Of a stretch of 64,000 bases of DNA, positions 1 through 64,000 are shown piece by piece; position 1 is the stretch's first letter; each line of letters starts with the position of its first letter. Made by a program: the position numbers and the translations under genes. The notes beneath the pieces were generated by a model. That model did not search any database and was not told where the DNA came from. It saw only the letters and a list, made by a program, of their open reading frames with translations. Source of the DNA: Candidatus Poribacteria bacterium (GTDB taxonomy: Bacteria; Poribacteria; WGA-4E; WGA-3G); assembly GCA_963665235.2 (NCBI GenBank), contig CAXXLX010000002.1, positions 736,001-800,000 on the forward strand, in the 5' to 3' direction.

Positions 1-1
1 T

Positions 2-220
2 GTTGTTGACCCACGGACTACCGAAGTGGAATCCGTTGACTTCGTATTAGACAAGGTGCACGCGCTTTTAAAGCATCGCACTCCTGAACAGATATATCTC
101 AATCCGGATTGTGGTTTCGGGACATTCGCTGACCGGCCCGTAAACACGACAGAAATCGCCACCCAAAAACTACAGGTCATCCATGATGCTGCCGAAATAT
201 TACGTGCAGAGGTGCAATAG
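2..220 (+). CDS. Cobalamin-independent methionine synthase II family protein, C-terminal part (5' truncated by the window)
   Basis: Frame is open from nt 2: VVDPRTTEVES...IYLNPDCGFGTF. The PDCG motif is typical of the MetE-like C-terminus. Confidence 0.75.
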   Translation, partial: VVDPRTTEVESVDFVLDKVHALLKHRTPEQIYLNPDCGFGTFADRPVNTTEIATQKLQVIHDAAEILRAEVQ

Positions 221-330
221 ATAGCACACGGTTTGAAGGCATCAATATTTTAACACCCCTTGCTTTTTTTTCGGTATTTATGCTATAATTTCTTCAGTCT
301 GAATTTTATAGAGCAAAGGAGGGGGTTAAA

Positions 331-1413
331 TTGATAAATTTATATGGAGCAGCTTATGATAGAATACAACTGCTTCGCCACTTAGGAGACATCTCACAGG
401 TTGCCGAAGCCAAAGTGTATCAGCTGAACGATGGAAATGAAAAAGGCACAGACGCTGTCGGTTTTCGTACCGGGTCCGGTTTAAACTTCACCGTGCTGCC
501 GAACCGTGGATTAGATATTTCCCAGGCAGATTACAACGGGATACCTTTGTGCTGGCGTTCCAGTACCGGTGATGTCGCAGCAGCACATTATGAACCTGAT
601 GGGCTCGGTTGGTTACGTGGATTCTATGGCGGATTGCTTACTACGTGCGGCATGACACAAGCGGGCGCACCGAACGTCGATGGAGAAGAGGCACTCGGGT
701 TGCACGGTAGAGTCTCTCACATCCCCGCAAAAAACGTATGGGTCGACAGCCGATGGGAGGGCGACCGATACATCTTATGGGCACAAGGAAAAGTCACAGA
801 AACGGCTGCCTTAGGCGAACATCTCTGTCGAACCCGCCGCATCTGGACAGAATTGGGGTCACACACCCTGCATATTGAGGACATCGTCGAAAACCTTGGC
901 TATCAGGATTGCCCACACATGTATCTCTTTCACATTAACGTCGGATTTCCGATCCTTGCCACGGGAAGCGAGCTCATCGCACCCTCTTCAAAGATAACCC
1001 CACGAGATGAACACGCTAACAACAACTTGACCAATTCTAACATCGGAGAACCCCCTACCGCAGATTTCCAAGAACAGGTCTACTATCACGAAATGCAACC
1101 TGACGTAGACAATCATATCCGCGTCGCACTCGTCAATCGCGGTTTTAACAACGGCAACGGCATCGGTGTTTCAGTGCGATACCATAAAACACAATTCCCT
1201 CACTTCGTCCAATGGAAAATGTGCGGAGAAGGGGCGTACGTCATGGGCTTAGAGCCATCAAACTGTCGAGTTGCGGGCAGAGCCATGGAACGCCAAAACG
1301 GTACCCTACAATACATTGAACCCGGCGGCCGCCGACACTACGAAGTCGAAATCGGTGTGCTGACCTCTAATGCTGAAATTGATGCACTTGAAGCAAAAAT
1401 CGCAGCAACCTAA
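331..1413 (+). CDS. Aldose 1-epimerase-like (DUF4432) protein
   Basis: Motifs RGLDI, GGLLTTCG, LHGR, HINVG and MGLEP. AAGGAG RBS precedes the TTG start. Confidence 0.75.
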   Translation: MINLYGAAYDRIQLLRHLGDISQVAEAKVYQLNDGNEKGTDAVGFRTGSGLNFTVLPNRGLDISQADYNGIPLCWRSSTGDVAAAHYEPDGLGWLRGFYGGLLTTCGMTQAGAPNVDGEEALGLHGRVSHIPAKNVWVDSRWEGDRYILWAQGKVTETAALGEHLCRTRRIWTELGSHTLHIEDIVENLGYQDCPHMYLFHINVGFPILATGSELIAPSSKITPRDEHANNNLTNSNIGEPPTADFQEQVYYHEMQPDVDNHIRVALVNRGFNNGNGIGVSVRYHKTQFPHFVQWKMCGEGAYVMGLEPSNCRVAGRAMERQNGTLQYIEPGGRRHYEVEIGVLTSNAEIDALEAKIAAT

Positions 1414-1442
1414 AACTTACACTTAAAAAGGAGAAATCAGTT

Positions 1443-3380
1443 ATGATTAAACGTTTGCCTTTACCCATACTTCTGTTGGCACTTCTGACAACGCTTCTGT
1501 TTGCTAACCCGCATGTCGCTCAAGCCCTACCAGAAGCATCCTCTAGTGCCGCTGAGTCTGCATCAGCAGATAAACCCGCACCAAAACTTAACAACATCGC
1601 AGCGATAATTCCAGACGACAGCGTACTCAAGCTTATTCCAGAAAAAGCCCTCGGACTCATTTACTGCACCAGTCTGTTTGAATTGGATAATAAGATTAAC
1701 ATGCTGGCATTAGAACTCATGCCGCAGGCAGGAGCTCCGCCAGATATCCTCGCAGAAATTTTGGCTGACGCTTTCGGGGCAGGCTTCGAGAGCTTATCCG
1801 AACTTGAAGAAATCGGACTCGATCTCAAAAAAGATTTCGCTATCTTTTTCAACAGTCTTGACCCGATGAGTCTCTCCGCAACCGTACACCTGACCGACCC
1901 TGAAATGATGCTACAGGTCATTGAAGCGGAAGCGGAAGGAAGTACGCCCACCGAATACAACGGCGTAACCTACTGGAGCACCGAGGAAGGCAGCGGCAAC
2001 TTCGCTATCCTAGAGAATACGCTTATCTACTCACAAGAGGCTGAAGTTTGTGAAAATATTATCGATATCCGAAGCGGGACAAAGCACGGTATCATACACA
2101 ACCCTGATTACAGCACATTTCTTACCGATATTGTCGAAGGCACAAACCAATTGGCCGCCTACTTTGACCTACAATCCATCATCGCTCCCTTCAGCGAAAC
2201 TATGCAGCAAGAATTGGAATCAACCCTCGATGCTATGGAAAGCGACCCCACTTCTATGGAAGCCGTACCCGTCGCCAAAAGTGTGTTTGACATGGTAGTC
2301 CAACTCGTTGAGGAATTAAAATCTATCAGTGCAACACTCCAAGTAGATGGCACCGATGTGCAATTGGCACCACACCTGAAATTTAGTAGTGATGGTAAAA
2401 TTCAAGAGGCACTAAAACAGATGCCCAACGCTGAATTGAGCCTCCTCAATCAATTACCCAATAAAGCCTTTTTGAACGGTAGCTTCCAAGGTAATCCAGA
2501 ATTGCTGTTTGATTGGAGCATGAAATGGCTTAAAGGTTTTACAATGGATGAATCAGGCGTTACCGTCTCAGTAGATGACGCAGATGATGAGCAGAATGTA
2601 GATTGGGAAGCACTCAAAGAGGAAATGAGAGAGGTCTATGATGCCTTAGAAGACGAATGGAGCATCACCGCTAATATTAACGATAGCATCATTCCCGATT
2701 ATTTGGTCATATACGGCTTGAAAGATGAACAGAAAGTCAAAACCTACTATGACGAGAAATTTTTGCATAATACGCACAAAATGATGCAGATGATCAAAAA
2801 TAGCGCAGGCGACCTTCCACAGTTTAGTATGTACGACGGGGCTTATGTCGGCGAGCCAATACTGCATAACGAGGTTGAGATTAAGACGTTCGTCTTTCCC
2901 AATTTCGGCACAGTTTTCCCAGAGATGCCCCCTGAAATCGATGGTATTTTTCCGCAGGAATGGCATTGGTCTTATGCTATCTCAGATGGCCAGCTCTTCT
3001 TCGCGGTAGGCGGCCCAAAACTAATTAAGGCCGCATTGGATGTCAAAGCAGAAACGGGAGAAAGCCTCGCTAACAACATGAGTTATCAGAAACTCGTTGA
3101 GAAGCTAGGAACAGATAACAATCTCCTTTTTGGAATATCGCCATTGACAATGGTAAACAGTGCTGTGGAAATTATTATAGCCAATACCGATCCGAATACC
3201 GCCGCACAAATGCAAATGCTCTCCGGTATGCTAATGGCAATTCCTGAAAAGTACAGCTTCGGTTTTTCTGCCAAAGTTCAGGAGGGCGGAATCGGCGCAA
3301 AACTACTCATCACCCTCGGTGACTTCAAACAGCTGATCGAAACGGTAATGATGTTCTCACAAATGGAACAGATGCAATAA
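1443..3380 (+). CDS. Secreted acidic hypothetical protein
   Basis: 645-aa ORF with an N-terminal signal peptide, an AAGGAG RBS and a downstream terminator. Confidence 0.7.
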   Translation: MIKRLPLPILLLALLTTLLFANPHVAQALPEASSSAAESASADKPAPKLNNIAAIIPDDSVLKLIPEKALGLIYCTSLFELDNKINMLALELMPQAGAPPDILAEILADAFGAGFESLSELEEIGLDLKKDFAIFFNSLDPMSLSATVHLTDPEMMLQVIEAEAEGSTPTEYNGVTYWSTEEGSGNFAILENTLIYSQEAEVCENIIDIRSGTKHGIIHNPDYSTFLTDIVEGTNQLAAYFDLQSIIAPFSETMQQELESTLDAMESDPTSMEAVPVAKSVFDMVVQLVEELKSISATLQVDGTDVQLAPHLKFSSDGKIQEALKQMPNAELSLLNQLPNKAFLNGSFQGNPELLFDWSMKWLKGFTMDESGVTVSVDDADDEQNVDWEALKEEMREVYDALEDEWSITANINDSIIPDYLVIYGLKDEQKVKTYYDEKFLHNTHKMMQMIKNSAGDLPQFSMYDGAYVGEPILHNEVEIKTFVFPNFGTVFPEMPPEIDGIFPQEWHWSYAISDGQLFFAVGGPKLIKAALDVKAETGESLANNMSYQKLVEKLGTDNNLLFGISPLTMVNSAVEIIIANTDPNTAAQMQMLSGMLMAIPEKYSFGFSAKVQEGGIGAKLLITLGDFKQLIETVMMFSQMEQMQ

Positions 3381-3391
3381 ATCCCAACCAG

Positions 3392-3427
3392 ACTCGCTCA
3401 CAATCACCCTTGTGGGCGAGTTTTTTA
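3392..3427 (+). terminator. Rho-independent terminator
   Basis: ACTCGCTCACA-loop-TGTGGGCGAGT stem followed by a T-run. Confidence 0.75.
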
Positions 3428-3478
3428 TCACCGTTCGTAGTAGGGAAACCATTCATTGCCCGTCGATTAACGAAATAT

Positions 3479-4549
3479 TTATCGTACCCGCGCATCCTTT
3501 ATCTCTCCCCACTGCGTAGGCATCTTCTTTTGCGGAGCCACAGGTAACGCACCCCCTATCCAATCCGGCTCCACCTCATGACTCGAATGACGTGTTAACC
3601 GCCTAAGCTGTCCTTCATCAATGTCATATCGATAGATGTCATGATTTTCCTTTTCCAGCCCACCCAGTCCGCCTGCTGAAAAAAGAATAGCGCGTCCATT
3701 ATCCATCCAACATTTCCCTGAAACAACCCATTCGCCACCAATTTTCGTCTTAATATCAATCTCCGTTTTTCCGCCACCTCTTCGATGCAGAATCACAAAA
3801 CGTTCGACCGGAGTTACTAACGGTCCCTTTGATTCATGGTACAGAATTCGCCGTCCATCCGGCGACCAGCGCGGTGTGTGTCTGAAAACAGGTCCAGCTT
3901 CTACAGCAACATCAGGAAGCAACAGCTGTAGGTTCGTTCCATCTGCAGACATCACCCAAATGTTTTTCACTGCAATTCCAGCTCCACCAAATATGGCCCT
4001 AAAAATGGCAGCAAGGTCCGATATGGGCCTCTCATAGATAATCTCTTTTCCATCCGGCGACCAATCCGGAGCGGTAGAGAAGTGAGACCTTTCAATGCCT
4101 GTCAACTGTTTGCTGATCCGGCTCCCCAAATCCATCACATAAATCTCTGTATTGGTAGGATGAATCCAGTGCATCTTATCACGGTTCGACTGATAGGCAA
4201 GGCGCGTTCCATCGGGGGACCAGGTGGGAAACCCGCTGCTTCCGCCATTGTCTGTGAGTCGCCGTAGGTTGGTACCGTCTGCGTTTATGAGGAATAACTC
4301 ATACTTTTCTGTATCTTCAGACAGACTTCTATGAAAAGCGATCCGTTTTCCATCCGGCGACCAGCGCGGACTCCCATCTTTCCACCGTGTATCCGTTATT
4401 CTGCGTTTGCTTCCCCCGTTATCGTTCATGACGTAAATATTCCCATCTGAAACATAGACGATTTTCGCGTCAGCGATGTTTTGAACCGATAACAGAAGGA
4501 TTAAACATATTAGCAACTGTGAGATAAAGAGCAGCTTTGGATATTTCAT
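3479..4549 (-). CDS. TolB-like PD40 beta-propeller secreted protein with C-terminal WGxIK tail
   Basis: Signal peptide, repeated PxWSPDG motifs, and the ending PVAPQKKMPTQWGEIKDARVR. Confidence 0.8.
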   Translation of the reverse strand: MKYPKLLFISQLLICLILLLSVQNIADAKIVYVSDGNIYVMNDNGGSKRRITDTRWKDGSPRWSPDGKRIAFHRSLSEDTEKYELFLINADGTNLRRLTDNGGSSGFPTWSPDGTRLAYQSNRDKMHWIHPTNTEIYVMDLGSRISKQLTGIERSHFSTAPDWSPDGKEIIYERPISDLAAIFRAIFGGAGIAVKNIWVMSADGTNLQLLLPDVAVEAGPVFRHTPRWSPDGRRILYHESKGPLVTPVERFVILHRRGGGKTEIDIKTKIGGEWVVSGKCWMDNGRAILFSAGGLGGLEKENHDIYRYDIDEGQLRRLTRHSSHEVEPDWIGGALPVAPQKKMPTQWGEIKDARVR

Positions 4550-4625
4550 CGTTTGCCTCCTTTCCGATTTTGTATAAAAAATGAAAATGTGCTATAATGG
4601 TTTCCTACACTTTAGGAGGAACACC

Positions 4626-5666
4626 TTGATTAACGAAGCGCGCCTCAAAACAATTCTGACCCAATTTCGCGACCTACGTCTTCTCGTCATCGGGGATTTT
4701 TATCTGGATGCTTACTGGTATATAGACAAAACGCGTGCTACACTCTCATTGGAAACACCGTGGCATACCAATCCCGTCGTTGAACAACGTTATAGCCCCG
4801 GCGCAGCAGGAACTGTTACAAACAACCTGAACGCATTAGGAGTAGGCACAGTCTATACGTTAGGCGTTATCGGCGAAGATGGATTTGGCGAGACACTCCT
4901 AAATCACCTACAAACGAACGGCTGCCGCACAGACTTTATGATACAAGCACCGAATTGGGTTACGCCCACCTATCTCAAACCGATTCACCGGGGCTATGAA
5001 GACATAGAAACGGAGGGACCCCGGTTCGATATTGAAAACCAAACACCGATGACAGCCACGGTTGAAACCGCTGTCATAGACGCGCTTCAAACGTGTATGT
5101 CCCTCGTTGATGGCATAATTATCGCCGATCAGGTGTCTCATGAGAATTTAGGAGTTATTACCAACCGTGTGCGAAAAACCCTGTGTGAGCTTGCATCAGC
5201 GTCCCCTGAAAAGATTTTTTTCGCCGATTCCCGCACCCGCATCGGCACTTACCGAAACGTAATCATTAAACCGAACCGGTTTGAAGCCAAACGTGCAATT
5301 GCCCCAGATTGGAACGGAAACACCGTCGACAACGAAGAGGCAAAAGAGTGTGCACTTGCACTCGCGCAACGAACGCAAAAGACAGTATATGTCACACTTG
5401 GCGAAGACGGTATCCTTGTCTGCCATAACGATAACCTTACGCATATCCCCGGCATTCCGATAGATGGCAAAATCGACCCAGTGGGTGCGGGGGACAGTGT
5501 TTCGGCAGGCCTCGTCCCGACGCTTTGTACCCTCGGCTTGGATGCAGCTGTCGAAGCAGCATATATCGGAAACCTTGCCGCCTCAATTACCGTGACAAAA
5601 ATTGGCACAACCGGCACTGCCTCCCCCGAGGAAGTCCTTAAACAATACCGGAGCCTAGATAGATGA
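4626..5666 (+). CDS. PfkB/RfaE (HldE kinase domain)-like sugar kinase
   Basis: Motifs VIGDFYLD, PGAAG, KPNRFE and DPVGAGD. Likely TTG start at 4626 after AGGAGG. Confidence 0.8.
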   Translation: MINEARLKTILTQFRDLRLLVIGDFYLDAYWYIDKTRATLSLETPWHTNPVVEQRYSPGAAGTVTNNLNALGVGTVYTLGVIGEDGFGETLLNHLQTNGCRTDFMIQAPNWVTPTYLKPIHRGYEDIETEGPRFDIENQTPMTATVETAVIDALQTCMSLVDGIIIADQVSHENLGVITNRVRKTLCELASASPEKIFFADSRTRIGTYRNVIIKPNRFEAKRAIAPDWNGNTVDNEEAKECALALAQRTQKTVYVTLGEDGILVCHNDNLTHIPGIPIDGKIDPVGAGDSVSAGLVPTLCTLGLDAAVEAAYIGNLAASITVTKIGTTGTASPEEVLKQYRSLDR

Positions 5667-6433
5667 ACGTTTTTGACGCTATTAAACACCGCCGGAGCTA
5701 TCGTGATGAATTTCAGAACCGACCGCTCGAGGCGGATGACCTCAATCAGTTAATAGAAGCAGCGCGTTGGGCACCTTCTCCCTTTAACGTTCAACCCTGG
5801 GAGCTGCTCATCATTCAGGAGCCTGATGGGAAAGCAGCCCTCGCCGAGGTAACAGAAACCGCCATCGTAGAACAGTTCAAAGATGCAAAATTTCTAGACG
5901 ACAACAGCCGTTGGATGCGTTTGACCGAAGCGGAATGGGAAACACAAGGCGATGGTGTCCTGCTCACGGACCATGTTACACTGCCGAAACCGCTTCAAAA
6001 CGACCCCGAAAAACTGAAACCGCTGTTGAAAAATGCCAAATCCTTGTCGTTTTTGGGACACTTGGGAGGCGGAAAACTGCCGGCGAAAGAGATTGCTGAA
6101 CAGGTCCGCAACGCCTCACTGCTCATGTTAGTGACAATGAATTGCAAAAGGTATCCACCGGGTGAGGGAGCTACACGTTGGATGTGGTTAAGTATGGGCA
6201 TGTCAATTCAGAACATGCTTCTTACAGCGACAGCACTCGGCATCGGTGTGCAATTTGTCAGCGCACCTTTGGAAAGCGAATCGAACCGTGACAAGCTCCG
6301 CAACCTTTTCAATATACCCGCCTCTCACGAAGTTATCACGTTACTCAGAATTGGCTACATTGATTTAGAAGCGAATAAACGTTCTGTCAGAGTACCCCCC
6401 TCCGATTTCGTGCATTTTGAAAAGGTTGAGTAG
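5663..6433 (+). CDS. Nitroreductase family protein
   Basis: Motifs RRSYR, APSPFNVQPW and QNMLLTATALGIG. ATGA overlap with the upstream gene. Confidence 0.85.
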   Translation: MNVFDAIKHRRSYRDEFQNRPLEADDLNQLIEAARWAPSPFNVQPWELLIIQEPDGKAALAEVTETAIVEQFKDAKFLDDNSRWMRLTEAEWETQGDGVLLTDHVTLPKPLQNDPEKLKPLLKNAKSLSFLGHLGGGKLPAKEIAEQVRNASLLMLVTMNCKRYPPGEGATRWMWLSMGMSIQNMLLTATALGIGVQFVSAPLESESNRDKLRNLFNIPASHEVITLLRIGYIDLEANKRSVRVPPSDFVHFEKVE

Positions 6434-6480
6434 AAGGTAGGGCAGGGACGGTGCCCCACCCCCATAAGAAAAAAAGAACA

Positions 6481-6606
6481 TTACTCCTGGGCTTGGCGAT
6501 TTTCCAATAACTCTTTAAGCACTGCCTTTTTCTTCTTCAATCGGCGTTTTTGACGTTGGCGAATCTGTGTCCGCCTTCTAGTCTGTCCACTTTTACTCCG
6601 TGGCAT
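6481..6606 (-). CDS. Unannotated 41-aa highly basic small protein (MPRSKSGQTRRRTQIRQRQKRRLKKKKAVLKELLENRQAQE)
   Basis: ATG at 6606 is preceded by AAGGAGGAG and overlaps the end of the upstream gene. TAA at 6481-6483. Confidence 0.65.
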   Translation of the reverse strand: MPRSKSGQTRRRTQIRQRQKRRLKKKKAVLKELLENRQAQE

Positions 6607-7771
6607 CAATTTCTCCTCCTTCTTCAATAGTTTTAGCGAGATACATTAAAGCAGATTGGCAATGCGTCTCAAGTTCCACCATTGCCGCTGTTAATTCGGA
6701 TTCAGAATATGCATGAAGCTGCAACCGGTTCTCGGTTACCGTGATATAACACGCTTGAGGCACATTGAAAAAATCGAGTTGTGTTGCAGTCTCTTTTTGG
6801 AGTGTGTTTCCCTCCCACACCTCAAACACGTCCCGGATTGCTAAACCCTCAAAATTTTTATAGAGTGCTTTCGCTGGCAGCGAATCGGGTGACGGTATTG
6901 GTAGGGCTATACCTAGCTGCGGTGTTTCTTGGGAATTTATCAAGGCATCAGCAGCAAGCTCGGGCGGTGTCGGGGTTACGTCTGTCTGTGCAAGCTCCCC
7001 TTCGAAAACAGCGGGCATTTCTTGGACAATATCAACATTTGACAATAGATTTGCTACCGCTTCCTCTTCACACACATCCTCATATTCGGCACTCCCCATT
7101 TCCAGAACTTCCGAAAGGACAACCTTGAAGTTAGGATGCTCCGCATAAATAGGCGTCGGACGCTCCACCACTTGCTGTAGTGTTTGGATACCGATGCTCT
7201 GAATCAACGGGTGTTCTGCAAAATATTCCGAGGGTACCACTTCAAAGAAAGCCTGTGCAACGTTTGCTACATCCGCACGGTTCCGATGTCCTATACGTCT
7301 GAGGCGGTTTTCACATGCAGTCAATGCCCGGGATAAGTTACGCAAAAACTCAGGTGTAATTAAATGCGGTAAAACATCCGTTTGAAACCGTATACATGCC
7401 ACCTCCGCAAGGTTTGGTGGTAGGTCCCAAAGGTTTGATGGCGTATCCCAATCGCTTGCTTCAACATCCGGCTCCTCCACCACAACGTCTGAGGGCGTTT
7501 CAGGTTCGAAACCCTGCTCACTGTCTCTGAGCAAATTCACGACGTGTGTGTGCATTAAGTCGAAGTCAAAATATAAACCTTCAAGTTCCGGTTCATCAAG
7601 CAATTCACGACTATTAAGAAGGGACGTTTGCAAATGTTCCCGGTCAAATTTTCCGTGCGGAATTCGCCGTTGCTTTTCTATTGCTAACTGTTTCTGTCTG
7701 GTTTTTCGGTTGCGATTGCGTTTTTCGCGTTTACGCGCAACATTCGCCGACCGGCGCTTTTTTTTCGCCAT
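6593..7771 (-). CDS. Hypothetical protein with Lys/Arg-rich N-terminus and acidic body
   Basis: Long ORF with probable start MAKKKRRSAN. No family recognised. Confidence 0.65.
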   Translation of the reverse strand: MAKKKRRSANVARKREKRNRNRKTRQKQLAIEKQRRIPHGKFDREHLQTSLLNSRELLDEPELEGLYFDFDLMHTHVVNLLRDSEQGFEPETPSDVVVEEPDVEASDWDTPSNLWDLPPNLAEVACIRFQTDVLPHLITPEFLRNLSRALTACENRLRRIGHRNRADVANVAQAFFEVVPSEYFAEHPLIQSIGIQTLQQVVERPTPIYAEHPNFKVVLSEVLEMGSAEYEDVCEEEAVANLLSNVDIVQEMPAVFEGELAQTDVTPTPPELAADALINSQETPQLGIALPIPSPDSLPAKALYKNFEGLAIRDVFEVWEGNTLQKETATQLDFFNVPQACYITVTENRLQLHAYSESELTAAMVELETHCQSALMYLAKTIEEGGEIDATE

Positions 7772-7912
7772 AATAATATTTTTAGTTGTAACCAAATTAT
7801 TTTTCTTCTCGTACGGGAAACCAATCCAATTGTAACATATTATTTAAGTATACATCAACACAATTTTATTGTCAACTTTAATTTCATGGTATAGGAAAAT
7901 TTCAAAACAAAT

Positions 7913-7942
7913 TTGACACCCCCCCCCTTTTTATGATATTAT
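7913..7942 (+). promoter_or_regulatory. Putative sigma70 promoter of tyrS
   Basis: TTGACA-18 nt-TATTAT with an extended TG. The spacer contains a C9 run. Confidence 0.5.
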
Positions 7943-7986
7943 TAAGGAATATTAGTTAGAATTTTTTGGGGTAAGGAAAAGCTGTC

Positions 7987-9228
7987 ATGTCAAACGTGTT
8001 TGAAATATTAAAGGAACGCGGTTTCGTACAGCAGTGTACGAACGAAGAAGTTGTCTCTCGTCTATTGTCGGAGAATCAACTGACCTATTACATCGGTTTC
8101 GATGCAACAGCGGAGAGTCTTCATGCAGGGAGCCTCGTCCCAATTATGGCGATGGCACATCTGCAACGCGCCGGACATACGCCAATTGCAATCATCGGAG
8201 GGGGAACAACGATGATTGGCGACCCAACAGACAAAACCGAAATGCGACCGATGATATCCGCTGACCAGATCGAAATAAACGGCGCAGGCATCCTTGAACA
8301 GCTAAAGCGTTACCTGCATTTTGATAACGACGCAGGAATGTTCCTGAACAATGCCGAATGGTTGCTTTCGCTAAACTATATTGAATTCCTACGTGATATC
8401 GGTAAACATTTTCGCGTTAATGAGATGCTCCGAGCCGAAGGCTATCGACAACGGCTTGAACGCGAACTCGGACTCTCATTCCTTGAATTTAATTACCAAC
8501 TGCTGCAAGCTTACGATTTCTTGTACCTTTTCCGGCAGTATGGATGTGTTCTCCAACTCGGCGGCGATGACCAATGGGGCAATATCCTTGCAGGGGTTGA
8601 CTTGGTACGCAGGATTGAAGGCGAACGGGCACACGCGCTAACCTTTCCACTCTTAACAACAGCTAGCGGCACGAAAATGGGAAAAACGGCTGAGGGCGCA
8701 GTCTGGCTCGACGCGAACCGAGTATCCCCATACCAATTTTATCAATATTGGATTAACACCGATGACAGGGATGTCAAGCGATTCTTAGCCTATTTTACCT
8801 TCTTACCGATGGATGAAGTACACCGACTCGGCAGTTTGGAACATGATGAAATACGGGAGGCAAAAGCAGTACTCGCTTACGAAACCACGAAACTTGCACA
8901 TGGAAAAATTGAGGCAGACAAAGCACAAGAAACCTCTCGCGCCGCATTCGGCGGGGGCGGCCCTGTACTCGATGCAATGCCTACCACGACTATCTCTATA
9001 GACCGACTTAACGCAGGTATTCCGGTAATAGAGTTATTCCATGAAGTCGGGTTAACTACCTCGCGAAGCGAAGCAAGACGGCTAATCCAGCAAGGCGGGG
9101 CCTATATCAATGAGGACCAGTGTAAGGCAATAGATTTTGTTGTTAACACCAATCTGCTGGAAGAAAACGGTTTGCGCCTCCGTGCTGGCAAAAAACGTTA
9201 TCATCGCGTTGTGCTTGAGGACGCTTAG
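7987..9228 (+). CDS. tyrS: Tyrosine--tRNA ligase
   Basis: YIGFDATAESLHAGS (HIGH-like), LQAYDF, QLGGDDQWGNI, KMGKT and a C-terminal S4 domain. Confidence 0.97.
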   Translation: MSNVFEILKERGFVQQCTNEEVVSRLLSENQLTYYIGFDATAESLHAGSLVPIMAMAHLQRAGHTPIAIIGGGTTMIGDPTDKTEMRPMISADQIEINGAGILEQLKRYLHFDNDAGMFLNNAEWLLSLNYIEFLRDIGKHFRVNEMLRAEGYRQRLERELGLSFLEFNYQLLQAYDFLYLFRQYGCVLQLGGDDQWGNILAGVDLVRRIEGERAHALTFPLLTTASGTKMGKTAEGAVWLDANRVSPYQFYQYWINTDDRDVKRFLAYFTFLPMDEVHRLGSLEHDEIREAKAVLAYETTKLAHGKIEADKAQETSRAAFGGGGPVLDAMPTTTISIDRLNAGIPVIELFHEVGLTTSRSEARRLIQQGGAYINEDQCKAIDFVVNTNLLEENGLRLRAGKKRYHRVVLEDA

Positions 9229-9284
9229 GACAATTTAGATGCAGACTACAAATTATATAAGTTTTGTGTAAAAAATAAAAAAAT

Positions 9285-9313
9285 TTGACTTGCATCATAA
9301 ATTGTGTTATAAT
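9285..9313 (+). promoter_or_regulatory. sigma70 promoter of the leader-aroF-leuA operon
   Basis: TTGACT-17 nt-TATAAT. Confidence 0.8.
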
Positions 9314-9376
9314 ATAATTTGTTTGTTTCTCTTAAACACTTTTTTACGTATAACGTCTTAATAGGAATTTTAAATA

Positions 9377-9511
9377 ATGCAAACGTGTGAACGGACTATC
9401 ATCACTACAGCACAGCGCACAGCGGCATTTTCACGGGCTGGCTATTTTTACCTTTGGGCACTTTTTACGCTCGGGTTATACCCGTACTTGTACTGCGGCC
9501 GCCGGTGGTGA
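9377..9511 (+). CDS. Attenuator leader peptide, 44 aa (MQTCERTIITTAQRTAAFSRAGYFYLWALFTLGLYPYLYCGRRW)
   Basis: AGGA precedes the ATG. 15 of the last 27 codons are Phe, Tyr, Trp or Leu. The ORF lies between the promoter and the terminator upstream of aroF-leuA. Confidence 0.8.
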   Translation: MQTCERTIITTAQRTAAFSRAGYFYLWALFTLGLYPYLYCGRRW

Positions 9512-9548
9512 TAGTGCGTAAGCGCATAAAATGATACTTTAACTAACA

Positions 9549-9593
9549 CCGCCCAAGGCCAAAATCAATTCGGCCTTGGGCGGGTATTTTTTT
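9549..9593 (+). terminator. Attenuator terminator hairpin
   Basis: CCGCCCAAGGCC/GGCCTTGGGCGG 12-bp stem plus T7. The 5' arm can alternatively pair with 9497-9515. Confidence 0.85.
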
Positions 9594-9656
9594 AACGGAC
9601 CCGTAGTATTGATTTGAATTTGAATCAGAATTATTTTTTGGAGGAAATAGAGAACC

Positions 9657-10673
9657 ATGGTAATCGTTACGAAAACGGATGCCACCCCTGCTAATATTGA
9701 CGCGGTTGTCAAACGGATTGAAGACGCAGGGTTGAAAGCACAAGTGTCAACTGGTGAACAACGCACCGTAATCGGTGTTATAGGCGATAAATCATTACTT
9801 GGCGATATTCCGCTGGAATCCATGTCCGGTGTTGAACGCACAATGCCGATTACTGCCCCGTTTAAGTTAGCAAGCCGCGAATTTCGGAAGGAACCCACGG
9901 TTATCGCTTCCAATGGCACAAAAATTGGAGGCCGACGGTTGGCAGTTATGGCGGGACCGTGTGCAGTAGAAAGTACAGAACAAATCGTAACTATTGCACA
10001 GCACGTGAAAAAAGCAGGTGCCGGTTTTATTAGAGGCGGTGCATTTAAACCGCGCACAGGGCCTTACAGTTTCCAAGGCTTCGGAGCAGACGCACTCAAA
10101 ATGCTGGTCGCCGCGAAAGAAGAGACAGGCTTGGGCATCGTCACCGAAGTCATGACACCGCATGAGGTTGACCTCGTTGGTGAATATACAGACATCTTTC
10201 AACTCGGCACGCGGAACATGACCAATTTCTACCTATTACGCGAAGTGGGACGCGCGCAAAAACCTGTTATCCTAAAGCGTGGCCTCGCTTCAACGATTGA
10301 GGAATGGTTGCTTGCCGCCGAATATATCCTCGCTGAAGGAAATCCAGATGTCATGCTGTGTGAACGCGGCATCCGTACCTTTGAACCCCGCACCCGAAAC
10401 ACACTTGACCTCAACGCGGTCCCCCTCATTCACGAGCTGAGTCATCTCCCCATCATCGTCGATCCGAGCCACGGCACCGGCATTCGAAGTCTGGTGTGCG
10501 ATATGACAAAAGCCTCCGTCGCAGCAGGCGCGGACGGTTTACTGCTCGAAGTTCATCACGACCCTGATCGGTCCATGACAGGGGATGGGGCACAGTCGCT
10601 GTTCCCGGATCAATTTGAAACGTTGATGCGCGAACTCAAACCGATTGCTATCGCTGTCGGTCGAGAAATTTAA
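9657..10673 (+). CDS. aroF: 3-deoxy-7-phosphoheptulonate (DAHP) synthase, class I-beta with N-terminal regulatory domain
   Basis: Motifs [29 protein letters not shown] and DPSHGTG. Confidence 0.93.
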
Positions 10674-10734
10674 GCAGATACAACGGCGAGCATCTCCTAT
10701 TGAGAGGGGATACGTTTCTTGGAGGAAAACAGCC

Positions 10735-12288
10735 GTGACTGATTTTGAAACTAACCAAGACAAGGTTTACATTTTTGATACAACGCTACGCGATGCTGAG
10801 CAGACCCCCGGAGCCGCCCTCGGTATTGAGGAAAAGCTGGAGATTGCCAAACATCTCGCTAAGCTCAACGTCGATGTCATTGAAGCTGGCTTTCCGATTT
10901 CATCGCCCGGTGATTTTGACGCGGTACAACGGATAGCTAACGAGGTTGAAGGGCCCGAAATTTGCGCGCTTTCCCGCGTTGTGGAGAAAGACATTACAGC
11001 CGCCTGGAAAGCAATTCAGGACGCGCCCCGAGCACGTATCCATACATTTGTGGGCACATCTTCCATTCACATGGAACGTATCACACGCACAACCCCAGAA
11101 CGAACGTTACAGATGGCGGTTGATGCTGTCGCTTACGCAAAGAGTTTATGTGCTGAACACCCAGATGCCACCGTCGAGTTTTCACCGATGGACGCAGGAC
11201 GGACTGAGCTGGCGTACCTCTACAAAGTGGTCGAAGCTACTATTGCCGCAGGCGCGACCGTTGTTAACATCCCAGAAACCGTCGGATGGACGGTGCCATC
11301 GGAGTTTGGTGACCTGATTAAAGGTATCATGGAGAATGTACCGAACGTTAACGATGCCATTATTAGTGTCCACTGTCATAACGATTTAGGATTAGCAGTG
11401 GCAAACAGCCTGAGTGCAATTGAACAGGGCGCGCGGCAGGTAGAGTGCACTATCAACGGGCTCGGTGAACGGGCGGGGAATACATCCCTAGAAGAGATTG
11501 TCATGGCAATCCGAACCCGGCGAGACTACTTCAAAACGTACTACACCGATATTAACACCAAAGAAATTGTACCCATCAGCAAGCGAGTGAGCCGCACCAT
11601 GGGGATTGCGGTGCAACCGAATAAGGCAATTGTAGGCGAGAACGCTTTTGCACACAGTTCGGGCATTCATCAAGATGGCATTATTAAGTCGCGTGTAACG
11701 TTTGAAATCATCGACCCGAAAGAGGTTGGGTGGCAAGAGAGCCAGCTGATTCTCAGCCCACGCTCCGGACGCAATGCTCTGCGACACCGTCTCAGTGAAC
11801 TCGGTTACGAAATCGCACCGGAACAACTGGAGAAGGTTTATGAACGATTTCTGCGGGTTGCCGACAAGAAAAAAGCGGTACACGATGCGGACCTTGAAGC
11901 GATTATGAGCGATGAGATTCGCGCAGTACCCGCTGTCTTCGAATTGGACTACATTCAGGTAGTGAGTGGGACAAAGATTGCGTCTACAACCACGGTCGGG
12001 ATTCAGACAGAGGAAGGCATTGTGGAAAATGCTGCCACGGGGGATGGACCGGTTGATGCCGCCTTTAAGGCGATTAACCAGATTGTCAAAATTCAACTGA
12101 ACCTGATCGATTACCAGCTCCGTTCTGTGACGGAAGGCGAAGATGCCATCGGTGAGGTCATGTTGAAGATACAGGACAACGGACACATCATCACAGGGCA
12201 CGGCGCAAGCACAGACATTATTGAAGCGAGTGCAAAGGCGTATATCCACGCTGTCAATAAGTTAATTCAACTCCGCGCAGAGGGATAA
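10735..12288 (+). CDS. leuA: 2-isopropylmalate synthase
   Basis: FDTTLRD, HCHNDLG, GLGERAGN, HSSGIHQDG and a C-terminal GDGPVDA regulatory domain. GTG start after GGAGG. Confidence 0.93.
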   Translation: MTDFETNQDKVYIFDTTLRDAEQTPGAALGIEEKLEIAKHLAKLNVDVIEAGFPISSPGDFDAVQRIANEVEGPEICALSRVVEKDITAAWKAIQDAPRARIHTFVGTSSIHMERITRTTPERTLQMAVDAVAYAKSLCAEHPDATVEFSPMDAGRTELAYLYKVVEATIAAGATVVNIPETVGWTVPSEFGDLIKGIMENVPNVNDAIISVHCHNDLGLAVANSLSAIEQGARQVECTINGLGERAGNTSLEEIVMAIRTRRDYFKTYYTDINTKEIVPISKRVSRTMGIAVQPNKAIVGENAFAHSSGIHQDGIIKSRVTFEIIDPKEVGWQESQLILSPRSGRNALRHRLSELGYEIAPEQLEKVYERFLRVADKKKAVHDADLEAIMSDEIRAVPAVFELDYIQVVSGTKIASTTTVGIQTEEGIVENAATGDGPVDAAFKAINQIVKIQLNLIDYQLRSVTEGEDAIGEVMLKIQDNGHIITGHGASTDIIEASAKAYIHAVNKLIQLRAEG

Positions 12289-12318
12289 TTTCAATCGATA
12301 TCGGTATTCGGTTATCTT

Positions 12319-12469
12319 ATACCATTTCTAATTGAAAATGTCTCTTTATTGTAGCATAAACTTCCAGTTTGTGCCTCTTTATCGTAGCATAAACTTTTAG
12401 TTTGGGTCTTCCGTTCTCCGTTTCATTTCTAACAATCGGTAATGATAGAATAAGTAATAAAAATGGTAT
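12319..12469. mobile_element. ~151-bp MITE, copy A, with ATACCATTT terminal inverted repeats and two internal GTAG REP-like palindromes
   Basis: Near-identical inverted copy at 17687-17837. Confidence 0.7.
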
Positions 12470-12498
12470 AACATAAGAATTTACCGAGTGAACCACTT

Positions 12499-12771
12499 AT
12501 ACCAAATTTATCTGATTCATCGTGTTCACGGATCGCTCCGCTGGAGCGGAATAATGAAAAGAACAAGCCGGATTGTGTTAATTTGGTATTAGTCCCAGTA
12601 TTCGGGCGACAAGCCCGCTCCTCAAGGACGATATATTTATAGAAAACAACGCAACCCAGACAGACTAAACCCCAGTATTCGGGCAAACAGCCCGCTCCTT
12701 AAGGGTGATATGTTTATAGAATGTTGACTTATGGCCGGATGTGAAGACGATGAATCAAATAAATTTGGTAT
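12499..12771. repeat. Nested MITE-like cluster with ATACCAAATT ends and two ~50-bp direct repeats
   Basis: 12499-12529 and 12741-12771 are inverted repeats. CCCAGTATTCGGGC...CCCGCTCC...TTTATAGAA occurs at ~12594 and ~12671, and inverted at 17881-17930. Confidence 0.55.
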
Positions 12772-12896
12772 TACTCGATATCGAAACAAAAAAGTACAGC
12801 CGCGGGAAATCAAATAGCAGAGTCAGGCGAAAAGGGGTGCCCCGTAGTGTCAACCGACACAGCAGGGCTACCGGAGAAACAGTAGCAAAACGCTGT

Positions 12897-13952
12897 TCAC
12901 TTCTCCGCTTTTATCTCTCCCCATTCCACCTCTAACTTGCCCTCCGGAGAAACGGAGAAGGTCCCTAGCAACCAATGCGGATCGAACTCTCTATGTGGCG
13001 TGTCTGTGACTTGTGTCCACTTCCCCGTTGAGATTTTATACCGATAGATGTCATAATTGCGAAGCTTTGCCGGTGTATCCCACCCTGTTAGGTCTGCGGA
13101 AAAGAGAATTTCAGTGCTATCCGCTGCCCAGCAGGCGGAGGTGGATAACCACCAATCTTTGGGGATGTTCAACTTCTGCGGATTTCCACCGTTTTTGTCA
13201 ACCACAATCAGATGATTCGCAAGTCTAACTACCCGATCCTTTTCATATCTCTTATGAGATTCATAATACATAACGTGTTTGCCATCTGGAGACCAACGCG
13301 GCGCGTATTTCGATATCACCGTATCACCGATGAGATGCGGTTGAGGCCCATTGAGAAACGGACGTGTATTTTTACCAACCACATCCGTAATGTAGATATG
13401 TCTACCGCCCCCTGTGATAACCTGTTCATGCACAATATGACGACCATCCGGAGACCAACTCGGACGCGAGGAAAACGCATCGTTGTCTACATTCTCTGTC
13501 AGTTGTCTAATGTTGCCAGTAGACAGTTCTATAATATAGATTTCCGGCCAGCCACCCCTGCTGCTCGAAAATGCTAGGTGCCGACCCTCCGGGGACCAAG
13601 TATGAAATCCATCGTTTACGGGGTGATGAGTCAGGCGACGCTCATTACTGCCATCCGCATCCATGATAAAGATATCATACTGCTGGGCATTCGGATTTTC
13701 CGCTGTCGGTCCTAGGTTGCGTTCAAAAGTAATGTAGTTCCCATCTGGAGACCAGCGCGGCCTGTATTCCGAAACCGGTGTATTCATGAGTTGTCTCACA
13801 TTGCTACCATCGTCGTTCATGATGTAAATGTCACTTCGTCCGGTGGGGCTGGCTCTGAAAACAATCACCGCATGTGAGGCACCTATTTGAACCAGGATTG
13901 ACAACATGAGGAAGAGAATATTAAATTTCCAGTGTGTATACCTTGATAGCAT
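12897..13952 (-). CDS. TolB-like PD40 beta-propeller secreted protein with C-terminal WGxIK tail
   Basis: Signal peptide, PRWSPDG repeats, and the ending SVSPEGKLEVEWGEIKAEK. Paralog of 3479-4549. Confidence 0.8.
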   Translation of the reverse strand: MLSRYTHWKFNILFLMLSILVQIGASHAVIVFRASPTGRSDIYIMNDDGSNVRQLMNTPVSEYRPRWSPDGNYITFERNLGPTAENPNAQQYDIFIMDADGSNERRLTHHPVNDGFHTWSPEGRHLAFSSSRGGWPEIYIIELSTGNIRQLTENVDNDAFSSRPSWSPDGRHIVHEQVITGGGRHIYITDVVGKNTRPFLNGPQPHLIGDTVISKYAPRWSPDGKHVMYYESHKRYEKDRVVRLANHLIVVDKNGGNPQKLNIPKDWWLSTSACWAADSTEILFSADLTGWDTPAKLRNYDIYRYKISTGKWTQVTDTPHREFDPHWLLGTFSVSPEGKLEVEWGEIKAEK

Positions 13953-14025
13953 AACTTACCTCCTAAAACCCATGATAGGCGGAACACCTTGTGTCTCCCC
14001 TATCATGTAGGATGAAAGGGAATTC

Positions 14026-14553
14026 TTAATCAGCATCAATCCAAAATTCCAACCTGGCCTCCATTTTAACGTTCAAATCGGCTTCCTTCCGCACAGCCGT
14101 ATAGGCTTCGATGATATACTCACCTTCATTTTCGCCACTACAGTCTACACCCCGCACGTCAGGGTGCCAATAGCACTCGCCATTTTTGCTAAGCCGAGGC
14201 AGTGCCAATGTATCCTGATCAACGGGTCTTATGCTTATGATGTCACCCCGGTTGTCTCGCCTCAGGACTTCCGAAACACCATGCTGGAACTCGTAATTAT
14301 GGTCAGTATCAAAGCCGAGATGGTTCATTATCTGAAACCAATGCGAACTTGAAGTCCGACCTGTCTCTGAGTCATATCCTAAATCTCCAACCCAGACAGA
14401 AGCCCACATATTCAGTAATCTATCTTCGCCCCTGCCAGTCACCCAGGGCCACCACTTCTCGTTAGCATGGACAAGCTCGCTACCAGGGATAAACAAACTT
14501 ATTGCCAATAGGCTGCCTATAATAAAGGCCCACACTTTGAATGACGTTCTCAT
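14026..14553 (-). CDS. Secreted hypothetical protein
   Basis: AAGGAG RBS, signal peptide, 175 aa. Confidence 0.65.
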   Translation of the reverse strand: MRTSFKVWAFIIGSLLAISLFIPGSELVHANEKWWPWVTGRGEDRLLNMWASVWVGDLGYDSETGRTSSSHWFQIMNHLGFDTDHNYEFQHGVSEVLRRDNRGDIISIRPVDQDTLALPRLSKNGECYWHPDVRGVDCSGENEGEYIIEAYTAVRKEADLNVKMEARLEFWIDAD

Positions 14554-14841
14554 TTTACATTCTCCTTATTTTGGATCTCTTTAAAGAAACCCGTTTTTGG
14601 AAAAAATCAACGGAGGGTTTTACATAACCAATGATTTAAGCAGACTACACAATAACCCTCTGAATCATGCAGCTAGCTAATAATCTTAAAATATGATAAC
14701 ATTTTGCCCAAAAAAATCAATAGGAAACGATACAACGTCCAGGGTGATTTAGTTTGAAGAGCGGGCCGTTGGTTTCCCAAATACCGGTCTTCTATAGCAT
14801 TTTGAACAGATAGTGAACGCTGCCACACCAGAAATTATCCA

Positions 14842-15368
14842 GTGATAGCACCCAACGCCTAAATGCGTGGGCTTCGGTTTCATAGCAACTGCGGTTTACT
14901 CAGAGAGTTTACCGTCTAACGGTCGCTCCACCAGTAGGCGATTCCCCGCAGGTGAAACCCCTTTGGGCACATCAGGTGTAACACAACCCTGGCTATCCCC
15001 GCCTACCTCGTTCAAAACGAACGATATGTTGAGAAGGGGGCAGCAATACAACGTGAGGGGAGGAACAAATGACCTGCGGTCATCCGTTCCTCCCCGTCAG
15101 GATTTCACCTCTGCTACGATACACGCTTTCCGCGCAATTACGCGTTAGCTGCCCAATATACTTTTTAAGTGGTCTAACACTAACACTACACACCTTCTCA
15201 CGGGTGAGGGATAGCACCTGCACTGAGTAGTGTGCAGGGTGAGAATGCTATCCAAAAGTGCCAGTTTAATTATACCACATTTTAGAGAGAAAGTCAAATT
15301 AAAATTTCAACTTATGCGCCGCTACTACATCCCAAACCTAAAGGATTGGGTTTTGTAGCGGGGACTTG
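14842..15368 (-). ncRNA. Non-autonomous IS200/IS605-type element carrying a promoter and a ~420-nt structured RNA (copy 1)
   Basis: Left-end hairpin at ~15319-15362. TTGACT-17-TATAAT promoter at 15297-15269. Right end GAAGCCCACGCATTTAGGCGTTGGGTGCTATCAC. Homologous to 38562-39047 with compensatory changes. Confidence 0.7.
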
Positions 15369-15379
15369 ATAAAGCGGTC

Positions 15380-16876
15380 CTACCAATCTTCAACCAATTG
15401 CACCAGCAACCGTACCCCGTAGCCGGACGCGCCTTCAGGGACATAAGTACCACCTTTCATGCCCCAGGCCATGCCAGCGATATCGAGGTGAACCCACGGA
15501 TAGCCCTCGGCGAACTTTTTCAAGAACGCGCCGCCTGCAAGCGTGCCAGCAGTGCCATCCCCTATGTTCTGCACATCGGCAATCTTGCTTTTAACGCCTT
15601 CATCGTAATCGTCCCAGAGCGGCAATTCCCAGACACGTTCATGCGTTTTTTCTGCCGCGGCTTTTACTTTATCCATCAGCGCGGCATCGGTGCCCATTGC
15701 ACCTGCAGCGATATGCCCGAGACAGGTAATCACAGCCCCCGTGAGCGTGGCTAAATCGATAACACCTTTCGGTTCGTACCGCGCTGCCCATCCGAGGGCA
15801 TCCGCCAAAACCAGTCGTCCCTCCGCATCGGTGTTAAGGATTTCAATCGTTTTACCGCCGTAAGAGGTGATGACATCCCCCGGTTTAATAGCAGACCCGC
15901 CGGGCATGTTTTCGGTTGCGGCGACTAAACCGATGACGCGCACATTCGGTTTAAGTTGACCGATGACTTGCATCGCACCGACTACCGCTGCAGCCCCGGA
16001 CATGTCATGTTTCATCTCGTGCATGTTTTTACCGGGCTTAAGCGAAATGCCCCCTGTATCAAACGTAATCCCTTTTCCAACGAGGACGACGGTATCCTCT
16101 GCTTCTTCACCTTCAGGGGTGTATTCCAACATGATAAACCGTGGCTCTTCAGCACTGCCTTGTGCGACAGCGAGGAGTGTGCGAAAACCTTCATCTATGA
16201 GTGTTGCCTTGTCAAAAGCTTCATAAATAAGTCCTGTTTCATTAGCAACCTCTTGCGCTTTTTCAGCCAGCTGTGTGGGGGTGAGATGATTAGCAGGTTG
16301 ATTGCTCAAATCGCGAGCCAGAAGTGTGCCGTTAGCTATCGTTTGACCCCGTTTAACGATCTGTTCCAGTGCTGTGCTTTCAGCCTCGCTCCCCACAAGA
16401 AAAGACATAGATTCAAGGTTTTTATCTTCATCTTCATTCTCCTCACCGCTTTGGGTTTTGTGCTGTTTGAACTGGTAAAGCGCAAGGATACCCGCTTCAA
16501 CGGCTGCCTGTGCCCAATCGTCCTGCGTTTCGGGGGGAATTGGCACCGTGATAGATTTTAGTCCCATATCGCGCGCGTAACGGACCGTGTGTCCAGCGGC
16601 CTGACGTACCTGTTCAGCGTCAAGTTTCTCAAATGTGCCGAGTCCTACCAAGATGATACGCGGGGATTTTATTGCTCCGTTTGTATAGAGCACACTCGTG
16701 GTCTTCGGTTTTGCCTTGAAGTCGCCGAGGTTCAGGAACGTTTGAATACGTCCATCTAAAGCGGTGTCCGCGGCGAGAAGCAGCTCGTTGTGAAGATCAT
16801 CTTCAAGCACCGGGATAAGCACGGCATCGGTTTCTACTTGGCGAAAATCACCAATATTGACAGTAATGTTCATCAA
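15380..16876 (-). CDS. pepA: Leucyl aminopeptidase (M17)
   Basis: Motifs VGKGITFDTGG, MKHDMSG, NTDAEGRL and HLDIAG. Confidence 0.95.
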   Translation of the reverse strand: MMNITVNIGDFRQVETDAVLIPVLEDDLHNELLLAADTALDGRIQTFLNLGDFKAKPKTTSVLYTNGAIKSPRIILVGLGTFEKLDAEQVRQAAGHTVRYARDMGLKSITVPIPPETQDDWAQAAVEAGILALYQFKQHKTQSGEENEDEDKNLESMSFLVGSEAESTALEQIVKRGQTIANGTLLARDLSNQPANHLTPTQLAEKAQEVANETGLIYEAFDKATLIDEGFRTLLAVAQGSAEEPRFIMLEYTPEGEEAEDTVVLVGKGITFDTGGISLKPGKNMHEMKHDMSGAAAVVGAMQVIGQLKPNVRVIGLVAATENMPGGSAIKPGDVITSYGGKTIEILNTDAEGRLVLADALGWAARYEPKGVIDLATLTGAVITCLGHIAAGAMGTDAALMDKVKAAAEKTHERVWELPLWDDYDEGVKSKIADVQNIGDGTAGTLAGGAFLKKFAEGYPWVHLDIAGMAWGMKGGTYVPEGASGYGVRLLVQLVEDW

Positions 16877-16947
16877 AATTTCCTTTCAATTTCGCAATCG
16901 GGTAATTGTCTACATTCTAGCTATCGGTTGTTAGTCCAGAAAACCTG

Positions 16948-17256
16948 CTATTCAGATGCACGCATTCCGGTCAAGACGACAAGAGGTTCCGTACTCGTGA
17001 CGGTAATAGAGTGATAGGTGTTTGCGGGCACATCAAGGCGGTCGCCACGTTTGACGGTATCGTGGGCATCGGCAACCTTCACCTCTGCTGTGCCGGATAA
17101 CACACAGACCACCTCGTCTTGGCTGTGGATGTAATCAAGGTAGGCACCGCCCGGGCGGCCCGTCCACTGATACGCATTGAAACCCTCAGATTCCAACTGG
17201 CTCTTTAAAGCATCAATGTCCTCATTTTCTTCTAACCAACATGTTTTCCATTTCAT
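16948..17256 (-). CDS. Cupin domain protein
   Basis: HSQDEVVCVLSG and GDRLDVPANTYH cupin motifs. Confidence 0.8.
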   Translation of the reverse strand: MKWKTCWLEENEDIDALKSQLESEGFNAYQWTGRPGGAYLDYIHSQDEVVCVLSGTAEVKVADAHDTVKRGDRLDVPANTYHSITVTSTEPLVVLTGMRASE

Positions 17257-17582
17257 TTGCTAACTCCAAGTATGTCTGTTGCGTTTTGTGTATCATCATT
17301 TTCCGATGGCGTAACCTGAACTTCGATATGACGTTCCAACCGAGCTCGAAAGTCAGAAAGGCATGCCAAGCTGAAATGGTCATCGTCTCCGTTCCTAAGT
17401 TTCGAGATGTCTGTCGGGTCAACCGCCAGAAGTTTCGCTGCCTTCACGTTTCTCAACCGAGATTTCTTGAGAAGTGTAAATACCTCAAAAGTCAACTTCG
17501 TTCGAAACGACAAGGCTTCAGCCTCTTTATCAGAAAAACCTATATCCTTAAAAACATTTCCACTACTTTTCTCAAATTTCAA
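17253..17582 (-). CDS. XRE-family HTH regulator (HigA-like), with no adjacent toxin
   Basis: SSGNVFKDIGF N-terminus and AAKLLAVDPTDISKL helix-turn-helix. GGAGGT RBS. Confidence 0.75.
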   Translation of the reverse strand: MKFEKSSGNVFKDIGFSDKEAEALSFRTKLTFEVFTLLKKSRLRNVKAAKLLAVDPTDISKLRNGDDDHFSLACLSDFRARLERHIEVQVTPSENDDTQNATDILGVSK

Positions 17583-17655
17583 GAGGATTTACCTCCTCAG
17601 GACTTACGCAGCGCGTTGATAAATCCATTGATAATCGGATTTAGAGGAAGACTTA

Positions 17656-17680
17656 GCGGGCGAGGGGACCTCGCCCCTAC
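17656..17680 (-). repeat. GTAG-type REP palindrome
   Basis: Reverse strand reads GTAGGGGCGAGGTCCCCTCGCCCGC. Confidence 0.65.
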
Positions 17681-17686
17681 GATGTT

Positions 17687-17837
17687 ATACCATTTTTATT
17701 AATTATTCTATCATTACCGGTTGCTAGAAATGAAACGGAGAACGGAAGACCCAAACTAAAAGTTTATGCTACAAAATACACGCACAAACTGGAAGTTTAT
17801 GCTACGATAAAGAGACATTTTCAATTAGAAATGGTAT
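17687..17837. mobile_element. ~151-bp MITE, copy B (inverted relative to 12319-12469)
   Basis: ATACCATTT...AAATGGTAT termini. The internal sequence matches copy A. Confidence 0.7.
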
Positions 17838-18004
17838 TATATAACGTGAGCTTGATAATAAATGTCCGTTTGCGCTAACCTCTATAAACATATCGTCCCT
17901 AAGGAGCGGGCTGCTTGCCCGAATACTGGGCCTAAGAGTTGGGGCGGAAACGGCTTTCTGAAATTATATCCTGCACTCACGCCTCATATCAAAATGAACC
18001 ACCC

Positions 18005-18403
18005 TCACTCAATTTCTACGATCTGAATATTATTTCCGCAAGTATCATCGAAAACAGCAAAAATTGTTGTTCCTATATCAGTAGGTTCTACACTGAATTC
18101 GACTCCAAGGTTGATTAATCGCTCATATTCTTCCTGGACGTTTTCCACACTGAATTGGGTATATGGAAGCCCAGCATCAAATACAGCTTTTTGATACGTT
18201 TCGGCGGGTTTAAAATGGTTATCAGATAATGGTTCCAATAAAAGTTCAGGTCCGTCCTGTTCTTCTTTTGATACTACCGTAAGCCATCTGTCCCCATTTT
18301 CCAAGGGAATGTCCCTCTTCTTGACAAATCCCAATTTTTCAGTATAAAATTTTAGCGCACCTTCCTGATCTTTAACGAAAATGCTGGTTACTCTAATTTT
18401 CAC
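18005..18403 (-). CDS. VOC/glyoxalase family protein
   Basis: Motifs FVKDQEGALKFYTEKLGF and FDDTCGNNIQI. GTG start after GAGGT. Confidence 0.85.
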   Translation of the reverse strand: MKIRVTSIFVKDQEGALKFYTEKLGFVKKRDIPLENGDRWLTVVSKEEQDGPELLLEPLSDNHFKPAETYQKAVFDAGLPYTQFSVENVQEEYERLINLGVEFSVEPTDIGTTIFAVFDDTCGNNIQIVEIE

Positions 18404-18529
18404 AATGTTATTTACCTCGAATTCGCCCGATGAAGCGAACATTTTTTACAATTTCACTTAAACTTGCTTAAATGAAGATTTTAGAATTTAATTCGGTTCT
18501 GTTCTAAACAGCTCTTAACCGACAACCCA

Positions 18530-21247
18530 CTAAAGTGGCTCTAACCTGACCGGGCACACCTTCAATTCGGCAGTGTGGGTAATCGGGTCGTATCCTGAAC
18601 CGGTCAATAAATTGACAGGCACATCCGCGAAACTGAAGCTGGCGAAAACGGTGCCGCGCGGGGAACGATTTGTCGCTTTGACTTTAATCGTGATACTTCC
18701 ACGGGCACTGCTCATTTTGCACCACTCCCCATCTGTCAAGTTCAATTTCTCAATATCGGCGGGATTCACCTCAAGTGTTTCTTCAGGTAACAGATAATCA
18801 ATCCCTTGTGCGCGTCCTGTTTGCGTGCGGGTGTGATAAGATGCTAGTCTCCTACCTGTCGTTAGCCATATCGGGAACGTCTCGCTGATAGTTTCAGCGG
18901 GGTCGCGATAATGAACCGTTGAAAAGATGCCTCTTCCATTGACGAACGTTTCCTCATGCAGACGCGGTGTGCCGGGGTGCTCTTTATGCGGCACGGGCCA
19001 CTGATATTCCCCTCGTTCAATACGTTCCCAATCCAAACCTGCGTAAATCGGGGAAAGACGACAGAGTTCATTGAAAATCGGTTTCGGTGCGTCAAAATCG
19101 AAACCTTTGACCCCGAGCCGTTGTGCGATTTGACAGATAATCCACCAATCCGGTTTTGCTTCACCGGGGGGTGGTACCGCGGCACGCATCCGTTGGACGC
19201 GGCGTTCCGTGTTTGTGCAAGCCCCATCCGTTTCACCCCAGGCGGTTGCAGGAAGGACCACATCGGCAAGGGCTGCAGTTTCAGTCAAGAAAATATCAAT
19301 CACAACGAGGTGCGCCAACGAACGGAGGGCATGTTCACAATGTTCCCGGTCTGGATCGGAGAGTAGCGTGTTCTCTCCATCAATTAGCATCGCATGGATG
19401 CTGTCGCCACAGAGTTCCAAGGCGGTCACTTTTGTGATACCCTTCTCTAGGTCAATCTCTCTGCCGTAAGCCGCACCGAATTTCGCCCGGTTTTCCGGTG
19501 CTGTGACAGTTTGAAAACCGGGGTAGTTATTGGGTAATGCGCCGCTGTCCCCCGCGCCCTGTATATTATTCTGCCCACGCATCGGGTTGATACCTGTTCC
19601 CTCGCGACCGACATTTCCTGTCATCAGTGCAAGGTTGCACAAGCTTTGAACGTTCTCAACCCCACAAATATGCTCCGTGATACCGAGTGTATAGTAGATT
19701 GCCCCTCTGTTTGCTGTGCCGTACCATTTCGCTGCGGTTTCAATATCCTCGGCAGGTACGCCGGTGATTGTCTCCGCCCATTCCGGTGTCCACTGACTAA
19801 TATGCTCAAAGAAGTCATCAAATCCGGTGGTGCGATTTGCGATGAATTCTTCATTGATCAAACCGTCTCGTGCGATGACGTGCGCCATTCCTAAAAGCAG
19901 TGCTGTATCTGAACCGACGCGGAGGGGTAGATAGAGATGCGACAGATCCGCGAGCCCGATACGCCTCGGATCGGCGACGATGAGTTTTGCGCCGCGGGCA
20001 ATCGCTTTCTTGAGCCCCGTCGCTGCAACAGGATGGCACTCTGTCATATTTGTGCCGATACAGAAGATAACATCCGGTTTCTGCATATCGACGAGCGGGT
20101 TAGACATTGCCCCACGTCCGATTGTCGCTGCCAGCCCGGCAACGGTGGGGGCATGTCAGGCACGGCTGCAATTGTCAATATAGTTCGTGCCGAACCCTGC
20201 GCGGATAAACTTCTGCATGAGATATGCGGCTTCACTCGGTGCACGCCCGGAGGCGATACCGTAGATGCTATGTCTGCCGTGTTCCGCATTGGCTTTCCTG
20301 AACCCTTCGGCAGCCCTATCCAGCGCGTCCTCCCACGTGGTCGCGTGTAGTTCACCATCTTCACCACGCACCAGCGGTGTTTTCAAGCGGTCCGGGTGTT
20401 GCACGAAGTCGTAAGCGAACTGCCCTTTAACACAGAGTGCGCCTTGATTGGCTGGCCCGTCCATCGCTGGATGAATGCCGACGATTTTCTCGTCTTTTGT
20501 AAGCACATCGACCGAGCAACCGACCCCACAATAGGCACATATCGTTCGCGTCTTGTCAATAGCGTTCGAAGTCGTAGGTACACCCTGTTGTGCTGTAGGT
20601 TCAGCAGCGCGTAGTGCTTTTTTATCTGCAAGCGCGCCTGTCGGGCAGGTCTGGATACACTGTCCACAGAAGGTGCATGCGGAGTCCTTGAGGGCCCCAT
20701 CAAATTCGGTCACAATCTGTGTATGAAACCCCCGGTTCATGACATTGATAGCGTGGTCGCCCTCCTGTTCCGCACAAACGCGTACACACCGATAGCAGGA
20801 GATGCAGAGTTCATAATCTCTGAGTATAAACGGATTTTCATCCTGTTTACTTGTGCCAGAGGTCTCACCTGTTATACGGGTGGTGTTAGCAGCGTATTTA
20901 TCACGGAGGGTTGCGAGTTCGCCAGAGGCATAGCCGCTCAAAGGGTCGACATCAACTTCACGATTTTCGCCAATAACCATTTCAAGTAGCGTTTTGCGGT
21001 ACGCCTCAATTGTGTCGGTTGCTGTGTGGACTACCATATCTGGGGTAGCTTTTGTTGTGCAAGCGGCTACGGGATTTCTTGCCCCCGCCAATTCAACGAT
21101 ACAAAGCCGACATCCGCCGAAGGGTTCAAGTCGGGGGTCGTAGCAGAGAGTCGGTATCTCCTTCTGATGGCGTTGTGCCACCTCAAGGACCGTTTCCCCC
21201 TCGGAGAATACAACCTCAACGCCATCAATTTCCATTTTATGTTTCAT
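18530..21247 (-). CDS. fdhF: Selenocysteine-containing formate dehydrogenase alpha subunit (2Fe-2S/4Fe-4S N-terminus plus Mo/W-bisPGD domain), with UGA at 20156-20158
   Basis: The two track ORFs are in frame and joined by DNCSRA-UGA-HAPTVAGL. CAYCGVGC and RGQNNIQG are present. A SECIS-like hairpin follows the UGA. Confidence 0.88.
20127..20158 (-). promoter_or_regulatory. Bacterial SECIS element
   Basis: UGA CAUGCCCCCACC GUUGCC-GGGCU-GGCAGC. Spacing and shape resemble the E. coli fdhF SECIS. Confidence 0.7.
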
Positions 21248-21275
21248 CGCGCTCACCTCACGCCGATAGACAATC

Positions 21276-22367
21276 CTATTCAGTCTTCGTAAAATCGATT
21301 TGCGGGACTTTGAGCTCACCAGCAAGGATTTTTGCTGCTGTTTCCTCAATCTTTTTTTGTACCGCTTCAGGCACCTTATCCTTCAATTTCGGATTATAGA
21401 CCATGGAGATTGCGTTGTCGGTTGACATTGTGTAAGTGTAAGGGTTCGATTTATCCGCTTTAAAGGTTCCCTCTTTCACATGCTTGGCAACGTCAACAAA
21501 TGCGCCCGGTGTAATCACAGCGTTAGCCAGTACAGTTTCTGGGGACACCACACTCTGGTCTCGGTTGGAGCCGAATGCGTAAACAACTTTTCCGGCAGTT
21601 TGTGCGGCTTTGACAGCTTCAAATACGCCGCGTCCGGCGGCATCCGCATTTGGGAAGATAAAGTCAATCCCTTCATCGATCTGCGCGCTTGCAAGTTCTT
21701 TACCCTTAACGCTGTTTTCCCAATCGCCGACATACCCGTAGCGGACCGCTGCGTCAGGGTTAACGCTTTCCACGCCCCCTTTAAACGCCATAAATGTGCT
21801 ATTAACAGATGGAATGTTCTGCCCGCCAATAACCCCGACTTTGTTTGTTTGCGTCATCATGCCTGCCATAATACCTAAAAGATAGGTTGCCTCTTCAAGC
21901 CGAAAGTTAATAGGGGCTATATTCGTTTGATAGGTCCCCCCGGATGTCGTAATGAAAACTGTTTCAGGAAAATCTGAAGCGACGGCCTTCGCCGGATCTT
22001 GATATTCATATCCATGTCCGAAGATGAGGTTATATTCTTCTGTTGCATAAGAGCGAAAATGTTCCTCCTGATCGGCGGGGGTTCGGCTTTCAACGTGACT
22101 AATTTTCGCGCCAAGCTCTTTTTCAATTGCGAGGAGTCCATCATAGGCGAGCGCGTTCCATCCTGCATCGCTAATAGAGGCAGGAAGAAGCATGGCCACC
22201 TTGAATTGGGTTTCCTGTGGCGTGTTGATTTGCTCTTTTTCCGTGTCGGTTTCGGCTTTCTTAGAAGAATCCGCACATCCGACCAGCACAAGACCGATTG
22301 CTAAAAGACATGCGCTGTATAACGCAGCGTGAAAGATGATTTTAATTGACCAATGTGTTTTTTTCAT
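21276..22367 (-). CDS. BMP family ABC transporter substrate-binding lipoprotein
   Basis: LVGC lipobox and motifs DAGWN, GHGYEY and YLLGIMAG. Confidence 0.88.
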   Translation of the reverse strand: MKKTHWSIKIIFHAALYSACLLAIGLVLVGCADSSKKAETDTEKEQINTPQETQFKVAMLLPASISDAGWNALAYDGLLAIEKELGAKISHVESRTPADQEEHFRSYATEEYNLIFGHGYEYQDPAKAVASDFPETVFITTSGGTYQTNIAPINFRLEEATYLLGIMAGMMTQTNKVGVIGGQNIPSVNSTFMAFKGGVESVNPDAAVRYGYVGDWENSVKGKELASAQIDEGIDFIFPNADAAGRGVFEAVKAAQTAGKVVYAFGSNRDQSVVSPETVLANAVITPGAFVDVAKHVKEGTFKADKSNPYTYTMSTDNAISMVYNPKLKDKVPEAVQKKIEETAAKILAGELKVPQIDFTKTE

Positions 22368-22459
22368 TAAAACGTTCTCCTCTGTATACTAAGATTGCAG
22401 ATATTATAGCATATTTGCGCGGAAAATGTAAAGTATTATGCTCTCTCCGAATTGAATTA

Positions 22460-22488
22460 TTGACAAACAAACATAAATTTTGTAAAAT
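22460..22488 (+). promoter_or_regulatory. sigma70 promoter
   Basis: TTGACA-17 nt-TAAAAT upstream of the aldo/keto reductase. Confidence 0.65.
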
Positions 22489-22527
22489 AGCAAGCATACA
22501 CAATTTTTGTAGCGGAGGGAGAAAAAG

Positions 22528-23466
22528 ATGCGACAGCGCAAACTAGGAAATACAGGATTGCTCGTCTCTGAAATCGGTATGGGTACATGGGAGCTTGGCG
22601 GACGCGAATGGGGCGATATTAGCGAAACAGATGCCATCTCACTGCTACGATACGCCTTCGAAAAGGGAGTCACGTTCTACGATACAGCAGATCAGTACGG
22701 CGGCGGACGCGCCGAACGCCTGCTCGGTGAAGCCTTCTCGTCACTCGGCGACAGGGTCACCATCGCTACGAAACTTGGATATGAGCTAGACTCCGACGGA
22801 TGGATTAGCCAAGGGGGAAAAGTCCCAACGTTCAACGCATCGAAAGATTATATCCGACATGCAGTTGAAGGAAGCCTCACCCGATTGAAAAAGGATGCAA
22901 TAGATATTTATCAATTCCACGCGCCCCCACCTGCTGAAATGTGGGATGAAGCCTTCGAAACGATGGAAACCCTCAAATCAGAGGGGAAAATTCGTTTGTA
23001 CGGGTTATGCCTTGGAAACGAAGCGCAGGCACTTAAAGCAATAGCAAAAACAGGAATTTCTTCCTTGATGCTAACCTACAATATCCTTAATCAGGATATG
23101 GCGAAAACAGTGATGAACACCGCAGCGGAAAAAGGCATCGCAGTTGTAGCACGTCAACCGTTATCCTCCGGGCTGCTTTCTGGACATCTCAAGTCGGACA
23201 CCGTATTTGCAGAAAACGATTATCGGAAGACGTGGCCCCGCGAGAAATTCCTTGCCGATTTAGAACGTGTGGAAGAAATCAGATCGATACTTGGGGACAA
23301 AGTACGCAGCTTACCCCAAGCTGCGCTGAAATTTATTTTGGCGCATCCGGCAGTCTCTACCGTCATTCCCGGAATGATGACACCTGCGCAGGTTGACGAT
23401 GGCGTTGCAACCTCCGGGGCAGATTCACTCCCCGCGGCGATTATAGGAAAATTACGCGGCAATTAG
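22528..23466 (+). CDS. Aldo/keto reductase
   Basis: Motifs LGNTGLLVSEIGMG, YDTADQYG and SLTRLKKDAIDIYQFH. Confidence 0.92.
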   Translation: MRQRKLGNTGLLVSEIGMGTWELGGREWGDISETDAISLLRYAFEKGVTFYDTADQYGGGRAERLLGEAFSSLGDRVTIATKLGYELDSDGWISQGGKVPTFNASKDYIRHAVEGSLTRLKKDAIDIYQFHAPPPAEMWDEAFETMETLKSEGKIRLYGLCLGNEAQALKAIAKTGISSLMLTYNILNQDMAKTVMNTAAEKGIAVVARQPLSSGLLSGHLKSDTVFAENDYRKTWPREKFLADLERVEEIRSILGDKVRSLPQAALKFILAHPAVSTVIPGMMTPAQVDDGVATSGADSLPAAIIGKLRGN

Positions 23467-23489
23467 TAGACATTATGCCAATCTACGAG

Positions 23490-23646
23490 TACGTCTGTTT
23501 CGTTAAGAGGCGCGGTGCGTAGGGGCGGGGTTTCCCCGCCCGCTTTGCAGTTACGTCTGTTTCGTTAAGAGGCGCGGTGCGTAGGGGCGGGGTTTCCCCG
23601 CCCGCTTTGCAGTCCTGGTTATAGGGCGAGGGGACCCCGCCCCTAC
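23490..23646. repeat. BIME-like cluster: two exact 62-bp tandem units each holding a GTAG REP, plus one inverted REP
   Basis: 23490-23551 equals 23552-23613. REP is GTAGGGGCGGGGTTTCCCCGCCCGC, with an inverted copy at 23624-23646. Lies between convergent genes. Confidence 0.8.
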
Positions 23647-23681
23647 AAGGCTTAGTGCTAAATTTGCGTCTGTCCTGCCTA

Positions 23682-25799
23682 TTAAAAACTCTGTCTGCCC
23701 ACGGCCATGTTTTGTGCCCTATCAGTCACGCGAATAATGATGCTATGTTCCCCTTCGGGAAGTTCCCCTGTTTCCAATAGCAGTGTTTCCTGTTTAGAAT
23801 CGAAGATTCCATCATCAGGAAAGATAACCTTCCAATGTTCGTCGTTATCAATCTTATAAACCGCTTTCAAGACAGAGTTCATTGTATCCGTAACATCACA
23901 GGTGATTTTGTAGGAGCCATTACCGTTGGCAACAACTTGGATTTCACCGACAGACGGGTCAGTATTATCGATGTCGAACGGTCGACTGACCTTCTCGGCG
24001 GATTTTGCCCATCCTACCGGATTGCTGAGTTTGTCGGTTGCGCTGACCTTCAGCTCATACCTTCCATCAGCGATAGCGGTGATATCCCAATCGTAACTCG
24101 TTTTTACCAATTCCTTTTTAAGAAGTTTCCAGTTCTCTTCGCCGACGGCTCTATAGTGGAGGGTGTACTGTAAAGTATCTTTATTTGCATCTTCCACCTT
24201 CCATTCAACTTTCCAGTTTTTCGCCTGCGCGCCGGATGCACCGCTTCCGCCGCTACTGCCTGAACGCATTGCACCGGGAGGCGGGCCACCGCCTGATGAA
24301 CGACTCCCCGCACTGCCCTGGCCGACAGTCAGGCTGTTAACCTGGGGTTCAACGTTCGTTTGTGCTGAGGCGAGTGTAACCTTTTTGAGTAGCGGCGTTT
24401 GCGCTGGGTCAGTGGTTGTGAATTTCGCACGCCACTGTATGTACTGCCCATCGGCATTAGGAATTTGGGACCCTTCTGCGGTTGTCAGTTCTTCCGACCA
24501 ATCGTTCCAGGTGTCATCCGGTTTTCGGGTGTTGCCGGAACGTGTTGCAAACGTGATTGAAGTACCTTCTACTATCTCCGCTTCCCAAGAAAGTTTTCCC
24601 CAGCGAGACAAGCTTTGAGCATTGTGGACAGTAGATTCAAGCGTTCCTTCTTCAACATACGTTGATGTTAGCGTAAAAAGTTTACCGGGATTTCCTCCCG
24701 CAAGGAGTGTGTACCTGCCCTCCTCCTGTTCCACGTGGTGTATAGCAATGATATTCTCCGCAGAACATTTGCCAAGCATTTCAGACTCACCTGTGTGTGT
24801 GTATACCCTGTATAACTTTCCTTTATCGCCAGTGCCCGCTAAAATTTGCGTATCGTTTTCCAAAACAATTGTCTGGATAATTGGTTCAGGCGAATCCCAT
24901 ACGCGTGCTGCGGTTCCATCCGGCCGAATTCTATAGATATAAGATTTGTTTTCCACCGGCGGGCCGCTGCCAGGGGCCGGGGGCGGTTTCACAGAGGGCG
25001 GGCCGCTGGACCGTCGGGGACTACTTCTATCAGGCGGTGCTGAGGTGACGACTGCAGCGTAAAGGGTACCTTGACTGTCTAAGGCAAGTGCGCGCACCTC
25101 TCTCTCTTTTGCCTGATACACTACGTTTGCGGTGCCATCGTGTGCCACTTTATAGATAATGCCGTTGCCGCCACTTCCGACATAGAATCCATCCTTGTAT
25201 GGAACGATAGACATGATATTTTTTTCTTCGACATCAAAGAAAACACTAGATTCCCCATCAGGCGTGATTTTGTAAATCTTCCCATCGGTTCCCGTTACAG
25301 CGTAGAGGTTCCCTTCATCGTCCAGGTGCATCGCCCAGACGTACTTGTCCCCTTCACTCAGAATCGTTTGGGGTGGAGTTTCCGCATCGGTAATTTTGTA
25401 AATCAGTCCATCGGGGCCTGTGCCAGCATAAAGGGCCCCATCTTGCCCGATGGCGAGGCTATAAATGACCACTTCAGGCGAATCGTAAAAGAGCGTAGAT
25501 GTTTTGCCATCCGCGCTAATTTTATAAATTTTGCCCTGGGTACCCGTGCCCGCATAGATGTTCCCTTCATCATCCTCAACGAGTGCCCACACCTGTGTTT
25601 CCTTCAAATCCGCGAAGGTGTCTACTTTGAGAGACAGTTTGACATCTCCCGTGCTTGTGACTGTCATGTTTTTGAGCTCGCCCTCTTCAAAATGTGCTTG
25701 TTGATGCTGTTCCCACAAGGAAGTTGTCACAGCAGGGGCGAGGCTAGCGTAAATTAAAACGGTTGCAATAAGACTCCAGAAAGAGACGAAACGGCGCAT
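23682..25799 (-). CDS. Secreted beta-propeller plus Ig/FN3-like protein
   Basis: Signal peptide, repeated GNLYAGTGxxGKIYKI blades and a C-terminal beta-sandwich region. Confidence 0.75.
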   Translation of the reverse strand: MRRFVSFWSLIATVLIYASLAPAVTTSLWEQHQQAHFEEGELKNMTVTSTGDVKLSLKVDTFADLKETQVWALVEDDEGNIYAGTGTQGKIYKISADGKTSTLFYDSPEVVIYSLAIGQDGALYAGTGPDGLIYKITDAETPPQTILSEGDKYVWAMHLDDEGNLYAVTGTDGKIYKITPDGESSVFFDVEEKNIMSIVPYKDGFYVGSGGNGIIYKVAHDGTANVVYQAKEREVRALALDSQGTLYAAVVTSAPPDRSSPRRSSGPPSVKPPPAPGSGPPVENKSYIYRIRPDGTAARVWDSPEPIIQTIVLENDTQILAGTGDKGKLYRVYTHTGESEMLGKCSAENIIAIHHVEQEEGRYTLLAGGNPGKLFTLTSTYVEEGTLESTVHNAQSLSRWGKLSWEAEIVEGTSITFATRSGNTRKPDDTWNDWSEELTTAEGSQIPNADGQYIQWRAKFTTTDPAQTPLLKKVTLASAQTNVEPQVNSLTVGQGSAGSRSSGGGPPPGAMRSGSSGGSGASGAQAKNWKVEWKVEDANKDTLQYTLHYRAVGEENWKLLKKELVKTSYDWDITAIADGRYELKVSATDKLSNPVGWAKSAEKVSRPFDIDNTDPSVGEIQVVANGNGSYKITCDVTDTMNSVLKAVYKIDNDEHWKVIFPDDGIFDSKQETLLLETGELPEGEHSIIIRVTDRAQNMAVGRQSF

Positions 25800-25854
25800 G
25801 AAAAATATCCTCCTCTAAATTGCGCAATAATTAACAAAAAATCCGAACCCTCGG

Positions 25855-27747
25855 TTATGGTGCATTTCTATCAACAGCAAACCGCATCGAAGCACTTCCA
25901 AGGATAACGTAGTCTGTTATAACTTTGTCTGTGTGTAAGGTTGTACCCATTGTGTACCCACTTTCCCCAACTTTCCGCGCGGTATTCATGACAGACATGA
26001 CAGAAATCGGAAGGTCAGAGAATTCCTCACCCTGAACGGTTAGTCCCGCTTTCGGTACAGAGAGTTTCAAGATGATATTGGTGTTAAGTTCACCGCGTTG
26101 CAATAATGCGATTAACTGATTGACGTTTTTCGGACGAAAATTAAGCGGTGCTCGCGAGCGTTCCCATGAGGTGTATGAACTTGAACTCATCGCGAGAAGC
26201 ATAACAATTCCATCAGGCGTATCCTCTGGAATGGTAATCGTGCCTGTCAGCGTAATCGGTTGCTCTAGATACGGACGCAGCAGGAACGTTATTTTGACCT
26301 CTTCTCCGGGGCGATAGCGAAGTTTATCCAGCTTGGCCTCGATTATCCCTGCAGTTTTCCGCTTATCCTCAATTTTTACATCAAAATTCACCGCCTCCAC
26401 TTTTACTTTGGTATACGGATTGAGTATCAAATCCATCAGCGGGTTCACAACGGAACGGGAAACATTTAGCCCAGGGGAGCCGCTGGAAGAATAGATGTTT
26501 TTTAAGACAATTTTTTGTGTGTCTAACTCCGGATGCTCCTTAAGGGTAATCGTTGTCTTTGCATTCACTGTGTGGTCATTCCCGTAGAATTCCATCGCAT
26601 CTATTACATTTGCAATTCCAATTCCGGTATATAATGCTGAGAAACCCTGATCGCGAATTACCTCATAGTATACATCATGTTCTTTCCTATCAGTCGTCCG
26701 GACCTTTGCTGTCACGGGTATATAATGATGCGTATCCGGGAGCTTTTTAATCAGTCCAGCAATTGCTGGGTCTCGATCTTGTACCAAGGTCCCAATCGGT
26801 TGTGTAGGCGATGCTACTTTGCTTGAGCGACTGCTGCTCGGAAGAATAAAATGGACAAACCCGCCAGAAATTGGTAGGTTCACATTGCCTTCCCCCGAAG
26901 CGGAGTGCCCGTACGCCAGTAATTCATTTCCATCGACATAGGTGATAGTCCCATAGCCGAAAGCAGTGTAGTCACCCCTTACAAATTCGGTACCGATTGC
27001 CTGCCCCTCTTCGACCGGCGATTTTTTAACAGGTCCACTTCCCCCTGCCGCTTGAACGGGCAGCATGTTCCATTTTTCAAAAACCGGTTTAAGAAAGTGC
27101 ATCGTTGCTGCATCGAGCCGTGGCAGGGTGACAGGTATTGCTAACCGCAAGGAATTCTCTTGTGTGTTTAAGGGGTACTCTGAAGACATTTTACTACGGT
27201 CAAGAGAATTTTGAGGGAGTGCACTATCACCCTTCGAAATAAGGGCTGGCACCATATCCAGACCATCTGATACATATTCCGAGCCGATGTCAAAGAGCTG
27301 GGCTCCCGCGTATCTAAGGTTAGGTTTCATGCCGCGTGCTGCGACATCTATCATTAATTCAATAGGCGTTACGCCGAAGAGATTTGCATGTTCCCGTTGG
27401 TTGAAATAACCGAGCGAAAGGGCTCCCATGAGCCGTCCATCAATGTAAATGGGGCTGCCGCTCATACCCCCCGCAACGCCGGTACGCTTAAAGTTATCGC
27501 TGGTCCCTTTTGCCCAGACGACATGCCATCTCGGATATGCGTTGTACTCAATACTCACAACCTCAAAATCAAATTCTTCAACCGTTGTTCCAGAAAAGAC
27601 TGTGTAACCTTTCCCTGTCATGCCCGGTTCTACTTCAGACAACGGCATAAATTTCTCAGCGTCCCATTTAATCTGAGCGTACCCGTGGAATGCAGCCAAG
27701 CAGAAAACCACAAGTGCACAAAGCAAAATCTTTTTCACAATTTTCAC
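25855..27747 (-). CDS. SpoIVB-like peptidase S55 domain protein
   Basis: Motifs PGMTGKGYTVFSG, GGMSGSPIYIDGRLMGALS and LLAYGH. Confidence 0.85.
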   Translation of the reverse strand: MKIVKKILLCALVVFCLAAFHGYAQIKWDAEKFMPLSEVEPGMTGKGYTVFSGTTVEEFDFEVVSIEYNAYPRWHVVWAKGTSDNFKRTGVAGGMSGSPIYIDGRLMGALSLGYFNQREHANLFGVTPIELMIDVAARGMKPNLRYAGAQLFDIGSEYVSDGLDMVPALISKGDSALPQNSLDRSKMSSEYPLNTQENSLRLAIPVTLPRLDAATMHFLKPVFEKWNMLPVQAAGGSGPVKKSPVEEGQAIGTEFVRGDYTAFGYGTITYVDGNELLAYGHSASGEGNVNLPISGGFVHFILPSSSRSSKVASPTQPIGTLVQDRDPAIAGLIKKLPDTHHYIPVTAKVRTTDRKEHDVYYEVIRDQGFSALYTGIGIANVIDAMEFYGNDHTVNAKTTITLKEHPELDTQKIVLKNIYSSSGSPGLNVSRSVVNPLMDLILNPYTKVKVEAVNFDVKIEDKRKTAGIIEAKLDKLRYRPGEEVKITFLLRPYLEQPITLTGTITIPEDTPDGIVMLLAMSSSSYTSWERSRAPLNFRPKNVNQLIALLQRGELNTNIILKLSVPKAGLTVQGEEFSDLPISVMSVMNTARKVGESGYTMGTTLHTDKVITDYVILGSASMRFAVDRNAP

Positions 27748-28103
27748 TCCTCTCTGATATATCGAAAATTGAGTATCGTGTGTGACGGTACAAAACCGTT
27801 ATGTCCAAGAAACTGTGCCATTTTTCAAAAATAGGTGCACGTATTTGTCACACTACGAACGGTTTAAGGTTTAAATAAAGTTTAGTCGAATTTCCTCGTA
27901 ATATAAGATAGCATATTAAACTGACACCTGTCAATCTAAAAATCAGGGTCATGGCGAAAAATATGGAGAACTAAATAACCCTGGGGTGTGTAAATATTTT
28001 GCCCCTGGGTCTCGATGTAGCATTTAGCTTCCCACTGTTTGTAGATGTGCTTTGCTATGAATAACCAACGCGTTTACAAAGCACACCCACATGGAGGCAT
28101 ACG

Positions 28104-28463
28104 TTACCACTCTATATCCTCGAGAGATTGTGCCTCTAACACCTGCGTGAATATGGCATCTAGGCGTTTGAGGCTGCGCATCCTCCCGATTTTACGAGTA
28201 AGTTCATCCGGCACATCGTCGAACCGTGTGTGTAGGGTTTTCAGGGTAACCTCACGTTTCGCACGAACTTCACCGCGTTGTTCGCCGCGTTGTTCGCCGA
28301 TTTCTATTCCGCGTTGTTCGCCGATTTCTATTCCGCGTTGTTCGCCGATTTCTATTCCGCGTTGTTCGCCGCGTTGTTCGCCGCGTTGTTCGCCGATTTC
28401 TATTCCGCGTTGTTCGCCGGCTTTCATGCCATCCTCAAAAAGGGATTGGGCTATTGTTTGCAC
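28104..28463 (-). CDS. Putative internally initiated small Rpn C-terminal protein (RpnS)
   Basis: In-frame GTG at 28463, with AAGGAGG 8 nt upstream. Confidence 0.55.
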   Translation of the reverse strand: MQTIAQSLFEDGMKAGEQRGIEIGEQRGEQRGEQRGIEIGEQRGIEIGEQRGIEIGEQRGEQRGEVRAKREVTLKTLHTRFDDVPDELTRKIGRMRSLKRLDAIFTQVLEAQSLEDIEW

Positions 28464-29309
28464 TCTTGATTCCTCCTTCGCTCTAAGCGATTTATCCTCT
28501 ATCAAATCGTGAATCACATGAACTAAACCTTCACGCTCTTCACGCGGCCTACGACCAAAAATCAACATATACAGATACGACAAAACTTTGTCACGCTGGT
28601 TTGCTTCATCAGGGCCAAGCGATAGCAGACGCTCCACCGTTGAAACTATTGCCGAACGCAACGCCGCCTCACTCTCATGTTCCTGTTGTAATACCGTCAA
28701 ACCCCAACCCAACGGATGATCCGGCCCAGTCAACGTCTCCGCAGACGTGTGCTTCACATCTAACAACAGAAAACGACACTCCGGAACATATACGTCAAAA
28801 GGACCACGCGGCGTTGACAACTCACGCAACGACAACGGAGCTGACCATCTCCGGTCCCCTGTGTAAAACAGTATACCAATCACAGTTGGCAAACGCCACT
28901 CACTCAGAGGAAGCGACTTCGATTTATGCTCACTGAGATTCCTATCCCATATCTGCGACATATAAGAATGTAAACGATACGCCATTAGCGAGTCAACCGA
29001 TGACTGATGTTCTACCAACACATAAATAGGTAACGTCTCCCGTTCTGCCTCTGATTTGCCAACACCTTGAACTGGAACGCTATACAGCAAATCCGACTCC
29101 TCTTTTCGCAGATCCCTCGAAATAAAAGTCGTCTCCTGCTGAACAGCATTCTCAAAATCGAGATACGGCACAATGGGACTGTCAACGAGCTGCACGAGAC
29201 CCCGCAAGTTATACCAAGTGTCAAGAAGCCAAAGCGAGCTCCGCTCCGGAAATTGCCGTAGTTCTGAATAATCAAGCGCATCCAACCCGCTGGTTATTTT
29301 ATTGTTCAT
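28104..29309 (-). CDS. Rpn family recombination-promoting nuclease (YhgA-like)
   Basis: SDLLYSV...VLVEHQS (PD-(D/E)xK-like), LFYTG and a GEQR/GIEI C-terminal repeat tract. Confidence 0.85.
   Translation of the reverse strand: MNNKITSGLDALDYSELRQFPERSSLWLLDTWYNLRGLVQLVDSPIVPYLDFENAVQQETTFISRDLRKEESDLLYSVPVQGVGKSEAERETLPIYVLVEHQSSVDSLMAYRLHSYMSQIWDRNLSEHKSKSLPLSEWRLPTVIGILFYTGDRRWSAPLSLRELSTPRGPFDVYVPECRFLLLDVKHTSAETLTGPDHPLGWGLTVLQQEHESEAALRSAIVSTVERLLSLGPDEANQRDKVLSYLYMLIFGRRPREEREGLVHVIHDLIEDKSLRAKEESRVQTIAQSLFEDGMKAGEQRGIEIGEQRGEQRGEQRGIEIGEQRGIEIGEQRGIEIGEQRGEQRGEVRAKREVTLKTLHTRFDDVPDELTRKIGRMRSLKRLDAIFTQVLEAQSLEDIEW
28270..28420 (-). repeat. Coding 12-nt mosaic repeat (GGCGAACAACGC / GGAATAGAAATC)
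   Basis: Encodes the GEQR/GIEI tetrapeptide array. Confidence 0.85.
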
Positions 29310-29428
29310 AAATTCCCTCCTTTTCTAATTTTTCTAATGAAGGGATATTCTCTAGCCAACCCATTATAGAATAACATACTTCACAGAAAATGTCAAATGA
29401 ATTGGCGGCGAGATTTAAATTTTTTCAC

Positions 29429-29457
29429 TTGACCTACTTTCACTACTAGGTTAAAAT
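29429..29457 (+). promoter_or_regulatory. sigma70 promoter of the two-component locus
   Basis: TTGACC-17 nt-TAAAAT. Confidence 0.55.
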
Positions 29458-29609
29458 AGTGTAACGTGCATTCGGTCTAAAGTCAGGTTTCGGTGCTGCG
29501 TCCATTGCCGGTTAGGTTAAACTTGGAAAATCCTTAAGTTGACCAGTTATGGATTGAACGCAGCGGAACTGGACACCTTACGAACCCTACACGATACAAA
29601 CGGAGTTGA

Positions 29610-31406
29610 GTGATGCGCCTTCAGTGGAAATACTCGTTAGTTATCAACCTAACGGTGCTTGCAGTTCTCGTCGCGTTTTACTTTTTTGATAGTATCCGAA
29701 TGCGACAGGATATGAACGCGCTCCATGCTTTAGGGGCAGAGCAAGGGGCTGTGCTAAAAAAAATCGCCGAAAACACTATTCTCAACACGATTGTCGCAGA
29801 ACTCACAACCTTACAGACATTTGACCCTGAGCACATCGACCGGGTTATTTTTCGCCTCAAACAGGAATCCCCGGACATGCAAGATGTTTTAAATATACAG
29901 GTCACCTTAGGCGATACACGCATCCGCTCAAGTCTGCTTACACCTGAAGGGACAACAGACATCTACTTGAACATAGATGACCGCCGTCAAATTGAGACAC
30001 AGGGGGCCAAAATTGACGCAATGGTAGGCGAAAATGCTACAACGCTCGTTCTTAAATACGCGGTGCCACCAAAGCGACTGGAGCCACCACATCTGGAACC
30101 GCAAATACCGCTCGAAGAAATTCCGCCTGAAGTGTGGCAAATGCTCTTGCCTAAAAAATTCAATATAGCACCAGATACAACGGTAACTGTGGAACAGGTG
30201 CCACCGGATTTGGCATATCAAAATGCATTGGACCTTGGAAAATTTCCCTATGAACTGTGGCGAATGTTTGTCGCAAATAAAATCTATCTATCACCAGACG
30301 CTACGGTGACTGTCGATGAAAAAAGTGCTAGATGGCACATTACAGATACCGAAAACCAGCATATCCACAGCTTATGGCGGCAGGAGGACACCTTCTATAT
30401 TCACATGCAAAACAACACCGGCTATATCCGAGTGCTTTTTGATGTACCGTATATTGAAAAATCTATCCGGTCCTCTCTGTTCCGGCACGCTATTTTTATC
30501 GTCATTGTTGGCGCATTACTCGTTATTCTCATTAGTTTAACAACAAACCACCTGATTATGAAACCGCTCACACGGATGACAGACATTATTGAGAACGCCG
30601 AAACCGTAGATTTCGCATCGGTACCGCTCACATACTCCGCTGATGAAATCAGCAAAGCGACATCTAATCTGCTACGGGTGTTTTTGCAGCTGAAAACCTC
30701 ACACTCAAAACGAATTACGGCACTCGGCCAATTCGCAGCTGGGGTTGCACACGAAATCCGGAACCCGCTCAATTCAATCGGGATGACAGCCCAACATTTA
30801 AAATCAATTTTTTCACAACCCAAAGTGACCCCCGAAGATATTGCGGAAGCGAAAGAATTCTTAGACATCGTAGATAAAAAAATTCAGGAACTGAAACAGA
30901 CTTCAGAGCAATTTTTGACACTGAATCGCCCACGAAAACTGAACCTGGAACCGATTAATATGAACACGCTCCTTGACTCGGTCCTCTCTGAGTTTGCGTT
31001 GGTCATGGAGGAGGCAAACGTCCAAGTTATTAAACATTACGCACTAGAATTGCCCGATGTGCAGCTAGATACAATGCTAATGCGGCAGACGATTTTCAAT
31101 CTGATACAAAATAGCATCCAAGCCATGCCGAAGGGCGGACGCATTTACCTGACGACTTATCTAGAAGAAACAGCTACTGGGTTCGCAATTCGCGATACTG
31201 GCCCCGGCATTCCTGAAGAAATTCAGGAACGAATTTACGATGCATATTTTACAACAAAAGAGGAAAGCAGCGGCGTAGGCCTCGGTCTAGCGATTTCGCA
31301 TCAGATTATTACCGCACATCAAGGAAAAATTGAACTCAAAAGCAAAGTCGGGATGGGAACAACCTTTAAAATCACGTTCCCACTCAAAACGGTAAATAGC
31401 AATTAG
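29610..31406 (+). CDS. Membrane sensor histidine kinase (NtrB-like)
   Basis: Two TM segments, H-box AHEIRNPL, and NSIQAM, DTGPGI and GLGLAI boxes. Confidence 0.92.
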   Translation: MMRLQWKYSLVINLTVLAVLVAFYFFDSIRMRQDMNALHALGAEQGAVLKKIAENTILNTIVAELTTLQTFDPEHIDRVIFRLKQESPDMQDVLNIQVTLGDTRIRSSLLTPEGTTDIYLNIDDRRQIETQGAKIDAMVGENATTLVLKYAVPPKRLEPPHLEPQIPLEEIPPEVWQMLLPKKFNIAPDTTVTVEQVPPDLAYQNALDLGKFPYELWRMFVANKIYLSPDATVTVDEKSARWHITDTENQHIHSLWRQEDTFYIHMQNNTGYIRVLFDVPYIEKSIRSSLFRHAIFIVIVGALLVILISLTTNHLIMKPLTRMTDIIENAETVDFASVPLTYSADEISKATSNLLRVFLQLKTSHSKRITALGQFAAGVAHEIRNPLNSIGMTAQHLKSIFSQPKVTPEDIAEAKEFLDIVDKKIQELKQTSEQFLTLNRPRKLNLEPINMNTLLDSVLSEFALVMEEANVQVIKHYALELPDVQLDTMLMRQTIFNLIQNSIQAMPKGGRIYLTTYLEETATGFAIRDTGPGIPEEIQERIYDAYFTTKEESSGVGLGLAISHQIITAHQGKIELKSKVGMGTTFKITFPLKTVNSN

Positions 31407-31560
31407 CAATTAGCGATTGGCGATTGGCGATTAATTGGAAACCAGAGGAAGAGGGGTTTGACGCATAGCAGAGATATGCTTAGCATCTCCAAATCTTATC
31501 AAATATCTGGCGAGGAATAGCAGTTTGATGCACAGCAGAGATATGCTTAGCATCACAACC
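31395..31560. repeat. Heptamer-repeat intergenic element
   Basis: (GCAATTA/GCGATTG)n followed by AGAGGAAGAGG. AGCAGAGATATGCTTAGCATC is duplicated at 31467 and 31534. Confidence 0.6.
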
Positions 31561-31646
31561 TTCTTGCTAAATGCTTTGAAAATCGGGCATCAGGCTCACA
31601 GATAGTGTCCAAATTATAGTAAAAACAAAAAACGGAGAAATGAACA

Positions 31647-33056
31647 ATGGCAGCAATCTTGATTGTAGACGATGACAGTGACCAACTTACTATCCTACAA
31701 CGTATCCTGCAACGCGAGGGATACGACGTGGCGACCGCTGAAGACAGCACAGCGGCACTTGATAAAATTAAAGCACAGATGTTTGACTTAGTCATCAGTG
31801 ACATGCGCATGTCATCACAGTTTGAAGGACGCGACCTCCTCCGGGAAATAAAAAAACGTGACCCCGAGCTGCCGGTCTTAATCATGACAGCATTCGCTGA
31901 ACTCAACGATGCAGTGAATCTGGTCACGCACGAAGGTGCGTTTTACTACCTCGAAAAACCGATTCAGCTGGATGTGCTCAAACGTGAGGTAGAACGCGCC
32001 CTCGAAACCCGCGGGGCCCTGGCTGTCAACGAACAGAATACGGAAAACGACGCGCTCCCTCCGTTGCAGATAGAGAATATCATCGGAAAAAGCGAAAAAA
32101 TGCAGGAACTATTCAAAAATATGTCCAGCGTCATTCATCGGGGGGTCAAGCAAGTGCTTATCACCGGGGAAACGGGCAGTGGGAAAACCCTTGTCGCACA
32201 TGCACTCCATGAACACGGAAAACGCAAAGAACATCCGTTCGTGTCCATTAATTGCGGTGCAATTGCGGAAACCTTAATTGAAAGCGAACTGTTTGGACAC
32301 GAAAAGGGGGCGTTTACGGACGCTGTTCAACAGAAGCAGGGTTTCTTTGAAATTGCGAATACCGGTACCCTCTTCCTCGATGAAATCGGGGACATCTCTG
32401 TTCAAACGCAAAGCACGTTACTCCACGCACTGGAAAAACATGAAATACGCCGCGTTGGCGGGACGCAAAACATTAAAGTGGACGTATGCGTTATCACAGC
32501 AACCAACAAAAATCTGGAGCAAGCTGTTAGGGATGGAACGTTCCGTTCAGACTTGTACTTCCGTTTGAACGTCATTCCGCTCAATATTCCGCCACTTCGG
32601 GAACGCCCAGGGGACATCCCGCTTCTCGTGGACTTCTTTATTCAAAAGTTCATCGACGAATATGCGGGTGCTGTGCCGAAACAGTTCACATCGCGTGCCA
32701 TGTCTGCCCTCTGTCGCTATCGGTGGCCGGGCAATGTCCGTCAATTGGAGAACTATCTGCATCGTATCTTCGTCCTGTCCGAAAACGTTGTCATTGACCT
32801 AGACGAACTCCCCCCCGAAATCTTGGACACCTCCCTGCCATCAACCGATTTTGAGATTGACATTCCAGAGAGCGGGGTGTCCTTAGAAGATATTATCAAG
32901 GAATACGTCCGGACCGCTATAGAAAAAACCAATGGCAACCAAAGCAAAGCAGCCGAAATGCTAGGACTCACACGCCGCAAATTGCAGATCCGAATGCAGC
33001 GCTATGGGCTGGACAGCCAAGATTTTAAAGATAACGCGGAGGATGCGGGACCCTAA
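31647..33056 (+). CDS. Sigma54-dependent response regulator (NtrC family)
   Basis: REC domain, GETGSGKT, ESELFGHEKGAFTDA, WPGNVRQL and a Fis-type HTH. Confidence 0.93.
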   Translation: MAAILIVDDDSDQLTILQRILQREGYDVATAEDSTAALDKIKAQMFDLVISDMRMSSQFEGRDLLREIKKRDPELPVLIMTAFAELNDAVNLVTHEGAFYYLEKPIQLDVLKREVERALETRGALAVNEQNTENDALPPLQIENIIGKSEKMQELFKNMSSVIHRGVKQVLITGETGSGKTLVAHALHEHGKRKEHPFVSINCGAIAETLIESELFGHEKGAFTDAVQQKQGFFEIANTGTLFLDEIGDISVQTQSTLLHALEKHEIRRVGGTQNIKVDVCVITATNKNLEQAVRDGTFRSDLYFRLNVIPLNIPPLRERPGDIPLLVDFFIQKFIDEYAGAVPKQFTSRAMSALCRYRWPGNVRQLENYLHRIFVLSENVVIDLDELPPEILDTSLPSTDFEIDIPESGVSLEDIIKEYVRTAIEKTNGNQSKAAEMLGLTRRKLQIRMQRYGLDSQDFKDNAEDAGP

Positions 33057-33146
33057 ATCCTCTAAATTTAAAACTTGACAATTACCGGAGAGATATGATA
33101 TAATACATTTTGAGATAGAAACTTTACAGCACCGAGGAGATGCACT

Positions 33147-34194
33147 GTGGCAGAAAATCGTAACGTACCGCCCTCAAACGGGCAGAAAATCGTAACCCCC
33201 GATAGCAAACTCATCTTGCCCAAACCGTTTGATAACGTTACGGGACGAAGTGTCCGCAAAGACCCGATGGGGTTTGTCACAACGTTCCTCGGCATAGAGG
33301 CGGATACCTGTGAAGTCATTGAAACTGAACAGCTCACTATGAAAACACACATTGCTGGTAGTTTCATATTAGTGACTATCGGGGGTAAGCAAATTATTGT
33401 CCACTGCGAGTTTCAAACACGCGATAGTCGGGATGTCCCGATGCCGTTCCGCATGGCAGGCTACATCGGCAATTGCCTCGCGGCTTACAAATTACCTATC
33501 TGTTCTCATGTCATTTACTTGGATAGAGAGGCAGGGGAGAATGACCCGGGTCAATACGTTCAAGAGATTCCGGGCTATAATATTCACATAGAGTATCGTG
33601 TTATCAGGTTGTGGAAGATGGATGGTCAAAAGCTGTTAGATGCGAATCGTGTGGAGCTTGTTCCGTTTGCGGCGTTGATGGCACCGCCTGCGGAGTTGGA
33701 TGGTCCTGCATGGCTTCGTCGGTGTGTAGAGGTGATTGAAAGTAGTTCAGTTGATGAATCTGCAGAAAATAGAGGCGTTAGCGGATTTTGCGATTTTAGG
33801 TGGTTTAATCTATGGTTCCGAAACGATTTGGAACGCAGTATTGGAGGCAACCGTGATAGAATCTTCTGTTATACAAGACTTAAGTAAAAAATGGATCGCA
33901 CAAGGTGTTGAACAAGGCATCGAACAGGGCCGAGAAGAGGGTATCGAACAGGGGCGACAAGAAGGCATCGAACAAGGCATCGAACAAGGCATCGAACGGG
34001 GGCAAAAACTACAAGCGCGCGAGGCAGTGTTCACAGTGCTAACAGTTCGATTTCAAACCGAGGCAGTGGAGAGACTAAAACCGCTTATGGAGGCGATTGA
34101 CGATTTAGATTACCTTAATCAGTTGCATCTCGCTGCTGCAAAAGCCGACAGCATTGAAGACTTTAGGAACGCCCTATTCAATATCAACCCCTGA
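33147..34194 (+). pseudogene. Rpn family nuclease, frameshifted near 33760
   Basis: The N-part (HCEFQT, MPFRMAGY) and C-part (GIEQG repeats) lie in frames offset by +1. TTGACA-18-TATAAT promoter at 33075-33104. Confidence 0.7.
33853..34194 (+). CDS. Putative internally initiated RpnS protein
   Basis: GGAGG, 5 nt, then an in-frame GTG at 33853, downstream of the frameshift. Confidence 0.5.
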   Translation: MIESSVIQDLSKKWIAQGVEQGIEQGREEGIEQGRQEGIEQGIEQGIERGQKLQAREAVFTVLTVRFQTEAVERLKPLMEAIDDLDYLNQLHLAAAKADSIEDFRNALFNINP

Positions 34195-34599
34195 GTTCAA
34201 TGAGACGACAACTAAAGTCGTAAGCATACTTGCGCCGGCAACTTGGGTTAACGTGAGTTTGAAAAAAGTTTTCGCCTGCTGCGTTCTGCAGTAGTTTTAG
34301 CAAAAGACAGGATGTGTAAAGTTTCTGTACAAGTTACTAAACTTTGGACAATTTTAGGGTGTGTCCAGTCAAAGGGATAGGTGGAAGGGTGGAAGAGTGG
34401 AAGGGTGGATTTCGCGTGTGTTGTCTGAATGCACGGCGCATTCGGACGAGTACGCCGCAAATCGCGGATTGGTGCGGAGGACACGGATTTCGCGGATTGT
34501 AAGTAGTGGGGGCATCACCATTTTGGGATTAATGGTGTTGTGAACATTTTGGATCTGGTGATCGTTGCTAACGCTTTTGGTAGTGCAACAGACACCGAT

Positions 34600-34720
34600 T
34601 TGAAATTTGAGCAGTATCGCAGGGTTGCCACCCGCTATGATAAATATGCTGACCGATACCTCGGATTCGTTTTTTTCACAGCCATACTTATCACTGCTAA
34701 CAAAATGTAAACACTACCTA
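34600..34720 (+). mobile_element. IS5-family transposase 3' remnant with right end
   Basis: Translates as LKFEQYRRVATRYDKYADRYLGFVFFTAILI (IS5 RRxATRYDK motif). Followed by GTAAACACTACC abutting the rhodanese stop codon. Confidence 0.65.
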
Positions 34721-35161
34721 ATAACGTTGGATAGTTGAATCAATCTCCTCCGCCCACCTATCAATACCCCCAGCTACGCTGAGTACGGACCTGACCCCAA
34801 GTTGCTGTAGGAGAACTGCCGCATCAAGACTTCGCATACCCTTGTGGCAGTAAACGATAATTTCCTCACCCGGGGGGAGCTCGGTAAATCGCCGTGGCAG
34901 CTCACCCAGCGGAATAGACACTGCTCCCTCAATGTGCCCTATATGATACTCCCACGTTTCCCTGACATCCAACAAGATAAAATCTTTTCCTGTGTCCATC
35001 ATCTGTTTGAGTTCATTTGGAAAAATAGCGTATTCCTCCGGGTCAAACGGCAGGATAGCCTCCTCTACACTCGGTACTGCCCGCGGTAGAAAATTGTCCC
35101 GTGAGGTTCGGTTGGCAGAAGCGCGGATTTTTTGAAATACCGCTTTGATACGCTCAAACAT
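34718..35161 (-). CDS. Rhodanese-like domain protein
   Basis: Motifs LLDVRE, HIEGA, VYCHKGMRS and GGIDRW. Confidence 0.9.
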   Translation of the reverse strand: MFERIKAVFQKIRASANRTSRDNFLPRAVPSVEEAILPFDPEEYAIFPNELKQMMDTGKDFILLDVRETWEYHIGHIEGAVSIPLGELPRRFTELPPGEEIIVYCHKGMRSLDAAVLLQQLGVRSVLSVAGGIDRWAEEIDSTIQRY

Positions 35162-35190
35162 TTTTTCTTAGTTCCCATCCGAAAGTATTG

Positions 35191-37209
35191 CTAAAATGTG
35201 ATTGTCATCCCCAGTGTTGGAAGAATTGGCAGCAGCGGTTCTTCCGCAATTTCACACCCAATAATAGCATCCGTTTCCTCATCTCGCAGCTCACTGAATG
35301 CATACTGATCGATGTTAGTGCGGTTATACAGGTTCAGAATTTGGAAATACCACGTAAGTTCCCACCGCTTGTAAGGGTTCCGTTTTGTAATTCGAAAATC
35401 GAGACTATGATACGGTGGCAGTCGCTCTGAATGGGTTTCCCCAAACTGCCTGTCGCATGCGATGCTGCCATCTGGCAGCGTTACCGTTTCCTGAATCAAC
35501 GGGGTTTTCGGTTCACCTGTATGGAAACGCCAATTGACATAGAGATGCCAGAGCGGTGAAATCTGATGACTGGCGTTCAAAAAGAGAGAATGTCTTCGGT
35601 CGTACTGCCGAAAAATTGTCTCGTCCCCCGCCTTCTCTTTTGCGATGCCGTAAGCGTAACCGATGCCCCACGTCAAACGTTGTGAAACCGCATGCGTTGC
35701 GAAAACATCGAACCCTTTCGCATCCGCGGTGTCCGGGGAGGTGAAAATCTGCGTCTGCCGCCCAAATTCCCGGAGCCGCCCGACCAGATTGTCAAATTTT
35801 TTGTAATACCCTTCTAATCGTATGAGGAAATTGTCGTTGCGGCTATATTCACAACCGACGATGTAATGCATCGCCTGCTCCGCACGCCCAACCGTCTGGA
35901 TTCCATCTTCAACAGGGATTGTCATCATATCCACTGGCTGGTGATAGAGACCCCATGCGCCCCGAAAGATTAGGTTTTTCATTGGACGCAGCGCGAGCGC
36001 GATTCGGGGCCCAATCTCATAATTTTGTAGTTGAGGTTTCCGATAGTTCTGGAGGACATACCGTCCCCCGACATTAAGGGCAAGCTTCGGGTGAATCTGC
36101 CATTCATCTTGCAGAAATACCTTGATGTCGCTTCCGCTGTCATCAATATCAGCGCGGATGGCGTTATAGTTGTTTATGCCTGCCTGCCGTTCTTGCACGT
36201 CGTATTCATATTCTCCTGCCAACCAACGCCACGTGACACCGCCTCGGAACGTGTGCTTCTCAAAGACGTTAGCCGTCCACTCCGCTTTTGTCCCAAAGAA
36301 CTGAAAGTCGCGATTGTCAAAATCGACCTCTCTTGTCGTTCTATCTTGACGGGATGTGCCAGCAAAAACAAAAACATCTGTCCAGTGTGAGGTTTCGGAA
36401 CCGAAGGTGTGCCGCCATCTCGTCCATGCCGTGAAATTGTCATAACGCGAATCCAGATTATTGTCCGTATCCTCTACCCGTATCAAGTTCTTATCCCACC
36501 CGTATAATCCGTTGAACGTCAATGTATCTGTCTCTGTGAGTTGGTAAGAGAGTTTTCCGTATAGGTCGGCATATTGTGGTTTATACTGTTCGTCAATATC
36601 TATCAGTGCAAGAATCAGGTCTACGTATCCCCGGCGTGCTGATAGCATCCAGCTCCCTTTTTCAGTCAGGGGCCCCTCCAGCATAGCAGTAGCGTTAATG
36701 AGGTCAAGTTCAAAATTTGCGGAGATTTTTTCGGTATTTGCTGCTCGTGTTGTCAGGTCGAACACGCCTGACATCTTTTCTCCGTATTCGGCGGGGAATC
36801 CGCCCATCAGCAATTCGGAACGTTGGATTAGACCGAGTCGGACCAATGAAATTGCACCGCCGAAGTCTTGCAAATGGTATGGATTATAGAGTTCCATCCC
36901 ATCCAATCGGACCGATACGCCATCCTTTTCGCCGCCTCGGACGCTGAAACGCGCGCTATAATCGCTCGCGACGACCCCCGGAAAAATATGCCCCGCCCGC
37001 ATGACATCGTTGCCAATCAACGGAAAACGTTCTATCTCCTCTTTTGACAGAGAGAGTTGTGATGTTGCTCCATCATAAATCGTAAAACGCCCGGGTGTCA
37101 CCACAATTTTGTCAAGCTCTATCGGTTCTGTGGTCTCTTGTGCTTGCACCACAAAAAAACAGCCGATTTGAAAACAGAGAATTAGGGAAAACAACCTAAC
37201 ATTGCACAT
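35191..37209 (-). CDS. TonB-dependent receptor
   Basis: Signal peptide, plug motifs (VRGG, GGFPAEYG), barrel and terminal Phe. ATG at 37209 after GGAGG. Confidence 0.88.
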   Translation of the reverse strand: MCNVRLFSLILCFQIGCFFVVQAQETTEPIELDKIVVTPGRFTIYDGATSQLSLSKEEIERFPLIGNDVMRAGHIFPGVVASDYSARFSVRGGEKDGVSVRLDGMELYNPYHLQDFGGAISLVRLGLIQRSELLMGGFPAEYGEKMSGVFDLTTRAANTEKISANFELDLINATAMLEGPLTEKGSWMLSARRGYVDLILALIDIDEQYKPQYADLYGKLSYQLTETDTLTFNGLYGWDKNLIRVEDTDNNLDSRYDNFTAWTRWRHTFGSETSHWTDVFVFAGTSRQDRTTREVDFDNRDFQFFGTKAEWTANVFEKHTFRGGVTWRWLAGEYEYDVQERQAGINNYNAIRADIDDSGSDIKVFLQDEWQIHPKLALNVGGRYVLQNYRKPQLQNYEIGPRIALALRPMKNLIFRGAWGLYHQPVDMMTIPVEDGIQTVGRAEQAMHYIVGCEYSRNDNFLIRLEGYYKKFDNLVGRLREFGRQTQIFTSPDTADAKGFDVFATHAVSQRLTWGIGYAYGIAKEKAGDETIFRQYDRRHSLFLNASHQISPLWHLYVNWRFHTGEPKTPLIQETVTLPDGSIACDRQFGETHSERLPPYHSLDFRITKRNPYKRWELTWYFQILNLYNRTNIDQYAFSELRDEETDAIIGCEIAEEPLLPILPTLGMTITF

Positions 37210-37318
37210 CAAATAACCTCCGAGTTGAAAAAAGTTAAAAATTATAACCCTGCCTCCATAATATTTTACCATATTTCACCGTTTATAGTAAAATCTATAA
37301 TTATTTGGATAAAAAAAC

Positions 37319-37347
37319 TTGACATCTAATCTGATGCAGTATACAAT
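37319..37347 (+). promoter_or_regulatory. sigma70 promoter
   Basis: TTGACA-17 nt-TACAAT. Confidence 0.65.
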
Positions 37348-37412
37348 CTCTTCACGAGGTAAAGAGGTTAAACAGATTGGCATGAAATTTCAGGATACCG
37401 GAGGATGAAAAC

Positions 37413-38411
37413 ATGGCAAAACTACGTGTAGGTGTTATAGGATGTAGCGGTATTGGGACAACGCACGCATCGGGGTTAGTGGGTTTACCGAACGTCGAAT
37501 TAATCGCCGGATGCGATTTTGTGCAAAGCACCCTGGATGCCTTCAAAGCAAAATGGCAGGGCACTTGGGATGACATCTCCCTTTATACAAATCATCAGGA
37601 GATGCTTGCCGCCGAGAATTTAGATATTGTGACGGTTGCAACTTCTGATCATCGGCATGCTGACCTTGTTGTTGATGCGGCAAACGCAGGGGTTAAAGGA
37701 ATATTCTGTGAAAAACCGATGGCGACCAGCGTGGAAGATGCGGACAGGATGATGGAAGCGACACAACAAAATGGCACAATTTTATCAATTGACCATACCC
37801 GCCGATGGCAACCTTTGTGGCGACATACCAGAGAGGACATCGTCGGGGGCGGACGTATCGGAGATGTACAATATGTCATCGGTACGTTGAGCGGGGGCCG
37901 CGCGATGCTCTTCCGTAATGGGACACACTGTGTTGATGCTATATGCTACTTCGCGGACTCGGAGCCAGAGTGGGTTTCGGCTGAATTAGAGGAGGGCTAC
38001 GAGGATTATGATGAATATAAGGGGGATGGTGGGCATGCCCCATCAACTGAACCATCAGCGCACGGGTATATCCACTTTGCAAACGGCGTGCGCGGCTATT
38101 ATGCTGGCGGCCCGAAGACGACGCAATCCGGCTTTCGTGCGGAGATTGTCGGCACAAACGGCTATATTCTGATTAACGACAGGGGGGCCACAATTCACCA
38201 AGGAGATTCGGTTGAAAACATTGAAGCACCAACGTGGGATGTCGTCGGTATTCCTGCGGGTGTTCAAGAGTTAGTGAAACTTGTCGCCGAAGGCGGCGAG
38301 CCTGTCTCTCCTGGCACTGAGGGGTATAAGGTTGTCCAGATTATCATCGGTTTCCTGACTTCACAACAGCAGGATAATGGAAAGGTGAAGCTGCCGTTGT
38401 CTCAAAGTTAG
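37413..38411 (+). CDS. Gfo/Idh/MocA family oxidoreductase
   Basis: Motifs VGVIGCSGIG, CEKPMA and NGTH. Confidence 0.9.
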   Translation: MAKLRVGVIGCSGIGTTHASGLVGLPNVELIAGCDFVQSTLDAFKAKWQGTWDDISLYTNHQEMLAAENLDIVTVATSDHRHADLVVDAANAGVKGIFCEKPMATSVEDADRMMEATQQNGTILSIDHTRRWQPLWRHTREDIVGGGRIGDVQYVIGTLSGGRAMLFRNGTHCVDAICYFADSEPEWVSAELEEGYEDYDEYKGDGGHAPSTEPSAHGYIHFANGVRGYYAGGPKTTQSGFRAEIVGTNGYILINDRGATIHQGDSVENIEAPTWDVVGIPAGVQELVKLVAEGGEPVSPGTEGYKVVQIIIGFLTSQQQDNGKVKLPLSQS

Positions 38412-38561
38412 TAATGTATATAACGTGAGCTCGGTGTAAGAAATAAGTTTTGATAAATAGAGAGCTCCTATGTTATAACGCGAAGAGGGCTGGCGCGGAT
38501 ATGCTACCAGCCCTATATCCAAGAAAAAGGCAAAAATGGCTTTCTGCGTTTTACCTCTCCT

Positions 38562-39047
38562 CCGCTACTACATCCCAATCCTTTAGGTTTGGGATGTAGT
38601 AGCGGCGCATGAGTTGAAATTTTAATTTGACTTTTTCTAAAAACTGTGGTATAATTATACTGACACTTTTGGATAGCATTGTCACCCTGCACAAACTCAG
38701 TGCAGGTGCTATCCCTCACCCGTGACAAGGTGTGTAGTGTTAGTGTTAGACCACTTTAAAAGTATATCGGGCAGTTAACGCATAATTGAGCGAAAGCTTG
38801 TATCGTGGCGGGGGTGAAAGTCCGCACGTTGTATTGCTGCCACTCTCTTAAATATCGTTCGGATGATTCTATTTCGAACGAGGCACGCGGGGATAGCCAG
38901 GAACCTTCTGACCTGATATGCCCGGAGGATTTTTCACCTGCGGGGAATCGCGTGCGGGTGGAGCGACAGTTAGACGGTAAACTCTCTGAGTAAACCGCAG
39001 TTGCTACGAAACCGAAGCCCACGCCTTTAGGCGTTGGGTGCTATCAC
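38562..39047 (+). ncRNA. Non-autonomous IS200/IS605-type element carrying a promoter and a ~390-nt structured RNA (copy 2)
   Basis: Hairpin CCGCTACTACATCCCA...TGGGATGTAGTAGCGG. TTGACT(38627)-17-TATAAT(38650). Right end GAAGCCCACGCCTTTAGGCGTTGGGTGCTATCAC. The exact left boundary is uncertain. Confidence 0.7.
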
Positions 39048-40960
39048 AGTTCATCTATAGAGACTTCTACGGTCCCTTTTTCATCGGCGATAAAGTATCG
39101 GTGATCAGGGAACTTTTCTGCAAGCTTCCGTTTTCCGTTTTTTCTATGTTTAGCGTATATATGTGATTTTGCAAAGGGCGCGTTAAATGGATAATGTACT
39201 CGAAGTATGTATTCCTCTTTCACGAAAACAAGTGCTTTTTCCATACTGTTTTCGTCAAGGTATTTTTGAATTGTTACGTCTACCCCATAAGCTTGATATG
39301 ATTTTACTGTTGCCGGCACATTGAAAAGAAAAGCAAATAGAAAAAGACTTATAAGTATTACACACAGTATATTTTGTGCATGTGCGTAAGAGACTATTTT
39401 CTGCCAAGATGTCAGGAGCCGCGTGCTCAATGCAATCCCCCGGCTTGTTAAGAGAATTAGGGCTGGAAACGTTTCATACACGTACCTTGGCCCGAAGGTG
39501 AACTCGTTGAAGAAATAGAAAACCTGTGCCATGAGCAATGCCCCTATCCATCCGACAAGTAGCCATTCCCACTTTTGTTTTTTTCCGAATGTGAGGTAAA
39601 GACAAACAAAAAAGAGCGAAGGCATTGGCCATTCAAACAGATAATAGTTAAGTCCGTTTAGATTGCCATTCACGTATTTCAGTCCTTGTGTGAGCGTGTG
39701 TGATTGCTCCACCCACGGATCTTGGTGAAAGCCTGGGTAGTGTCCTTTACCATGTGCGGCGATATATCCAAAAAGGAGCGGGTCTCCTGTCGTTGCGAAG
39801 TTGTAAGCGAGAAATGCCAACCCCATGACAAGGATAGGGATTGCACCTATAAGGATATGCCGGCGTGACAATTCTTTCCGCATGACAATTGCTGCGATGC
39901 CCATTAGGATACAAATCCATGCAGCTGTATAGGGCCTGCACAGCAGGGCAATGCCTAAAGCCGTCCCGCAGGCCAACGCTGAAAACAGTGGACGTTTATC
40001 TTTAACCACCCGGACGAAACTCAGAAAAGCCACAGTTATGAAAAAGAGGGTTGAACTGTGTGACATGAACTCTGAGGACATGAAGAGAAAAAAGCTGCTT
40101 GCGGTTGCCAACAAAGCAGAAAGTTTTGCGATGTTCTCCTCATAAAGCTCCTTGGCTATCAGATAGATACACACGATTGTCAACGCACCCAATAGTGGAT
40201 TCACAAGCCAAGCAAGACCGAAAAGTACACCGAATGCAAGTACAGCGGGGTATCCTGGCGGGAACTGTGTATACCAGCTGTCGTCAAGAATAACATGTAG
40301 GTTTTCAAAAAATTGCGGTTCTGGAGGTACCGGGGCAGAAAGTGTACCGTGCGCGAACAGGCGCGCTTGAAATAGGTACGCGCAGCCATCTATAGTCCCC
40401 GGCACGCCATCGAAAAGATGCCATGAGATTAAGCCACATATTAACAAAGCACTCGCAAATAATCCGCCTATAAAAGCTCGAGGTGGCATGTCGCGCATCC
40501 ATTGAAAAAGGCGAAAACAGATTGTCCGAATTCGGGATAGTCGCATGCAGAGCAATCCGCGAAAACATAGGGCGATACCGACACCGTTGACAATCATGCT
40601 ATACCCACTGGGTAGAAGTCCGACAGCATTGAAACGTGCGGTGTTAAAGGACGCATGTAGTGGCAACACACAGATAAAAAGCAGGATGCTAAAGACAACA
40701 ACGTGAACCCTCCGTTGACTCAACACTTGGAAGTCCGGTATTATCAAAAGCAGCATGTAAAACAGAAGTCCCCCGGCAATTAGATTGACACCCCAGATTG
40801 GAAAAGAGATTGACAGATACGAAGATTCCTGCCAAGAAATTAGCACTTTGTCATCAAGAATAACAAAGTGCTTTTTTATCCAATATCCAAGGAAAAGGAA
40901 AAAGAGCGCACCGATAAAATAACTCGCTATACGACACAATTGAATGAGTCTGGATTTCAT
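39044..40960 (-). CDS. GT-C fold membrane glycosyltransferase (family 39/ArnT-like)
   Basis: Polytopic protein with DGCAYLFQAR, QFPPGYP and GPRYVYE. Confidence 0.75.
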   Translation of the reverse strand: MKSRLIQLCRIASYFIGALFFLFLGYWIKKHFVILDDKVLISWQESSYLSISFPIWGVNLIAGGLLFYMLLLIIPDFQVLSQRRVHVVVFSILLFICVLPLHASFNTARFNAVGLLPSGYSMIVNGVGIALCFRGLLCMRLSRIRTICFRLFQWMRDMPPRAFIGGLFASALLICGLISWHLFDGVPGTIDGCAYLFQARLFAHGTLSAPVPPEPQFFENLHVILDDSWYTQFPPGYPAVLAFGVLFGLAWLVNPLLGALTIVCIYLIAKELYEENIAKLSALLATASSFFLFMSSEFMSHSSTLFFITVAFLSFVRVVKDKRPLFSALACGTALGIALLCRPYTAAWICILMGIAAIVMRKELSRRHILIGAIPILVMGLAFLAYNFATTGDPLLFGYIAAHGKGHYPGFHQDPWVEQSHTLTQGLKYVNGNLNGLNYYLFEWPMPSLFFVCLYLTFGKKQKWEWLLVGWIGALLMAQVFYFFNEFTFGPRYVYETFPALILLTSRGIALSTRLLTSWQKIVSYAHAQNILCVILISLFLFAFLFNVPATVKSYQAYGVDVTIQKYLDENSMEKALVFVKEEYILRVHYPFNAPFAKSHIYAKHRKNGKRKLAEKFPDHRYFIADEKGTVEVSIDEL

Positions 40961-41033
40961 ATCGTAATTGCCTCCGCCGAGATAACCGAGCTAGTACTAG
41001 TTGTCCCTACACCTCGTAAAAAAATAGGAGAAG

Positions 41034-41514
41034 TTAGAAAAACCGCAGCTGTTCACCCTCAAGGATAATCTCTTTGTCTCCTGCCTGTAAAATTACACGT
41101 TTTGCTTTTATCACCTTTACACGCGCATCACCAATCTGCTCGTCTACTTGCACGATATGGAGTTGTCCTGAACGCCGTTCCACAATAAACGCCTTCGTGT
41201 CAGTCCCATTTGAGGCAATGGCTGTGCCAAGAAGGGTATACTCCGGCTCTTCTTTAGGAGGTTGCCACCCAAGCGGACGGAAGATATTATTATCAATAAT
41301 AACCTGATAAAACTCGGCAGGAGTCTCTAAGGTATTGGAAGGGCCCCCTTCTGTTTTGCAGCGGACGCGCCTTGTGTTGTGAACTTGATACCGCATCTAT
41401 TTCACTCGGCGACTGATAATTTTGATCGTCCCGCAGGTCCAGATAGAGGCCAGCGGCGATGATAAGTAAGACGCAGAAACATCCGCCTATAATCATAATG
41501 TTTCTTATAGACAC
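41034..41514 (-). pseudogene. GspC/PilP-like membrane-anchored protein, frameshifted near 41344-41348
   Basis: The N-terminal TM ORF joins the NNIFRP...YTLLGT...IGDARVKVIKAKRVIL ORF if one G of a G5 run is removed. Confidence 0.5.
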
Positions 41515-41648
41515 AGGACTAACCTTCCGTTAAACTATCCATTAAGTTGTTCAGCAACTGCTAACTCAAGAAGCTTCCAAATCTTCAGATGGTCACCACG
41601 GGTCCGTGGGGCCCAGAACGTTTCTGTCAGATGCGGCAGCTGGATGCC

Positions 41649-43664
41649 TTACAAGTAAGGTTTCAAATCCCAGAGCAGAATAGTGCCATCATAACTGCCA
41701 CTTGCCAAAACCGTGCCATCTGGCGAAAACGTAAGGGACTCAACGTCAGTAGGGTGACCCCACAACGTCGCAACATTTTCACCCGTTGCAACTTCCCACA
41801 AACGGATAGAAACTTTGGGCGTTCCTGACCACCAGGAACCAGATGCAAGATACTGCCCGCAAGGAGAAAATGCCAACGAGTATGGAAACCGACATTCCAA
41901 GGGCGGCACCATTGCCATAAGCGGAACATGCTTTGTCGCATCCCACAGACGAATCTCCTCGAATAACCCCCCAGCAATGATGTTTCCACAAGGCGAAAAG
42001 ACTATATCCTGAATTGTCACACTCTCACGCGGTTTTTTGAAACTTTGTATCTGACGCGCATCGCCTAAATATAGAGACCTATCTAATCGGCCTGTGGGCA
42101 ACGAGACGAGCTCCTCGCCAGAGACAACATCCCAGAGCCTAACGGTATCATCGGACGAAATACTCACAAGTTGCTGACCATCAGGATGGAATGCCACGGT
42201 TTTGACCCAACGTGTATGCCCAGACAAAATTGTCTCATCCCCGCTTTCATCCCGCACATAGAGATTACCGTCTTCATCACCACTCACCCAGGATGTGCCT
42301 GTGGGGGAAAAGGCAAAATCTCGCAATTGGGCCTGATTTTCAAAGGTAGCGATTGTTTTATCCATTTCCACATCCCATACGATATCGATATTCGCGCCTC
42401 TAATCCCACCCAGCGCACGCATCTCTCCGGTCGGCGCAATATAAATATGACTTATTGTTTTCCTGTCGTTGTATAGATACCGCTCAAATCGTTTTTCTGA
42501 TACATTCCAACAATAAGCAGCATCACTAAACAGTGTTTTCCCATCAGCGGAAAACGTAGGAGAATAAGAAATAGAGCGATGTCCTAAAAGCCTATCCCCT
42601 TTGTATGGAGAGTTCTCTATCCACACCTTAAGCGGATTTCTGAGAGCTAGGTGTGTGCCGTCTAAAAAGTGATATGAAAAGATGTACCAGTCGTAATCAA
42701 ACACGTCTAACTTTTCACCACTTTCTACGTCCCAAATAGCGATTGTTGAACCATGTTGCCCCGCAGCCCGGAGTTGACCGGATTGTGTGTAGGCGGGGAG
42801 CACCTGATAATATCTTGGATATTCAGATGACACCTTTAGCTGTTTTTTAGTCTGTTTTCCGGTGGTGACCTCCCACTCCTTCAGCGTGCCGGCGGCATCT
42901 CCTGCAGCAAGGAAATTTCCACACGGTGAAAAACAGAGGGTATCTACTTGTGTGGTATAGTCTCTAATGGAAGCAATGTGTTCCAGCGTTTTCATGTCCC
43001 ACAAAGCAATGAAGTCGGTGTCCCCTGCTGTGTCTGCGGGACTTGCACAAGCGAGCAGATGTCCATCAGGTGAAAAGCAAAGCGGGCGGGGGACATTTCT
43101 ACGTTTTTCTAGTGCTATCTCAGGTTCAGTTGAGAGCTTAGCAATCTGTTCACCCGTGTCAGAATGCCAAATGTAAATGACACCGTTTACCTTACTAGAT
43201 ACTGCGATGTACTTACCTGAACTGACAATTTGATTAATTGCCAGTTCAGATGTAAAACTGGGACGAGATCGCTGTCGTGGACGTTGAATTTTGGTAATGC
43301 ATGATCCGATTTGAACGTCCCATATCTTGATTTCTCCATCCAGGTTACCCGTTGAAAGCCTCTGACCATTTGGAGAGAAAGCGAGGGCAGAAATTACTCC
43401 ACGTTCCGTTTCCCATAATGCAATAGGAGACCACGTAGACACGTCATACCACCATACGCCAATCATGGTACCGACAGCAAGGAACTTTCCATCAGGGGAA
43501 AAAGCTAATGCGTTCTCCAATCCTTTGCCGAATCGAACGATTGCCCCCTCCGGAAGTGCCCATGTATTGGGATTGGTCCTTATATCTATGTTGTGTGTCG
43601 GAATCGGTGAATGAATACCGGACACATCTGTAGCATTCGACTGAGTTCGATTTTCCACCCTCAT
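41649..43664 (-). CDS. WD40 repeat protein
   Basis: Many FSPDG/GH...WD repeats and an LPEGAIVRFGKG N-terminal motif. Confidence 0.9.
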   Translation of the reverse strand: MRVENRTQSNATDVSGIHSPIPTHNIDIRTNPNTWALPEGAIVRFGKGLENALAFSPDGKFLAVGTMIGVWWYDVSTWSPIALWETERGVISALAFSPNGQRLSTGNLDGEIKIWDVQIGSCITKIQRPRQRSRPSFTSELAINQIVSSGKYIAVSSKVNGVIYIWHSDTGEQIAKLSTEPEIALEKRRNVPRPLCFSPDGHLLACASPADTAGDTDFIALWDMKTLEHIASIRDYTTQVDTLCFSPCGNFLAAGDAAGTLKEWEVTTGKQTKKQLKVSSEYPRYYQVLPAYTQSGQLRAAGQHGSTIAIWDVESGEKLDVFDYDWYIFSYHFLDGTHLALRNPLKVWIENSPYKGDRLLGHRSISYSPTFSADGKTLFSDAAYCWNVSEKRFERYLYNDRKTISHIYIAPTGEMRALGGIRGANIDIVWDVEMDKTIATFENQAQLRDFAFSPTGTSWVSGDEDGNLYVRDESGDETILSGHTRWVKTVAFHPDGQQLVSISSDDTVRLWDVVSGEELVSLPTGRLDRSLYLGDARQIQSFKKPRESVTIQDIVFSPCGNIIAGGLFEEIRLWDATKHVPLMAMVPPLECRFPYSLAFSPCGQYLASGSWWSGTPKVSIRLWEVATGENVATLWGHPTDVESLTFSPDGTVLASGSYDGTILLWDLKPYL

Positions 43665-43687
43665 TTTCCTCCTTTTTTGTATGAACT

Positions 43688-44152
43688 TTATTCGTTACCA
43701 AGCTCGCGGCCGGGGATGATCTCATCCCTGCGAGTACATTTAGGATTATCACTCTCACATAAATTGAGGTCAACTGCATTTTTGCATTTGTGCTCCTCGC
43801 GACACTGGTCACAGCCTATCGGGGGCACAAGTTTCTTTGGAGGACAGTTATCTGAGCAAGAAGCCCATTTATTGCCACATTCCCCTTTATCTTCCCCTTC
43901 TTTAAGAGGTGGACAATCACCACACTCGGGATCCGGAGCGAACAAGCATTCACACGGCTCACTCTCATCATCGTCACCGCCACAGTTCCCACTGCTAGCC
44001 ATAGCGACCCAGACATCAACATCACCATCAGTGGCAGTTTGCACATTAAAACCATCAAACGCAAACGCATAAACAAAACCAGTACCAACCAAGAACGCAA
44101 TCAGCACCGTGCCAACCACGTTCGGTTGTGCTAAAAACTTTTTCAAATACAT
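43688..44152 (-). CDS. Cys-rich exported small protein
   Basis: N-terminal hydrophobic segment, Cys-rich acidic C-terminal half, AAGGAG RBS. Confidence 0.65.
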   Translation of the reverse strand: MYLKKFLAQPNVVGTVLIAFLVGTGFVYAFAFDGFNVQTATDGDVDVWVAMASSGNCGGDDDESEPCECLFAPDPECGDCPPLKEGEDKGECGNKWASCSDNCPPKKLVPPIGCDQCREEHKCKNAVDLNLCESDNPKCTRRDEIIPGRELGNE

Positions 44153-44294
44153 GAATCTTTACTCCTTTTTATTTTTATGCCGCATGGGCATCAGTATAGA
44201 AATATCCGAACACACCTACGTGATGTGTCTATTACGCGCCTCTTTTCGAAGCACGGTTTTTCAGTCCCCGCGATGGGGAAACTACAGTGATAAA

Positions 44295-44852
44295 CTACGG
44301 ACTGCCGCATCCACACCCGCCGGTATCCGTAGCGTCGCTTTGCGGTGCCTCAGGAACCGTTTGGCGGGTTTCGGGCACGACCGGAGGTTGTGTTTGTTGT
44401 GCCGCGTCGCCGCTTTGCGCCGTTTCGGGCGCAGAAGTTCCGCAGCACCCGCCAGGCGTTGCGGGCGACGTTTCGCCTTCAACCGTGGACGCACCGCAAC
44501 ACCCCGCAGTGGATTCCTTGGCAACGTCCTGCACTTGATGTTCCGTGGCGGGGGCTTGCTGCTGGACAAGTATGAAAGCACCGAAGCCTCCTATAATAAC
44601 CAGGGGGAGATAGAGAAGACGTTCCGGACATGTCTGTTCCTTCTCTCTATATGGACAAGGTTTCCTATCCGGCGCGCGTTCCTTTTCTTCCTGTGGACAA
44701 GATTCCCAGCCCGGACAGGGACGCTCCGGCTGCGTTGCCTTGGGATTAAAGTCATTCAACAGGAGAAATCCCGCGATGCAAACTACAACTAGCAGATAAC
44801 CTATTATCCTGTACACGCTTCTCGATTTGAATTTGGGGTATTTCATTTGCAA
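44295..44852 (-). CDS. Cys-rich two-TM hypothetical protein with GCCG/GCGCG motifs
   Basis: Two hydrophobic segments, CP repeats and three G-C-C-G/C-G-C clusters. Confidence 0.55.
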   Translation of the reverse strand: MQMKYPKFKSRSVYRIIGYLLVVVCIAGFLLLNDFNPKATQPERPCPGWESCPQEEKERAPDRKPCPYREKEQTCPERLLYLPLVIIGGFGAFILVQQQAPATEHQVQDVAKESTAGCCGASTVEGETSPATPGGCCGTSAPETAQSGDAAQQTQPPVVPETRQTVPEAPQSDATDTGGCGCGSP

Positions 44853-44903
44853 TATAGGAAACTCATTAGCCTCAGTATTCAGGCAAGCAGACCGCTCCTT
44901 AAT

Positions 44904-44927
44904 ATCGCGAGCACAGCTCGCTCCTAC
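44904..44927 (-). repeat. GTAG-type REP palindrome
   Basis: Reverse strand reads GTAGGAGCGAGCTGTGCTCGCGAT. Confidence 0.55.
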
Positions 44928-44967
44928 AGAAGAGGTTTGTTGAAAAAACGAAGAAAAACATGGAGAA

Positions 44968-46326
44968 CTAAATAGCCCTGGTTACCTCAGCAATGGCGCG
45001 ATAGGTGTTATCAAGTAGGATGTCCAACTCTGAAATTGAAATCTGTAACGGCGGCATTAGGACTATAGTATTGACAAGCGGTCGGAGTATTAGCCCGCGG
45101 GCAAGTGCTGCTTTACAAACGCGGATACCGACCTTCTCTTCCAACGGATAGGGGTCATGTGTATCCGGGTTTTTCACTAATTCTATCCCTGCGGCTAAGC
45201 CGCATACACGCACATCCCCGACATGGGGCAAGGCATAAAATTCCTGAAGCCGGTTTTTGAAATGTTTGATGCTTATTTGGAGGCGCGCGAGGAGCTCCTC
45301 ACGTTCAAAAATGGCGATATTTTCCAATGCCACAGCACATGCCAGCGGATTACCGGTGAAGGTGTGCCCGTGGAAGAAGGTTTTGAGTGCACTGTATTCG
45401 CCAAGGAAACCGTTATAGATTTCATCTGTGCTTAAGGTCGCTGCGAGCGGCAGATAACCGCCCGCAAGTCCTTTTGCTGTGCATAGCAGGTCGGGGGTGA
45501 CGTTTTCATGTTCACACGCCCACATTTTTCCGGTGCGTCCAAATCCTGTCATCACTTCATCGACAATGAGAAGTGTTTCTGCCTGTTTTGCCAGTGCTGC
45601 GACCTGCTTCAGAAACCCTTTTGGTGCGACAAGCATCCCGCCTGCACCTTGAATGAGCGGTTCCAAAATAATCCCCGCAATCTGTTTCGGATGTTGGGCG
45701 AGCGTACGTTCTATCTCACGCAGGCAACGTGCTTTCACGGCTTCAGGCGGCACAGAAGCACGATAGGTTTCAGGGAATGACACACGGACGCTGTTAAAAA
45801 GGAGTGAATCAAAGGTTGTGTGGAAACTATCAATGCCGCCAACGCTCATAGCCCCTATGGTATCGCCATGGTACGCCTTATCAAAGTGAATAAACAGTTT
45901 GCGTTGCGGCTGGCCCTTATGTTGCCAGTACTGATACGCCATCTTGAGGGCAACAGCAACAGCCGTTGAACCGTTATCGGAGTAGAATACCTTGTTGAGC
46001 CCCGCTGGTGTAATTTCAACTAATTTTTTGGCAAGTCGAATTGCGGGGATATTGCTGTAACCGAGCAGGGTGGTATGTGCAACCTGTGCCAGCTGTGTTT
46101 TAAGAGCAGCGTTCAGGTCCGGATGATTGTGCCCGTGGATGTTCGTCCACATGGAAGCGATTCCATCAAGGTATCTGTTTCCTTCAATATCAATGAGATA
46201 AACGCCGTCGCCCCGTTCGATGATAACCGGCACTTCTTGAAGCCAGTCTTGCATCTGTGTGAACGGATGCCAGAGATAATTTTTGTCCCAGTCAGCAAGC
46301 TGTTGACTATCCCTTAAGTTTTGCAT
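44968..46326 (-). CDS. bioA: Adenosylmethionine--8-amino-7-oxononanoate transaminase
   Basis: Motifs WHPFTQM, YHGDTIGA, DEVMTGFGRTG and FFHGHTFTGNPLAC. Confidence 0.93.
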   Translation of the reverse strand: MQNLRDSQQLADWDKNYLWHPFTQMQDWLQEVPVIIERGDGVYLIDIEGNRYLDGIASMWTNIHGHNHPDLNAALKTQLAQVAHTTLLGYSNIPAIRLAKKLVEITPAGLNKVFYSDNGSTAVAVALKMAYQYWQHKGQPQRKLFIHFDKAYHGDTIGAMSVGGIDSFHTTFDSLLFNSVRVSFPETYRASVPPEAVKARCLREIERTLAQHPKQIAGIILEPLIQGAGGMLVAPKGFLKQVAALAKQAETLLIVDEVMTGFGRTGKMWACEHENVTPDLLCTAKGLAGGYLPLAATLSTDEIYNGFLGEYSALKTFFHGHTFTGNPLACAVALENIAIFEREELLARLQISIKHFKNRLQEFYALPHVGDVRVCGLAAGIELVKNPDTHDPYPLEEKVGIRVCKAALARGLILRPLVNTIVLMPPLQISISELDILLDNTYRAIAEVTRAI

Positions 46327-47602
46327 AGTGGACCGGCTGTTCTAGAGCGAGAGCGTCACATTTTCCTGTCTTGGGTACGATAATTTCGAGTATCCTATTC
46401 CGATAGGTTGCGTGGAAATCCTCTGGCTGCCCTATAAGGGGAAAGATATTTCTGAATCCATCCGGAAATGAGCTGGTGCGTCCGATGACCTTTTCAAACC
46501 GCAAATCCTCGAGTTGGTTTGGATTTTTAGGATTTCTTGGCAGCTGCGTTTGGACAGTCACGATAATCTGTGCTGCCGGGGGCGCGTCCGGGGAATATGG
46601 CGAACTTAGACAAATTTCATAGGCATAATCGGGCAGTCTATCCGGAAGATTATGGGTTTTCTTCGCTGCAGAATTGGGAACCCATCTCGGAAACTCAATC
46701 TCAATTTGATAATAATCCGTCATTTCTGAGACGCGATTGACCATCCCGTAGCGGCGATACCGTTCTTTTGTATCGTCGGTGTAAATTTCACCTTCAGTTT
46801 GGACTGCCCCGGGCATTGTTGTCCGCGGTGCCTCTGGGGAGGCGACTAGCGCGGGCCGTAAACCACTGAGAAGGGGAGTGGCAAGGAGTGAAGGGAACCA
46901 ACCGTAGAATGCCGCGCCATAACGGGATTGTGTTCCATCCGGTGTTGACGTTATCTCATCTTTAAAACGGTACGCACCTTCAGCAATAGCAATCACTATT
47001 CCTAAAAAGATCATTAAATTGCCTTCGGGTGTGAAAAAACTGCTGACGTTGCCCGACTGCATGCCGATAAAGAAGAGCACCAGCGGATAGAGTGTCAAAT
47101 TGATTAAACTGTTGATACCTGTTGAAACGGCGGCACTGAACACCCGTGTGTTTCCTGCCATCTCTTCAAGCCGCGCTTTAAATTTCGCTGAAAATGCACC
47201 GAGTAGGGGTTGACCAAGCATGACAAACAACCCGAAAGGTACACGCAGCGATGACCGCGCAGCGTCCGGTAACTGTACGAATTCTTCAGGGATGCCCTGT
47301 TTTTTCCCGCCACCTTGTCCTGCGTCGTCAGCTGTGCCTTCATCGGTTTCAGGATAAACAAATGTTTCGAAAAATTCTGCGTTTATTTCGATATAAGATT
47401 GCCACTCGCTTGGGACATCGCTTTCCATATAGATTGCGTCAACGGGACACACGGGCTCACACGCTGCGCAGTCGATACATACGTTCGGGTCAATATGGAG
47501 CTGTGTTTTGTCTTCGGTAGTGTGTATGCAGTCCACTGGACAGGGCACGACACAAGCGGTGTCCATCACGTCAATACACGGTTCACAGATTATATAAGCC
47601 AT
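46307..47602 (-). CDS. Ferredoxin (7Fe/FdxA-type) fused to a membrane region and a C-terminal soluble domain
   Basis: N-terminal CIDVMDTACVVPCPVDCI...CIDCAACEPVCPVDAI, then TM helices, then ~170 soluble residues. Confidence 0.75.
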   Translation of the reverse strand: MAYIICEPCIDVMDTACVVPCPVDCIHTTEDKTQLHIDPNVCIDCAACEPVCPVDAIYMESDVPSEWQSYIEINAEFFETFVYPETDEGTADDAGQGGGKKQGIPEEFVQLPDAARSSLRVPFGLFVMLGQPLLGAFSAKFKARLEEMAGNTRVFSAAVSTGINSLINLTLYPLVLFFIGMQSGNVSSFFTPEGNLMIFLGIVIAIAEGAYRFKDEITSTPDGTQSRYGAAFYGWFPSLLATPLLSGLRPALVASPEAPRTTMPGAVQTEGEIYTDDTKERYRRYGMVNRVSEMTDYYQIEIEFPRWVPNSAAKKTHNLPDRLPDYAYEICLSSPYSPDAPPAAQIIVTVQTQLPRNPKNPNQLEDLRFEKVIGRTSSFPDGFRNIFPLIGQPEDFHATYRNRILEIIVPKTGKCDALALEQPVHYAKLKG

Positions 47603-47807
47603 ATCTATCTAGGTTTTCCTCCTTTTTCGCAATACGTTTAAAATTATACCACAACTGCTTGTGAATAGCAAATTCAAATTCCATTAATTTAAATTTTTAT
47701 TTGCTTTTCAGCGAAATTTGTGTTATGATTATTTAAAGAAGCTTGTGGTAACGGAATATTTTGGTGTATAGGAATATTTCTGTGTGTTACTTTTTTTGAA
47801 ATTTTTT

Positions 47808-47833
47808 GTAACTTCATTGGATGGGTTAACGTT
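47808..47833 (+). promoter_or_regulatory. Possible autoregulatory ECF promoter
   Basis: GTAAC-17 nt-CGTT upstream of the ECF sigma gene. Confidence 0.4.
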
Positions 47834-47898
47834 ATTATCTATGTATGAACAAGAAAAACTGGTTTTAGAACATCCTTTGGCCAAAGGAGAAAATTGTT

Positions 47899-48516
47899 AT
47901 GGCGCGCCAAGCAACAAATAATCTTTCTGCAATTGAAGATACTTATTTGGCTACCCAAGCCGAGCAAGGCGACGAAGCTGCGTTTACGCAATTATTTGAG
48001 AAGCACTATAATTGGGTTTATAGCAAAGCTTACCGGATACTTAGCGACCATCACGACACCGAAGAAGTCAGTATGGATGTCTTTATCAAAGTTTGGAAAA
48101 AATTAGATGAAGGCAAATGGGATCCGGAAAAGGGTAGTTTTCAAGCCTGGTTAAATACGGTAGCGCACAATACAATTATTGATGCGGTCCGAAAGCGGAG
48201 CAGGACCCCTGAAACACTTCTCACGCCTGAGGAGGAAGAGGAGCGCCCGCTGACCGAGTACGAAGACGTAAGTCCTGGTCCTGATAGGAATGTGGTAGCG
48301 CAAGAAGCACAGGAACTTTTAGAACGTGCACTTGAGCATGTCTCGAAGCCGAATCATCGCATCGCTTGGATTTTGCGGCATTTGGAGGGATGCAGTATCG
48401 CAGAAATTGCCCGTATTCTTAATCGGAAGGAGGGCACTGTGAAAATTTGGATTTTTCGGTGCACCCAAGAATTGCGGCAAATTCTGATTAACAAAGGTAT
48501 TCATTGGATTCAGTAA
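47899..48516 (+). CDS. ECF RNA polymerase sigma factor
   Basis: GDEAAFTQL, FQAWLNTVAHN and EIARIL...GTVK (regions 2 and 4). Confidence 0.9.
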   Translation: MARQATNNLSAIEDTYLATQAEQGDEAAFTQLFEKHYNWVYSKAYRILSDHHDTEEVSMDVFIKVWKKLDEGKWDPEKGSFQAWLNTVAHNTIIDAVRKRSRTPETLLTPEEEEERPLTEYEDVSPGPDRNVVAQEAQELLERALEHVSKPNHRIAWILRHLEGCSIAEIARILNRKEGTVKIWIFRCTQELRQILINKGIHWIQ

Positions 48517-48523
48517 GAATTCA

Positions 48524-49210
48524 GTGGATTTGATTGATAATAACGATAATAATCTGGAGGATGAACTCATGCGTTTTTTTAGGAAAACCCCCGGGAATAT
48601 TCAATATAACGATGCCGAGCTTAAAGAAGCAAACATACTAGAAGCCTATACCTGCTGGCTAAAAAACGAAAAGCTCACCCGTAAGCAGAAGCGGCTCCTT
48701 AAAGAGATACCGGAGTCCCCCCGCTTTCATGCTTTAAAAGAACTCGTTGATTTTGCACACTATCGCTTTCAGGAAACGGAGAGCGTTAAGCCGCGCCCGG
48801 GGGCGAAGGAACGTGTAGCGGAACGACTCATGAAAACTATCAAAGGCGAAATAACAGAAGCTGCTCCCGAAAGCCCGGTAGACCTAGTGGCAGAGCCTGC
48901 TTACAGCCCACAAGCAATGGGCAACTGGGACACGGATGTGCTTCCAGGCGCGTTAGAGCCACCCACCGATGCCCAATTGAAACGTTGGAGCACCCCGGAA
49001 GGCGCGCATCAGACCCAGGTGCGGCCCCTTGCCCATCTCAATCTTCGCTTTGAAATGCAGGGTGACGAGGTGTCTGTCACCGATCTGGGAAGCCATATAC
49101 CGACTCATATAGAAGGGGTTCGCCTCAAAAATTCTGCCCCAATTCAGAAGGGAACAACCCTTAGGTGCGGAGACATTACGTTCCAAGTTGTTGATATAGA
49201 GGATTCCTAA
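48524..49210 (+). CDS. Putative anti-sigma factor with a degenerate FHA-like C-terminus
   Basis: Starts 7 nt after the sigma gene. The C-terminus VTDLGS...G.RL...GTTLRCGDITF resembles the second half of an FHA domain. Confidence 0.5.
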   Translation: MDLIDNNDNNLEDELMRFFRKTPGNIQYNDAELKEANILEAYTCWLKNEKLTRKQKRLLKEIPESPRFHALKELVDFAHYRFQETESVKPRPGAKERVAERLMKTIKGEITEAAPESPVDLVAEPAYSPQAMGNWDTDVLPGALEPPTDAQLKRWSTPEGAHQTQVRPLAHLNLRFEMQGDEVSVTDLGSHIPTHIEGVRLKNSAPIQKGTTLRCGDITFQVVDIEDS

Positions 49211-49350
49211 GTTATCCCTGGTAGGACAGGGGGGCAATCTGACGAGGTGCGGTTTTTGCTGGCTTGCTGGCAGCGAGACTGGGTACCGTGTGCTCGTGTG
49301 TTCCCCTGTTCAAACCTAATTGGCCCTAACTCACAGGAAACTAAGGACTC

Positions 49351-50379
49351 GTGCGCTATACGAATTCACTCGCTCTCTCTTATTTTCAACAAGCGGCGGT
49401 CTGTTATCAACAAGCTCGCTATGTTGAATCCATCCAATACTATCTTGCAGGCTTAAGATATGCTCCAGGTCATCACCATATATACGCTGATCTGGCAAAA
49501 GCGTATGAAATGGTCGGAAAATGGGAGCAGGCGTTGGCATACTTGGATATTGCGCTTCGATTATGTCCAGATTCTCCAACAGCCTTAAGACGCAAAGCCC
49601 GTATCGCTCAGGAAAAAAGCTGCTATCAAACGCTGATTCGTGAGAGCAATTTAGTAGAACATCCCCCCTTGGACTTTCTGCCAGCGGCTTTTTCTAAAAA
49701 CGGTTCACGCGCACAAATGGTAGTGGAGCGCACGTTTTTCAAGCTAACTTTTGAACCGACTGTTTGTCCGAAAACACTCTGGAGCGTCTCACAACTCATT
49801 GAGAAAACTTATGATGAAGTCGGTAATCAACTTAGCTGCTATCCAGAACATCAGGTGTCTATCTCAATTACAAACGCATGCGCTTTAGCGTCCCAGGGGC
49901 CCCTTCCGAAGTGGGCAGCGGGCCGCTACGATGGCGACATTCATCTGAGCTATTGTGCGGAGGGTGAACCTGAACTTGGCGTTTTATATGCCTTAATTCG
50001 CCACGAATGGACACATCTATTAGTTCACATCCTGACACACCGCAAATGTCCTGCTTGGCTTGACGAGGGACTTGCACAAACTATTGCCCGGCCCTTGCTG
50101 TCCTTTGAAAAAGAAGCACTCCAACAGGCATACAAAAAAGGACACCTACTAACTTTGGTTGAACTCAACCAACCTTTCAGCCAGATTCCTGCCTCACGAC
50201 GGCAAACCGCTTATCTGCAAGCTGCAGCGATTGCAGAGATGCTGATTCATGAAGGTAGTTTCGTCGCTATCCGGCACCTTCTCGACAGCCTTGGAAAAGG
50301 TGTCCCAATTGAAATTGCAATGTGGCAAACTTTTGCAAAAAGGATGAGAGATATCCCGTTGACCGGACGCGCAAACTAA
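49351..50379 (+). CDS. TPR plus gluzincin-like (peptidase MA) metallopeptidase
   Basis: N-terminal TPRs, HEWTH and WLDEGLA. Confidence 0.8.
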   Translation: MRYTNSLALSYFQQAAVCYQQARYVESIQYYLAGLRYAPGHHHIYADLAKAYEMVGKWEQALAYLDIALRLCPDSPTALRRKARIAQEKSCYQTLIRESNLVEHPPLDFLPAAFSKNGSRAQMVVERTFFKLTFEPTVCPKTLWSVSQLIEKTYDEVGNQLSCYPEHQVSISITNACALASQGPLPKWAAGRYDGDIHLSYCAEGEPELGVLYALIRHEWTHLLVHILTHRKCPAWLDEGLAQTIARPLLSFEKEALQQAYKKGHLLTLVELNQPFSQIPASRRQTAYLQAAAIAEMLIHEGSFVAIRHLLDSLGKGVPIEIAMWQTFAKRMRDIPLTGRAN

Positions 50380-50397
50380 ACGCCACGGTTATGAATT

Positions 50398-50868
50398 ATG
50401 ACCAAGTTGGATATTGCGATTCTCATCGTTATCGGGATAATTGGATTTAGCGGCTACCGGGTGGGGTTCACACGAAGTGTGTGGGGCATTTTGGCACTCG
50501 GAACAGGCCGCTTTATGGCAAGCCAAGGTTGGCAAAACGTAGCCACACTCATCCAGAAGTTTATCGACAACGAAAAGGTCGCTAAATGGCTCAGTATTAT
50601 CCTAATTGTCATACTCATAACGGTCGTAATAGACATAATTTTGGGACGAATTCAACGATTTTTTGAAAATGGGGTCTTGAACAAGCTGAACCGTGCACTC
50701 GGCTTAGGCATAGGTATCGCTGCAAGCGCGATTGCTATTGCTGTCACACTCTCTCTTCTCAATCCTCACGCGAATGATGCACTTAAAAACGAAATCGCCA
50801 ATTCAAGCTTTGCTGCCCCACTTAGGGACCTCGGTGACCACGTTTGTGGATTTCGTGAGAATGAGTAA
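50398..50868 (+). CDS. CvpA family membrane protein
   Basis: LDIAIL...GYRVGF and LNRALGLGIG. Confidence 0.8.
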   Translation: MTKLDIAILIVIGIIGFSGYRVGFTRSVWGILALGTGRFMASQGWQNVATLIQKFIDNEKVAKWLSIILIVILITVVIDIILGRIQRFFENGVLNKLNRALGLGIGIAASAIAIAVTLSLLNPHANDALKNEIANSSFAAPLRDLGDHVCGFRENE

Positions 50869-50885
50869 AAAATATTCAAAAATAT

Positions 50886-51080
50886 TTAGCAAATAGCAAA
50901 TGGCGATTGGCAATTGGCAAGATGTTGTGAGTACAAGCAGGTTTCTGACGCGCTGCAGACGTTGCGCGGTCTACCGAGTCCATGTCCACCTGATGAGTAC
51001 AAACAGGTTTCTGACGCGCTGCAGCCCCCTCTTCCTCTTGCTAACAGCCAATTGCCAATTGCCAACAGCCAAATCAGCGA
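50886..51080. repeat. Heptamer-flanked intergenic element with an internal 31-bp duplication
   Basis: (GCAATTG)n arms in inverted orientation. 50928-50958 approximately equals 50994-51024. The core is shared with 54894-55030. Confidence 0.65.
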
Positions 51081-51716
51081 TTACCACCCTGCCTGTTTGA
51101 GAAATTCTAACGCCATCAAGGTGTGTCCCTCAGCATTGGGGTGAACGCCATCTCGGGTTGTCCACAACGCCCCGGGGCGCGCAGCGACCGCGCGTTCAAA
51201 CGCAGCACTTACCGTTATGAGCCGTGCGTCAAACTCCTCAGCGAGTTTATGGATGCTTGCGTTGTAAGCAGCAACGGCTAACGGGCGTGGCGTTTCAACA
51301 TCGGCTTCAATATAAAAAATTTCAAACAGAAACAGGGGTGCCGCTAATTCCGTTTTCACCCGCGTCAGAATTCGCCTATAGCACGCCTCCCAAGTTGGCA
51401 GATATTCCTCTGTCGAAACATTTTGGGAGAGTTGACGGCTGGCGTTGTTGATGCCGATTTTGACAGAAACCCACTTCGGTTTCTCAGCAATAACGTCGGT
51501 ATCCCATCGATTTTCTAACCCCTCAACGATATCGCCCCCGATTCCTTTGTTCACATAAGCGATGTCCCGTTCAGGGTATTTGGCCGTAATCAACTCGGTT
51601 ATTTTACGGACATATCCGTGTCCCAAAGGTGCATGCTCACCCCGTCTTCCACAGTCCGTAATGCTATCCCCGATAAAAAGCACTTTATCTCCGGATTGAA
51701 ATAGTAAATTATTCAC
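51081..51716 (-). CDS. SGNH/GDSL hydrolase
   Basis: Motifs FIGDSIT, NKGIGG, IGINN and DGVHP. Confidence 0.92.
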   Translation of the reverse strand: MNNLLFQSGDKVLFIGDSITDCGRRGEHAPLGHGYVRKITELITAKYPERDIAYVNKGIGGDIVEGLENRWDTDVIAEKPKWVSVKIGINNASRQLSQNVSTEEYLPTWEACYRRILTRVKTELAAPLFLFEIFYIEADVETPRPLAVAAYNASIHKLAEEFDARLITVSAAFERAVAARPGALWTTRDGVHPNAEGHTLMALEFLKQAGW

Positions 51717-51842
51717 AAAATTTCCCCTTTATGTGGTATACTAAATTATTATAGAAATTCAATCGTTTTTATGGCGATTTGTTGCCATGAAAATTGAACG
51801 TCCTTAGTTAGTAGCATATCACATTTTCGAGAAAATGCCAAC

Positions 51843-52472
51843 ATGAAAGACATCGGAATTCTTCACGTTATCACAGATACAACGTTTCAGTCTCGGTTTA
51901 CGCACACCGAATTAGCAGAGCTGGCAATCCAAGGCGGCGCGGATACAGTTCAATTGCGGGATAAACAGAGGACTACGCGTGAATTGGTAGAAATCGCACA
52001 AGGGATGCAGGCAATATGTGAAAGGCATGAGGTGCCCCTGATTGTGAACGATAGAGCCGATATCGCGCTGGCTGTTGGAGCAGCGGGGGCGCACTTTGGA
52101 CAGGAAGATATGCCCATCACAATAGGAAGACGCATCCTCTCCACAAAGGCTATCCTTGGGGCATCTGCTCGAACTGAAGAGAAAATACTCGTTGCAATTT
52201 CAGAGGGCGCAGATTACATCGGGTTTGGCCCCATCTATCGGACCGGATCAAAATCGGATGCAGAAACACCTAAGGGGTTGGCACGTCTCCGCCGAATTTG
52301 TGAAATTGCAACGTGCCCAGTTATCGCAATCGGGGGGATAACCCTGGAAACTGCAGCGGAGGTTATACGGACAGGGGCACACGGCATCGCTGTCATCTCT
52401 GCTGTGTGCGCGCAACCGGACCCGCGTATAGCAACGCAAGAACTGGTCCGAGAAATTCGCAACGCGAAATAA
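51843..52472 (+). CDS. thiE: Thiamine phosphate synthase
   Basis: Motifs QLRDK, IVNDRAD, HFGQED and AIGGI. Confidence 0.92.
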   Translation: MKDIGILHVITDTTFQSRFTHTELAELAIQGGADTVQLRDKQRTTRELVEIAQGMQAICERHEVPLIVNDRADIALAVGAAGAHFGQEDMPITIGRRILSTKAILGASARTEEKILVAISEGADYIGFGPIYRTGSKSDAETPKGLARLRRICEIATCPVIAIGGITLETAAEVIRTGAHGIAVISAVCAQPDPRIATQELVREIRNAK

Positions 52473-52488
52473 ACTAAAATCAAGGGAA

Positions 52489-53994
52489 TTGGAGAATAAT
52501 AAAATGAGTGAGCACAGGCAGGTTGATGTAACCGATGCTCCTGAACATGCATCTTTTTTGAAAAAACTCCGGGAGGTCGACCAGGTTTTTGAACCCGATT
52601 TCAGTAAGATTCAGGAAGATTTCGTGCAGAAATTATGGGACACCCAACGTTATTTCAACGCAAACCTAACCTCCATTGATGGCCAAGAGATTCGCGTGCT
52701 AAAACCGGGTGTATGGAACCACGAAGAGGGCCCCGATTTTATGCACGCTGAAATTGAGATTAATGGCAAGCTGCTGGTCGGTGACGTTGAAATTCACGTC
52801 AAATCTTCCGAATGGTACATGCATAAACATCATCTCAATTCTCGGTATAATCGCGTTATTCTCCACACAGTGTTCTTTGACGATGAACTCAACTTACGGG
52901 CCCGGCTCCAAAACGGGAGACGGATACCTACGTTGGAACTTCTCAAATGGATTGATATGCCTATCGGCGACCTGTTTGACGAGACCATGGAAACAGAAGC
53001 AGATACGACCGAGTATTGTCGGGTTACAGGAAACCGTTTAGATATGGAACCCCTTCGGGGGGTGTTTGAGTCGTTAGGTCGTCAAAGGTTTTTAGAAAAA
53101 GCGGATGCAACGCGCTTGTTAAGAACACGGCTGAATTTTGAGCAAATTCTCTATGAGGGGATAATGGAGGCGTTAGGTTATAAAAGCAACAGCACACCGT
53201 TGCGCGAATTGGCACAGCGGGTGCCTTTTTCGGATTTCGATGATAGGTCCGAGCCGGAGATTCAAGCCATCCTCTTCGGGGTTGCCGGGCTGCTGCCATC
53301 GCAGCGGGACAAACCGCTGTCAGCCGAAGAAGCAGCTGAGCCGTTTCTTGTCACGCTAGAGAAACTGTGGGATACTTCCGAGCACGCAACCCGCCAAAAT
53401 CAGATGAACACAGAACGATGGCGGTTCGGCAGTGTTCGTCCTTTTAACTACCCATCTCGGCGAATTGCTGCAATGAGCCAGCTAATCGATCGCTGCAACG
53501 GCAGTTTAATGATGCATTTTCTGCCTACATGTGAAAAGGCAGCCGCTGCAAATACGCCAAAACTGTTGAGAAATATCCGGAAAGAACTGCTCGAACTACT
53601 CACGCTTGAACCTACTGACTATTGGTCAACCCGTTACGACCTCGGGAAAAAGAGTAACCGCAAAGCTGCTTTCATTGGCGCGAGTCGAGCCGTGGACATC
53701 ATCATCAACAAAATTCTGCCAGCTGCATATATTTGGGCAGTTGAAGCGGAAAGCAAGGAATTGCAGGAAGCTATCCTACAACTTTATAGCGCATATCCTG
53801 AATCGCAAGAAAACCAGTATATCCGCCAGATTAAAAAACAGCTCTTCACGGAGACACAACCGATGAAACTGCTCCCCCGAACTGCCAAAATTCAGCAGGG
53901 AGCTATCCGACTTTATAGGAATTATTGCGCCGACAGACTCTGTGACTTGTGCCCTATCCTAGAGCACAACGCTGTTGTCCTAGAGGCGGATTGA
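52489..53994 (+). CDS. DUF2851 family protein
   Basis: PGVWNHEEGPDF, GDVEIH...W..H.H, VILH, RPFNYPSRR and a C-terminal C..RLC.LCP. Confidence 0.8.
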   Translation: MENNKMSEHRQVDVTDAPEHASFLKKLREVDQVFEPDFSKIQEDFVQKLWDTQRYFNANLTSIDGQEIRVLKPGVWNHEEGPDFMHAEIEINGKLLVGDVEIHVKSSEWYMHKHHLNSRYNRVILHTVFFDDELNLRARLQNGRRIPTLELLKWIDMPIGDLFDETMETEADTTEYCRVTGNRLDMEPLRGVFESLGRQRFLEKADATRLLRTRLNFEQILYEGIMEALGYKSNSTPLRELAQRVPFSDFDDRSEPEIQAILFGVAGLLPSQRDKPLSAEEAAEPFLVTLEKLWDTSEHATRQNQMNTERWRFGSVRPFNYPSRRIAAMSQLIDRCNGSLMMHFLPTCEKAAAANTPKLLRNIRKELLELLTLEPTDYWSTRYDLGKKSNRKAAFIGASRAVDIIINKILPAAYIWAVEAESKELQEAILQLYSAYPESQENQYIRQIKKQLFTETQPMKLLPRTAKIQQGAIRLYRNYCADRLCDLCPILEHNAVVLEAD

Positions 53995-54169
53995 AAATAG
54001 ACTGCTGTTGTGTAATTCACGCGGCACTTCGTAATGTCAAACGAAAACGACTGCTACGGTTTGTTATTAGATGTAGTGAACGTTACAAATTGCTTTTGGT
54101 ACAAATAGTCCGGGAGCATGCAAAACGCGGGCTCCCACAATTTATCAACACAAAATAGGAGAACTTTTC

Positions 54170-54889
54170 ATGAAAACAGTGTGTATTTTAACAATGATGC
54201 TGCTTTGTCTCTCTGTGGCCACAGCGAAGGAGACCTTCTTTTCGGCATTGGAGAGTAAAGCGGAAGTGGAAAGAGAGGGCGGCACCGTTGATGGCGGTAG
54301 CTTCGTCCCCGGTAAATTCGGTAACGGTTTTGTCAGTGAGAAAGTAGGAGACGTTATTCACTTTCCCGTGGAAGACCGATTCGTCAATCTGAAGGAGGGC
54401 ACCGTTGAATTATGGGTGACCATGGGACTTGACGCTGTAGAAATCACCGGCGAACTTTTCATGTTTATGACTTATAAACGTGGGAGCGATGCAATTTTTC
54501 TGCAATTTAACAACGGCGGAAAAGCACAAATGCGGGTTAAAAGTGCCGGGGCCTGGCTCGATGCCAACAGTGAACCGCTTACATGGGAAAAAGGTGAACA
54601 TCACCACATGGCGGGAACATGGGGACCGGATGGACTTAAACTCTACCTAGATGGTAAACTTGCAGGGGAAAACGCGTCTACAAAAGGGCCGACCATTTTT
54701 GCAGCAACCTTTGAAATTAACAACGCTTCACCCCCCGACCCCAAATTTCCAACGAATTGCGTCGTTGATGGGCTCCGTATTTCTGACCATCAGAAAGAGG
54801 CTAATGAATTGGTACTTGACGACCCTGCCCCTGTCGAACCGCTTGGAAAATTGACTACGACTTGGGGACAATTGAAAGCCGCTAGATAA
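54170..54889 (+). CDS. Secreted LamG/concanavalin-like protein with C-terminal WGxLK tail
   Basis: GTVELW, HHMAGTW, LYLDG and VDGLRIS. Ends PVEPLGKLTTTWGQLKAAR. Confidence 0.85.
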   Translation: MKTVCILTMMLLCLSVATAKETFFSALESKAEVEREGGTVDGGSFVPGKFGNGFVSEKVGDVIHFPVEDRFVNLKEGTVELWVTMGLDAVEITGELFMFMTYKRGSDAIFLQFNNGGKAQMRVKSAGAWLDANSEPLTWEKGEHHHMAGTWGPDGLKLYLDGKLAGENASTKGPTIFAATFEINNASPPDPKFPTNCVVDGLRISDHQKEANELVLDDPAPVEPLGKLTTTWGQLKAAR

Positions 54890-54893
54890 AAGA

Positions 54894-55030
54894 TTGATTG
54901 GCGATTGGCTTCATTGGAAACCATTGGAAACCTATAGCAAGAGGAAGAGGACTCTGACGCGCATCAGAAACCTGCTTAGAATCACAACATCTTGCCAATT
55001 GCCAATCGCCAATCGCTAATTGCCAATTGC
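54894..55030. repeat. Heptamer-flanked intergenic element (inverted homolog of 50886-51080)
   Basis: Reverse strand GGCAATTGGCAAGATGTTGTGA..AAGCAGGTTTCTGA..CCTCTTCCTCTTGCTA matches the 50.9-kb copy. Confidence 0.65.
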
Positions 55031-55056
55031 TCCACAAACAGAGCGGAGGACTAGAA

Positions 55057-56124
55057 ATGTATAAAACAGAAAACCCGCTTTTCACAGCGGGGACAGAAGG
55101 ATATAACACGTTTCGTATTCCTGCACTCGTCGCCTCTAATGAAGGAACACTCCTAGCGTTCTGCGAAGGCAGACGAAAAGGCGGCGGAGATTCGGGCGAC
55201 ATAGATATTGTACTGAAACGCAGTTTTGACAACGGCACGACATGGCAACCGATACAGGTCGCTGTCTCCACCGGCACAGATACAGATGGCAATCCCGCAC
55301 CAGTGGTTGACCGTGATACCGGCACTATCTGGCTGCCTTTCTGTAAAAACTTCTCTGATGGCGGAGAAGGAAAAATTATCGCGGGTGAAGCACCACGAAC
55401 CGTCTGGGTAACCTCCAGCACCGACGACGGGGAAACATGGACTGAACCGAAAGAGATTACCGCCGATACAAAGTTGGACACATGGACATGGTACGCAACA
55501 GGACCATGCCACGGTATCCAATTGGCAAGCGGCAGATTGGTGATTCCGTGTGACCATGTGCTTGGGAACAGTCGAAACTATGCTGAACACGGCTACTCAC
55601 ATCTTATTGTCAGTGATGACCACGGTGAAACGTGGCGTATCGCGGGTAAAGCACAACCCGGCACAAATGAGTCTGTTGTCGTTGAGACCGTCGATGGCGA
55701 CCTCTATTTTAACTGCCGAAACTACGTCGCACCGAAACGACGCGCATACGCTTGGAGCTCCGATGGCGGCGATACGTTTACCGAATTCGGTTACGACGAT
55801 AATTTAATTGAACCCATCTGTCAAGCCAGCATGGTGCGCTACACGGATGCCAATTCGCACGACAAAAACCGGGTGCTGTTCTCTAATCCAGCAAGCATGG
55901 GCAGGGAAAAGATGACAATCCGTATCAGTTACGATGAATGTCGTTCCTGGAACGGTGGCAAAGTCTTGCATGCAGGCCCCGCTGCTTACTCTGACCTCTG
56001 TATCGATTCAGACATGAATATATGTTGTCTCTATGAACGGGGGGAACGTGGAGCTTATGAGACGTTGTCGTTCGCAAAGTTCGATTTGGCATGGTTGACT
56101 GATGGAGCGGATACATTGGCGTGA
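55057..56124 (+). CDS. Exo-alpha-sialidase (GH33)
   Basis: FRIP motif, several Asp-boxes (SxDxGxTW), AYSDL and LYE. Confidence 0.9.
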   Translation: MYKTENPLFTAGTEGYNTFRIPALVASNEGTLLAFCEGRRKGGGDSGDIDIVLKRSFDNGTTWQPIQVAVSTGTDTDGNPAPVVDRDTGTIWLPFCKNFSDGGEGKIIAGEAPRTVWVTSSTDDGETWTEPKEITADTKLDTWTWYATGPCHGIQLASGRLVIPCDHVLGNSRNYAEHGYSHLIVSDDHGETWRIAGKAQPGTNESVVVETVDGDLYFNCRNYVAPKRRAYAWSSDGGDTFTEFGYDDNLIEPICQASMVRYTDANSHDKNRVLFSNPASMGREKMTIRISYDECRSWNGGKVLHAGPAAYSDLCIDSDMNICCLYERGERGAYETLSFAKFDLAWLTDGADTLA

Positions 56125-56267
56125 TGCAAGCTTGATTTAGGAGGGGAAGACTGGAAGTGTGGAAGCGGAAACCTCTCAATCTTCCATACTTTCAATTTCC
56201 CCCTTGTGAACTCGCCGATTTTTTATCAAACTTTACGCTGGCACGCTGGCAAATGAAGGACATTCAG

Positions 56268-56504
56268 ATGAAAGAAAAACCTGAAAAACACCCAGAATTC
56301 GACCCCGAAACTTATACTGACCCTATTCTCGAAGAATGCTATCGAATCAAAGCAGAGATTAGTGCGCAATTCAAGAACCCCGGCGAATACTTTGCGTATT
56401 TGAAAACAAAACAGGAAGAGGACAAACGGAATGGAATAAAATACGTCTCGTATTTTGATCCGTCCAAACACACACCGCCAAAAAAATCTGACGAGGATGA
56501 CTAA
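56268..56504 (+). CDS. Small charged hypothetical protein, tandem paralog 1
   Basis: DPILEECYRIKAE motif. Near-duplicate of the next ORF. Confidence 0.65.
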   Translation: MKEKPEKHPEFDPETYTDPILEECYRIKAEISAQFKNPGEYFAYLKTKQEEDKRNGIKYVSYFDPSKHTPPKKSDEDD

Positions 56505-56546
56505 CCAGAAGCGGGAATCCTGGTAGAACTGATGGAGGTCATTCAG

Positions 56547-56780
56547 ATGAAAGAAACGCCTGAAAAACACCCAGAATTCGACCCCGAAACTTATACTGAC
56601 CCCATTCTCGAAGAATGCTATCGTATCAAAGCAGAACTGAATGCTAAATTCAAAACTCTGGAGGAATTATTTGCGTACATAAGAGCCGGAGAAGAAGAGG
56701 ACAAACGGAACGGAATCAAATACACCCCGTACGATCCGTCCAGACATAAACCGCCAAAAAAATCTGATGAGGATGACTAA
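56547..56780 (+). CDS. Small charged hypothetical protein, tandem paralog 2
   Basis: GGAGG RBS. Same N- and C-termini as the previous ORF. Confidence 0.65.
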   Translation: MKETPEKHPEFDPETYTDPILEECYRIKAELNAKFKTLEELFAYIRAGEEEDKRNGIKYTPYDPSRHKPPKKSDEDD

Positions 56781-56836
56781 CCAAGTCTCTAAAGGCACAT
56801 CCGCATCTGTAGGTTGCCCCAGCCTTTAATGTCCAC
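56781..56836 (-). repeat. Degenerate duplicate of the phyH 3' coding segment (57335-57391)
   Basis: ACATCCGCATCTGTAGGTTGCC(A)CCAGCCTTTAATGTCCAC is shared, with a 1-nt deletion in the copy. Confidence 0.8.
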
Positions 56837-56838
56837 GA

Positions 56839-57234
56839 TTAGGAAAAGAAAAATGACTTGATGAATGCCAAAATCGCTATAGCAATAGAGCCAATAATAC
56901 CGCCGATTTGCCACCGTTCGTTGGTATCCACGTTATGCTCGCCTATGTTGGGGATAACCCCGTCGATTTTAGCCTCCACCCGTCGTAAATCCGTTTTTAC
57001 TTCGGTTTCCACTCGCTGTAAATCTATTGTTAACTTGGATTCTATGCGTTCTAAACTTGCAGCCAGTTTCATATCCGCAGTTTCCGATCGGCGGCGATCA
57101 TCGGCTTGTTGTAATTTCACATCGGTTATATCTTGCTGTAAGCCGCCTACATTTTTCCGTAGGTCTTTTACATCTTCTGCAAGTTCAGATAACTTTTGTA
57201 GAATCAATTCATCTCTATCCATTTTGATGTTCAT
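56839..57234 (-). CDS. Coiled-coil protein with C-terminal TM helix
   Basis: Heptad-like DLQRVETEVK/DLRRVEAKID segments and a hydrophobic C-terminus. Confidence 0.6.
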   Translation of the reverse strand: MNIKMDRDELILQKLSELAEDVKDLRKNVGGLQQDITDVKLQQADDRRRSETADMKLAASLERIESKLTIDLQRVETEVKTDLRRVEAKIDGVIPNIGEHNVDTNERWQIGGIIGSIAIAILAFIKSFFFS

Positions 57235-57259
57235 CCATTTTAATTATCCAATTTAAAAT

Positions 57260-58063
57260 TCAAGGAAAAAACGCCACAGGTGAGAAATCCCAAAAGCCTC
57301 TACCGCAAATATTCTCCCCACGATGCTCAGCAATCCATGTCTTCAGCGGGACATCCGCATCTGTAGGTTGCCACCAGCCTTTAATGTCCACACCATCGCC
57401 TAACAACTGTCGTCGAATCGGGCCGCATTTCTCAAGAATCTCTGGTGGCATGAGGTTGTAATCCAAACCACGCAACCACCGATAACTGTATCCCATAAAC
57501 AAAACTTTTCGCGTCACATCGGAGAAATTCCAGCCGCGTGAATGCCACATCCGCCGATCGAAAAGTACAGCGGTACCACGCTTGACGAGCAAATCCATCG
57601 CACCATCAGGGTCGCCATCAGGCTCACTTGGCGGCGGTAAAGTGTCAAGTTTATGACTTCCCGGAATAAGACGCATTGCTCCGTTATCACGATGCGTAAC
57701 GTCGGTTAACCAATAGCTGACTTTAAGCGAAAGGCGCGGATGTGGACGTTCCATCTCCGGTATAGGTCTACCGCCATCCTGATGCCAATGCGCCGCTTTC
57801 CTGACACACAGTCTATCGGGGGGTTCCGGCGGATACATGATGAGATGCAAGATGTAAAGCTGGATGTTCCACCCCAAAATATCCCAGAGCAGCGGAAAAA
57901 CCTTCCTGTTATCGAGCAGTTCCAGCAGTAGGTCATCTTCAATGACGGTGCGGAATTTGGATAACAACTTATGTGGTGCCAGCCCGGTTTCGGCGCGTTC
58001 CGCCGCATCAACCCTGTCGGCGACCTCTTCTAATGCGTCTACCATCTCTTGACTAATTGCGTC
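57260..58063 (-). pseudogene. Phytanoyl-CoA dioxygenase (PhyH) family gene, 3' part, interrupted by the IS605 element
   Basis: HWHQDG, LIPGSH and FDRRMWHSR. Resumes in frame at GAC GCA ATT. Confidence 0.85.
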
Positions 58064-58097
58064 GTGATACTCACAACGCCTAAAGGCGTGTGCTTCT

Positions 58098-59348
58098 TTA
58101 CCGCCTCTTGGACGGTTTACTTGATATGAGTCCCGAAAACGGTGACCACGAATCAAGTCTACATAGGTTCGGATTATACCTGATACCTACGGGGGATACC
58201 ACCACCCCGACTACAGGGTTAAAAAGGTAACCCTGATACGCTGTGAGAATATTACTCGCACCCACTACATCTCTATGACCATGCCACCCGCATTTGGGGC
58301 ATTTATAGTTGCGTTTGACTGGTTTTTTGCGATTACCGCAACTTGGGCAGGTTTGAGAGGTATAGGCTTCGTTTTGGGTATCAACTTTGATACCAAGTGC
58401 TTTTGCTTTGTAGGTAATCATCTCTCTAAATTGAGAAAATGCCCACTGGTGTAACTTCTCATTGGCTTTTCTACCGTAGTTTATGGATTGTCGGATATGC
58501 TTAATATCACCAATAACAATCGTTTCTATCTTTCGCTTAAAGCAAGAAGAAACAAACCGTGATGTGATTTTGTGTCGCATGTCACGTAACTGCGACGCTA
58601 TTTTGAAAAGGAGTTTGTCTTTGGCGCGCTTGAGTTTTTTCCAACGCCGACTGCCTCGCTTGCATCTTGAGAGTTTACGGTTGAGACTCCCTTTGGACTT
58701 CTCGCGATACCGCACTTTACTGCGGTGTTCGCGTCCGTTGTAGATTTCGGCAGTGATACCGTCGAAAGCTGTGATTGGGTGTATTTCACCCATATCGACT
58801 GCAACGGCTGTCCCGTGTTTTATTTTTGGCTGTTTCGGTTGTGTTTGGTACGTTGCATGGAACTCATACGCTTTTGTTGTTTTGTTGTAGACAAGGGATA
58901 CTTCGGTTGGCACAATCTTATGGAATTTCTTGTCAACCTTGATATAAACAGCTTCGCGTCCTTGACCCATAGACAATCGGAGTCTGCCAAGTTTATAGGT
59001 GATACCCGTCGCACGCCAGGTGAAAGTGTGGAATTTATATGTCCGTTTGGGCGGCTTTGCCTTGGGATTAGATTTTTTATTGCAAAAGAAAGAACGCCTT
59101 GCACCGCAATAGTCGTCTATAACTGCCTGAACAGAATGCGCATGGCAGGGATACCGCTTAAACTTAAGATATTTCTTGAGGCCAGCATCGGACAACCAAA
59201 AACCCTTTTTGTTGTATGTTCTAAACGCAAGTGATACCGTTTTGGAATAGATTCGTCCACCGAGACGATTTATCGCGTCTAATTCCGATGTCGGTTTTGC
59301 TGTCGCTATAATGTAGGTTCGAAACGTTTTGGTATCCTTTTTAGACAT
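58098..59348 (-). CDS. tnpB: RNA-guided endonuclease TnpB
   Basis: AVDMGE (RuvC-I), VIGDI, EAYTSQTCPSCG, CPKCG and HRDVVGASNI (RuvC-III). ATG overlaps the tnpA end. Confidence 0.92.
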   Translation of the reverse strand: MSKKDTKTFRTYIIATAKPTSELDAINRLGGRIYSKTVSLAFRTYNKKGFWLSDAGLKKYLKFKRYPCHAHSVQAVIDDYCGARRSFFCNKKSNPKAKPPKRTYKFHTFTWRATGITYKLGRLRLSMGQGREAVYIKVDKKFHKIVPTEVSLVYNKTTKAYEFHATYQTQPKQPKIKHGTAVAVDMGEIHPITAFDGITAEIYNGREHRSKVRYREKSKGSLNRKLSRCKRGSRRWKKLKRAKDKLLFKIASQLRDMRHKITSRFVSSCFKRKIETIVIGDIKHIRQSINYGRKANEKLHQWAFSQFREMITYKAKALGIKVDTQNEAYTSQTCPSCGNRKKPVKRNYKCPKCGWHGHRDVVGASNILTAYQGYLFNPVVGVVVSPVGIRYNPNLCRLDSWSPFSGLISSKPSKRR

Positions 59349-59754
59349 GCTTTTGGTCCTCAATATACCTTTTGACAACTTCTAAGGAGGGGCTACCCAC
59401 AGATGATATGAATTTAGAACGCGTCCACAAATAAGGTAAGCGAGATTTTAGGCATGCGAATTCCTCACGGAGCACACTAGAGGTAAAACCTTTTATCAGC
59501 CCAACCTTCCGTGTAAATGGCACTTTGGGGTTGTTTTCTATTATCATAAGCACAGGGTCTTGCATAACCTCACTGGCACACACCTTAAAATCTGACTCGG
59601 TTTGTTTACAACAGATTAGCGGGTGCAAGCGTTTTTGTATCCGTTCGGTTAAAACCTGGCACCGATACTTCGGACACCAGAGGACAGGATACTGAAAACT
59701 GTAAACAAGGTTTGTCTCGGAGGACCAATGCTTTTCTCCATTCTTAATAAACAT
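59341..59754 (-). CDS. tnpA: IS200-type Y1 transposase TnpA with degenerate HUH motif
   Basis: WCPKYR, KGFTSS, LWTRS and YIEDQ are present. The expected DHVH reads DPVL. Confidence 0.8.
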   Translation of the reverse strand: MFIKNGEKHWSSETNLVYSFQYPVLWCPKYRCQVLTERIQKRLHPLICCKQTESDFKVCASEVMQDPVLMIIENNPKVPFTRKVGLIKGFTSSVLREEFACLKSRLPYLWTRSKFISSVGSPSLEVVKRYIEDQKHV

Positions 59755-59790
59755 TATACTATATCCCTTATCTGGTAGGTTCTATAATAG

Positions 59791-59819
59791 AGTATAACAC
59801 ATTTCCCATAAAAAGTCAA
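59791..59819 (-). promoter_or_regulatory. IS left-end promoter
   Basis: TTGACT-17 nt-TATACT. Confidence 0.6.
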
Positions 59820-59894
59820 ACGATTTGATTACAGAGGCACGAGAGACGCGGGTTGGACCCAAGTCTAAAGACTTGGGATTGTTAAGGGAGTCCC

Positions 59895-59975
59895 TTCAAC
59901 GATGAGATAGCCGGTATCGTTGAAGGCTTTGAGCTGTTCTTCCGTAGCGCAGTATTCAAGCCAACTGGCATCCAT
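59895..59975 (-). pseudogene. PhyH family gene, 5' part (MDASWLEYCATEEQLKAFNDTGYLIVE)
   Basis: GGAGG RBS and a typical PhyH F...GYL.V start. Ends at the IS boundary. Confidence 0.85.
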
Positions 59976-59993
59976 GGTTATGCCCTCCGACGG

Positions 59994-61212
59994 TTAACTC
60001 TGTTCTTCCACACGTTCAATAATTTCACCAGTCTCACGGTCTCTGAAGATCCGTTTCATTCTGCCATCGGGCATCCGTTCATCTTTGAGATGTGCATAAC
60101 GTTCATCAGCATCCGATTGCACGGGGTGGGCATCGGCAGTGTCCGCTGTCCCCCGCCAGTCCGCCAGTTCAACCGTTTCCCACTGTTTCGATTTTGCGGA
60201 TTTATAGCAGGCATCAATAATAGCGTTCACGACATAACCGTCGTAGAAGGTCTCTAACGGCTCTCGTTCCTCGTCCAGTGCGTTGAACATATCGAGAAAC
60301 ATATCTCGATAGCCGAGTTCAGCAACTTCATCACCGACGGGGAAAGAGCCAGCCGGTGTCGCCCTCCGCCTTTTCAGCGACATAACCGCCCTGGCCGACA
60401 GCTGTAAACATCTCGTAGCCTGTGCGAAGCCAGTGATTGAGCCAGATGGTGCCCTCACTGCCAGAGACTTCGTCGCGCAGGTCCATACCGCCTCGGAATG
60501 CCCAGCTTACTTCGAACTGTCCCATCGCGCCGCTTTCAAATCGGATGAGCGCGATACCGTGGTCCTCTGCGTCAATGGGATGCACAAGCGTATCCGCCCA
60601 GCACATAACCTCAAGCGGTTTGTTGTTCTTCCCAACGAAGTTTCGGATAATCTCGATGCAGTGGCACCCCATGTCGACGATAGCCCCGCCGCCTGCTTGT
60701 TCCAAATCCCAAAACCAATCGCTGTGAGGCCCGGGGTGTGTCTCACGCGAGCGTACCCATAAAATTTTACCGAGCGCGCCGTTTTGGACCGATTCTAATG
60801 CTTTGAGGGTTTTGGGCGGATAGACCAAATCTTCGAGGTAACCGCCAAATACGCCCGCGTTTTCAACGATATCCAACATCTTTTTCGCTTCGTCCGCTGT
60901 GCGTCCGAGCGGTTTGGTACAGAGAATCGCTTTCCCCGCTTCCGCTGCAAGTTCAACCGCTTTCAGATGCAAGTTGTTGGGCAATCCGATGACGACGACA
61001 TCTGTTTCAGGATGATTGATGGCTTCAGCCAAATCGGTTGTTGCGTTGGGAATGCTCCACTCTTCAGCAAAGGCGTTAGCGCGTTCTTCACGGCGGGAGT
61101 AAGCGACGTGCACGCGGTCCACACCCCGCTGATTGTGGAGTGTCATCGTGTAAAACATGCCGATGAGCCCCGTACCGAGCATTGTAACCTTATGGTTTTT
61201 CTGTTCTGACAT
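59994..61212 (-). pseudogene. Gfo/Idh/MocA oxidoreductase with a +1 frameshift at 60339-60342
   Basis: GTGLIG, CTKPL and DMGCH. GWLFP continues as [10 protein letters not shown] if one C of CCCC is removed. Confidence 0.75.
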
Positions 61213-61268
61213 TTTTTCTCCTTAATTGTTAGCGTGCTGTAGTGAATTCTGCGACAGGGAGGTGTCTG

Positions 61269-62339
61269 CTACTTTTTGTAGGTTGCAATTACACCCCAAT
61301 CGTCAACGACCCAGCAGCGGTTTTTATCTATCGCGTAAACAGCTTTAAGGGCACCACCTATCCCTACTTTTAAGGTGTTCCAGGTTTTGCCGCCATCTGT
61401 AGTGTGCAACACCGTGCCGTAATCTCCAGCTGCCCAACCCACCATCGCATCAACAAAGGTAATATCGTAAAGATCATTGTACGAGTCGGTTTTCTGCTGC
61501 TGCCACGTTTTTCCGCCATCGGCGGTGTGGAGGATTAAGCCCTCCTGTCCAGAAATCCAGCCTGTGTTTTCATCAAAAAAATGGATGCCGAACAGGTTGC
61601 TATCCATCTCAAGCTCCCGTTTTTCCCAAGTGTCGCCACTATCGGTCGTCCGTAGCAGTGTTCCGAAAGACCCGATAATCCAGCCCGTTGTAGGAGAAAC
61701 AAACCAGATATTCTCAAGATTTGTGCGGGTACCGCCAAGCCGTATGCGTTCTGAATTGCCTACCCAGGTTTCCCCTCCATCGGTCGTTTTGAGGATAGTA
61801 TTCTCCGTGCCTGCAATGAAACCTGTCTTCTCATTAATCATCTGAATCCCCATCAAAGTAGCCCGAAGTGGCCGTGGGTTTCCACCTCGCCCTGGGGTTG
61901 TACTTCTTGTCGTTTTGCGTATCCATGTTTTGCCGGCATCCTCGGTTTTCAAGATAGTGCCCCTGCCGCCTGTGATAAACCCAACTTTCTCGTTCATAAA
62001 GTAGATATTATGAAGGGGCGCGGGCCCACGACGGCCGAAACCCCCTGGCGGTTGCCCTGGTCTTTGGGTATTGCCAGGACCGGGGGGACGTACAGTGACC
62101 TCTTTTTTGGTCCAGGTTTTCCCGCCATCTGTTGTAACCAATATTAAGCCGTTATTTCCAACGACCAAACCGTTCTGTTCATCCATAAAATGGACATCCT
62201 GAAGCATGCCTTCAATACCGTCAGCACGAAGAACGTCATCTTCGCGGAGGATGGTCCATTTCGCATCAGCTAGCTTCTGTGGAAAAATGCACGCGATGCT
62301 GACAAATACTATGAAAAAAGTGATAATTGTTCTACCCAT
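61269..62339 (-). CDS. YCF48/BNR-repeat beta-propeller secreted protein
   Basis: Signal peptide and repeated G.IL.T.DGGKTW. Confidence 0.88.
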   Translation of the reverse strand: MGRTIITFFIVFVSIACIFPQKLADAKWTILREDDVLRADGIEGMLQDVHFMDEQNGLVVGNNGLILVTTDGGKTWTKKEVTVRPPGPGNTQRPGQPPGGFGRRGPAPLHNIYFMNEKVGFITGGRGTILKTEDAGKTWIRKTTRSTTPGRGGNPRPLRATLMGIQMINEKTGFIAGTENTILKTTDGGETWVGNSERIRLGGTRTNLENIWFVSPTTGWIIGSFGTLLRTTDSGDTWEKRELEMDSNLFGIHFFDENTGWISGQEGLILHTADGGKTWQQQKTDSYNDLYDITFVDAMVGWAAGDYGTVLHTTDGGKTWNTLKVGIGGALKAVYAIDKNRCWVVDDWGVIATYKK

Positions 62340-62375
62340 GGCAATCTCCTCTCTTATATTTGTGCTAAACCGTGT

Positions 62376-64000
62376 TTAAGAGGCTTGAAACGTTTCGTAA
62401 ATCTGTCGGGCTTTGCTTTCAACCCCCTCTAGGTAAGTTTGACCAAGCAGTGAAAGGTAAAGTTCGGTAGGTTCACCACTTGCTTCCCCGAAGGCTTTCG
62501 CGAACGCGCGGCACTCGGTTTTATCGGGGCCGGAGGCGTAAGCTTTCGTTTTCGCGTCTGTCCCAGATTTTCGGACTTCAACGAACTTGTCGTGAAATTT
62601 GAGATAACTCCCATCCCCTACGAATCGGACATCCTCAAGTGTTGTGAAATCAAGACCTGGCAGGGCATCGGAAAGGATAGCGCGGGTCTGTTCTATCTCT
62701 ATTTTTCCCTCGCGGAGACCAATAGCGATGCCAAGAAAAAACAGGTCGTTTTTGTCACGTTTCGCTTCACCCGCTATTTTCGCCGCCCGTAGCTTTTCGG
62801 GGTTGGGTTCAGATTCGTTGTAATAGGTAATATCCTCTCTCACATCACACGTTGCACTGATGCGGCTCTCCGTGAAAACGGCAGCAAGATAGTCAGACAA
62901 CGGAATATTCGCCTGTTTGCAATGGGCGGCAAGTGCTGTGACCAACACCATAGATTCACCCGCAGATTTTTCACGCATCGCGATAGCGGTTCTGCCGCCC
63001 TGGCTCCGGATGAGCTCTTCGGGGCCCGTAATCATCCCGCCGCTCTCCTCACCAGCAAAGATGAGGCGCGGCTGTACACCGAGTGAAATGGTTTCACCGT
63101 AAACGTCTTGGACAACAACTGGGGCATCTGGCGCGTCGGTAAGCTGTCGCTCAATCTTCTTCATAATCGCGGCAATCTCCTTGAAACCGACGGGTACATT
63201 AATCACGTTGACTGCATTCGCCGCTGCCCACTGGTCCCAAGCTAATGCGGAGGGAGTCGTCTTAATCAGAAAGCGTGGATGATTCTCCCAGAGTCCAGCG
63301 GTTTTTAGCTGTTTTGTGTGGAAGTCCATCAGCATGAGAAAGGCTTGATTAGGGGTGTAAATCGTCAACACCCGGCTGTCGTCAAGCGGTAGAAATTCAA
63401 TACCGAGGCGGTGGAGCGTGTCTGCACGCGAAGCGTCCTCTATTTCACAGACGATGAGCCGGTCGCCATCTGGGTCTGTCGCCTCAATGATTGTGCCGAT
63501 GGGGTGTGTCTTCAGTTTCGTCCCATATTCCGCCGATTTGACGACATCGAGAATGCTAAAATCGCAGCCGAGGTCGTAAAATTCAGCGGCACCTGTCTTC
63601 GGATTGTAATCCAATTTACCTATATTGTGATAGAGCGGGTCCGCCTTGACATGGAGCCAGTGAACAGCCGTAGCAATGCCTAACCGTTCGAAGATAGCAC
63701 GCATCGGACGATACATACATCCCCCCACACAATCAACGACAATTGCGGGTTTGGTTTGACGAATAAGGTCGAGATTCGATGCCGTGGCGACACCGTTTCT
63801 GAGATAACTGACGTAGAGTTGTACGCCATCGTGGAGTTCATCCAATCTTTCAAAATCGATGTGTGGGTCGTTACGTGCGCTGAACTGGATAGGGTATCCT
63901 TCAGACTCGGCGGTCGTCAGAATTGTTTCAATCTTGCTGACGAACCGCATCGATTCTTCAGGCAAATATTGACTCCCCTGGTCGTTGAGGTCTTTGGTAG
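62376..64000 (-). CDS. Phosphoglucomutase/phosphomannomutase family protein (5' truncated by the window)
   Basis: DPDGDR metal loop, PVGFK, AGEESGG and RKSGT. Confidence 0.85.
   Translation of the reverse strand, partial: TKDLNDQGSQYLPEESMRFVSKIETILTTAESEGYPIQFSARNDPHIDFERLDELHDGVQLYVSYLRNGVATASNLDLIRQTKPAIVVDCVGGCMYRPMRAIFERLGIATAVHWLHVKADPLYHNIGKLDYNPKTGAAEFYDLGCDFSILDVVKSAEYGTKLKTHPIGTIIEATDPDGDRLIVCEIEDASRADTLHRLGIEFLPLDDSRVLTIYTPNQAFLMLMDFHTKQLKTAGLWENHPRFLIKTTPSALAWDQWAAANAVNVINVPVGFKEIAAIMKKIERQLTDAPDAPVVVQDVYGETISLGVQPRLIFAGEESGGMITGPEELIRSQGGRTAIAMREKSAGESMVLVTALAAHCKQANIPLSDYLAAVFTESRISATCDVREDITYYNESEPNPEKLRAAKIAGEAKRDKNDLFFLGIAIGLREGKIEIEQTRAILSDALPGLDFTTLEDVRFVGDGSYLKFHDKFVEVRKSGTDAKTKAYASGPDKTECRAFAKAFGEASGEPTELYLSLLGQTYLEGVESKARQIYETFQAS

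Follow-up and report, generated by a model that had tools for sequence, protein, structure and literature searches.

The two-gene aroF-leuA operon of Candidatus Poribacteria is, to judge from comparative sequence analysis, very likely controlled by a ribosome-mediated (leader-peptide) transcription attenuator. The window analyzed here, a 64 kb stretch of a Poribacteria contig, carries on its + strand, on which all features described below lie, a leader ORF (9377..9511) that runs from ATG 9377 to TGA 9509-9511, with a second stop, TAG, immediately 3'. Its 44 codons encode MQTCERTIITTAQRTAAFSRAGYFYLWALFTLGLYPYLYCGRRW. The last 27 of them include 3 Phe, 5 Tyr, 2 Trp, and 5 Leu (15/27), counts on which the earlier note had built its case and which we reproduce; the share of these four residues in 35 large ORFs of the window, taken as background, is 18.1% (binomial P = 1.3e-5 for at least 15/27), and by Phe/Tyr/Trp/Leu content the leader ranks first among the 627 ORFs of 30-120 codons in the six frames of the window. 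Within the control-codon region (9443..9493; Y23 to Y39, YFYLWALFTLGLYPYLY), 13 of 17 codons specify Tyr, Leu, Phe, or Trp. Upstream lie a sigma-70-type promoter (9285..9313; TTGACT, a 17-nt spacer, and TATAAT with a TG extension; 11/12 hexamer matches), from which the transcript is expected to start near 9320, and a Shine-Dalgarno core, AGGA (9363..9366), 10 nt 5' of the leader ATG.

The genes that follow encode the first-step enzymes named in the earlier note, and profile matches confirm both identities. aroF (9657..10673) encodes a type I-beta DAHP synthase with an N-terminal ferredoxin-like regulatory domain (DAHP_synth_1, 8.7e-73; DAHP_snth_FXD, 1.4e-21; NF006421, 467 bits); its product has full-length matches to solved DAHP synthases, e.g., 1rzm (E 3.7e-96), and the gene has its own ribosome-binding site, GGAGG, at 9640-9644. 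leuA (10735..12288) encodes a 2-isopropylmalate synthase with the LeuA allosteric domain and matches the NF002086 equivalog at 749 bits, against a cut-off of 532; citramalate and homocitrate synthase were rejected as identities, since those models score below their cut-offs and only leuA equivalog models pass. Alignment with relatives fixes the leuA start at GTG 10735, behind GGAGGA and 61 nt after aroF, and rejects the TTG at 10645 that appears in a mechanical ORF list. The Tyr/Leu codon content of the leader fits this pairing of genes. Pfam annotation of 40 further ORFs of the window found no other amino-acid biosynthesis operon, and for that reason no other leader-type attenuators are expected within the window.

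Three competing helices can form in the leader RNA. Segment 2 (9497..9515, GGCCGCCGGTGGTGATAGT), the antiterminator 5' arm, covers the last codons and the stop codon of the ORF and pairs with segment 3 (9542..9560, ACTAACACCGCCCAAGGCC), the antiterminator 3' arm, at -26.2 kcal/mol (duplexfold). Segment 3 includes the 5' arm (9549-9560) of an intrinsic terminator (9549..9593), which has a 12-bp G+C-rich stem (9549-9560:9572-9583), an 11-nt loop, and a run of seven T (9587-9593), its hairpin folding at -27.9 kcal/mol; our + strand terminator scan was limited to loops of at most 8 nt and therefore missed it. The terminator and the pairing that competes with it are both present as first proposed. 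A third helix, which did not figure in the earlier note, joins segment 1 (9385..9406, codons 3-10, rich in Thr/Ile codons), a candidate anti-antiterminator arm near the ORF start, to 9503-9526 at -29.4 kcal/mol (duplexfold).

We infer that the ORF is translated and that ribosome stalling drives the switch. Transcription would start at the promoter near 9313, and a ribosome would translate the 44-codon leader. With ample charged tRNA-Tyr and tRNA-Leu (and probably tRNA-Phe), it would reach the stop codon and cover segment 2, which would free segment 3 to pair with segment 4 as the terminator and end transcription at ~9593. When either charged tRNA is scarce, the ribosome would stall in the Tyr/Leu run and leave segment 2 exposed; segment 2 would then pair with segment 3 as the antiterminator, excluding the terminator, and RNA polymerase would continue into aroF and leuA. 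Because a shortage of either Tyr or Leu would cause the stall, the switch would behave as an OR gate over two unrelated pathways. On RNA that is not being translated, or once the ribosome has been released, segment 2 is probably sequestered by its pairing with segment 1.

For comparison we kept 80 loci, 67 of Poribacteria type (aroF 75-91% identical) and 13 others. Upstream DNA is included in 66 of the 67 Poribacteria-type loci, and the leader is alignable in 65 of those 66, which with the window gives 66 aligned sequences. Every one of these 65 alignable relatives has a homologous leader ORF ahead of aroF, 41-84 codons long. The start codon is conserved (ATG in 65 of the 66 sequences, CTG at the aligned position in relative L059), and the leader frame is open in 66/66, compared with 13/66 and 3/66 for the other two frames. 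The ATG-to-TGG distance takes 17 distinct values, 15 of which are multiples of three, so that the frame survives many indels; the two out-of-frame length classes carry a 1-nt insertion after the control run. A strict AGGA, GGAG, or GAGG core lies 3-18 nt 5' of the conserved ATG in 44 of 67 sequences, and in the remaining 23 the aligned position carries a weaker purine run. In 26 of 67 sequences, the 160 nt preceding the leader ATG contain a promoter with at least 10/12 matches; in the other 41, no strong promoter was found in that interval. The leader travels with aroF and not with the upstream gene: aroF and leuA are adjacent at 66/67 Poribacteria-type loci (the single exception is truncated) versus 0/13 other loci, tyrS lies upstream in only 16/67, and the ORF was found solely before aroF-leuA, whatever the upstream gene. 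Conservation among relatives had been proposed as a check on the original reading; ORF, frame, Tyr/Leu run, antiterminator, and terminator are kept in 66/66, with covariation in both helices, and this comparison lends computational support to the claim that one translated leader before aroF-leuA couples aromatic and leucine supply.

The ORF might instead be an ordinary gene for a small hydrophobic protein that ends in its own terminator, with aroF-leuA expressed from a separate promoter. Gene callers have predicted it in public records, where it forms 85 clusters at 90% identity with 'hypothetical protein' as the sole functional name; the C-terminal half of the peptide is hydrophobic; and the spacer between terminator and aroF, which reaches ~300 nt in relatives, could conceal a second promoter. 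In the window, however, the T run ends just 63 nt short of the aroF ATG, an interval in which the promoter scan reported no promoter. A covarying helix joins the end of the ORF to the terminator 5' arm, which an independent gene would not need, and the exclusive placement before aroF-leuA, together with a peptide whose length and interior vary freely, likewise speaks against a protein function. We regard an independent protein gene as very improbable. A RiPP precursor was also rejected, the locus having no tailoring genes; the Poribacteria literature on 'leader peptides', in the excerpts available, concerns natural products.

Codon usage at the end of the ORF indicates which amino acids a stalling ribosome might report. 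In the last 16 codons of the 66 leaders (1056 codons), Tyr accounts for 279 (26%) and Leu for 253 (24%). The control run of the relatives takes the form (F)YLYLYLY(LY), Tyr and Leu alternating at the ORF end: among the 61 sequences tabulated, position -6 from the stop is always Tyr (61/61), positions -8 and -10 are always aromatic, either Tyr or Phe (61/61), and Leu occupies positions -7, -9, -11, and -13 in 43 to 59. Phe is frequent in the run, often replacing Tyr. Third positions vary while the residue is kept, with synonymous variation for both main residues (TAC 154 and TAT 125 for Tyr, and six codons for Leu, over the 66 sequences). One internal Trp codon is at least 90% conserved among leaders; the terminal one, being part of the antiterminator arm, cannot act as a control codon. 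The pattern suggests that mainly Tyr and Leu would be sensed, probably Phe as well, and that sensing of Trp is doubtful. Of the four-amino-acid sensing originally claimed, the dominance of Tyr and Leu and the frequency of Phe stand, whereas equal weights and a role for the terminal Trp do not.

Alignment of the 66 sequences supports both arms of the proposed switch. The terminator helix is 99.0% paired, with 3 pairs changed on both sides, and 0/500 shuffles reach the observed covariation; the window terminator has a sequence different from that of relatives and the same architecture. In the antiterminator (alignment columns 344-348:432-436 and 353-360:421-428), 97.7% of cells pair, and again 0/500 shuffles reach the observed covariation; columns 345/435, for example, hold an A-U pair in 38 sequences and a G-C pair in 20. 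Run on the whole alignment, RNAalifold returned only the terminator and a non-overlapping 2:3 register; the 2:3 register that overlaps the terminator and an outer 5-bp helix come from a conserved-complementarity scan and were then counted. The core of the 1:2 helix is 97.2% pairable, with no covariation beyond chance (the observed value was reached in 289/500 shuffles), and MFE folds of the leader alone have segment 2 paired to nt +10 to +30 of the ORF in nearly all relatives. A 6-bp conserved complementarity between columns 34-39 (start-codon region) and 335-340 (last Leu-Tyr codons), 92% paired, crosses the 1:2 helix and may be a chance occurrence.

These RNA features could also belong to a direct sensor, that is, a riboswitch, a TRAP/PyrR-type protein-binding leader, or a T-box-like tRNA element, in which the open frame is incidental. 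The leader RNA is strongly structured (z = -3.4), segments 2 and 3 are nearly invariant in nucleotide sequence, and segment 1 tolerates Thr-to-Ile changes while keeping its pairing to G, which suggests constraint at the RNA level there. Against this stand the 15 of 17 in-frame length classes, the frame open in 66/66, and the synonymous variation of Tyr and Leu codons, all of which are hard to explain without translation, as well as a leader interior that varies greatly in length and sequence among relatives, unlike a ligand pocket. Rfam gave no family, T-box included (RF00230), at E up to 10 in 8800-10200, bar a chance miRNA match on the terminator, and we give a direct sensor little chance of being correct. 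A T-box or other known RNA family was rejected on the same local search. Gathering-level Rfam matches in the whole 64 kb window number 0, and none of the curated amino-acid leader families (Leu, Phe, Trp, His, and Thr leaders) matches in the window.

Parts of the peptide are conserved as well, namely an N-terminal MRTLERNTIxTQI, W-A-L-F-T in mid-peptide, and R-W just before the stop. Such conservation, in a leader of this length, would suit a TnaC-like regulatory peptide that, while still nascent, halts its ribosome in response to a free amino acid, with no sensing of tRNA charging. The C-terminal peptide is not conserved, however, in relatives whose stop has moved: L058 and L060 end in ...GWCQVR, L054 and L059 in ...RV[AV]KVR, and the GGUGG nucleotides are kept in all four, which indicates that the R-W-stop conservation acts at the RNA level. 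Arrest at the stop codon would moreover cover segment 2 and favor termination, the wrong sign for a biosynthetic operon, and the intrinsic terminator makes a Rho-based mechanism unnecessary. Nascent-peptide arrest is thus, in our estimate, highly unlikely.

Attenuation through tRNA charging, the reading we prefer, departs in some respects from the classical geometry that the earlier note had supposed. The antiterminator/terminator switch is there; the control codons, by contrast, sit just 5' of segment 2 and not in segment 1, the Tyr/Leu run beginning at least 12 codons downstream of segment 1 and hence outside the anti-antiterminator segment. The classical freeing of segment 2 is therefore not directly applicable. 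We computed nascent-RNA partition functions for the 66 sequences with the ribosomal A site at varying positions. Median antiterminator occupancy is 0.92-0.98 with the A site at codons -16 to -10 and 0.69 at -8; it falls to 0.60 when the A site reaches the invariant last Tyr (-6) and to 0.23 one codon later (-5), and is 0.00 at -4 and every codon after it through the stop. This boundary is partly built in, since masking segment 2 necessarily abolishes 2:3. The invariant last Tyr codon is the place where the ribosome starts to cover the antiterminator 5' arm. In most relatives the modeled antiterminator forms without a ribosome (median 0.88), which would imply that polymerase reads through when the RNA is untranslated, contrary to the behavior of classical attenuators. 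For the window sequence, the equilibrium model has the 1:2 helix winning at almost every ribosome position, with 2:3 occupancy of at most 0.15 except for 0.55 at codon -10; in a separate nascent-RNA model, segment 3 is paired at 0.8 only with segment 1 masked. In an equilibrium fold of the full leader including segment 4 the terminator dominates, and the nascent-RNA models were used instead.

Some known leaders, such as ilvL and thrL, respond to more than one amino acid, and classical leader peptides have roughly 14-32 codons. Like the classical enterobacterial attenuators (trpL, pheL, leuL, ilvL of ilvGMEDA, and thrL), the Poribacteria leader would combine a short translated ORF rich in product codons with mutually exclusive terminator and antiterminator, a ribosome at the stop that covers the antiterminator 5' arm, and a 1:2 helix that competes for segment 2. 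It differs from them in its greater length (41-84 codons), in the lack of any sequence or Rfam match, in control codons that alternate between Tyr and Leu beside segment 2 instead of forming a single-residue run in segment 1, in a 1:2 helix that spans almost the whole ORF, and in a predicted response to two amino acids whose pathways are unrelated but have their first enzymes fused into a single operon. We suggest, tentatively and as the less probable interpretation, a distinct architectural class: a long ORF enclosed by its own closing helix, its start pairing with its end, in which a stalled ribosome might defeat the 1:2 helix from inside the 1:2 loop, against segment 2, or through a queue reaching back to segment 1. 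A switch of this class would combine signals from two or more unrelated pathways (Tyr or Phe on behalf of aroF, Leu on behalf of leuA), with the Thr/Ile codons of segment 1 as a possible extra input, and would occur solely in a candidate phylum of sponge symbionts that has no described attenuator.

In Firmicutes, aro, tyr, and leu genes are often preceded by T-box leaders, which are tRNA-sensing riboswitches. They too sense tRNA charging through a terminator/antiterminator choice, and the GGUGG motif occurs also in the Poribacteria antiterminator arm; the Poribacteria leader, however, has neither specifier-loop architecture nor a T-box match and has a conserved, presumably translated ORF instead.

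Further comparisons come from other phyla. In Corynebacterium glutamicum, the aroR leader peptide, with Phe-Tyr-Phe, attenuates the aroF operon and responds to limitation for Phe and not Tyr (Neshat et al. 2014, as excerpted in the review PMC11802643). As described there, aroR resembles the Poribacteria leader in using mixed aromatic codons to attenuate a DAHP synthase operon and differs in phylum, in showing no detectable homology, and in having no Leu codons and no leuA in its operon. The same review excerpt describes LtbR, a joint regulator of leu and trp genes in C. glutamicum (PMC11802643); this is a precedent for cross-talk between leucine and aromatic supply, although one that operates via a protein. 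In Shewanella, the available portion of PMC2659441 gives a leuA attenuator with anti-antiterminator, antiterminator, and terminator and lists aroF as 'attenuator sensing tyr-tRNA'; these are separate leaders on separate operons in Gammaproteobacteria, as opposed to the one leader for both genes in Poribacteria. Leader-like ORFs before ilvB and leuA in Streptomyces coelicolor, according to the excerpted PMC1262725, failed codon-mutation tests, a precedent that by analogy would count against the attenuator reading. A 2010 survey (PMC2965389, in the part available) still held that, apart from the Firmicutes case it described itself, such leaders occur only in Proteobacteria and Actinobacteria. 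A literature search found no paper on a Poribacteria aroF-leuA leader, which, with the lack of an Rfam match, agrees with the earlier suggestion that the element is undescribed in this lineage.

If the attenuator reading is right, leader-peptide attenuation would extend to an uncultured candidate phylum of sponge symbionts and would there offer a clean case from nature in which a single attenuator serves two unrelated biosynthetic pathways as an OR gate, its alternating Tyr/Leu codon run mirroring the fused aroF-leuA operon. The leader would also give a testable hint on which amino acids limit these symbionts, and the placement of its control codons relative to the 1:2 helix could show ribosome position, and not simple masking, biasing co-transcriptional RNA folding. 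At least 85 database 'hypothetical proteins' could be re-annotated as leader peptides, and the 66 aligned sequences could seed an RNA-family model.

The classical layout, with control codons within the anti-antiterminator 1:2 hairpin, was found in one relative alone, L050 (aroF 75% identical), which has an unrelated 20-codon ORF, MPFLYFRYYSDGQQRVTETT, whose Phe/Leu/Tyr codons lie inside such a hairpin ahead of its own terminator.

Transcription attenuation by a leader peptide is the best-supported reading of how aroF-leuA is controlled here, and we regard it as likely. All elements lie on the forward strand. Downstream of the tyrosyl-tRNA synthetase gene tyrS (7987-9228, its end falling inside 9100-9900, upstream of the leader), a sequence match to a near-consensus promoter (TTGACT-17-TGtTATAAT, 9285-9313) is followed by an AGGA, read in the sequence 10 bases 5' of ATG 9377; this ATG opens a 44-codon leader ORF that ends at TGA 9509-9511, with a TAG directly after it, and encodes MQTCERTIITTAQRTAAFSRAGYFYLWALFTLGLYPYLYCGRRW. 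Next come a 12-bp G+C-rich hairpin (9549-9560:9572-9583) with seven T residues behind it (9587-9593), then GGAGG and the 338-codon DAHP synthase gene aroF (9657-10673) and, 61 nt past aroF, the 2-isopropylmalate synthase gene leuA, whose start is placed at GTG 10735 by alignment with relatives rather than at the TTG 10645 of a mechanical ORF list. Since the gene after leuA sits on the opposite strand, the transcription unit would be leader-aroF-leuA. Pfam and NCBIfam identify the aroF product as a type I-beta DAHP synthase with an N-terminal ferredoxin-like regulatory domain (DAHP_synth_1, 8.7e-73; DAHP_snth_FXD, 1.4e-21; NF006421, 467 bits), and solved DAHP synthases match it full-length; Tyr inhibition is known for enzymes of this kind. 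The second gene is, by model score, a bona fide 2-isopropylmalate synthase (equivalog NF002086, 749 bits vs. a cut-off of 532); an identity as citramalate or homocitrate synthase was rejected, both models scoring under their own cut-offs. Allosteric domains are carried by both products (Pfam).

The earlier note had proposed a Phe/Tyr/Trp/Leu leader, and its count of 3 Phe, 5 Tyr, 2 Trp, and 5 Leu in the last 27 codons is exact. Against a background of 18.1% for these four residues in 35 large ORFs of the window, at least 15 in 27 has a binomial P of 1.3e-5, and the leader ranks first by this content among the 627 six-frame ORFs of 30-120 codons in the window. Equally exact is the pairing that it had described between 9497-9515 and 9542-9560 (-26.2 kcal/mol), as is the 12-bp terminator (hairpin, -27.9 kcal/mol).

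To place the leader among its relatives, contigs of other genomes were scanned with the aroF protein; 388 of 484 candidate stretches were confirmed, and the best 80 of the 388 were kept. Of these 80, 67 are from MAGs of Candidatus Poribacteria, an uncultured phylum of sponge symbionts, or from "uncultured bacterium" MAGs of like (87-88%) identity, with aroF 86-91% identical except in one locus, L050 (75%); the other 13 are Chloroflexota or Paenibacillus (56-60%). These identities assign the window itself to a poribacterium. In the Poribacteria-type loci, leuA comes next after aroF in 66 of 67, the exception (L019) stopping 137 nt past aroF; in the 13 others it never does. Upstream DNA is present in 66 of the 67 loci (absent in L049). 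The earlier note proposed looking for the leader and its codon composition in relatives, and both recur: a homologous ORF of 41-84 codons with a conserved ATG and a Tyr/Leu-rich end is found in 65 of these 66 loci as well as in the window, ending 140-300 nt before aroF. The 65 leaders and that of the window form the 66-sequence alignment A1. Leaders of the window's subclade finish in ...LWALFTLGLYP(F/Y)LYCGGRW, and most others in ...(F)YLYLYLY(LY)(G/S)NDRW or ...LYLYLYLYSYARW. ORFs of this family have already been predicted by gene callers: the window peptide has one database entry (95% identical), and the commoner type has 85 database clusters that share the YLYLYLY ending, with "hypothetical protein" as the sole functional name.

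Four lines of comparative evidence say that the leader ORF is translated. Between the ATG and the TGG that precedes the stop, 17 different distances occur, 15 of them multiples of three, though not all are independent tests of frame because some indels are 6-nt or 36-nt slippage units that keep it automatically; in the two exceptions (L054 and L059) a 1-base insertion lies just 5' of the TGG, past the Tyr/Leu-rich control run, and a stop follows four codons on. The leader frame is open in 66/66 sequences, and the other two frames over an equal span in 13/66 and 3/66. Tyr (TAC 154, TAT 125) makes up 26% and Leu (TTG 77, CTG 72, TTA 47, CTC 33, CTT 19, CTA 5) 24% of the final 16 codons across the 66 leaders. 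In the 61 sequences with a common TGG-TGA anchor (L050, L054, L058, L059, L060, and L061 excluded), with codons numbered backward from the stop, position -6 is Tyr in all 61, position -10 is Tyr in 58 and Phe in 3, position -8 is Tyr in 47 and Phe in 14, and Leu occupies -7, -9, -11, and -13 in 47, 43, 59, and 55. Where the stop is lost or shifted (L054, L058, L059, L060, and L061), the peptide tail differs and the GGUGG nucleotides are retained. The pattern is one of constraint on the RNA at the leader's end and on codons further upstream.

A conserved-complementarity scan of A1 located the helices that these nucleotides would form. Besides the antiterminator (segments 2, 9497-9515, and 3, 9542-9560; 2:3) and the terminator (3:4), RNAfold reveals a third helix that the earlier note did not mention, formed between segment 1 (codons 3-10, at 9385-9406) and 9503-9526 (duplex energy, -29.4 kcal/mol) and enclosing the entire leader ORF in one domain (z = -3.4). 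The region therefore offers three alternative helices, comparable in strength, of which any one excludes the others. The terminator (A1 columns 426-437:448-459) has 12 pairs with 99% of cells paired; the antiterminator comprises an inner helix of 8 pairs (columns 353-360, GGUGGUGA, with 421-428, UCACCACC; 98%) and an outer one of 5 (columns 344-348:432-436; 96%), divided by a 3x3 internal loop and together spanning almost the whole 5' arm of the terminator; and the anti-antiterminator (1:2) core has 6 pairs (columns 54-59, ACCAUC, with 353-358, GGUGGU; 97%). This family architecture is that of the earlier note's GGCC-GCC-GGTGGTGATAGT and ACTAACACCGCC-CAA-GGCC, and the alternative stems that it proposed to look for in relatives are kept. 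Across A1, 97.7% of 858 antiterminator cells are paired, with 4 pairs changed on both sides (23 cells; at columns 345/435, 38 sequences have A-U and 20 have G-C), and 99.0% of terminator cells, with 3 pairs so changed; neither covariation score was reached by any of 500 shuffles, figures that are supportive rather than probabilities because the control is uncorrected for relatedness. The window terminator is unlike all relatives' in sequence but alike in shape and position. Covariation of the 1:2 core is no better than shuffles (289/500), though 97.2% of it is paired: segment 2 does not vary, and the only changes in segment 1 are C/U opposite G. When the leader is folded by itself, the minimum free energy structure of nearly all sequences has segment 2 paired to ORF nucleotides +10 to +30.

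The core of the earlier interpretation is supported. We propose that a ribosome at the leader stop would cover segment 2, so that the terminator forms and transcription stops near 9593, while one stalled on Tyr or Leu codons, and probably on Phe codons as well, would leave segment 2 free to sequester the 5' arm of the terminator, allowing aroF and leuA to be transcribed; shortage of either amino acid would be enough for read-through. The amino acids presumably sensed match the products, since aroF catalyzes the first step to Tyr, Phe, and Trp, and leuA the first committed step to Leu. In a nascent-RNA model of the 66 sequences (segment 4 unmade, 31 nt around the A site masked), median 2:3 occupancy is 0.92-0.98 with the A site at -16 to -10, 0.69 at -8, 0.60 at -6 (the invariant last Tyr), 0.23 at -5, and 0.00 from -4 to the stop, the loss upon masking segment 2 being a trivial outcome of the model. 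By this model the control run extends to the last ribosome position at which the antiterminator core is not yet covered. Two results count against the simple story: without a ribosome the antiterminator is predicted in most relatives anyway (median 0.88), and in the window the strong 1:2 helix dominates nearly all states, with 2:3 at or below 0.15 except for 0.55 at codon -10. In a related model of the window, pairing of segment 3 reaches 0.8 only when a ribosome occupies codons 2-16, the stretch holding segment 1. Five of the six sequence-level features of a leader-peptide attenuator are found, which places the locus in that class; the sixth, control codons within segment 1, is absent. The control codons lie at least 12 codons downstream of segment 1, and stalling might overcome the 1:2 helix in one of three ways. 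A ribosome within the 1:2 loop, directly against segment 2, might on steric and entropic grounds favor the local 2:3 hairpin over the long-range helix; the stalled ribosome might melt interior helices that stabilize the domain; or following ribosomes might sit on segment 1.

L050 (leuA 71% identical), the poribacterial locus that diverges most and in which the common leader has no homologue, carries before the same aroF-leuA operon (L050:2838-2974) an unrelated 20-codon ORF, MPFLYFRYYSDGQQRVTETT, starting MPFLYFRYY. The start of this ORF, with its Phe/Leu/Tyr codons, pairs as a hairpin with UAUAGUGAUGGGC, and the GAUGGGC in the latter complements the 5' arm of a strong terminator. As read from this single sequence, it is a classical compact 1:2/2:3/3:4 layout with the same kinds of codons.

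By mechanism, the closest known systems are the enterobacterial attenuators; by target gene, it is the Corynebacterium glutamicum aroR leader (Phe-Tyr-Phe) before aroF, which, in excerpts of the review PMC11802643, responds to limitation of Phe and not of Tyr, with the repressor LtbR connecting leu and trp genes in that species. The Poribacteria leader differs from known attenuators in lineage, leader length, an alternating two-amino-acid control run, cross-pathway operon logic, and an ORF-spanning closing helix. Excerpts of other papers list leuA and aroF attenuators separately in Shewanella (PMC2659441), confine leader peptides by 2010 to Proteobacteria and Actinobacteria plus that paper's new Firmicutes case (PMC2965389), and report for Actinobacteria no conserved RNA element ahead of Tyr or Phe genes, with a warning drawn from leader-like ORFs of Streptomyces coelicolor that failed mutational tests (PMC1262725). 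A full-text literature search, with most subscription journals outside it, returned no Poribacteria attenuator (an earlier description is possible) and no paper joining leader peptide, tyrosine codons, and attenuator; judged by title, none described an attenuated aroF-leuA operon, and the Poribacteria leader-peptide matches listed concern, by title and opening of the abstract, natural products only.

Rfam gives no gathering-level match in the 64 kb, the region upstream of thiE (51843-52472) included, and a permissive scan of 8800-10200 gives only a chance miRNA match on the terminator; a T-box identity was rejected, no Rfam family matching. The tyrS gene (7987-9228), the immediate 5' neighbor of the Tyr-rich leader in the window and found upstream in only 16 of the 67 related loci, is itself preceded by neither a T-box nor any other Rfam element. 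Segment 1 (A1 columns 45-68) is a Thr/Ile codon run (TIITT in the window, NTITTQI in most relatives) resembling thr-type control codons; this richness may be a mere by-product of complementing GGUGGUGA or a further input. Some relatives' leader ORFs (L012 and L021, A1 columns 181-252; proteins P0007, P0017, P0020, P0033, P0053, and P0082) contain extra tandem copies of a hairpin-capable 36-nt, 12-codon module, LASKNLLLKS[AT][RQ], on top of the related unit LASSSLLLKG of most leaders, each copy keeping the frame and adding about four Leu codons. The aroF-leuA spacer, with a small hairpin at 10692-10711 in the window, measures about 20 to 290 nt in relatives and in some (L023:4015-4250, L058, and L062) bears tandem or inverted repeats, such as those of GGTTACTGGCTACTG in L023. 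Elsewhere in the window, on the minus strand, are a YhgA-like transposase gene (28104-29309), a TnpB/OrfB_IS605-type gene (58098-59378), and a formate dehydrogenase-like molybdopterin oxidoreductase (18530-21349) in two ORFs split by an in-frame TGA (20156-20158; ...NCSRA-TGA-HAPTVAGL), a TGA with the look of a selenocysteine codon and not of a disrupted gene.

What the first reader, a model, noticed from the sequence alone, without database searches (positions are those of the whole stretch)
14842..15368. IS605-ended element without a TnpB ORF that appears to transcribe a large, covarying, pseudoknotted RNA (copy 1; copy 2 at 38562-39047)
Seen in sequence: both diverged copies have a left hairpin with a TTTA loop, a TTGACT-17-TATAAT promoter with extended TG, ~400 nt with no credible sense ORF, and a right hairpin ending in TCAC. 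Differences between the copies preserve pairing: TTCTCAC/GTGAGAA vs TTGTCAC/GTGACAA (a pseudoknot across the GGATAGCA/TGCTATCC stem); GTAGGCG/CGCCTAC vs GCACGCG/CGCGTGC; TTGGGCA/TGCCCAA vs TCGGGCA/TGCCCGG; GGTGAAATCC/GGGTTTCACC vs GGTGAAAGTCC/GGATTTTTCACC. Copy 1 has an extra self-contained hairpin (GGGGAGGAAC...GTTCCTCCCC), and the TCGTTCG/GAACGA loop varies in length. Established knowledge: IS200/IS605 right ends encode the TnpB omegaRNA, whose guide is the flanking DNA after the end. Inference: the last ~90 nt look like an omegaRNA core, but ~300 nt of extra conserved structure replaces tnpA/tnpB. This may be an undescribed mobile large ncRNA, either a trans-acting guide RNA with added domains or a ribozyme-like cargo.
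Basis: partly seen in the sequence, partly recalled or inferred. Interest (0 to 1): 0.92.

Follow-up and report, generated by a model that had tools for sequence, protein, structure and literature searches.

The report
Gene-less transposon carrying a guide RNA
Both copies are small mobile elements of a sponge-symbiont bacterium that have lost their nuclease gene but still carry its guide RNA, enlarged by two extra folded RNA domains; guide-RNA-only elements are already known, but the extra domains appear undescribed.

Summary
Window 14842-15368 (-) and 38555/38562-39047 (+) are two copies of an ORF-less IS200/IS605 element. Each has a TTTAY target site, a left-end hairpin, a TTGACT-17-TATAAT promoter and a right end finishing in TCAC. 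The genome is a Candidatus Poribacteria MAG.

Thirty-one non-redundant copies from Poribacteria support a ~385-nt structure with two pseudoknots. Of the cells, 93.2% are paired (38-44% in slid controls) and 56 of 112 pairs show compensatory change. Rfam 15 has no match.

The RNA is not an unrelated cargo. It has three parts:
- **3' 165 nt:** a complete TnpB omegaRNA scaffold, homologous to the 3' end of 368-aa-type tnpB elements.
- **5' ~95 nt:** the double-pseudoknot leader that precedes those tnpB genes.
- **Middle ~110-150 nt:** a three-way-junction domain specific to this ORF-less family. It has no coding trace and appears to contact an omegaRNA hairpin.

Best reading: a stand-alone, promoter-driven omegaRNA element. 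TnpA would mobilise it in trans, and it would use TnpB in trans to secure its own retention. Stand-alone mobilised omegaRNAs have been in print since 2021, so this is a new variant of a known kind. Expression, TnpB binding and the role of the extra domains are untested.

The parts
38550..38554 (+). TTTAC target site / presumed TnpB TAM flanking the left end of copy 2
   Evidence: Read. Other copies are preceded by TTTAC, TTTAT, TTAC or TTAT. Its role as a TAM is inferred from IS200/IS605 biology.
38555..38612 (+). Left end of copy 2 with the subterminal hairpin (TTTA in the loop)
   Evidence: The same left end plus promoter (query positions 1-92) occurs at 12 further own-genome places at 86-87% identity, and at others at lower identity. 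At 10 of those 12 a 400-401-aa tnpB ORF follows it.
38627..38655 (+). Promoter TTGACT-17-TATAAT with TG (copy 2); predicted start near 38662-38663
   Evidence: 11 of 12 positions. It is conserved in the aligned copies and upstream of tnpB genes. The start site is inferred.
38660..38756 (+). Leader domain of copy 2: helices A and B, pseudoknot 38679-38685 with 38722-38728, helix D, and the tandem AGTGT partners with hairpin E
   Evidence: Covariation (helices 2-6). A model built only from tnpB-gene leaders scores it 20.7 bits, E about 1e-3, the top hit in the window.
38769..38880 (+). Middle domain of copy 2: closing stem M1, M2, a GAAA-tetraloop hairpin M3, hairpin M4 with loop GGUGAAAG (38813-38820), and hairpin N
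   Evidence: helices 7-14. No similarity to TnpB. In the own genome it was found only in ORF-less copies.
38883..39047 (+). OmegaRNA scaffold and right end of copy 2: stem 1, pseudoknot 38892-38897 with 39040-39045, stems S1b, S3 and S2, and the right-end hairpin 39018-39038 with a UUUA loop, ending in TCAC
   Evidence: Homology to the 3' ends of tnpB elements. Covariation (helices 15-24). Layout compared with ISDra2.
39048..39067 (+). Flank that would serve as the guide of copy 2
   Evidence: Inference from the omegaRNA rule. Similarity between copies ends at 39047. No terminator-like site follows on the + strand.
15369..15373 (-). TTTAT target site / presumed TAM of copy 1
   Evidence: Read; aligned.
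15298..15368 (-). Left end of copy 1 with hairpin
15269..15297 (-). Promoter TTGACT-17-TATAAT with TG (copy 1); predicted start near 15262
15167..15264 (-). Leader domain of copy 1 (pseudoknot 15245-15239 with 15201-15195)
   Evidence: (20.4 bits).
15009..15154 (-). Middle domain of copy 1, including the copy-specific 42-nt hairpin insertion at 15056-15097
14842..15006 (-). OmegaRNA scaffold and right end of copy 1 (pseudoknot 14997-14992 with 14849-14844), ending in TCAC at 14842

Best explanation
Each copy is a non-autonomous IS200/IS605 element of the PATE or 'stand-alone omegaRNA' type, in a Candidatus Poribacteria genome.

Its own sigma-70-type promoter, just inside the left end, would transcribe a ~385-420-nt non-coding RNA that runs through the right end into the flank. 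The last 165 nt before the TCAC end form a complete TnpB omegaRNA scaffold: stem 1, a pseudoknot between the stem-1 loop and the last nucleotides, and a right-end hairpin with a UUUA loop. The flank after TCAC is then the guide.

A TnpB encoded elsewhere in the genome (368-aa type) would load this RNA in trans. It would cut the empty donor site (TTTAY plus the flank) after TnpA, also supplied in trans, excises the element. Recombinational repair would then restore the element.

The 5' ~95 nt is the double-pseudoknot leader inherited from the tnpB mRNA. The middle three-way-junction domain is a self-contained fold closed by a long-range stem, and its hairpin loop is complementary to an omegaRNA hairpin. 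I infer that it stabilises or insulates the guide RNA now that no ORF and no cis-encoded TnpB remain.

**Shown:** the ends, copy number, promoter motif, structure, and homology of the three parts.
**Inferred:** transcription, TnpB loading, homing, and the role of the two 5' domains.
For: **Mobile element**
- The own genome holds 4 full-length copies and 2 rearranged ones, with different flanks.
- Copies are preceded by TTTAC, TTTAT, TTAC or TTAT and end in TCAC.
- A Y1 transposase and TnpB genes are present in the genome.

**OmegaRNA part**
- The last ~105 nt are 76-89% identical to the right ends that follow tnpB genes of 369-386 aa in relatives.
- The alignment extends upstream through stem 1 into the last tnpB codons.
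- The pseudoknot GAUAGC/GCUAUC is 100% paired, with one covarying pair (GC in 26 copies, CG in 5).
- The UUUA loop sits at -22 to -19. In ISDra2 it is at -20 to -17, and the pseudoknot there also joins the 3' end to the stem-1 region (passages read in PMC10097598).

**Leader**
- The same fold lies between the promoter and the start codon in 10 of 11 tnpB loci with an intact ORF.
- On 12 leaders, 95.9% of cells are paired and 18 of 33 pairs covary.
- A model built from those leaders alone ranks the two window copies first and second in the window.

**Whole RNA**
- 93.2% paired against 38-44% when slid; 390 compensatory cells against 119 +/- 8 in shuffles, 0 of 500 reaching the observed value.
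- G-U outnumbers A-C by 222 to 54, which fits the promoter strand.
- No conserved ORF and no TnpB similarity.

**Partner genes**
- Intact 368-aa-type tnpB genes are present in 4 of 5 other genomes examined that carry the RNA, and once in the own genome.

**Precedent**
- Stand-alone omegaRNAs act in trans (passage in PMC10691335).
- PATEs often encode omegaRNAs (passage in PMC10055086).

**Weak hint of expression**
- Contigs from sponge metatranscriptome libraries cover relatives of the middle domain and right end. One 865-nt contig begins about 81 nt before 38750 and runs 486 nt past the right end.
Against: - No direct evidence of transcription. The RNA-library contigs could derive from DNA, and the tool itself says they do not show transcription.
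- No evidence of TnpB binding or cleavage.
- For ISDra2, RNA 5' of the 116-nt scaffold is dispensable. The omegaRNA model therefore does not explain why ~210 nt of extra structure is kept under selection.
- In the own genome the only close 368-aa-type tnpB (C1:331168-332271) seems to lack a left-end hairpin. Its right end is only 81% identical to the element's, so cognate pairing is unproven.
- In G035 the closest tnpB carries an in-frame TGA.
- The loop-loop contact rests on a single double compensatory event, and part of it overlaps a stem.
- The fold-energy z-score does not favour the sense strand: -2.19 sense against -3.41 antisense.
- Many of the 31 copies are related, so the shuffle control overstates significance.
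Confidence: 0.66

Rival explanations
1. The RNA is a regulatory decoy rather than a working guide. It keeps the tnpB leader and an omegaRNA scaffold in order to titrate TnpB, or whatever factor acts on the leader switch. It would thereby tune TnpB activity or tnpB translation across the many IS copies.
For: - The leader is the same module that sits next to the tnpB start codon. Both tandem 3' partners of its enclosing helix are conserved and covary (94.0% and 96.9% paired), which looks like a two-state switch.
- In the own genome 15 of 19 right-end/omegaRNA loci have no tnpB homology beside them, against 3 next to an intact tnpB and 1 next to a truncated one.
Against: - Nothing shows that the leader binds anything.
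- The scaffold keeps every feature of a working omegaRNA, including the pseudoknot to the last nucleotides.
- A decoy would not need intact transposon ends at many sites.
Confidence: 0.1
2. The 5' domains are catalytic or self-processing. The nested pseudoknot leader or the three-way-junction domain would be a ribozyme that trims the primary transcript to release a mature omegaRNA.
For: - The leader has two side-by-side helical stacks joined by a pseudoknot, a topology loosely like small self-cleaving ribozymes (my comparison, recalled, not tested).
- The middle domain has a GAAA tetraloop and a long-range loop contact, as large folded RNAs often do.
Against: - No Rfam ribozyme or intron family matches, even at E up to 10.
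- The leader conserves shape but few nucleotides across tnpB loci, unlike catalytic cores.
- The leader also sits in tnpB mRNAs, where cleavage would sever the promoter-proximal end only.
- Other ORF-less families in the same genome have different middle parts.
Confidence: 0.07
3. The elements are decaying deletion derivatives of tnpB insertion sequences with no function of their own. The structure seen is simply what was inherited from the parent.
For: - Both flanking modules are inherited from tnpB elements.
- Rearranged and truncated copies exist: a tandem-repeat insertion at C1:892456-893214, an internal deletion at C1:1653625-1653985, and fragments.
Against: - The middle domain has no counterpart in tnpB elements, yet it keeps 87-100% pairing with compensatory changes in copies only 68-77% identical to copy 2, drawn from 16 MAG records.
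- Full-length copies keep promoter, ends and pseudoknots intact.
- Neutral decay would not preserve pairs through double changes.
Confidence: 0.12
4. It is an IStron-like element: a self-splicing group I intron with IS605 ends.
For: ORF-less PATEs with IStron ends exist (figure-legend passage in 10.1101/2023.11.20.567912). One stretch (AATTGCGCGGAAAGCG) recalled a group I P4 element to me; this is recall, not a test.
Against: - No group I or group II intron match in Rfam at E up to 10.
- Both window copies are intergenic.
- The element carries its own promoter, so it is not spliced out of a host mRNA.
- The 3' part is a TnpB omegaRNA scaffold.
Confidence: 0.02

Closest known systems
Stand-alone (effector-less) mobilised omegaRNAs of OMEGA systems, and omegaRNA-bearing PATEs. 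Described in passages of PMC10691335 citing the 2021 OMEGA paper, and in PMC10055086.
   Same: IS200/IS605 ends, no protein gene, multiple copies in genomes that also hold TnpB and TnpA, an omegaRNA scaffold at the right end, and a guide supplied by the flank.
   Different: Here the RNA is about 385 nt. It has its own strong promoter, a double-pseudoknot leader shared with tnpB mRNAs, and a covarying ~110-150-nt three-way-junction domain. The passages I read do not mention such added domains. I could not see those papers' supplements.
ISDra2 TnpB omegaRNA (cryo-EM structure, PMC10097598; passages read)
   Same: Stem 1 with the pseudoknot strand in its loop pairing to nucleotides just before the guide; a right-end hairpin with a UUUA tetraloop about 20 nt from the end; a variable, dispensable-looking hairpin in the middle.
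   Different: No detectable sequence similarity was sought or shown. The ISDra2 scaffold overlaps the tnpB ORF and its 5' extension is disordered and dispensable. Here the 5' extension is structured and conserved, and there is no ORF.
IS1341-type (tnpB-only) and IS605-type elements of the same genome
   Same: Same left end and promoter as the 400-aa tnpB copies; same right end and leader type as the 368-aa tnpB; same target motif.
   Different: tnpB is absent and is replaced by the middle RNA domain. Copies c1 and c2 combine the left end of one IS lineage with the right end of another.
IStrons and their PATEs (10.1101/2023.11.20.567912; passages read)
   Same: A structured RNA bounded by IS605 ends; ORF-less derivatives exist.
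   Different: No group I intron signature, intergenic position, and an internal promoter.

Membership tests
TnpB omegaRNA | The scaffold abuts the transposon right end and the guide is the flanking DNA | tested here: met
   Conservation runs to TCAC and stops there in all aligned copies.
TnpB omegaRNA | Homology to the RNA encoded at the 3' end of tnpB genes | tested here: met
   76-89% identity over ~105 nt to the right ends downstream of tnpB genes; the alignment extends through stem 1 into the last codons.
TnpB omegaRNA | A pseudoknot between nucleotides just 5' of the guide and the stem-1 region | tested here: met
   Columns 316-320 and 324 pair with 483-488 in 96.8-100% of cells, with one covarying pair (GC in 26, CG in 5). 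The ISDra2 rule was read.
TnpB omegaRNA | Overlaps or directly follows a tnpB ORF | tested here: not met
   No TnpB similarity in the element and no conserved ORF. Hence it is stand-alone.
TnpB omegaRNA | Bound by TnpB and directs TAM-dependent DNA cleavage | not testable with these tools
   Needs biochemistry or a cell assay.
PATE / stand-alone omegaRNA element | IS200/IS605 left and right ends with hairpins, no ORF, several copies at different sites | tested here: met
PATE / stand-alone omegaRNA element | A compatible Y1 transposase and TnpB are encoded elsewhere in the same genome | tested here: met
   Pfam Y1_Tnp, OrfB_IS605 and Cas12f1-like_TNB hits; tblastn census. Compatibility itself is not tested.
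Any Rfam 15 family (HEARO, IS605-orfB motifs, group I/II introns, ROOL, GOLLD, small ribozymes) | A covariance-model match | tested here: not met
   No gathering-score hit in the window. Only chance-level miRNA and snoRNA matches at E up to 10. Nothing at E up to 1 on three other ORF-less elements or on one tnpB element.
IStron / group I intron | Inserted in sense within a host gene and spliced; group I core | tested here: not met
   Intergenic, own promoter, no intron model match. Splicing itself is not testable here.
HDV-like self-cleaving ribozyme (considered for the leader) | Nested double pseudoknot with a short P3/L3, P1.1 and a catalytic C | tested here: inconclusive
   A nested pseudoknot is present. 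However, the helix in the P3 position is 7 bp, the 3' pseudoknot strand lies inside the loop of helix D, and no Rfam ribozyme model matches. The defining features are recalled, not read.

The most novel reading that the evidence does not exclude
The ~210-nt 5' extension may be a functional RNA machine of a new kind attached to a guide RNA.

Its first part is a double-pseudoknot leader with a two-state enclosing helix. The same module gates translation of the expanded Poribacteria tnpB family. Its second part is a three-way-junction domain that docks on the omegaRNA.

Together they would sense a signal, such as free TnpB, a metabolite or co-transcriptional folding. They would then control the maturation, stability or TnpB loading of a trans-acting guide. 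That would let gene-less elements outcompete the guides of tnpB-bearing elements, a form of hyperparasitism among transposons.
Probability: 0.2. Interest if true: 0.75.

Novelty: new variant of a known kind. Interest (0 to 1): 0.55.

Why it matters
Stand-alone omegaRNAs are known, but their biology is open. The PNAS passage read says their role is unknown.

This family is a clean natural case in which a guide RNA has been freed from its overlapping ORF. It has kept a promoter and the tnpB leader and gained a conserved folded domain. In this genome, right-end/omegaRNA loci with no tnpB beside them outnumber the tnpB-bearing loci of the same right-end type by about 15 to 4.

That makes three questions testable:
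- What limits guide RNA supply and stability for TnpB.
- Whether gene-less elements parasitise TnpB.
- What the conserved pseudoknot leader upstream of tnpB does.

The leader was found in 53 of 101 Poribacteria genomes searched, at up to 42 scored copies per genome. Natural stabilising extensions of omegaRNAs could also interest people who engineer TnpB editors.

Tried and rejected
**Rfam.** There was no gathering hit in the window. Scans at E up to 10 on both copies gave only miRNA, snoRNA and CRISPR-repeat chance matches on the hairpins. A scan at E up to 1 found nothing on three further ORF-less elements or on one tnpB element.

**Decayed tnpB.** tblastn with four TnpB proteins against 16 copies, at E up to 100, gave only scattered non-collinear hits with best E about 0.5. 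This idea is rejected for the middle domain. The first ~25 nt after the leader resemble the start of tnpB only loosely, so I leave that point open.

**Exact-pattern scan of genome contigs.** Twenty-three of 25 hits are Poribacteria. The two Planctomycetota hits lack the element's right-end motif and show none of its flanking sequence, so I judged them chance matches and dropped them.

**Fold energy.** The z-score is -2.19 on the sense strand and -3.41 on the antisense strand, so it does not identify the strand.

**Sequencing runs.** No RNA run holds more than 0.07 of the sampled words. I laid four RNA-library contig sets. These cannot show starts, strands or levels, and parts without cover mean nothing.

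**Helix P0a.** On alignment A3 the 5'-end helix P0a scored only 56.6% paired. MAFFT mis-registers the first nucleotides, so I did not realign. That helix is instead supported on the tnpB leaders.

**Not used or closed.**
- I did not use the search for homologous proteins, structure prediction, complex prediction or the metagenome scan.
- Paper supplements were closed. The supplements of PMC10055086, PMC10691335 and the 2021 OMEGA paper may list stand-alone omegaRNAs with long 5' extensions that I could not see.

**Literature searches for prior description.** These were. 'Poribacteria' together with 'TnpB' returned 0 papers.
Full report
**What is there**

The window is G000:C2:736001-800000 of a 5.3-Mb genome in four contigs. 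An exact motif from the element hits 25 stretches of public genomes. Twenty-three of these are Candidatus or uncultured Poribacteria MAGs, so the organism is a poribacterium, a sponge symbiont. The other two hits, both Planctomycetota, lack the element's right-end motif and none of the element's sequence surrounds the motif. I judged them chance matches.

Copy 1 lies at 14842-15368 on the minus strand. Copy 2 ends at 39047 on the plus strand. The two align end to end, and similarity stops exactly after TCAC.

Copy 1 is preceded by TTTAT and copy 2 by TTTAC at 38550-38554.

Both copies carry TTGACT-17-TATAAT with an upstream TG, matching 11 of 12 positions. Both are intergenic.

**Is it mobile and repeated?**

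The own genome holds four full-length copies:
- the two window copies;
- C1:2705391-2705813;
- C1:185197-185743.

It also holds two rearranged copies. C1:892456-893214 has a tandem-repeat insertion, and C1:1653625-1653985 has an internal deletion. There are fragments as well. Flanks differ at every site, and left flanks end in TTTAC, TTTAT, TTAC or TTAT.

The left end plus promoter of copies 1 and 2 (query positions 1-92) recurs at 12 other own-genome places at 86-87% identity. At 10 of those 12 a 400-401-aa tnpB ORF follows it. It also recurs at about 80% identity on two tnpA+tnpB elements.

Copies 3 to 6 have a different left-end hairpin, the one seen on 368-aa-type tnpB elements of relatives. 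Ends have therefore been exchanged between lineages.

Pfam confirms the proteins. Both tnpB types match OrfB_IS605 plus Cas12f1-like TNB, and the 134-aa tnpA matches Y1_Tnp.

**Is the RNA structure real?**

Full-length relatives at 68-77% identity occur in other genomes of the same family. Twenty-four of 36 family-f1 genomes have some match, against 0 of 24 in three sister families.

After removing copies at least 97% identical to another (5 of 20 new ones dropped), I aligned 31 copies. I wrote a structure of 112 pairs in 24 helix segments, using column numbers. The results on that alignment were:
- 93.2% of cells form standard pairs, against 37.6-44.2% when the partners are slid.
- 56 pairs have changes on both sides.
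- 390 cells are compensatory, against 119 +/- 8 in shuffles (0 of 500 shuffles reach the observed value).

G-U pairs outnumber A-C by 222 to 54, which fits folding of the promoter strand. Fold-energy z-scores do not discriminate the strands.

No ORF is conserved. Rfam has nothing.

The copies are related to each other, so the shuffle control is generous. The slid controls and the many independent pair types carry the argument.

**What the three parts are**

*(a) The 3' 165 nt (38883-39047 and 15006-14842).*
- The last ~105 nt are 76-89% identical to the right ends that follow tnpB genes of 369-386 aa in relatives. They are 81% identical to the right end of the own genome's 368-aa tnpB.
- Aligned side by side, the similarity continues upstream through a closing stem (GGCAGGCG/CGCCUGC) into the last tnpB codons.
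- GAUAGC in the loop of that stem pairs with GCUAUC at -8 to -3. The pair switches to GAUACC/GGUAUC in five copies.
- The right-end hairpin has a UUUA loop at -22 to -19.
- This is the layout reported for the ISDra2 omegaRNA. There a pseudoknot joins -5 to -3 with -103 to -105, stem 1 lies around it, and a UUUA tetraloop sits at -20 to -17. Only the last 116 nt are needed (passages read in PMC10097598).
- The element therefore carries a whole omegaRNA scaffold, not just a 90-nt core.

*(b) The first ~95 nt (38660-38756).*
- The same architecture is helix A, a pseudoknot strand, hairpin B, the return strand of A, and helix D, whose loop holds the other pseudoknot strand. It lies between the same promoter and the start codon of the own 368-aa tnpB.
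- It is also present in 10 of 11 relatives' tnpB loci with an intact ORF.
- On 12 such leaders, 95.9% of cells pair and 18 of 33 pairs covary. The pseudoknot is 98.8% paired, with 6 of 7 pairs covarying.
- A covariance model built from these tnpB leaders alone ranks the two window copies first and second in the 64-kb window, at 20.7 and 20.4 bits and E about 1e-3, with full-length alignments.
- The same model finds six places in the own genome. At least five of them lie directly upstream of tnpB genes or fragments listed. I did not check the sixth, C1:2326948-2327039.
- It finds matches in 53 of 101 Poribacteria genomes: 48 of 66 in family f1 and 4 of 18 in f3.
- The leader is therefore inherited from tnpB mRNAs.

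*(c) The middle domain (38769-38880).*
- It has a closing stem M1 (97.8% paired, 4 of 6 pairs covary), stem M2, a GAAA-tetraloop hairpin, a hairpin with loop GGUGAAAG, and a further hairpin N.
- It shows no similarity to TnpB protein or DNA.
- In the own genome it occurs only in ORF-less copies.
- None of the 23 Poribacteria pattern hits has a tnpB inserted. Twenty are contiguous full-length matches, one is cut by a contig end, one is truncated, and one has an ~85-nt insertion.
- Its loop is complementary to the loop and 3' strand of an omegaRNA hairpin. The mean complementary run is 6.9, against 4.6 in shuffles, with one double compensatory change (GGUCAAAG with UUUUGACC in L066). This evidence is suggestive only.

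**Other ORF-less relatives**

The genome also has shorter ORF-less elements. These keep the same leader type and an omegaRNA-type right end but have other middle parts. They lie at C1:851224, C1:494630, C1:1263182 and C1:102438-102774.

Two further elements have an omegaRNA-type right end and a quite different interior, at C1:2373670-2374300 and C1:1424900-1425476.

Of 19 right-end/omegaRNA loci found by the profile search, three adjoin an intact tnpB and one adjoins a truncated tnpB. The other 15 have no tnpB homology beside them.

The constant parts of the first group are thus promoter, leader and scaffold. The middle part is family-specific.

**Mechanism**

The best-supported reading is a stand-alone omegaRNA element. 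TnpA acting in trans would move it. Its promoter would make a leader-middle-scaffold-guide transcript.

A TnpB encoded elsewhere would use this RNA to cut the vacated TTTAY-plus-flank site. Repair from a sister chromosome would then restore the element.

All steps after 'the sequence encodes it' are inferred from published IS200/IS605 and TnpB biology (passages in PMC10055086, and PMC10691335).

Intact 368-aa-type tnpB genes accompany the RNA in 4 of 5 other genomes checked. In G035 the nearest one has an in-frame TGA.

Contigs from sponge metatranscriptome libraries cover relatives of the middle domain and, at far higher depth, the right end. One 865-nt contig starts about 81 nt before 38750, close to the predicted start, and continues 486 nt past the right end. 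Contigs cannot prove transcription, so this is only a hint.

**What remains unexplained**

For ISDra2, RNA upstream of the scaffold is dispensable. Here, ~210 nt upstream is kept folded.

I favour a stabilising or insulating role. The closing stem M1 packages the middle part and brings leader and scaffold together. This is inference.

The rivals, scored in the report, are a decoy or regulator, a self-processing RNA, an inert relic and an IStron. Nothing supports catalysis.

**Novelty**

Stand-alone mobilised omegaRNAs that work in trans, and PATEs that encode omegaRNAs, are already in print.

My searches and the passages I read turned up no description of the following:
- the conserved three-way-junction domain;
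- the retention of the tnpB leader in such elements;
- the leader itself, with its pseudoknot and duplicated 3' partner;
- any of this in Poribacteria.

Supplements were closed, so prior listings there cannot be excluded. I rate this a new variant of a known kind.

Noticed in passing
L030:297-392 (G000:C1:331072-331167) and 11 relatives' loci (alignments A4 and A5): The leader between promoter and start codon of 368-aa-type tnpB genes is a conserved double-pseudoknot fold. It is enclosed by a helix whose 3' strand is present twice in tandem. Both versions pair (94.0% and 96.9%) and both follow changes in the 5' strand. The distal copy lies just before the ATG, which looks like a two-state translational switch. 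No Rfam hit on L060.
   Followed up: partly
G000:C1:2373670-2374300 (-) and G000:C1:1424900-1425476 (+) (loci L101, L102): Two further ORF-less IS605-type elements end in the same kind of omegaRNA scaffold but carry a different, mutually similar interior of ~300 nt. No Rfam match at E up to 1.
   Followed up: partly
G000:C1:851224-851602, C1:494630-495009, C1:1263182-1263557, C1:102438-102774: A shorter ORF-less family (right end ...TATGAC) has the same leader type, a different and smaller middle part, and an omegaRNA-type right end.
   Followed up: partly
G000:C1:892456-893214: One copy of the element carries about 350 nt of an ~18-nt tandem repeat inserted in the omegaRNA region. A single unit of the same repeat sits in the copy at C1:1653625-1653985.
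   Followed up: no
G000:C1:331000-332366: The only close 368-aa-type tnpB of this genome keeps promoter, leader, RuvC D-E-D motifs and right end. Only about 30 nt lie between a TTTAC and the -35 box, so its left-end hairpin seems to be missing and the gene may be immobile.
   Followed up: no
window 39044-39046: The stop codon of the 638-aa minus-strand ORF (39044-40960, a membrane protein) lies inside the last bases of copy 2's right end. The insertion may therefore have set or changed that gene's C-terminus.
   Followed up: no
window 58239-59105 (-): A distant TnpB-like coding region (26-31% identity to the two query TnpBs by tblastn) lies elsewhere in the window.
   Followed up: no
G000:C1:185197-185743 and C1:892456-893214: These two copies have a ~35-nt insertion inside the promoter region that recreates a TTGACC -35 box at the right spacing from the -10.
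   Followed up: no
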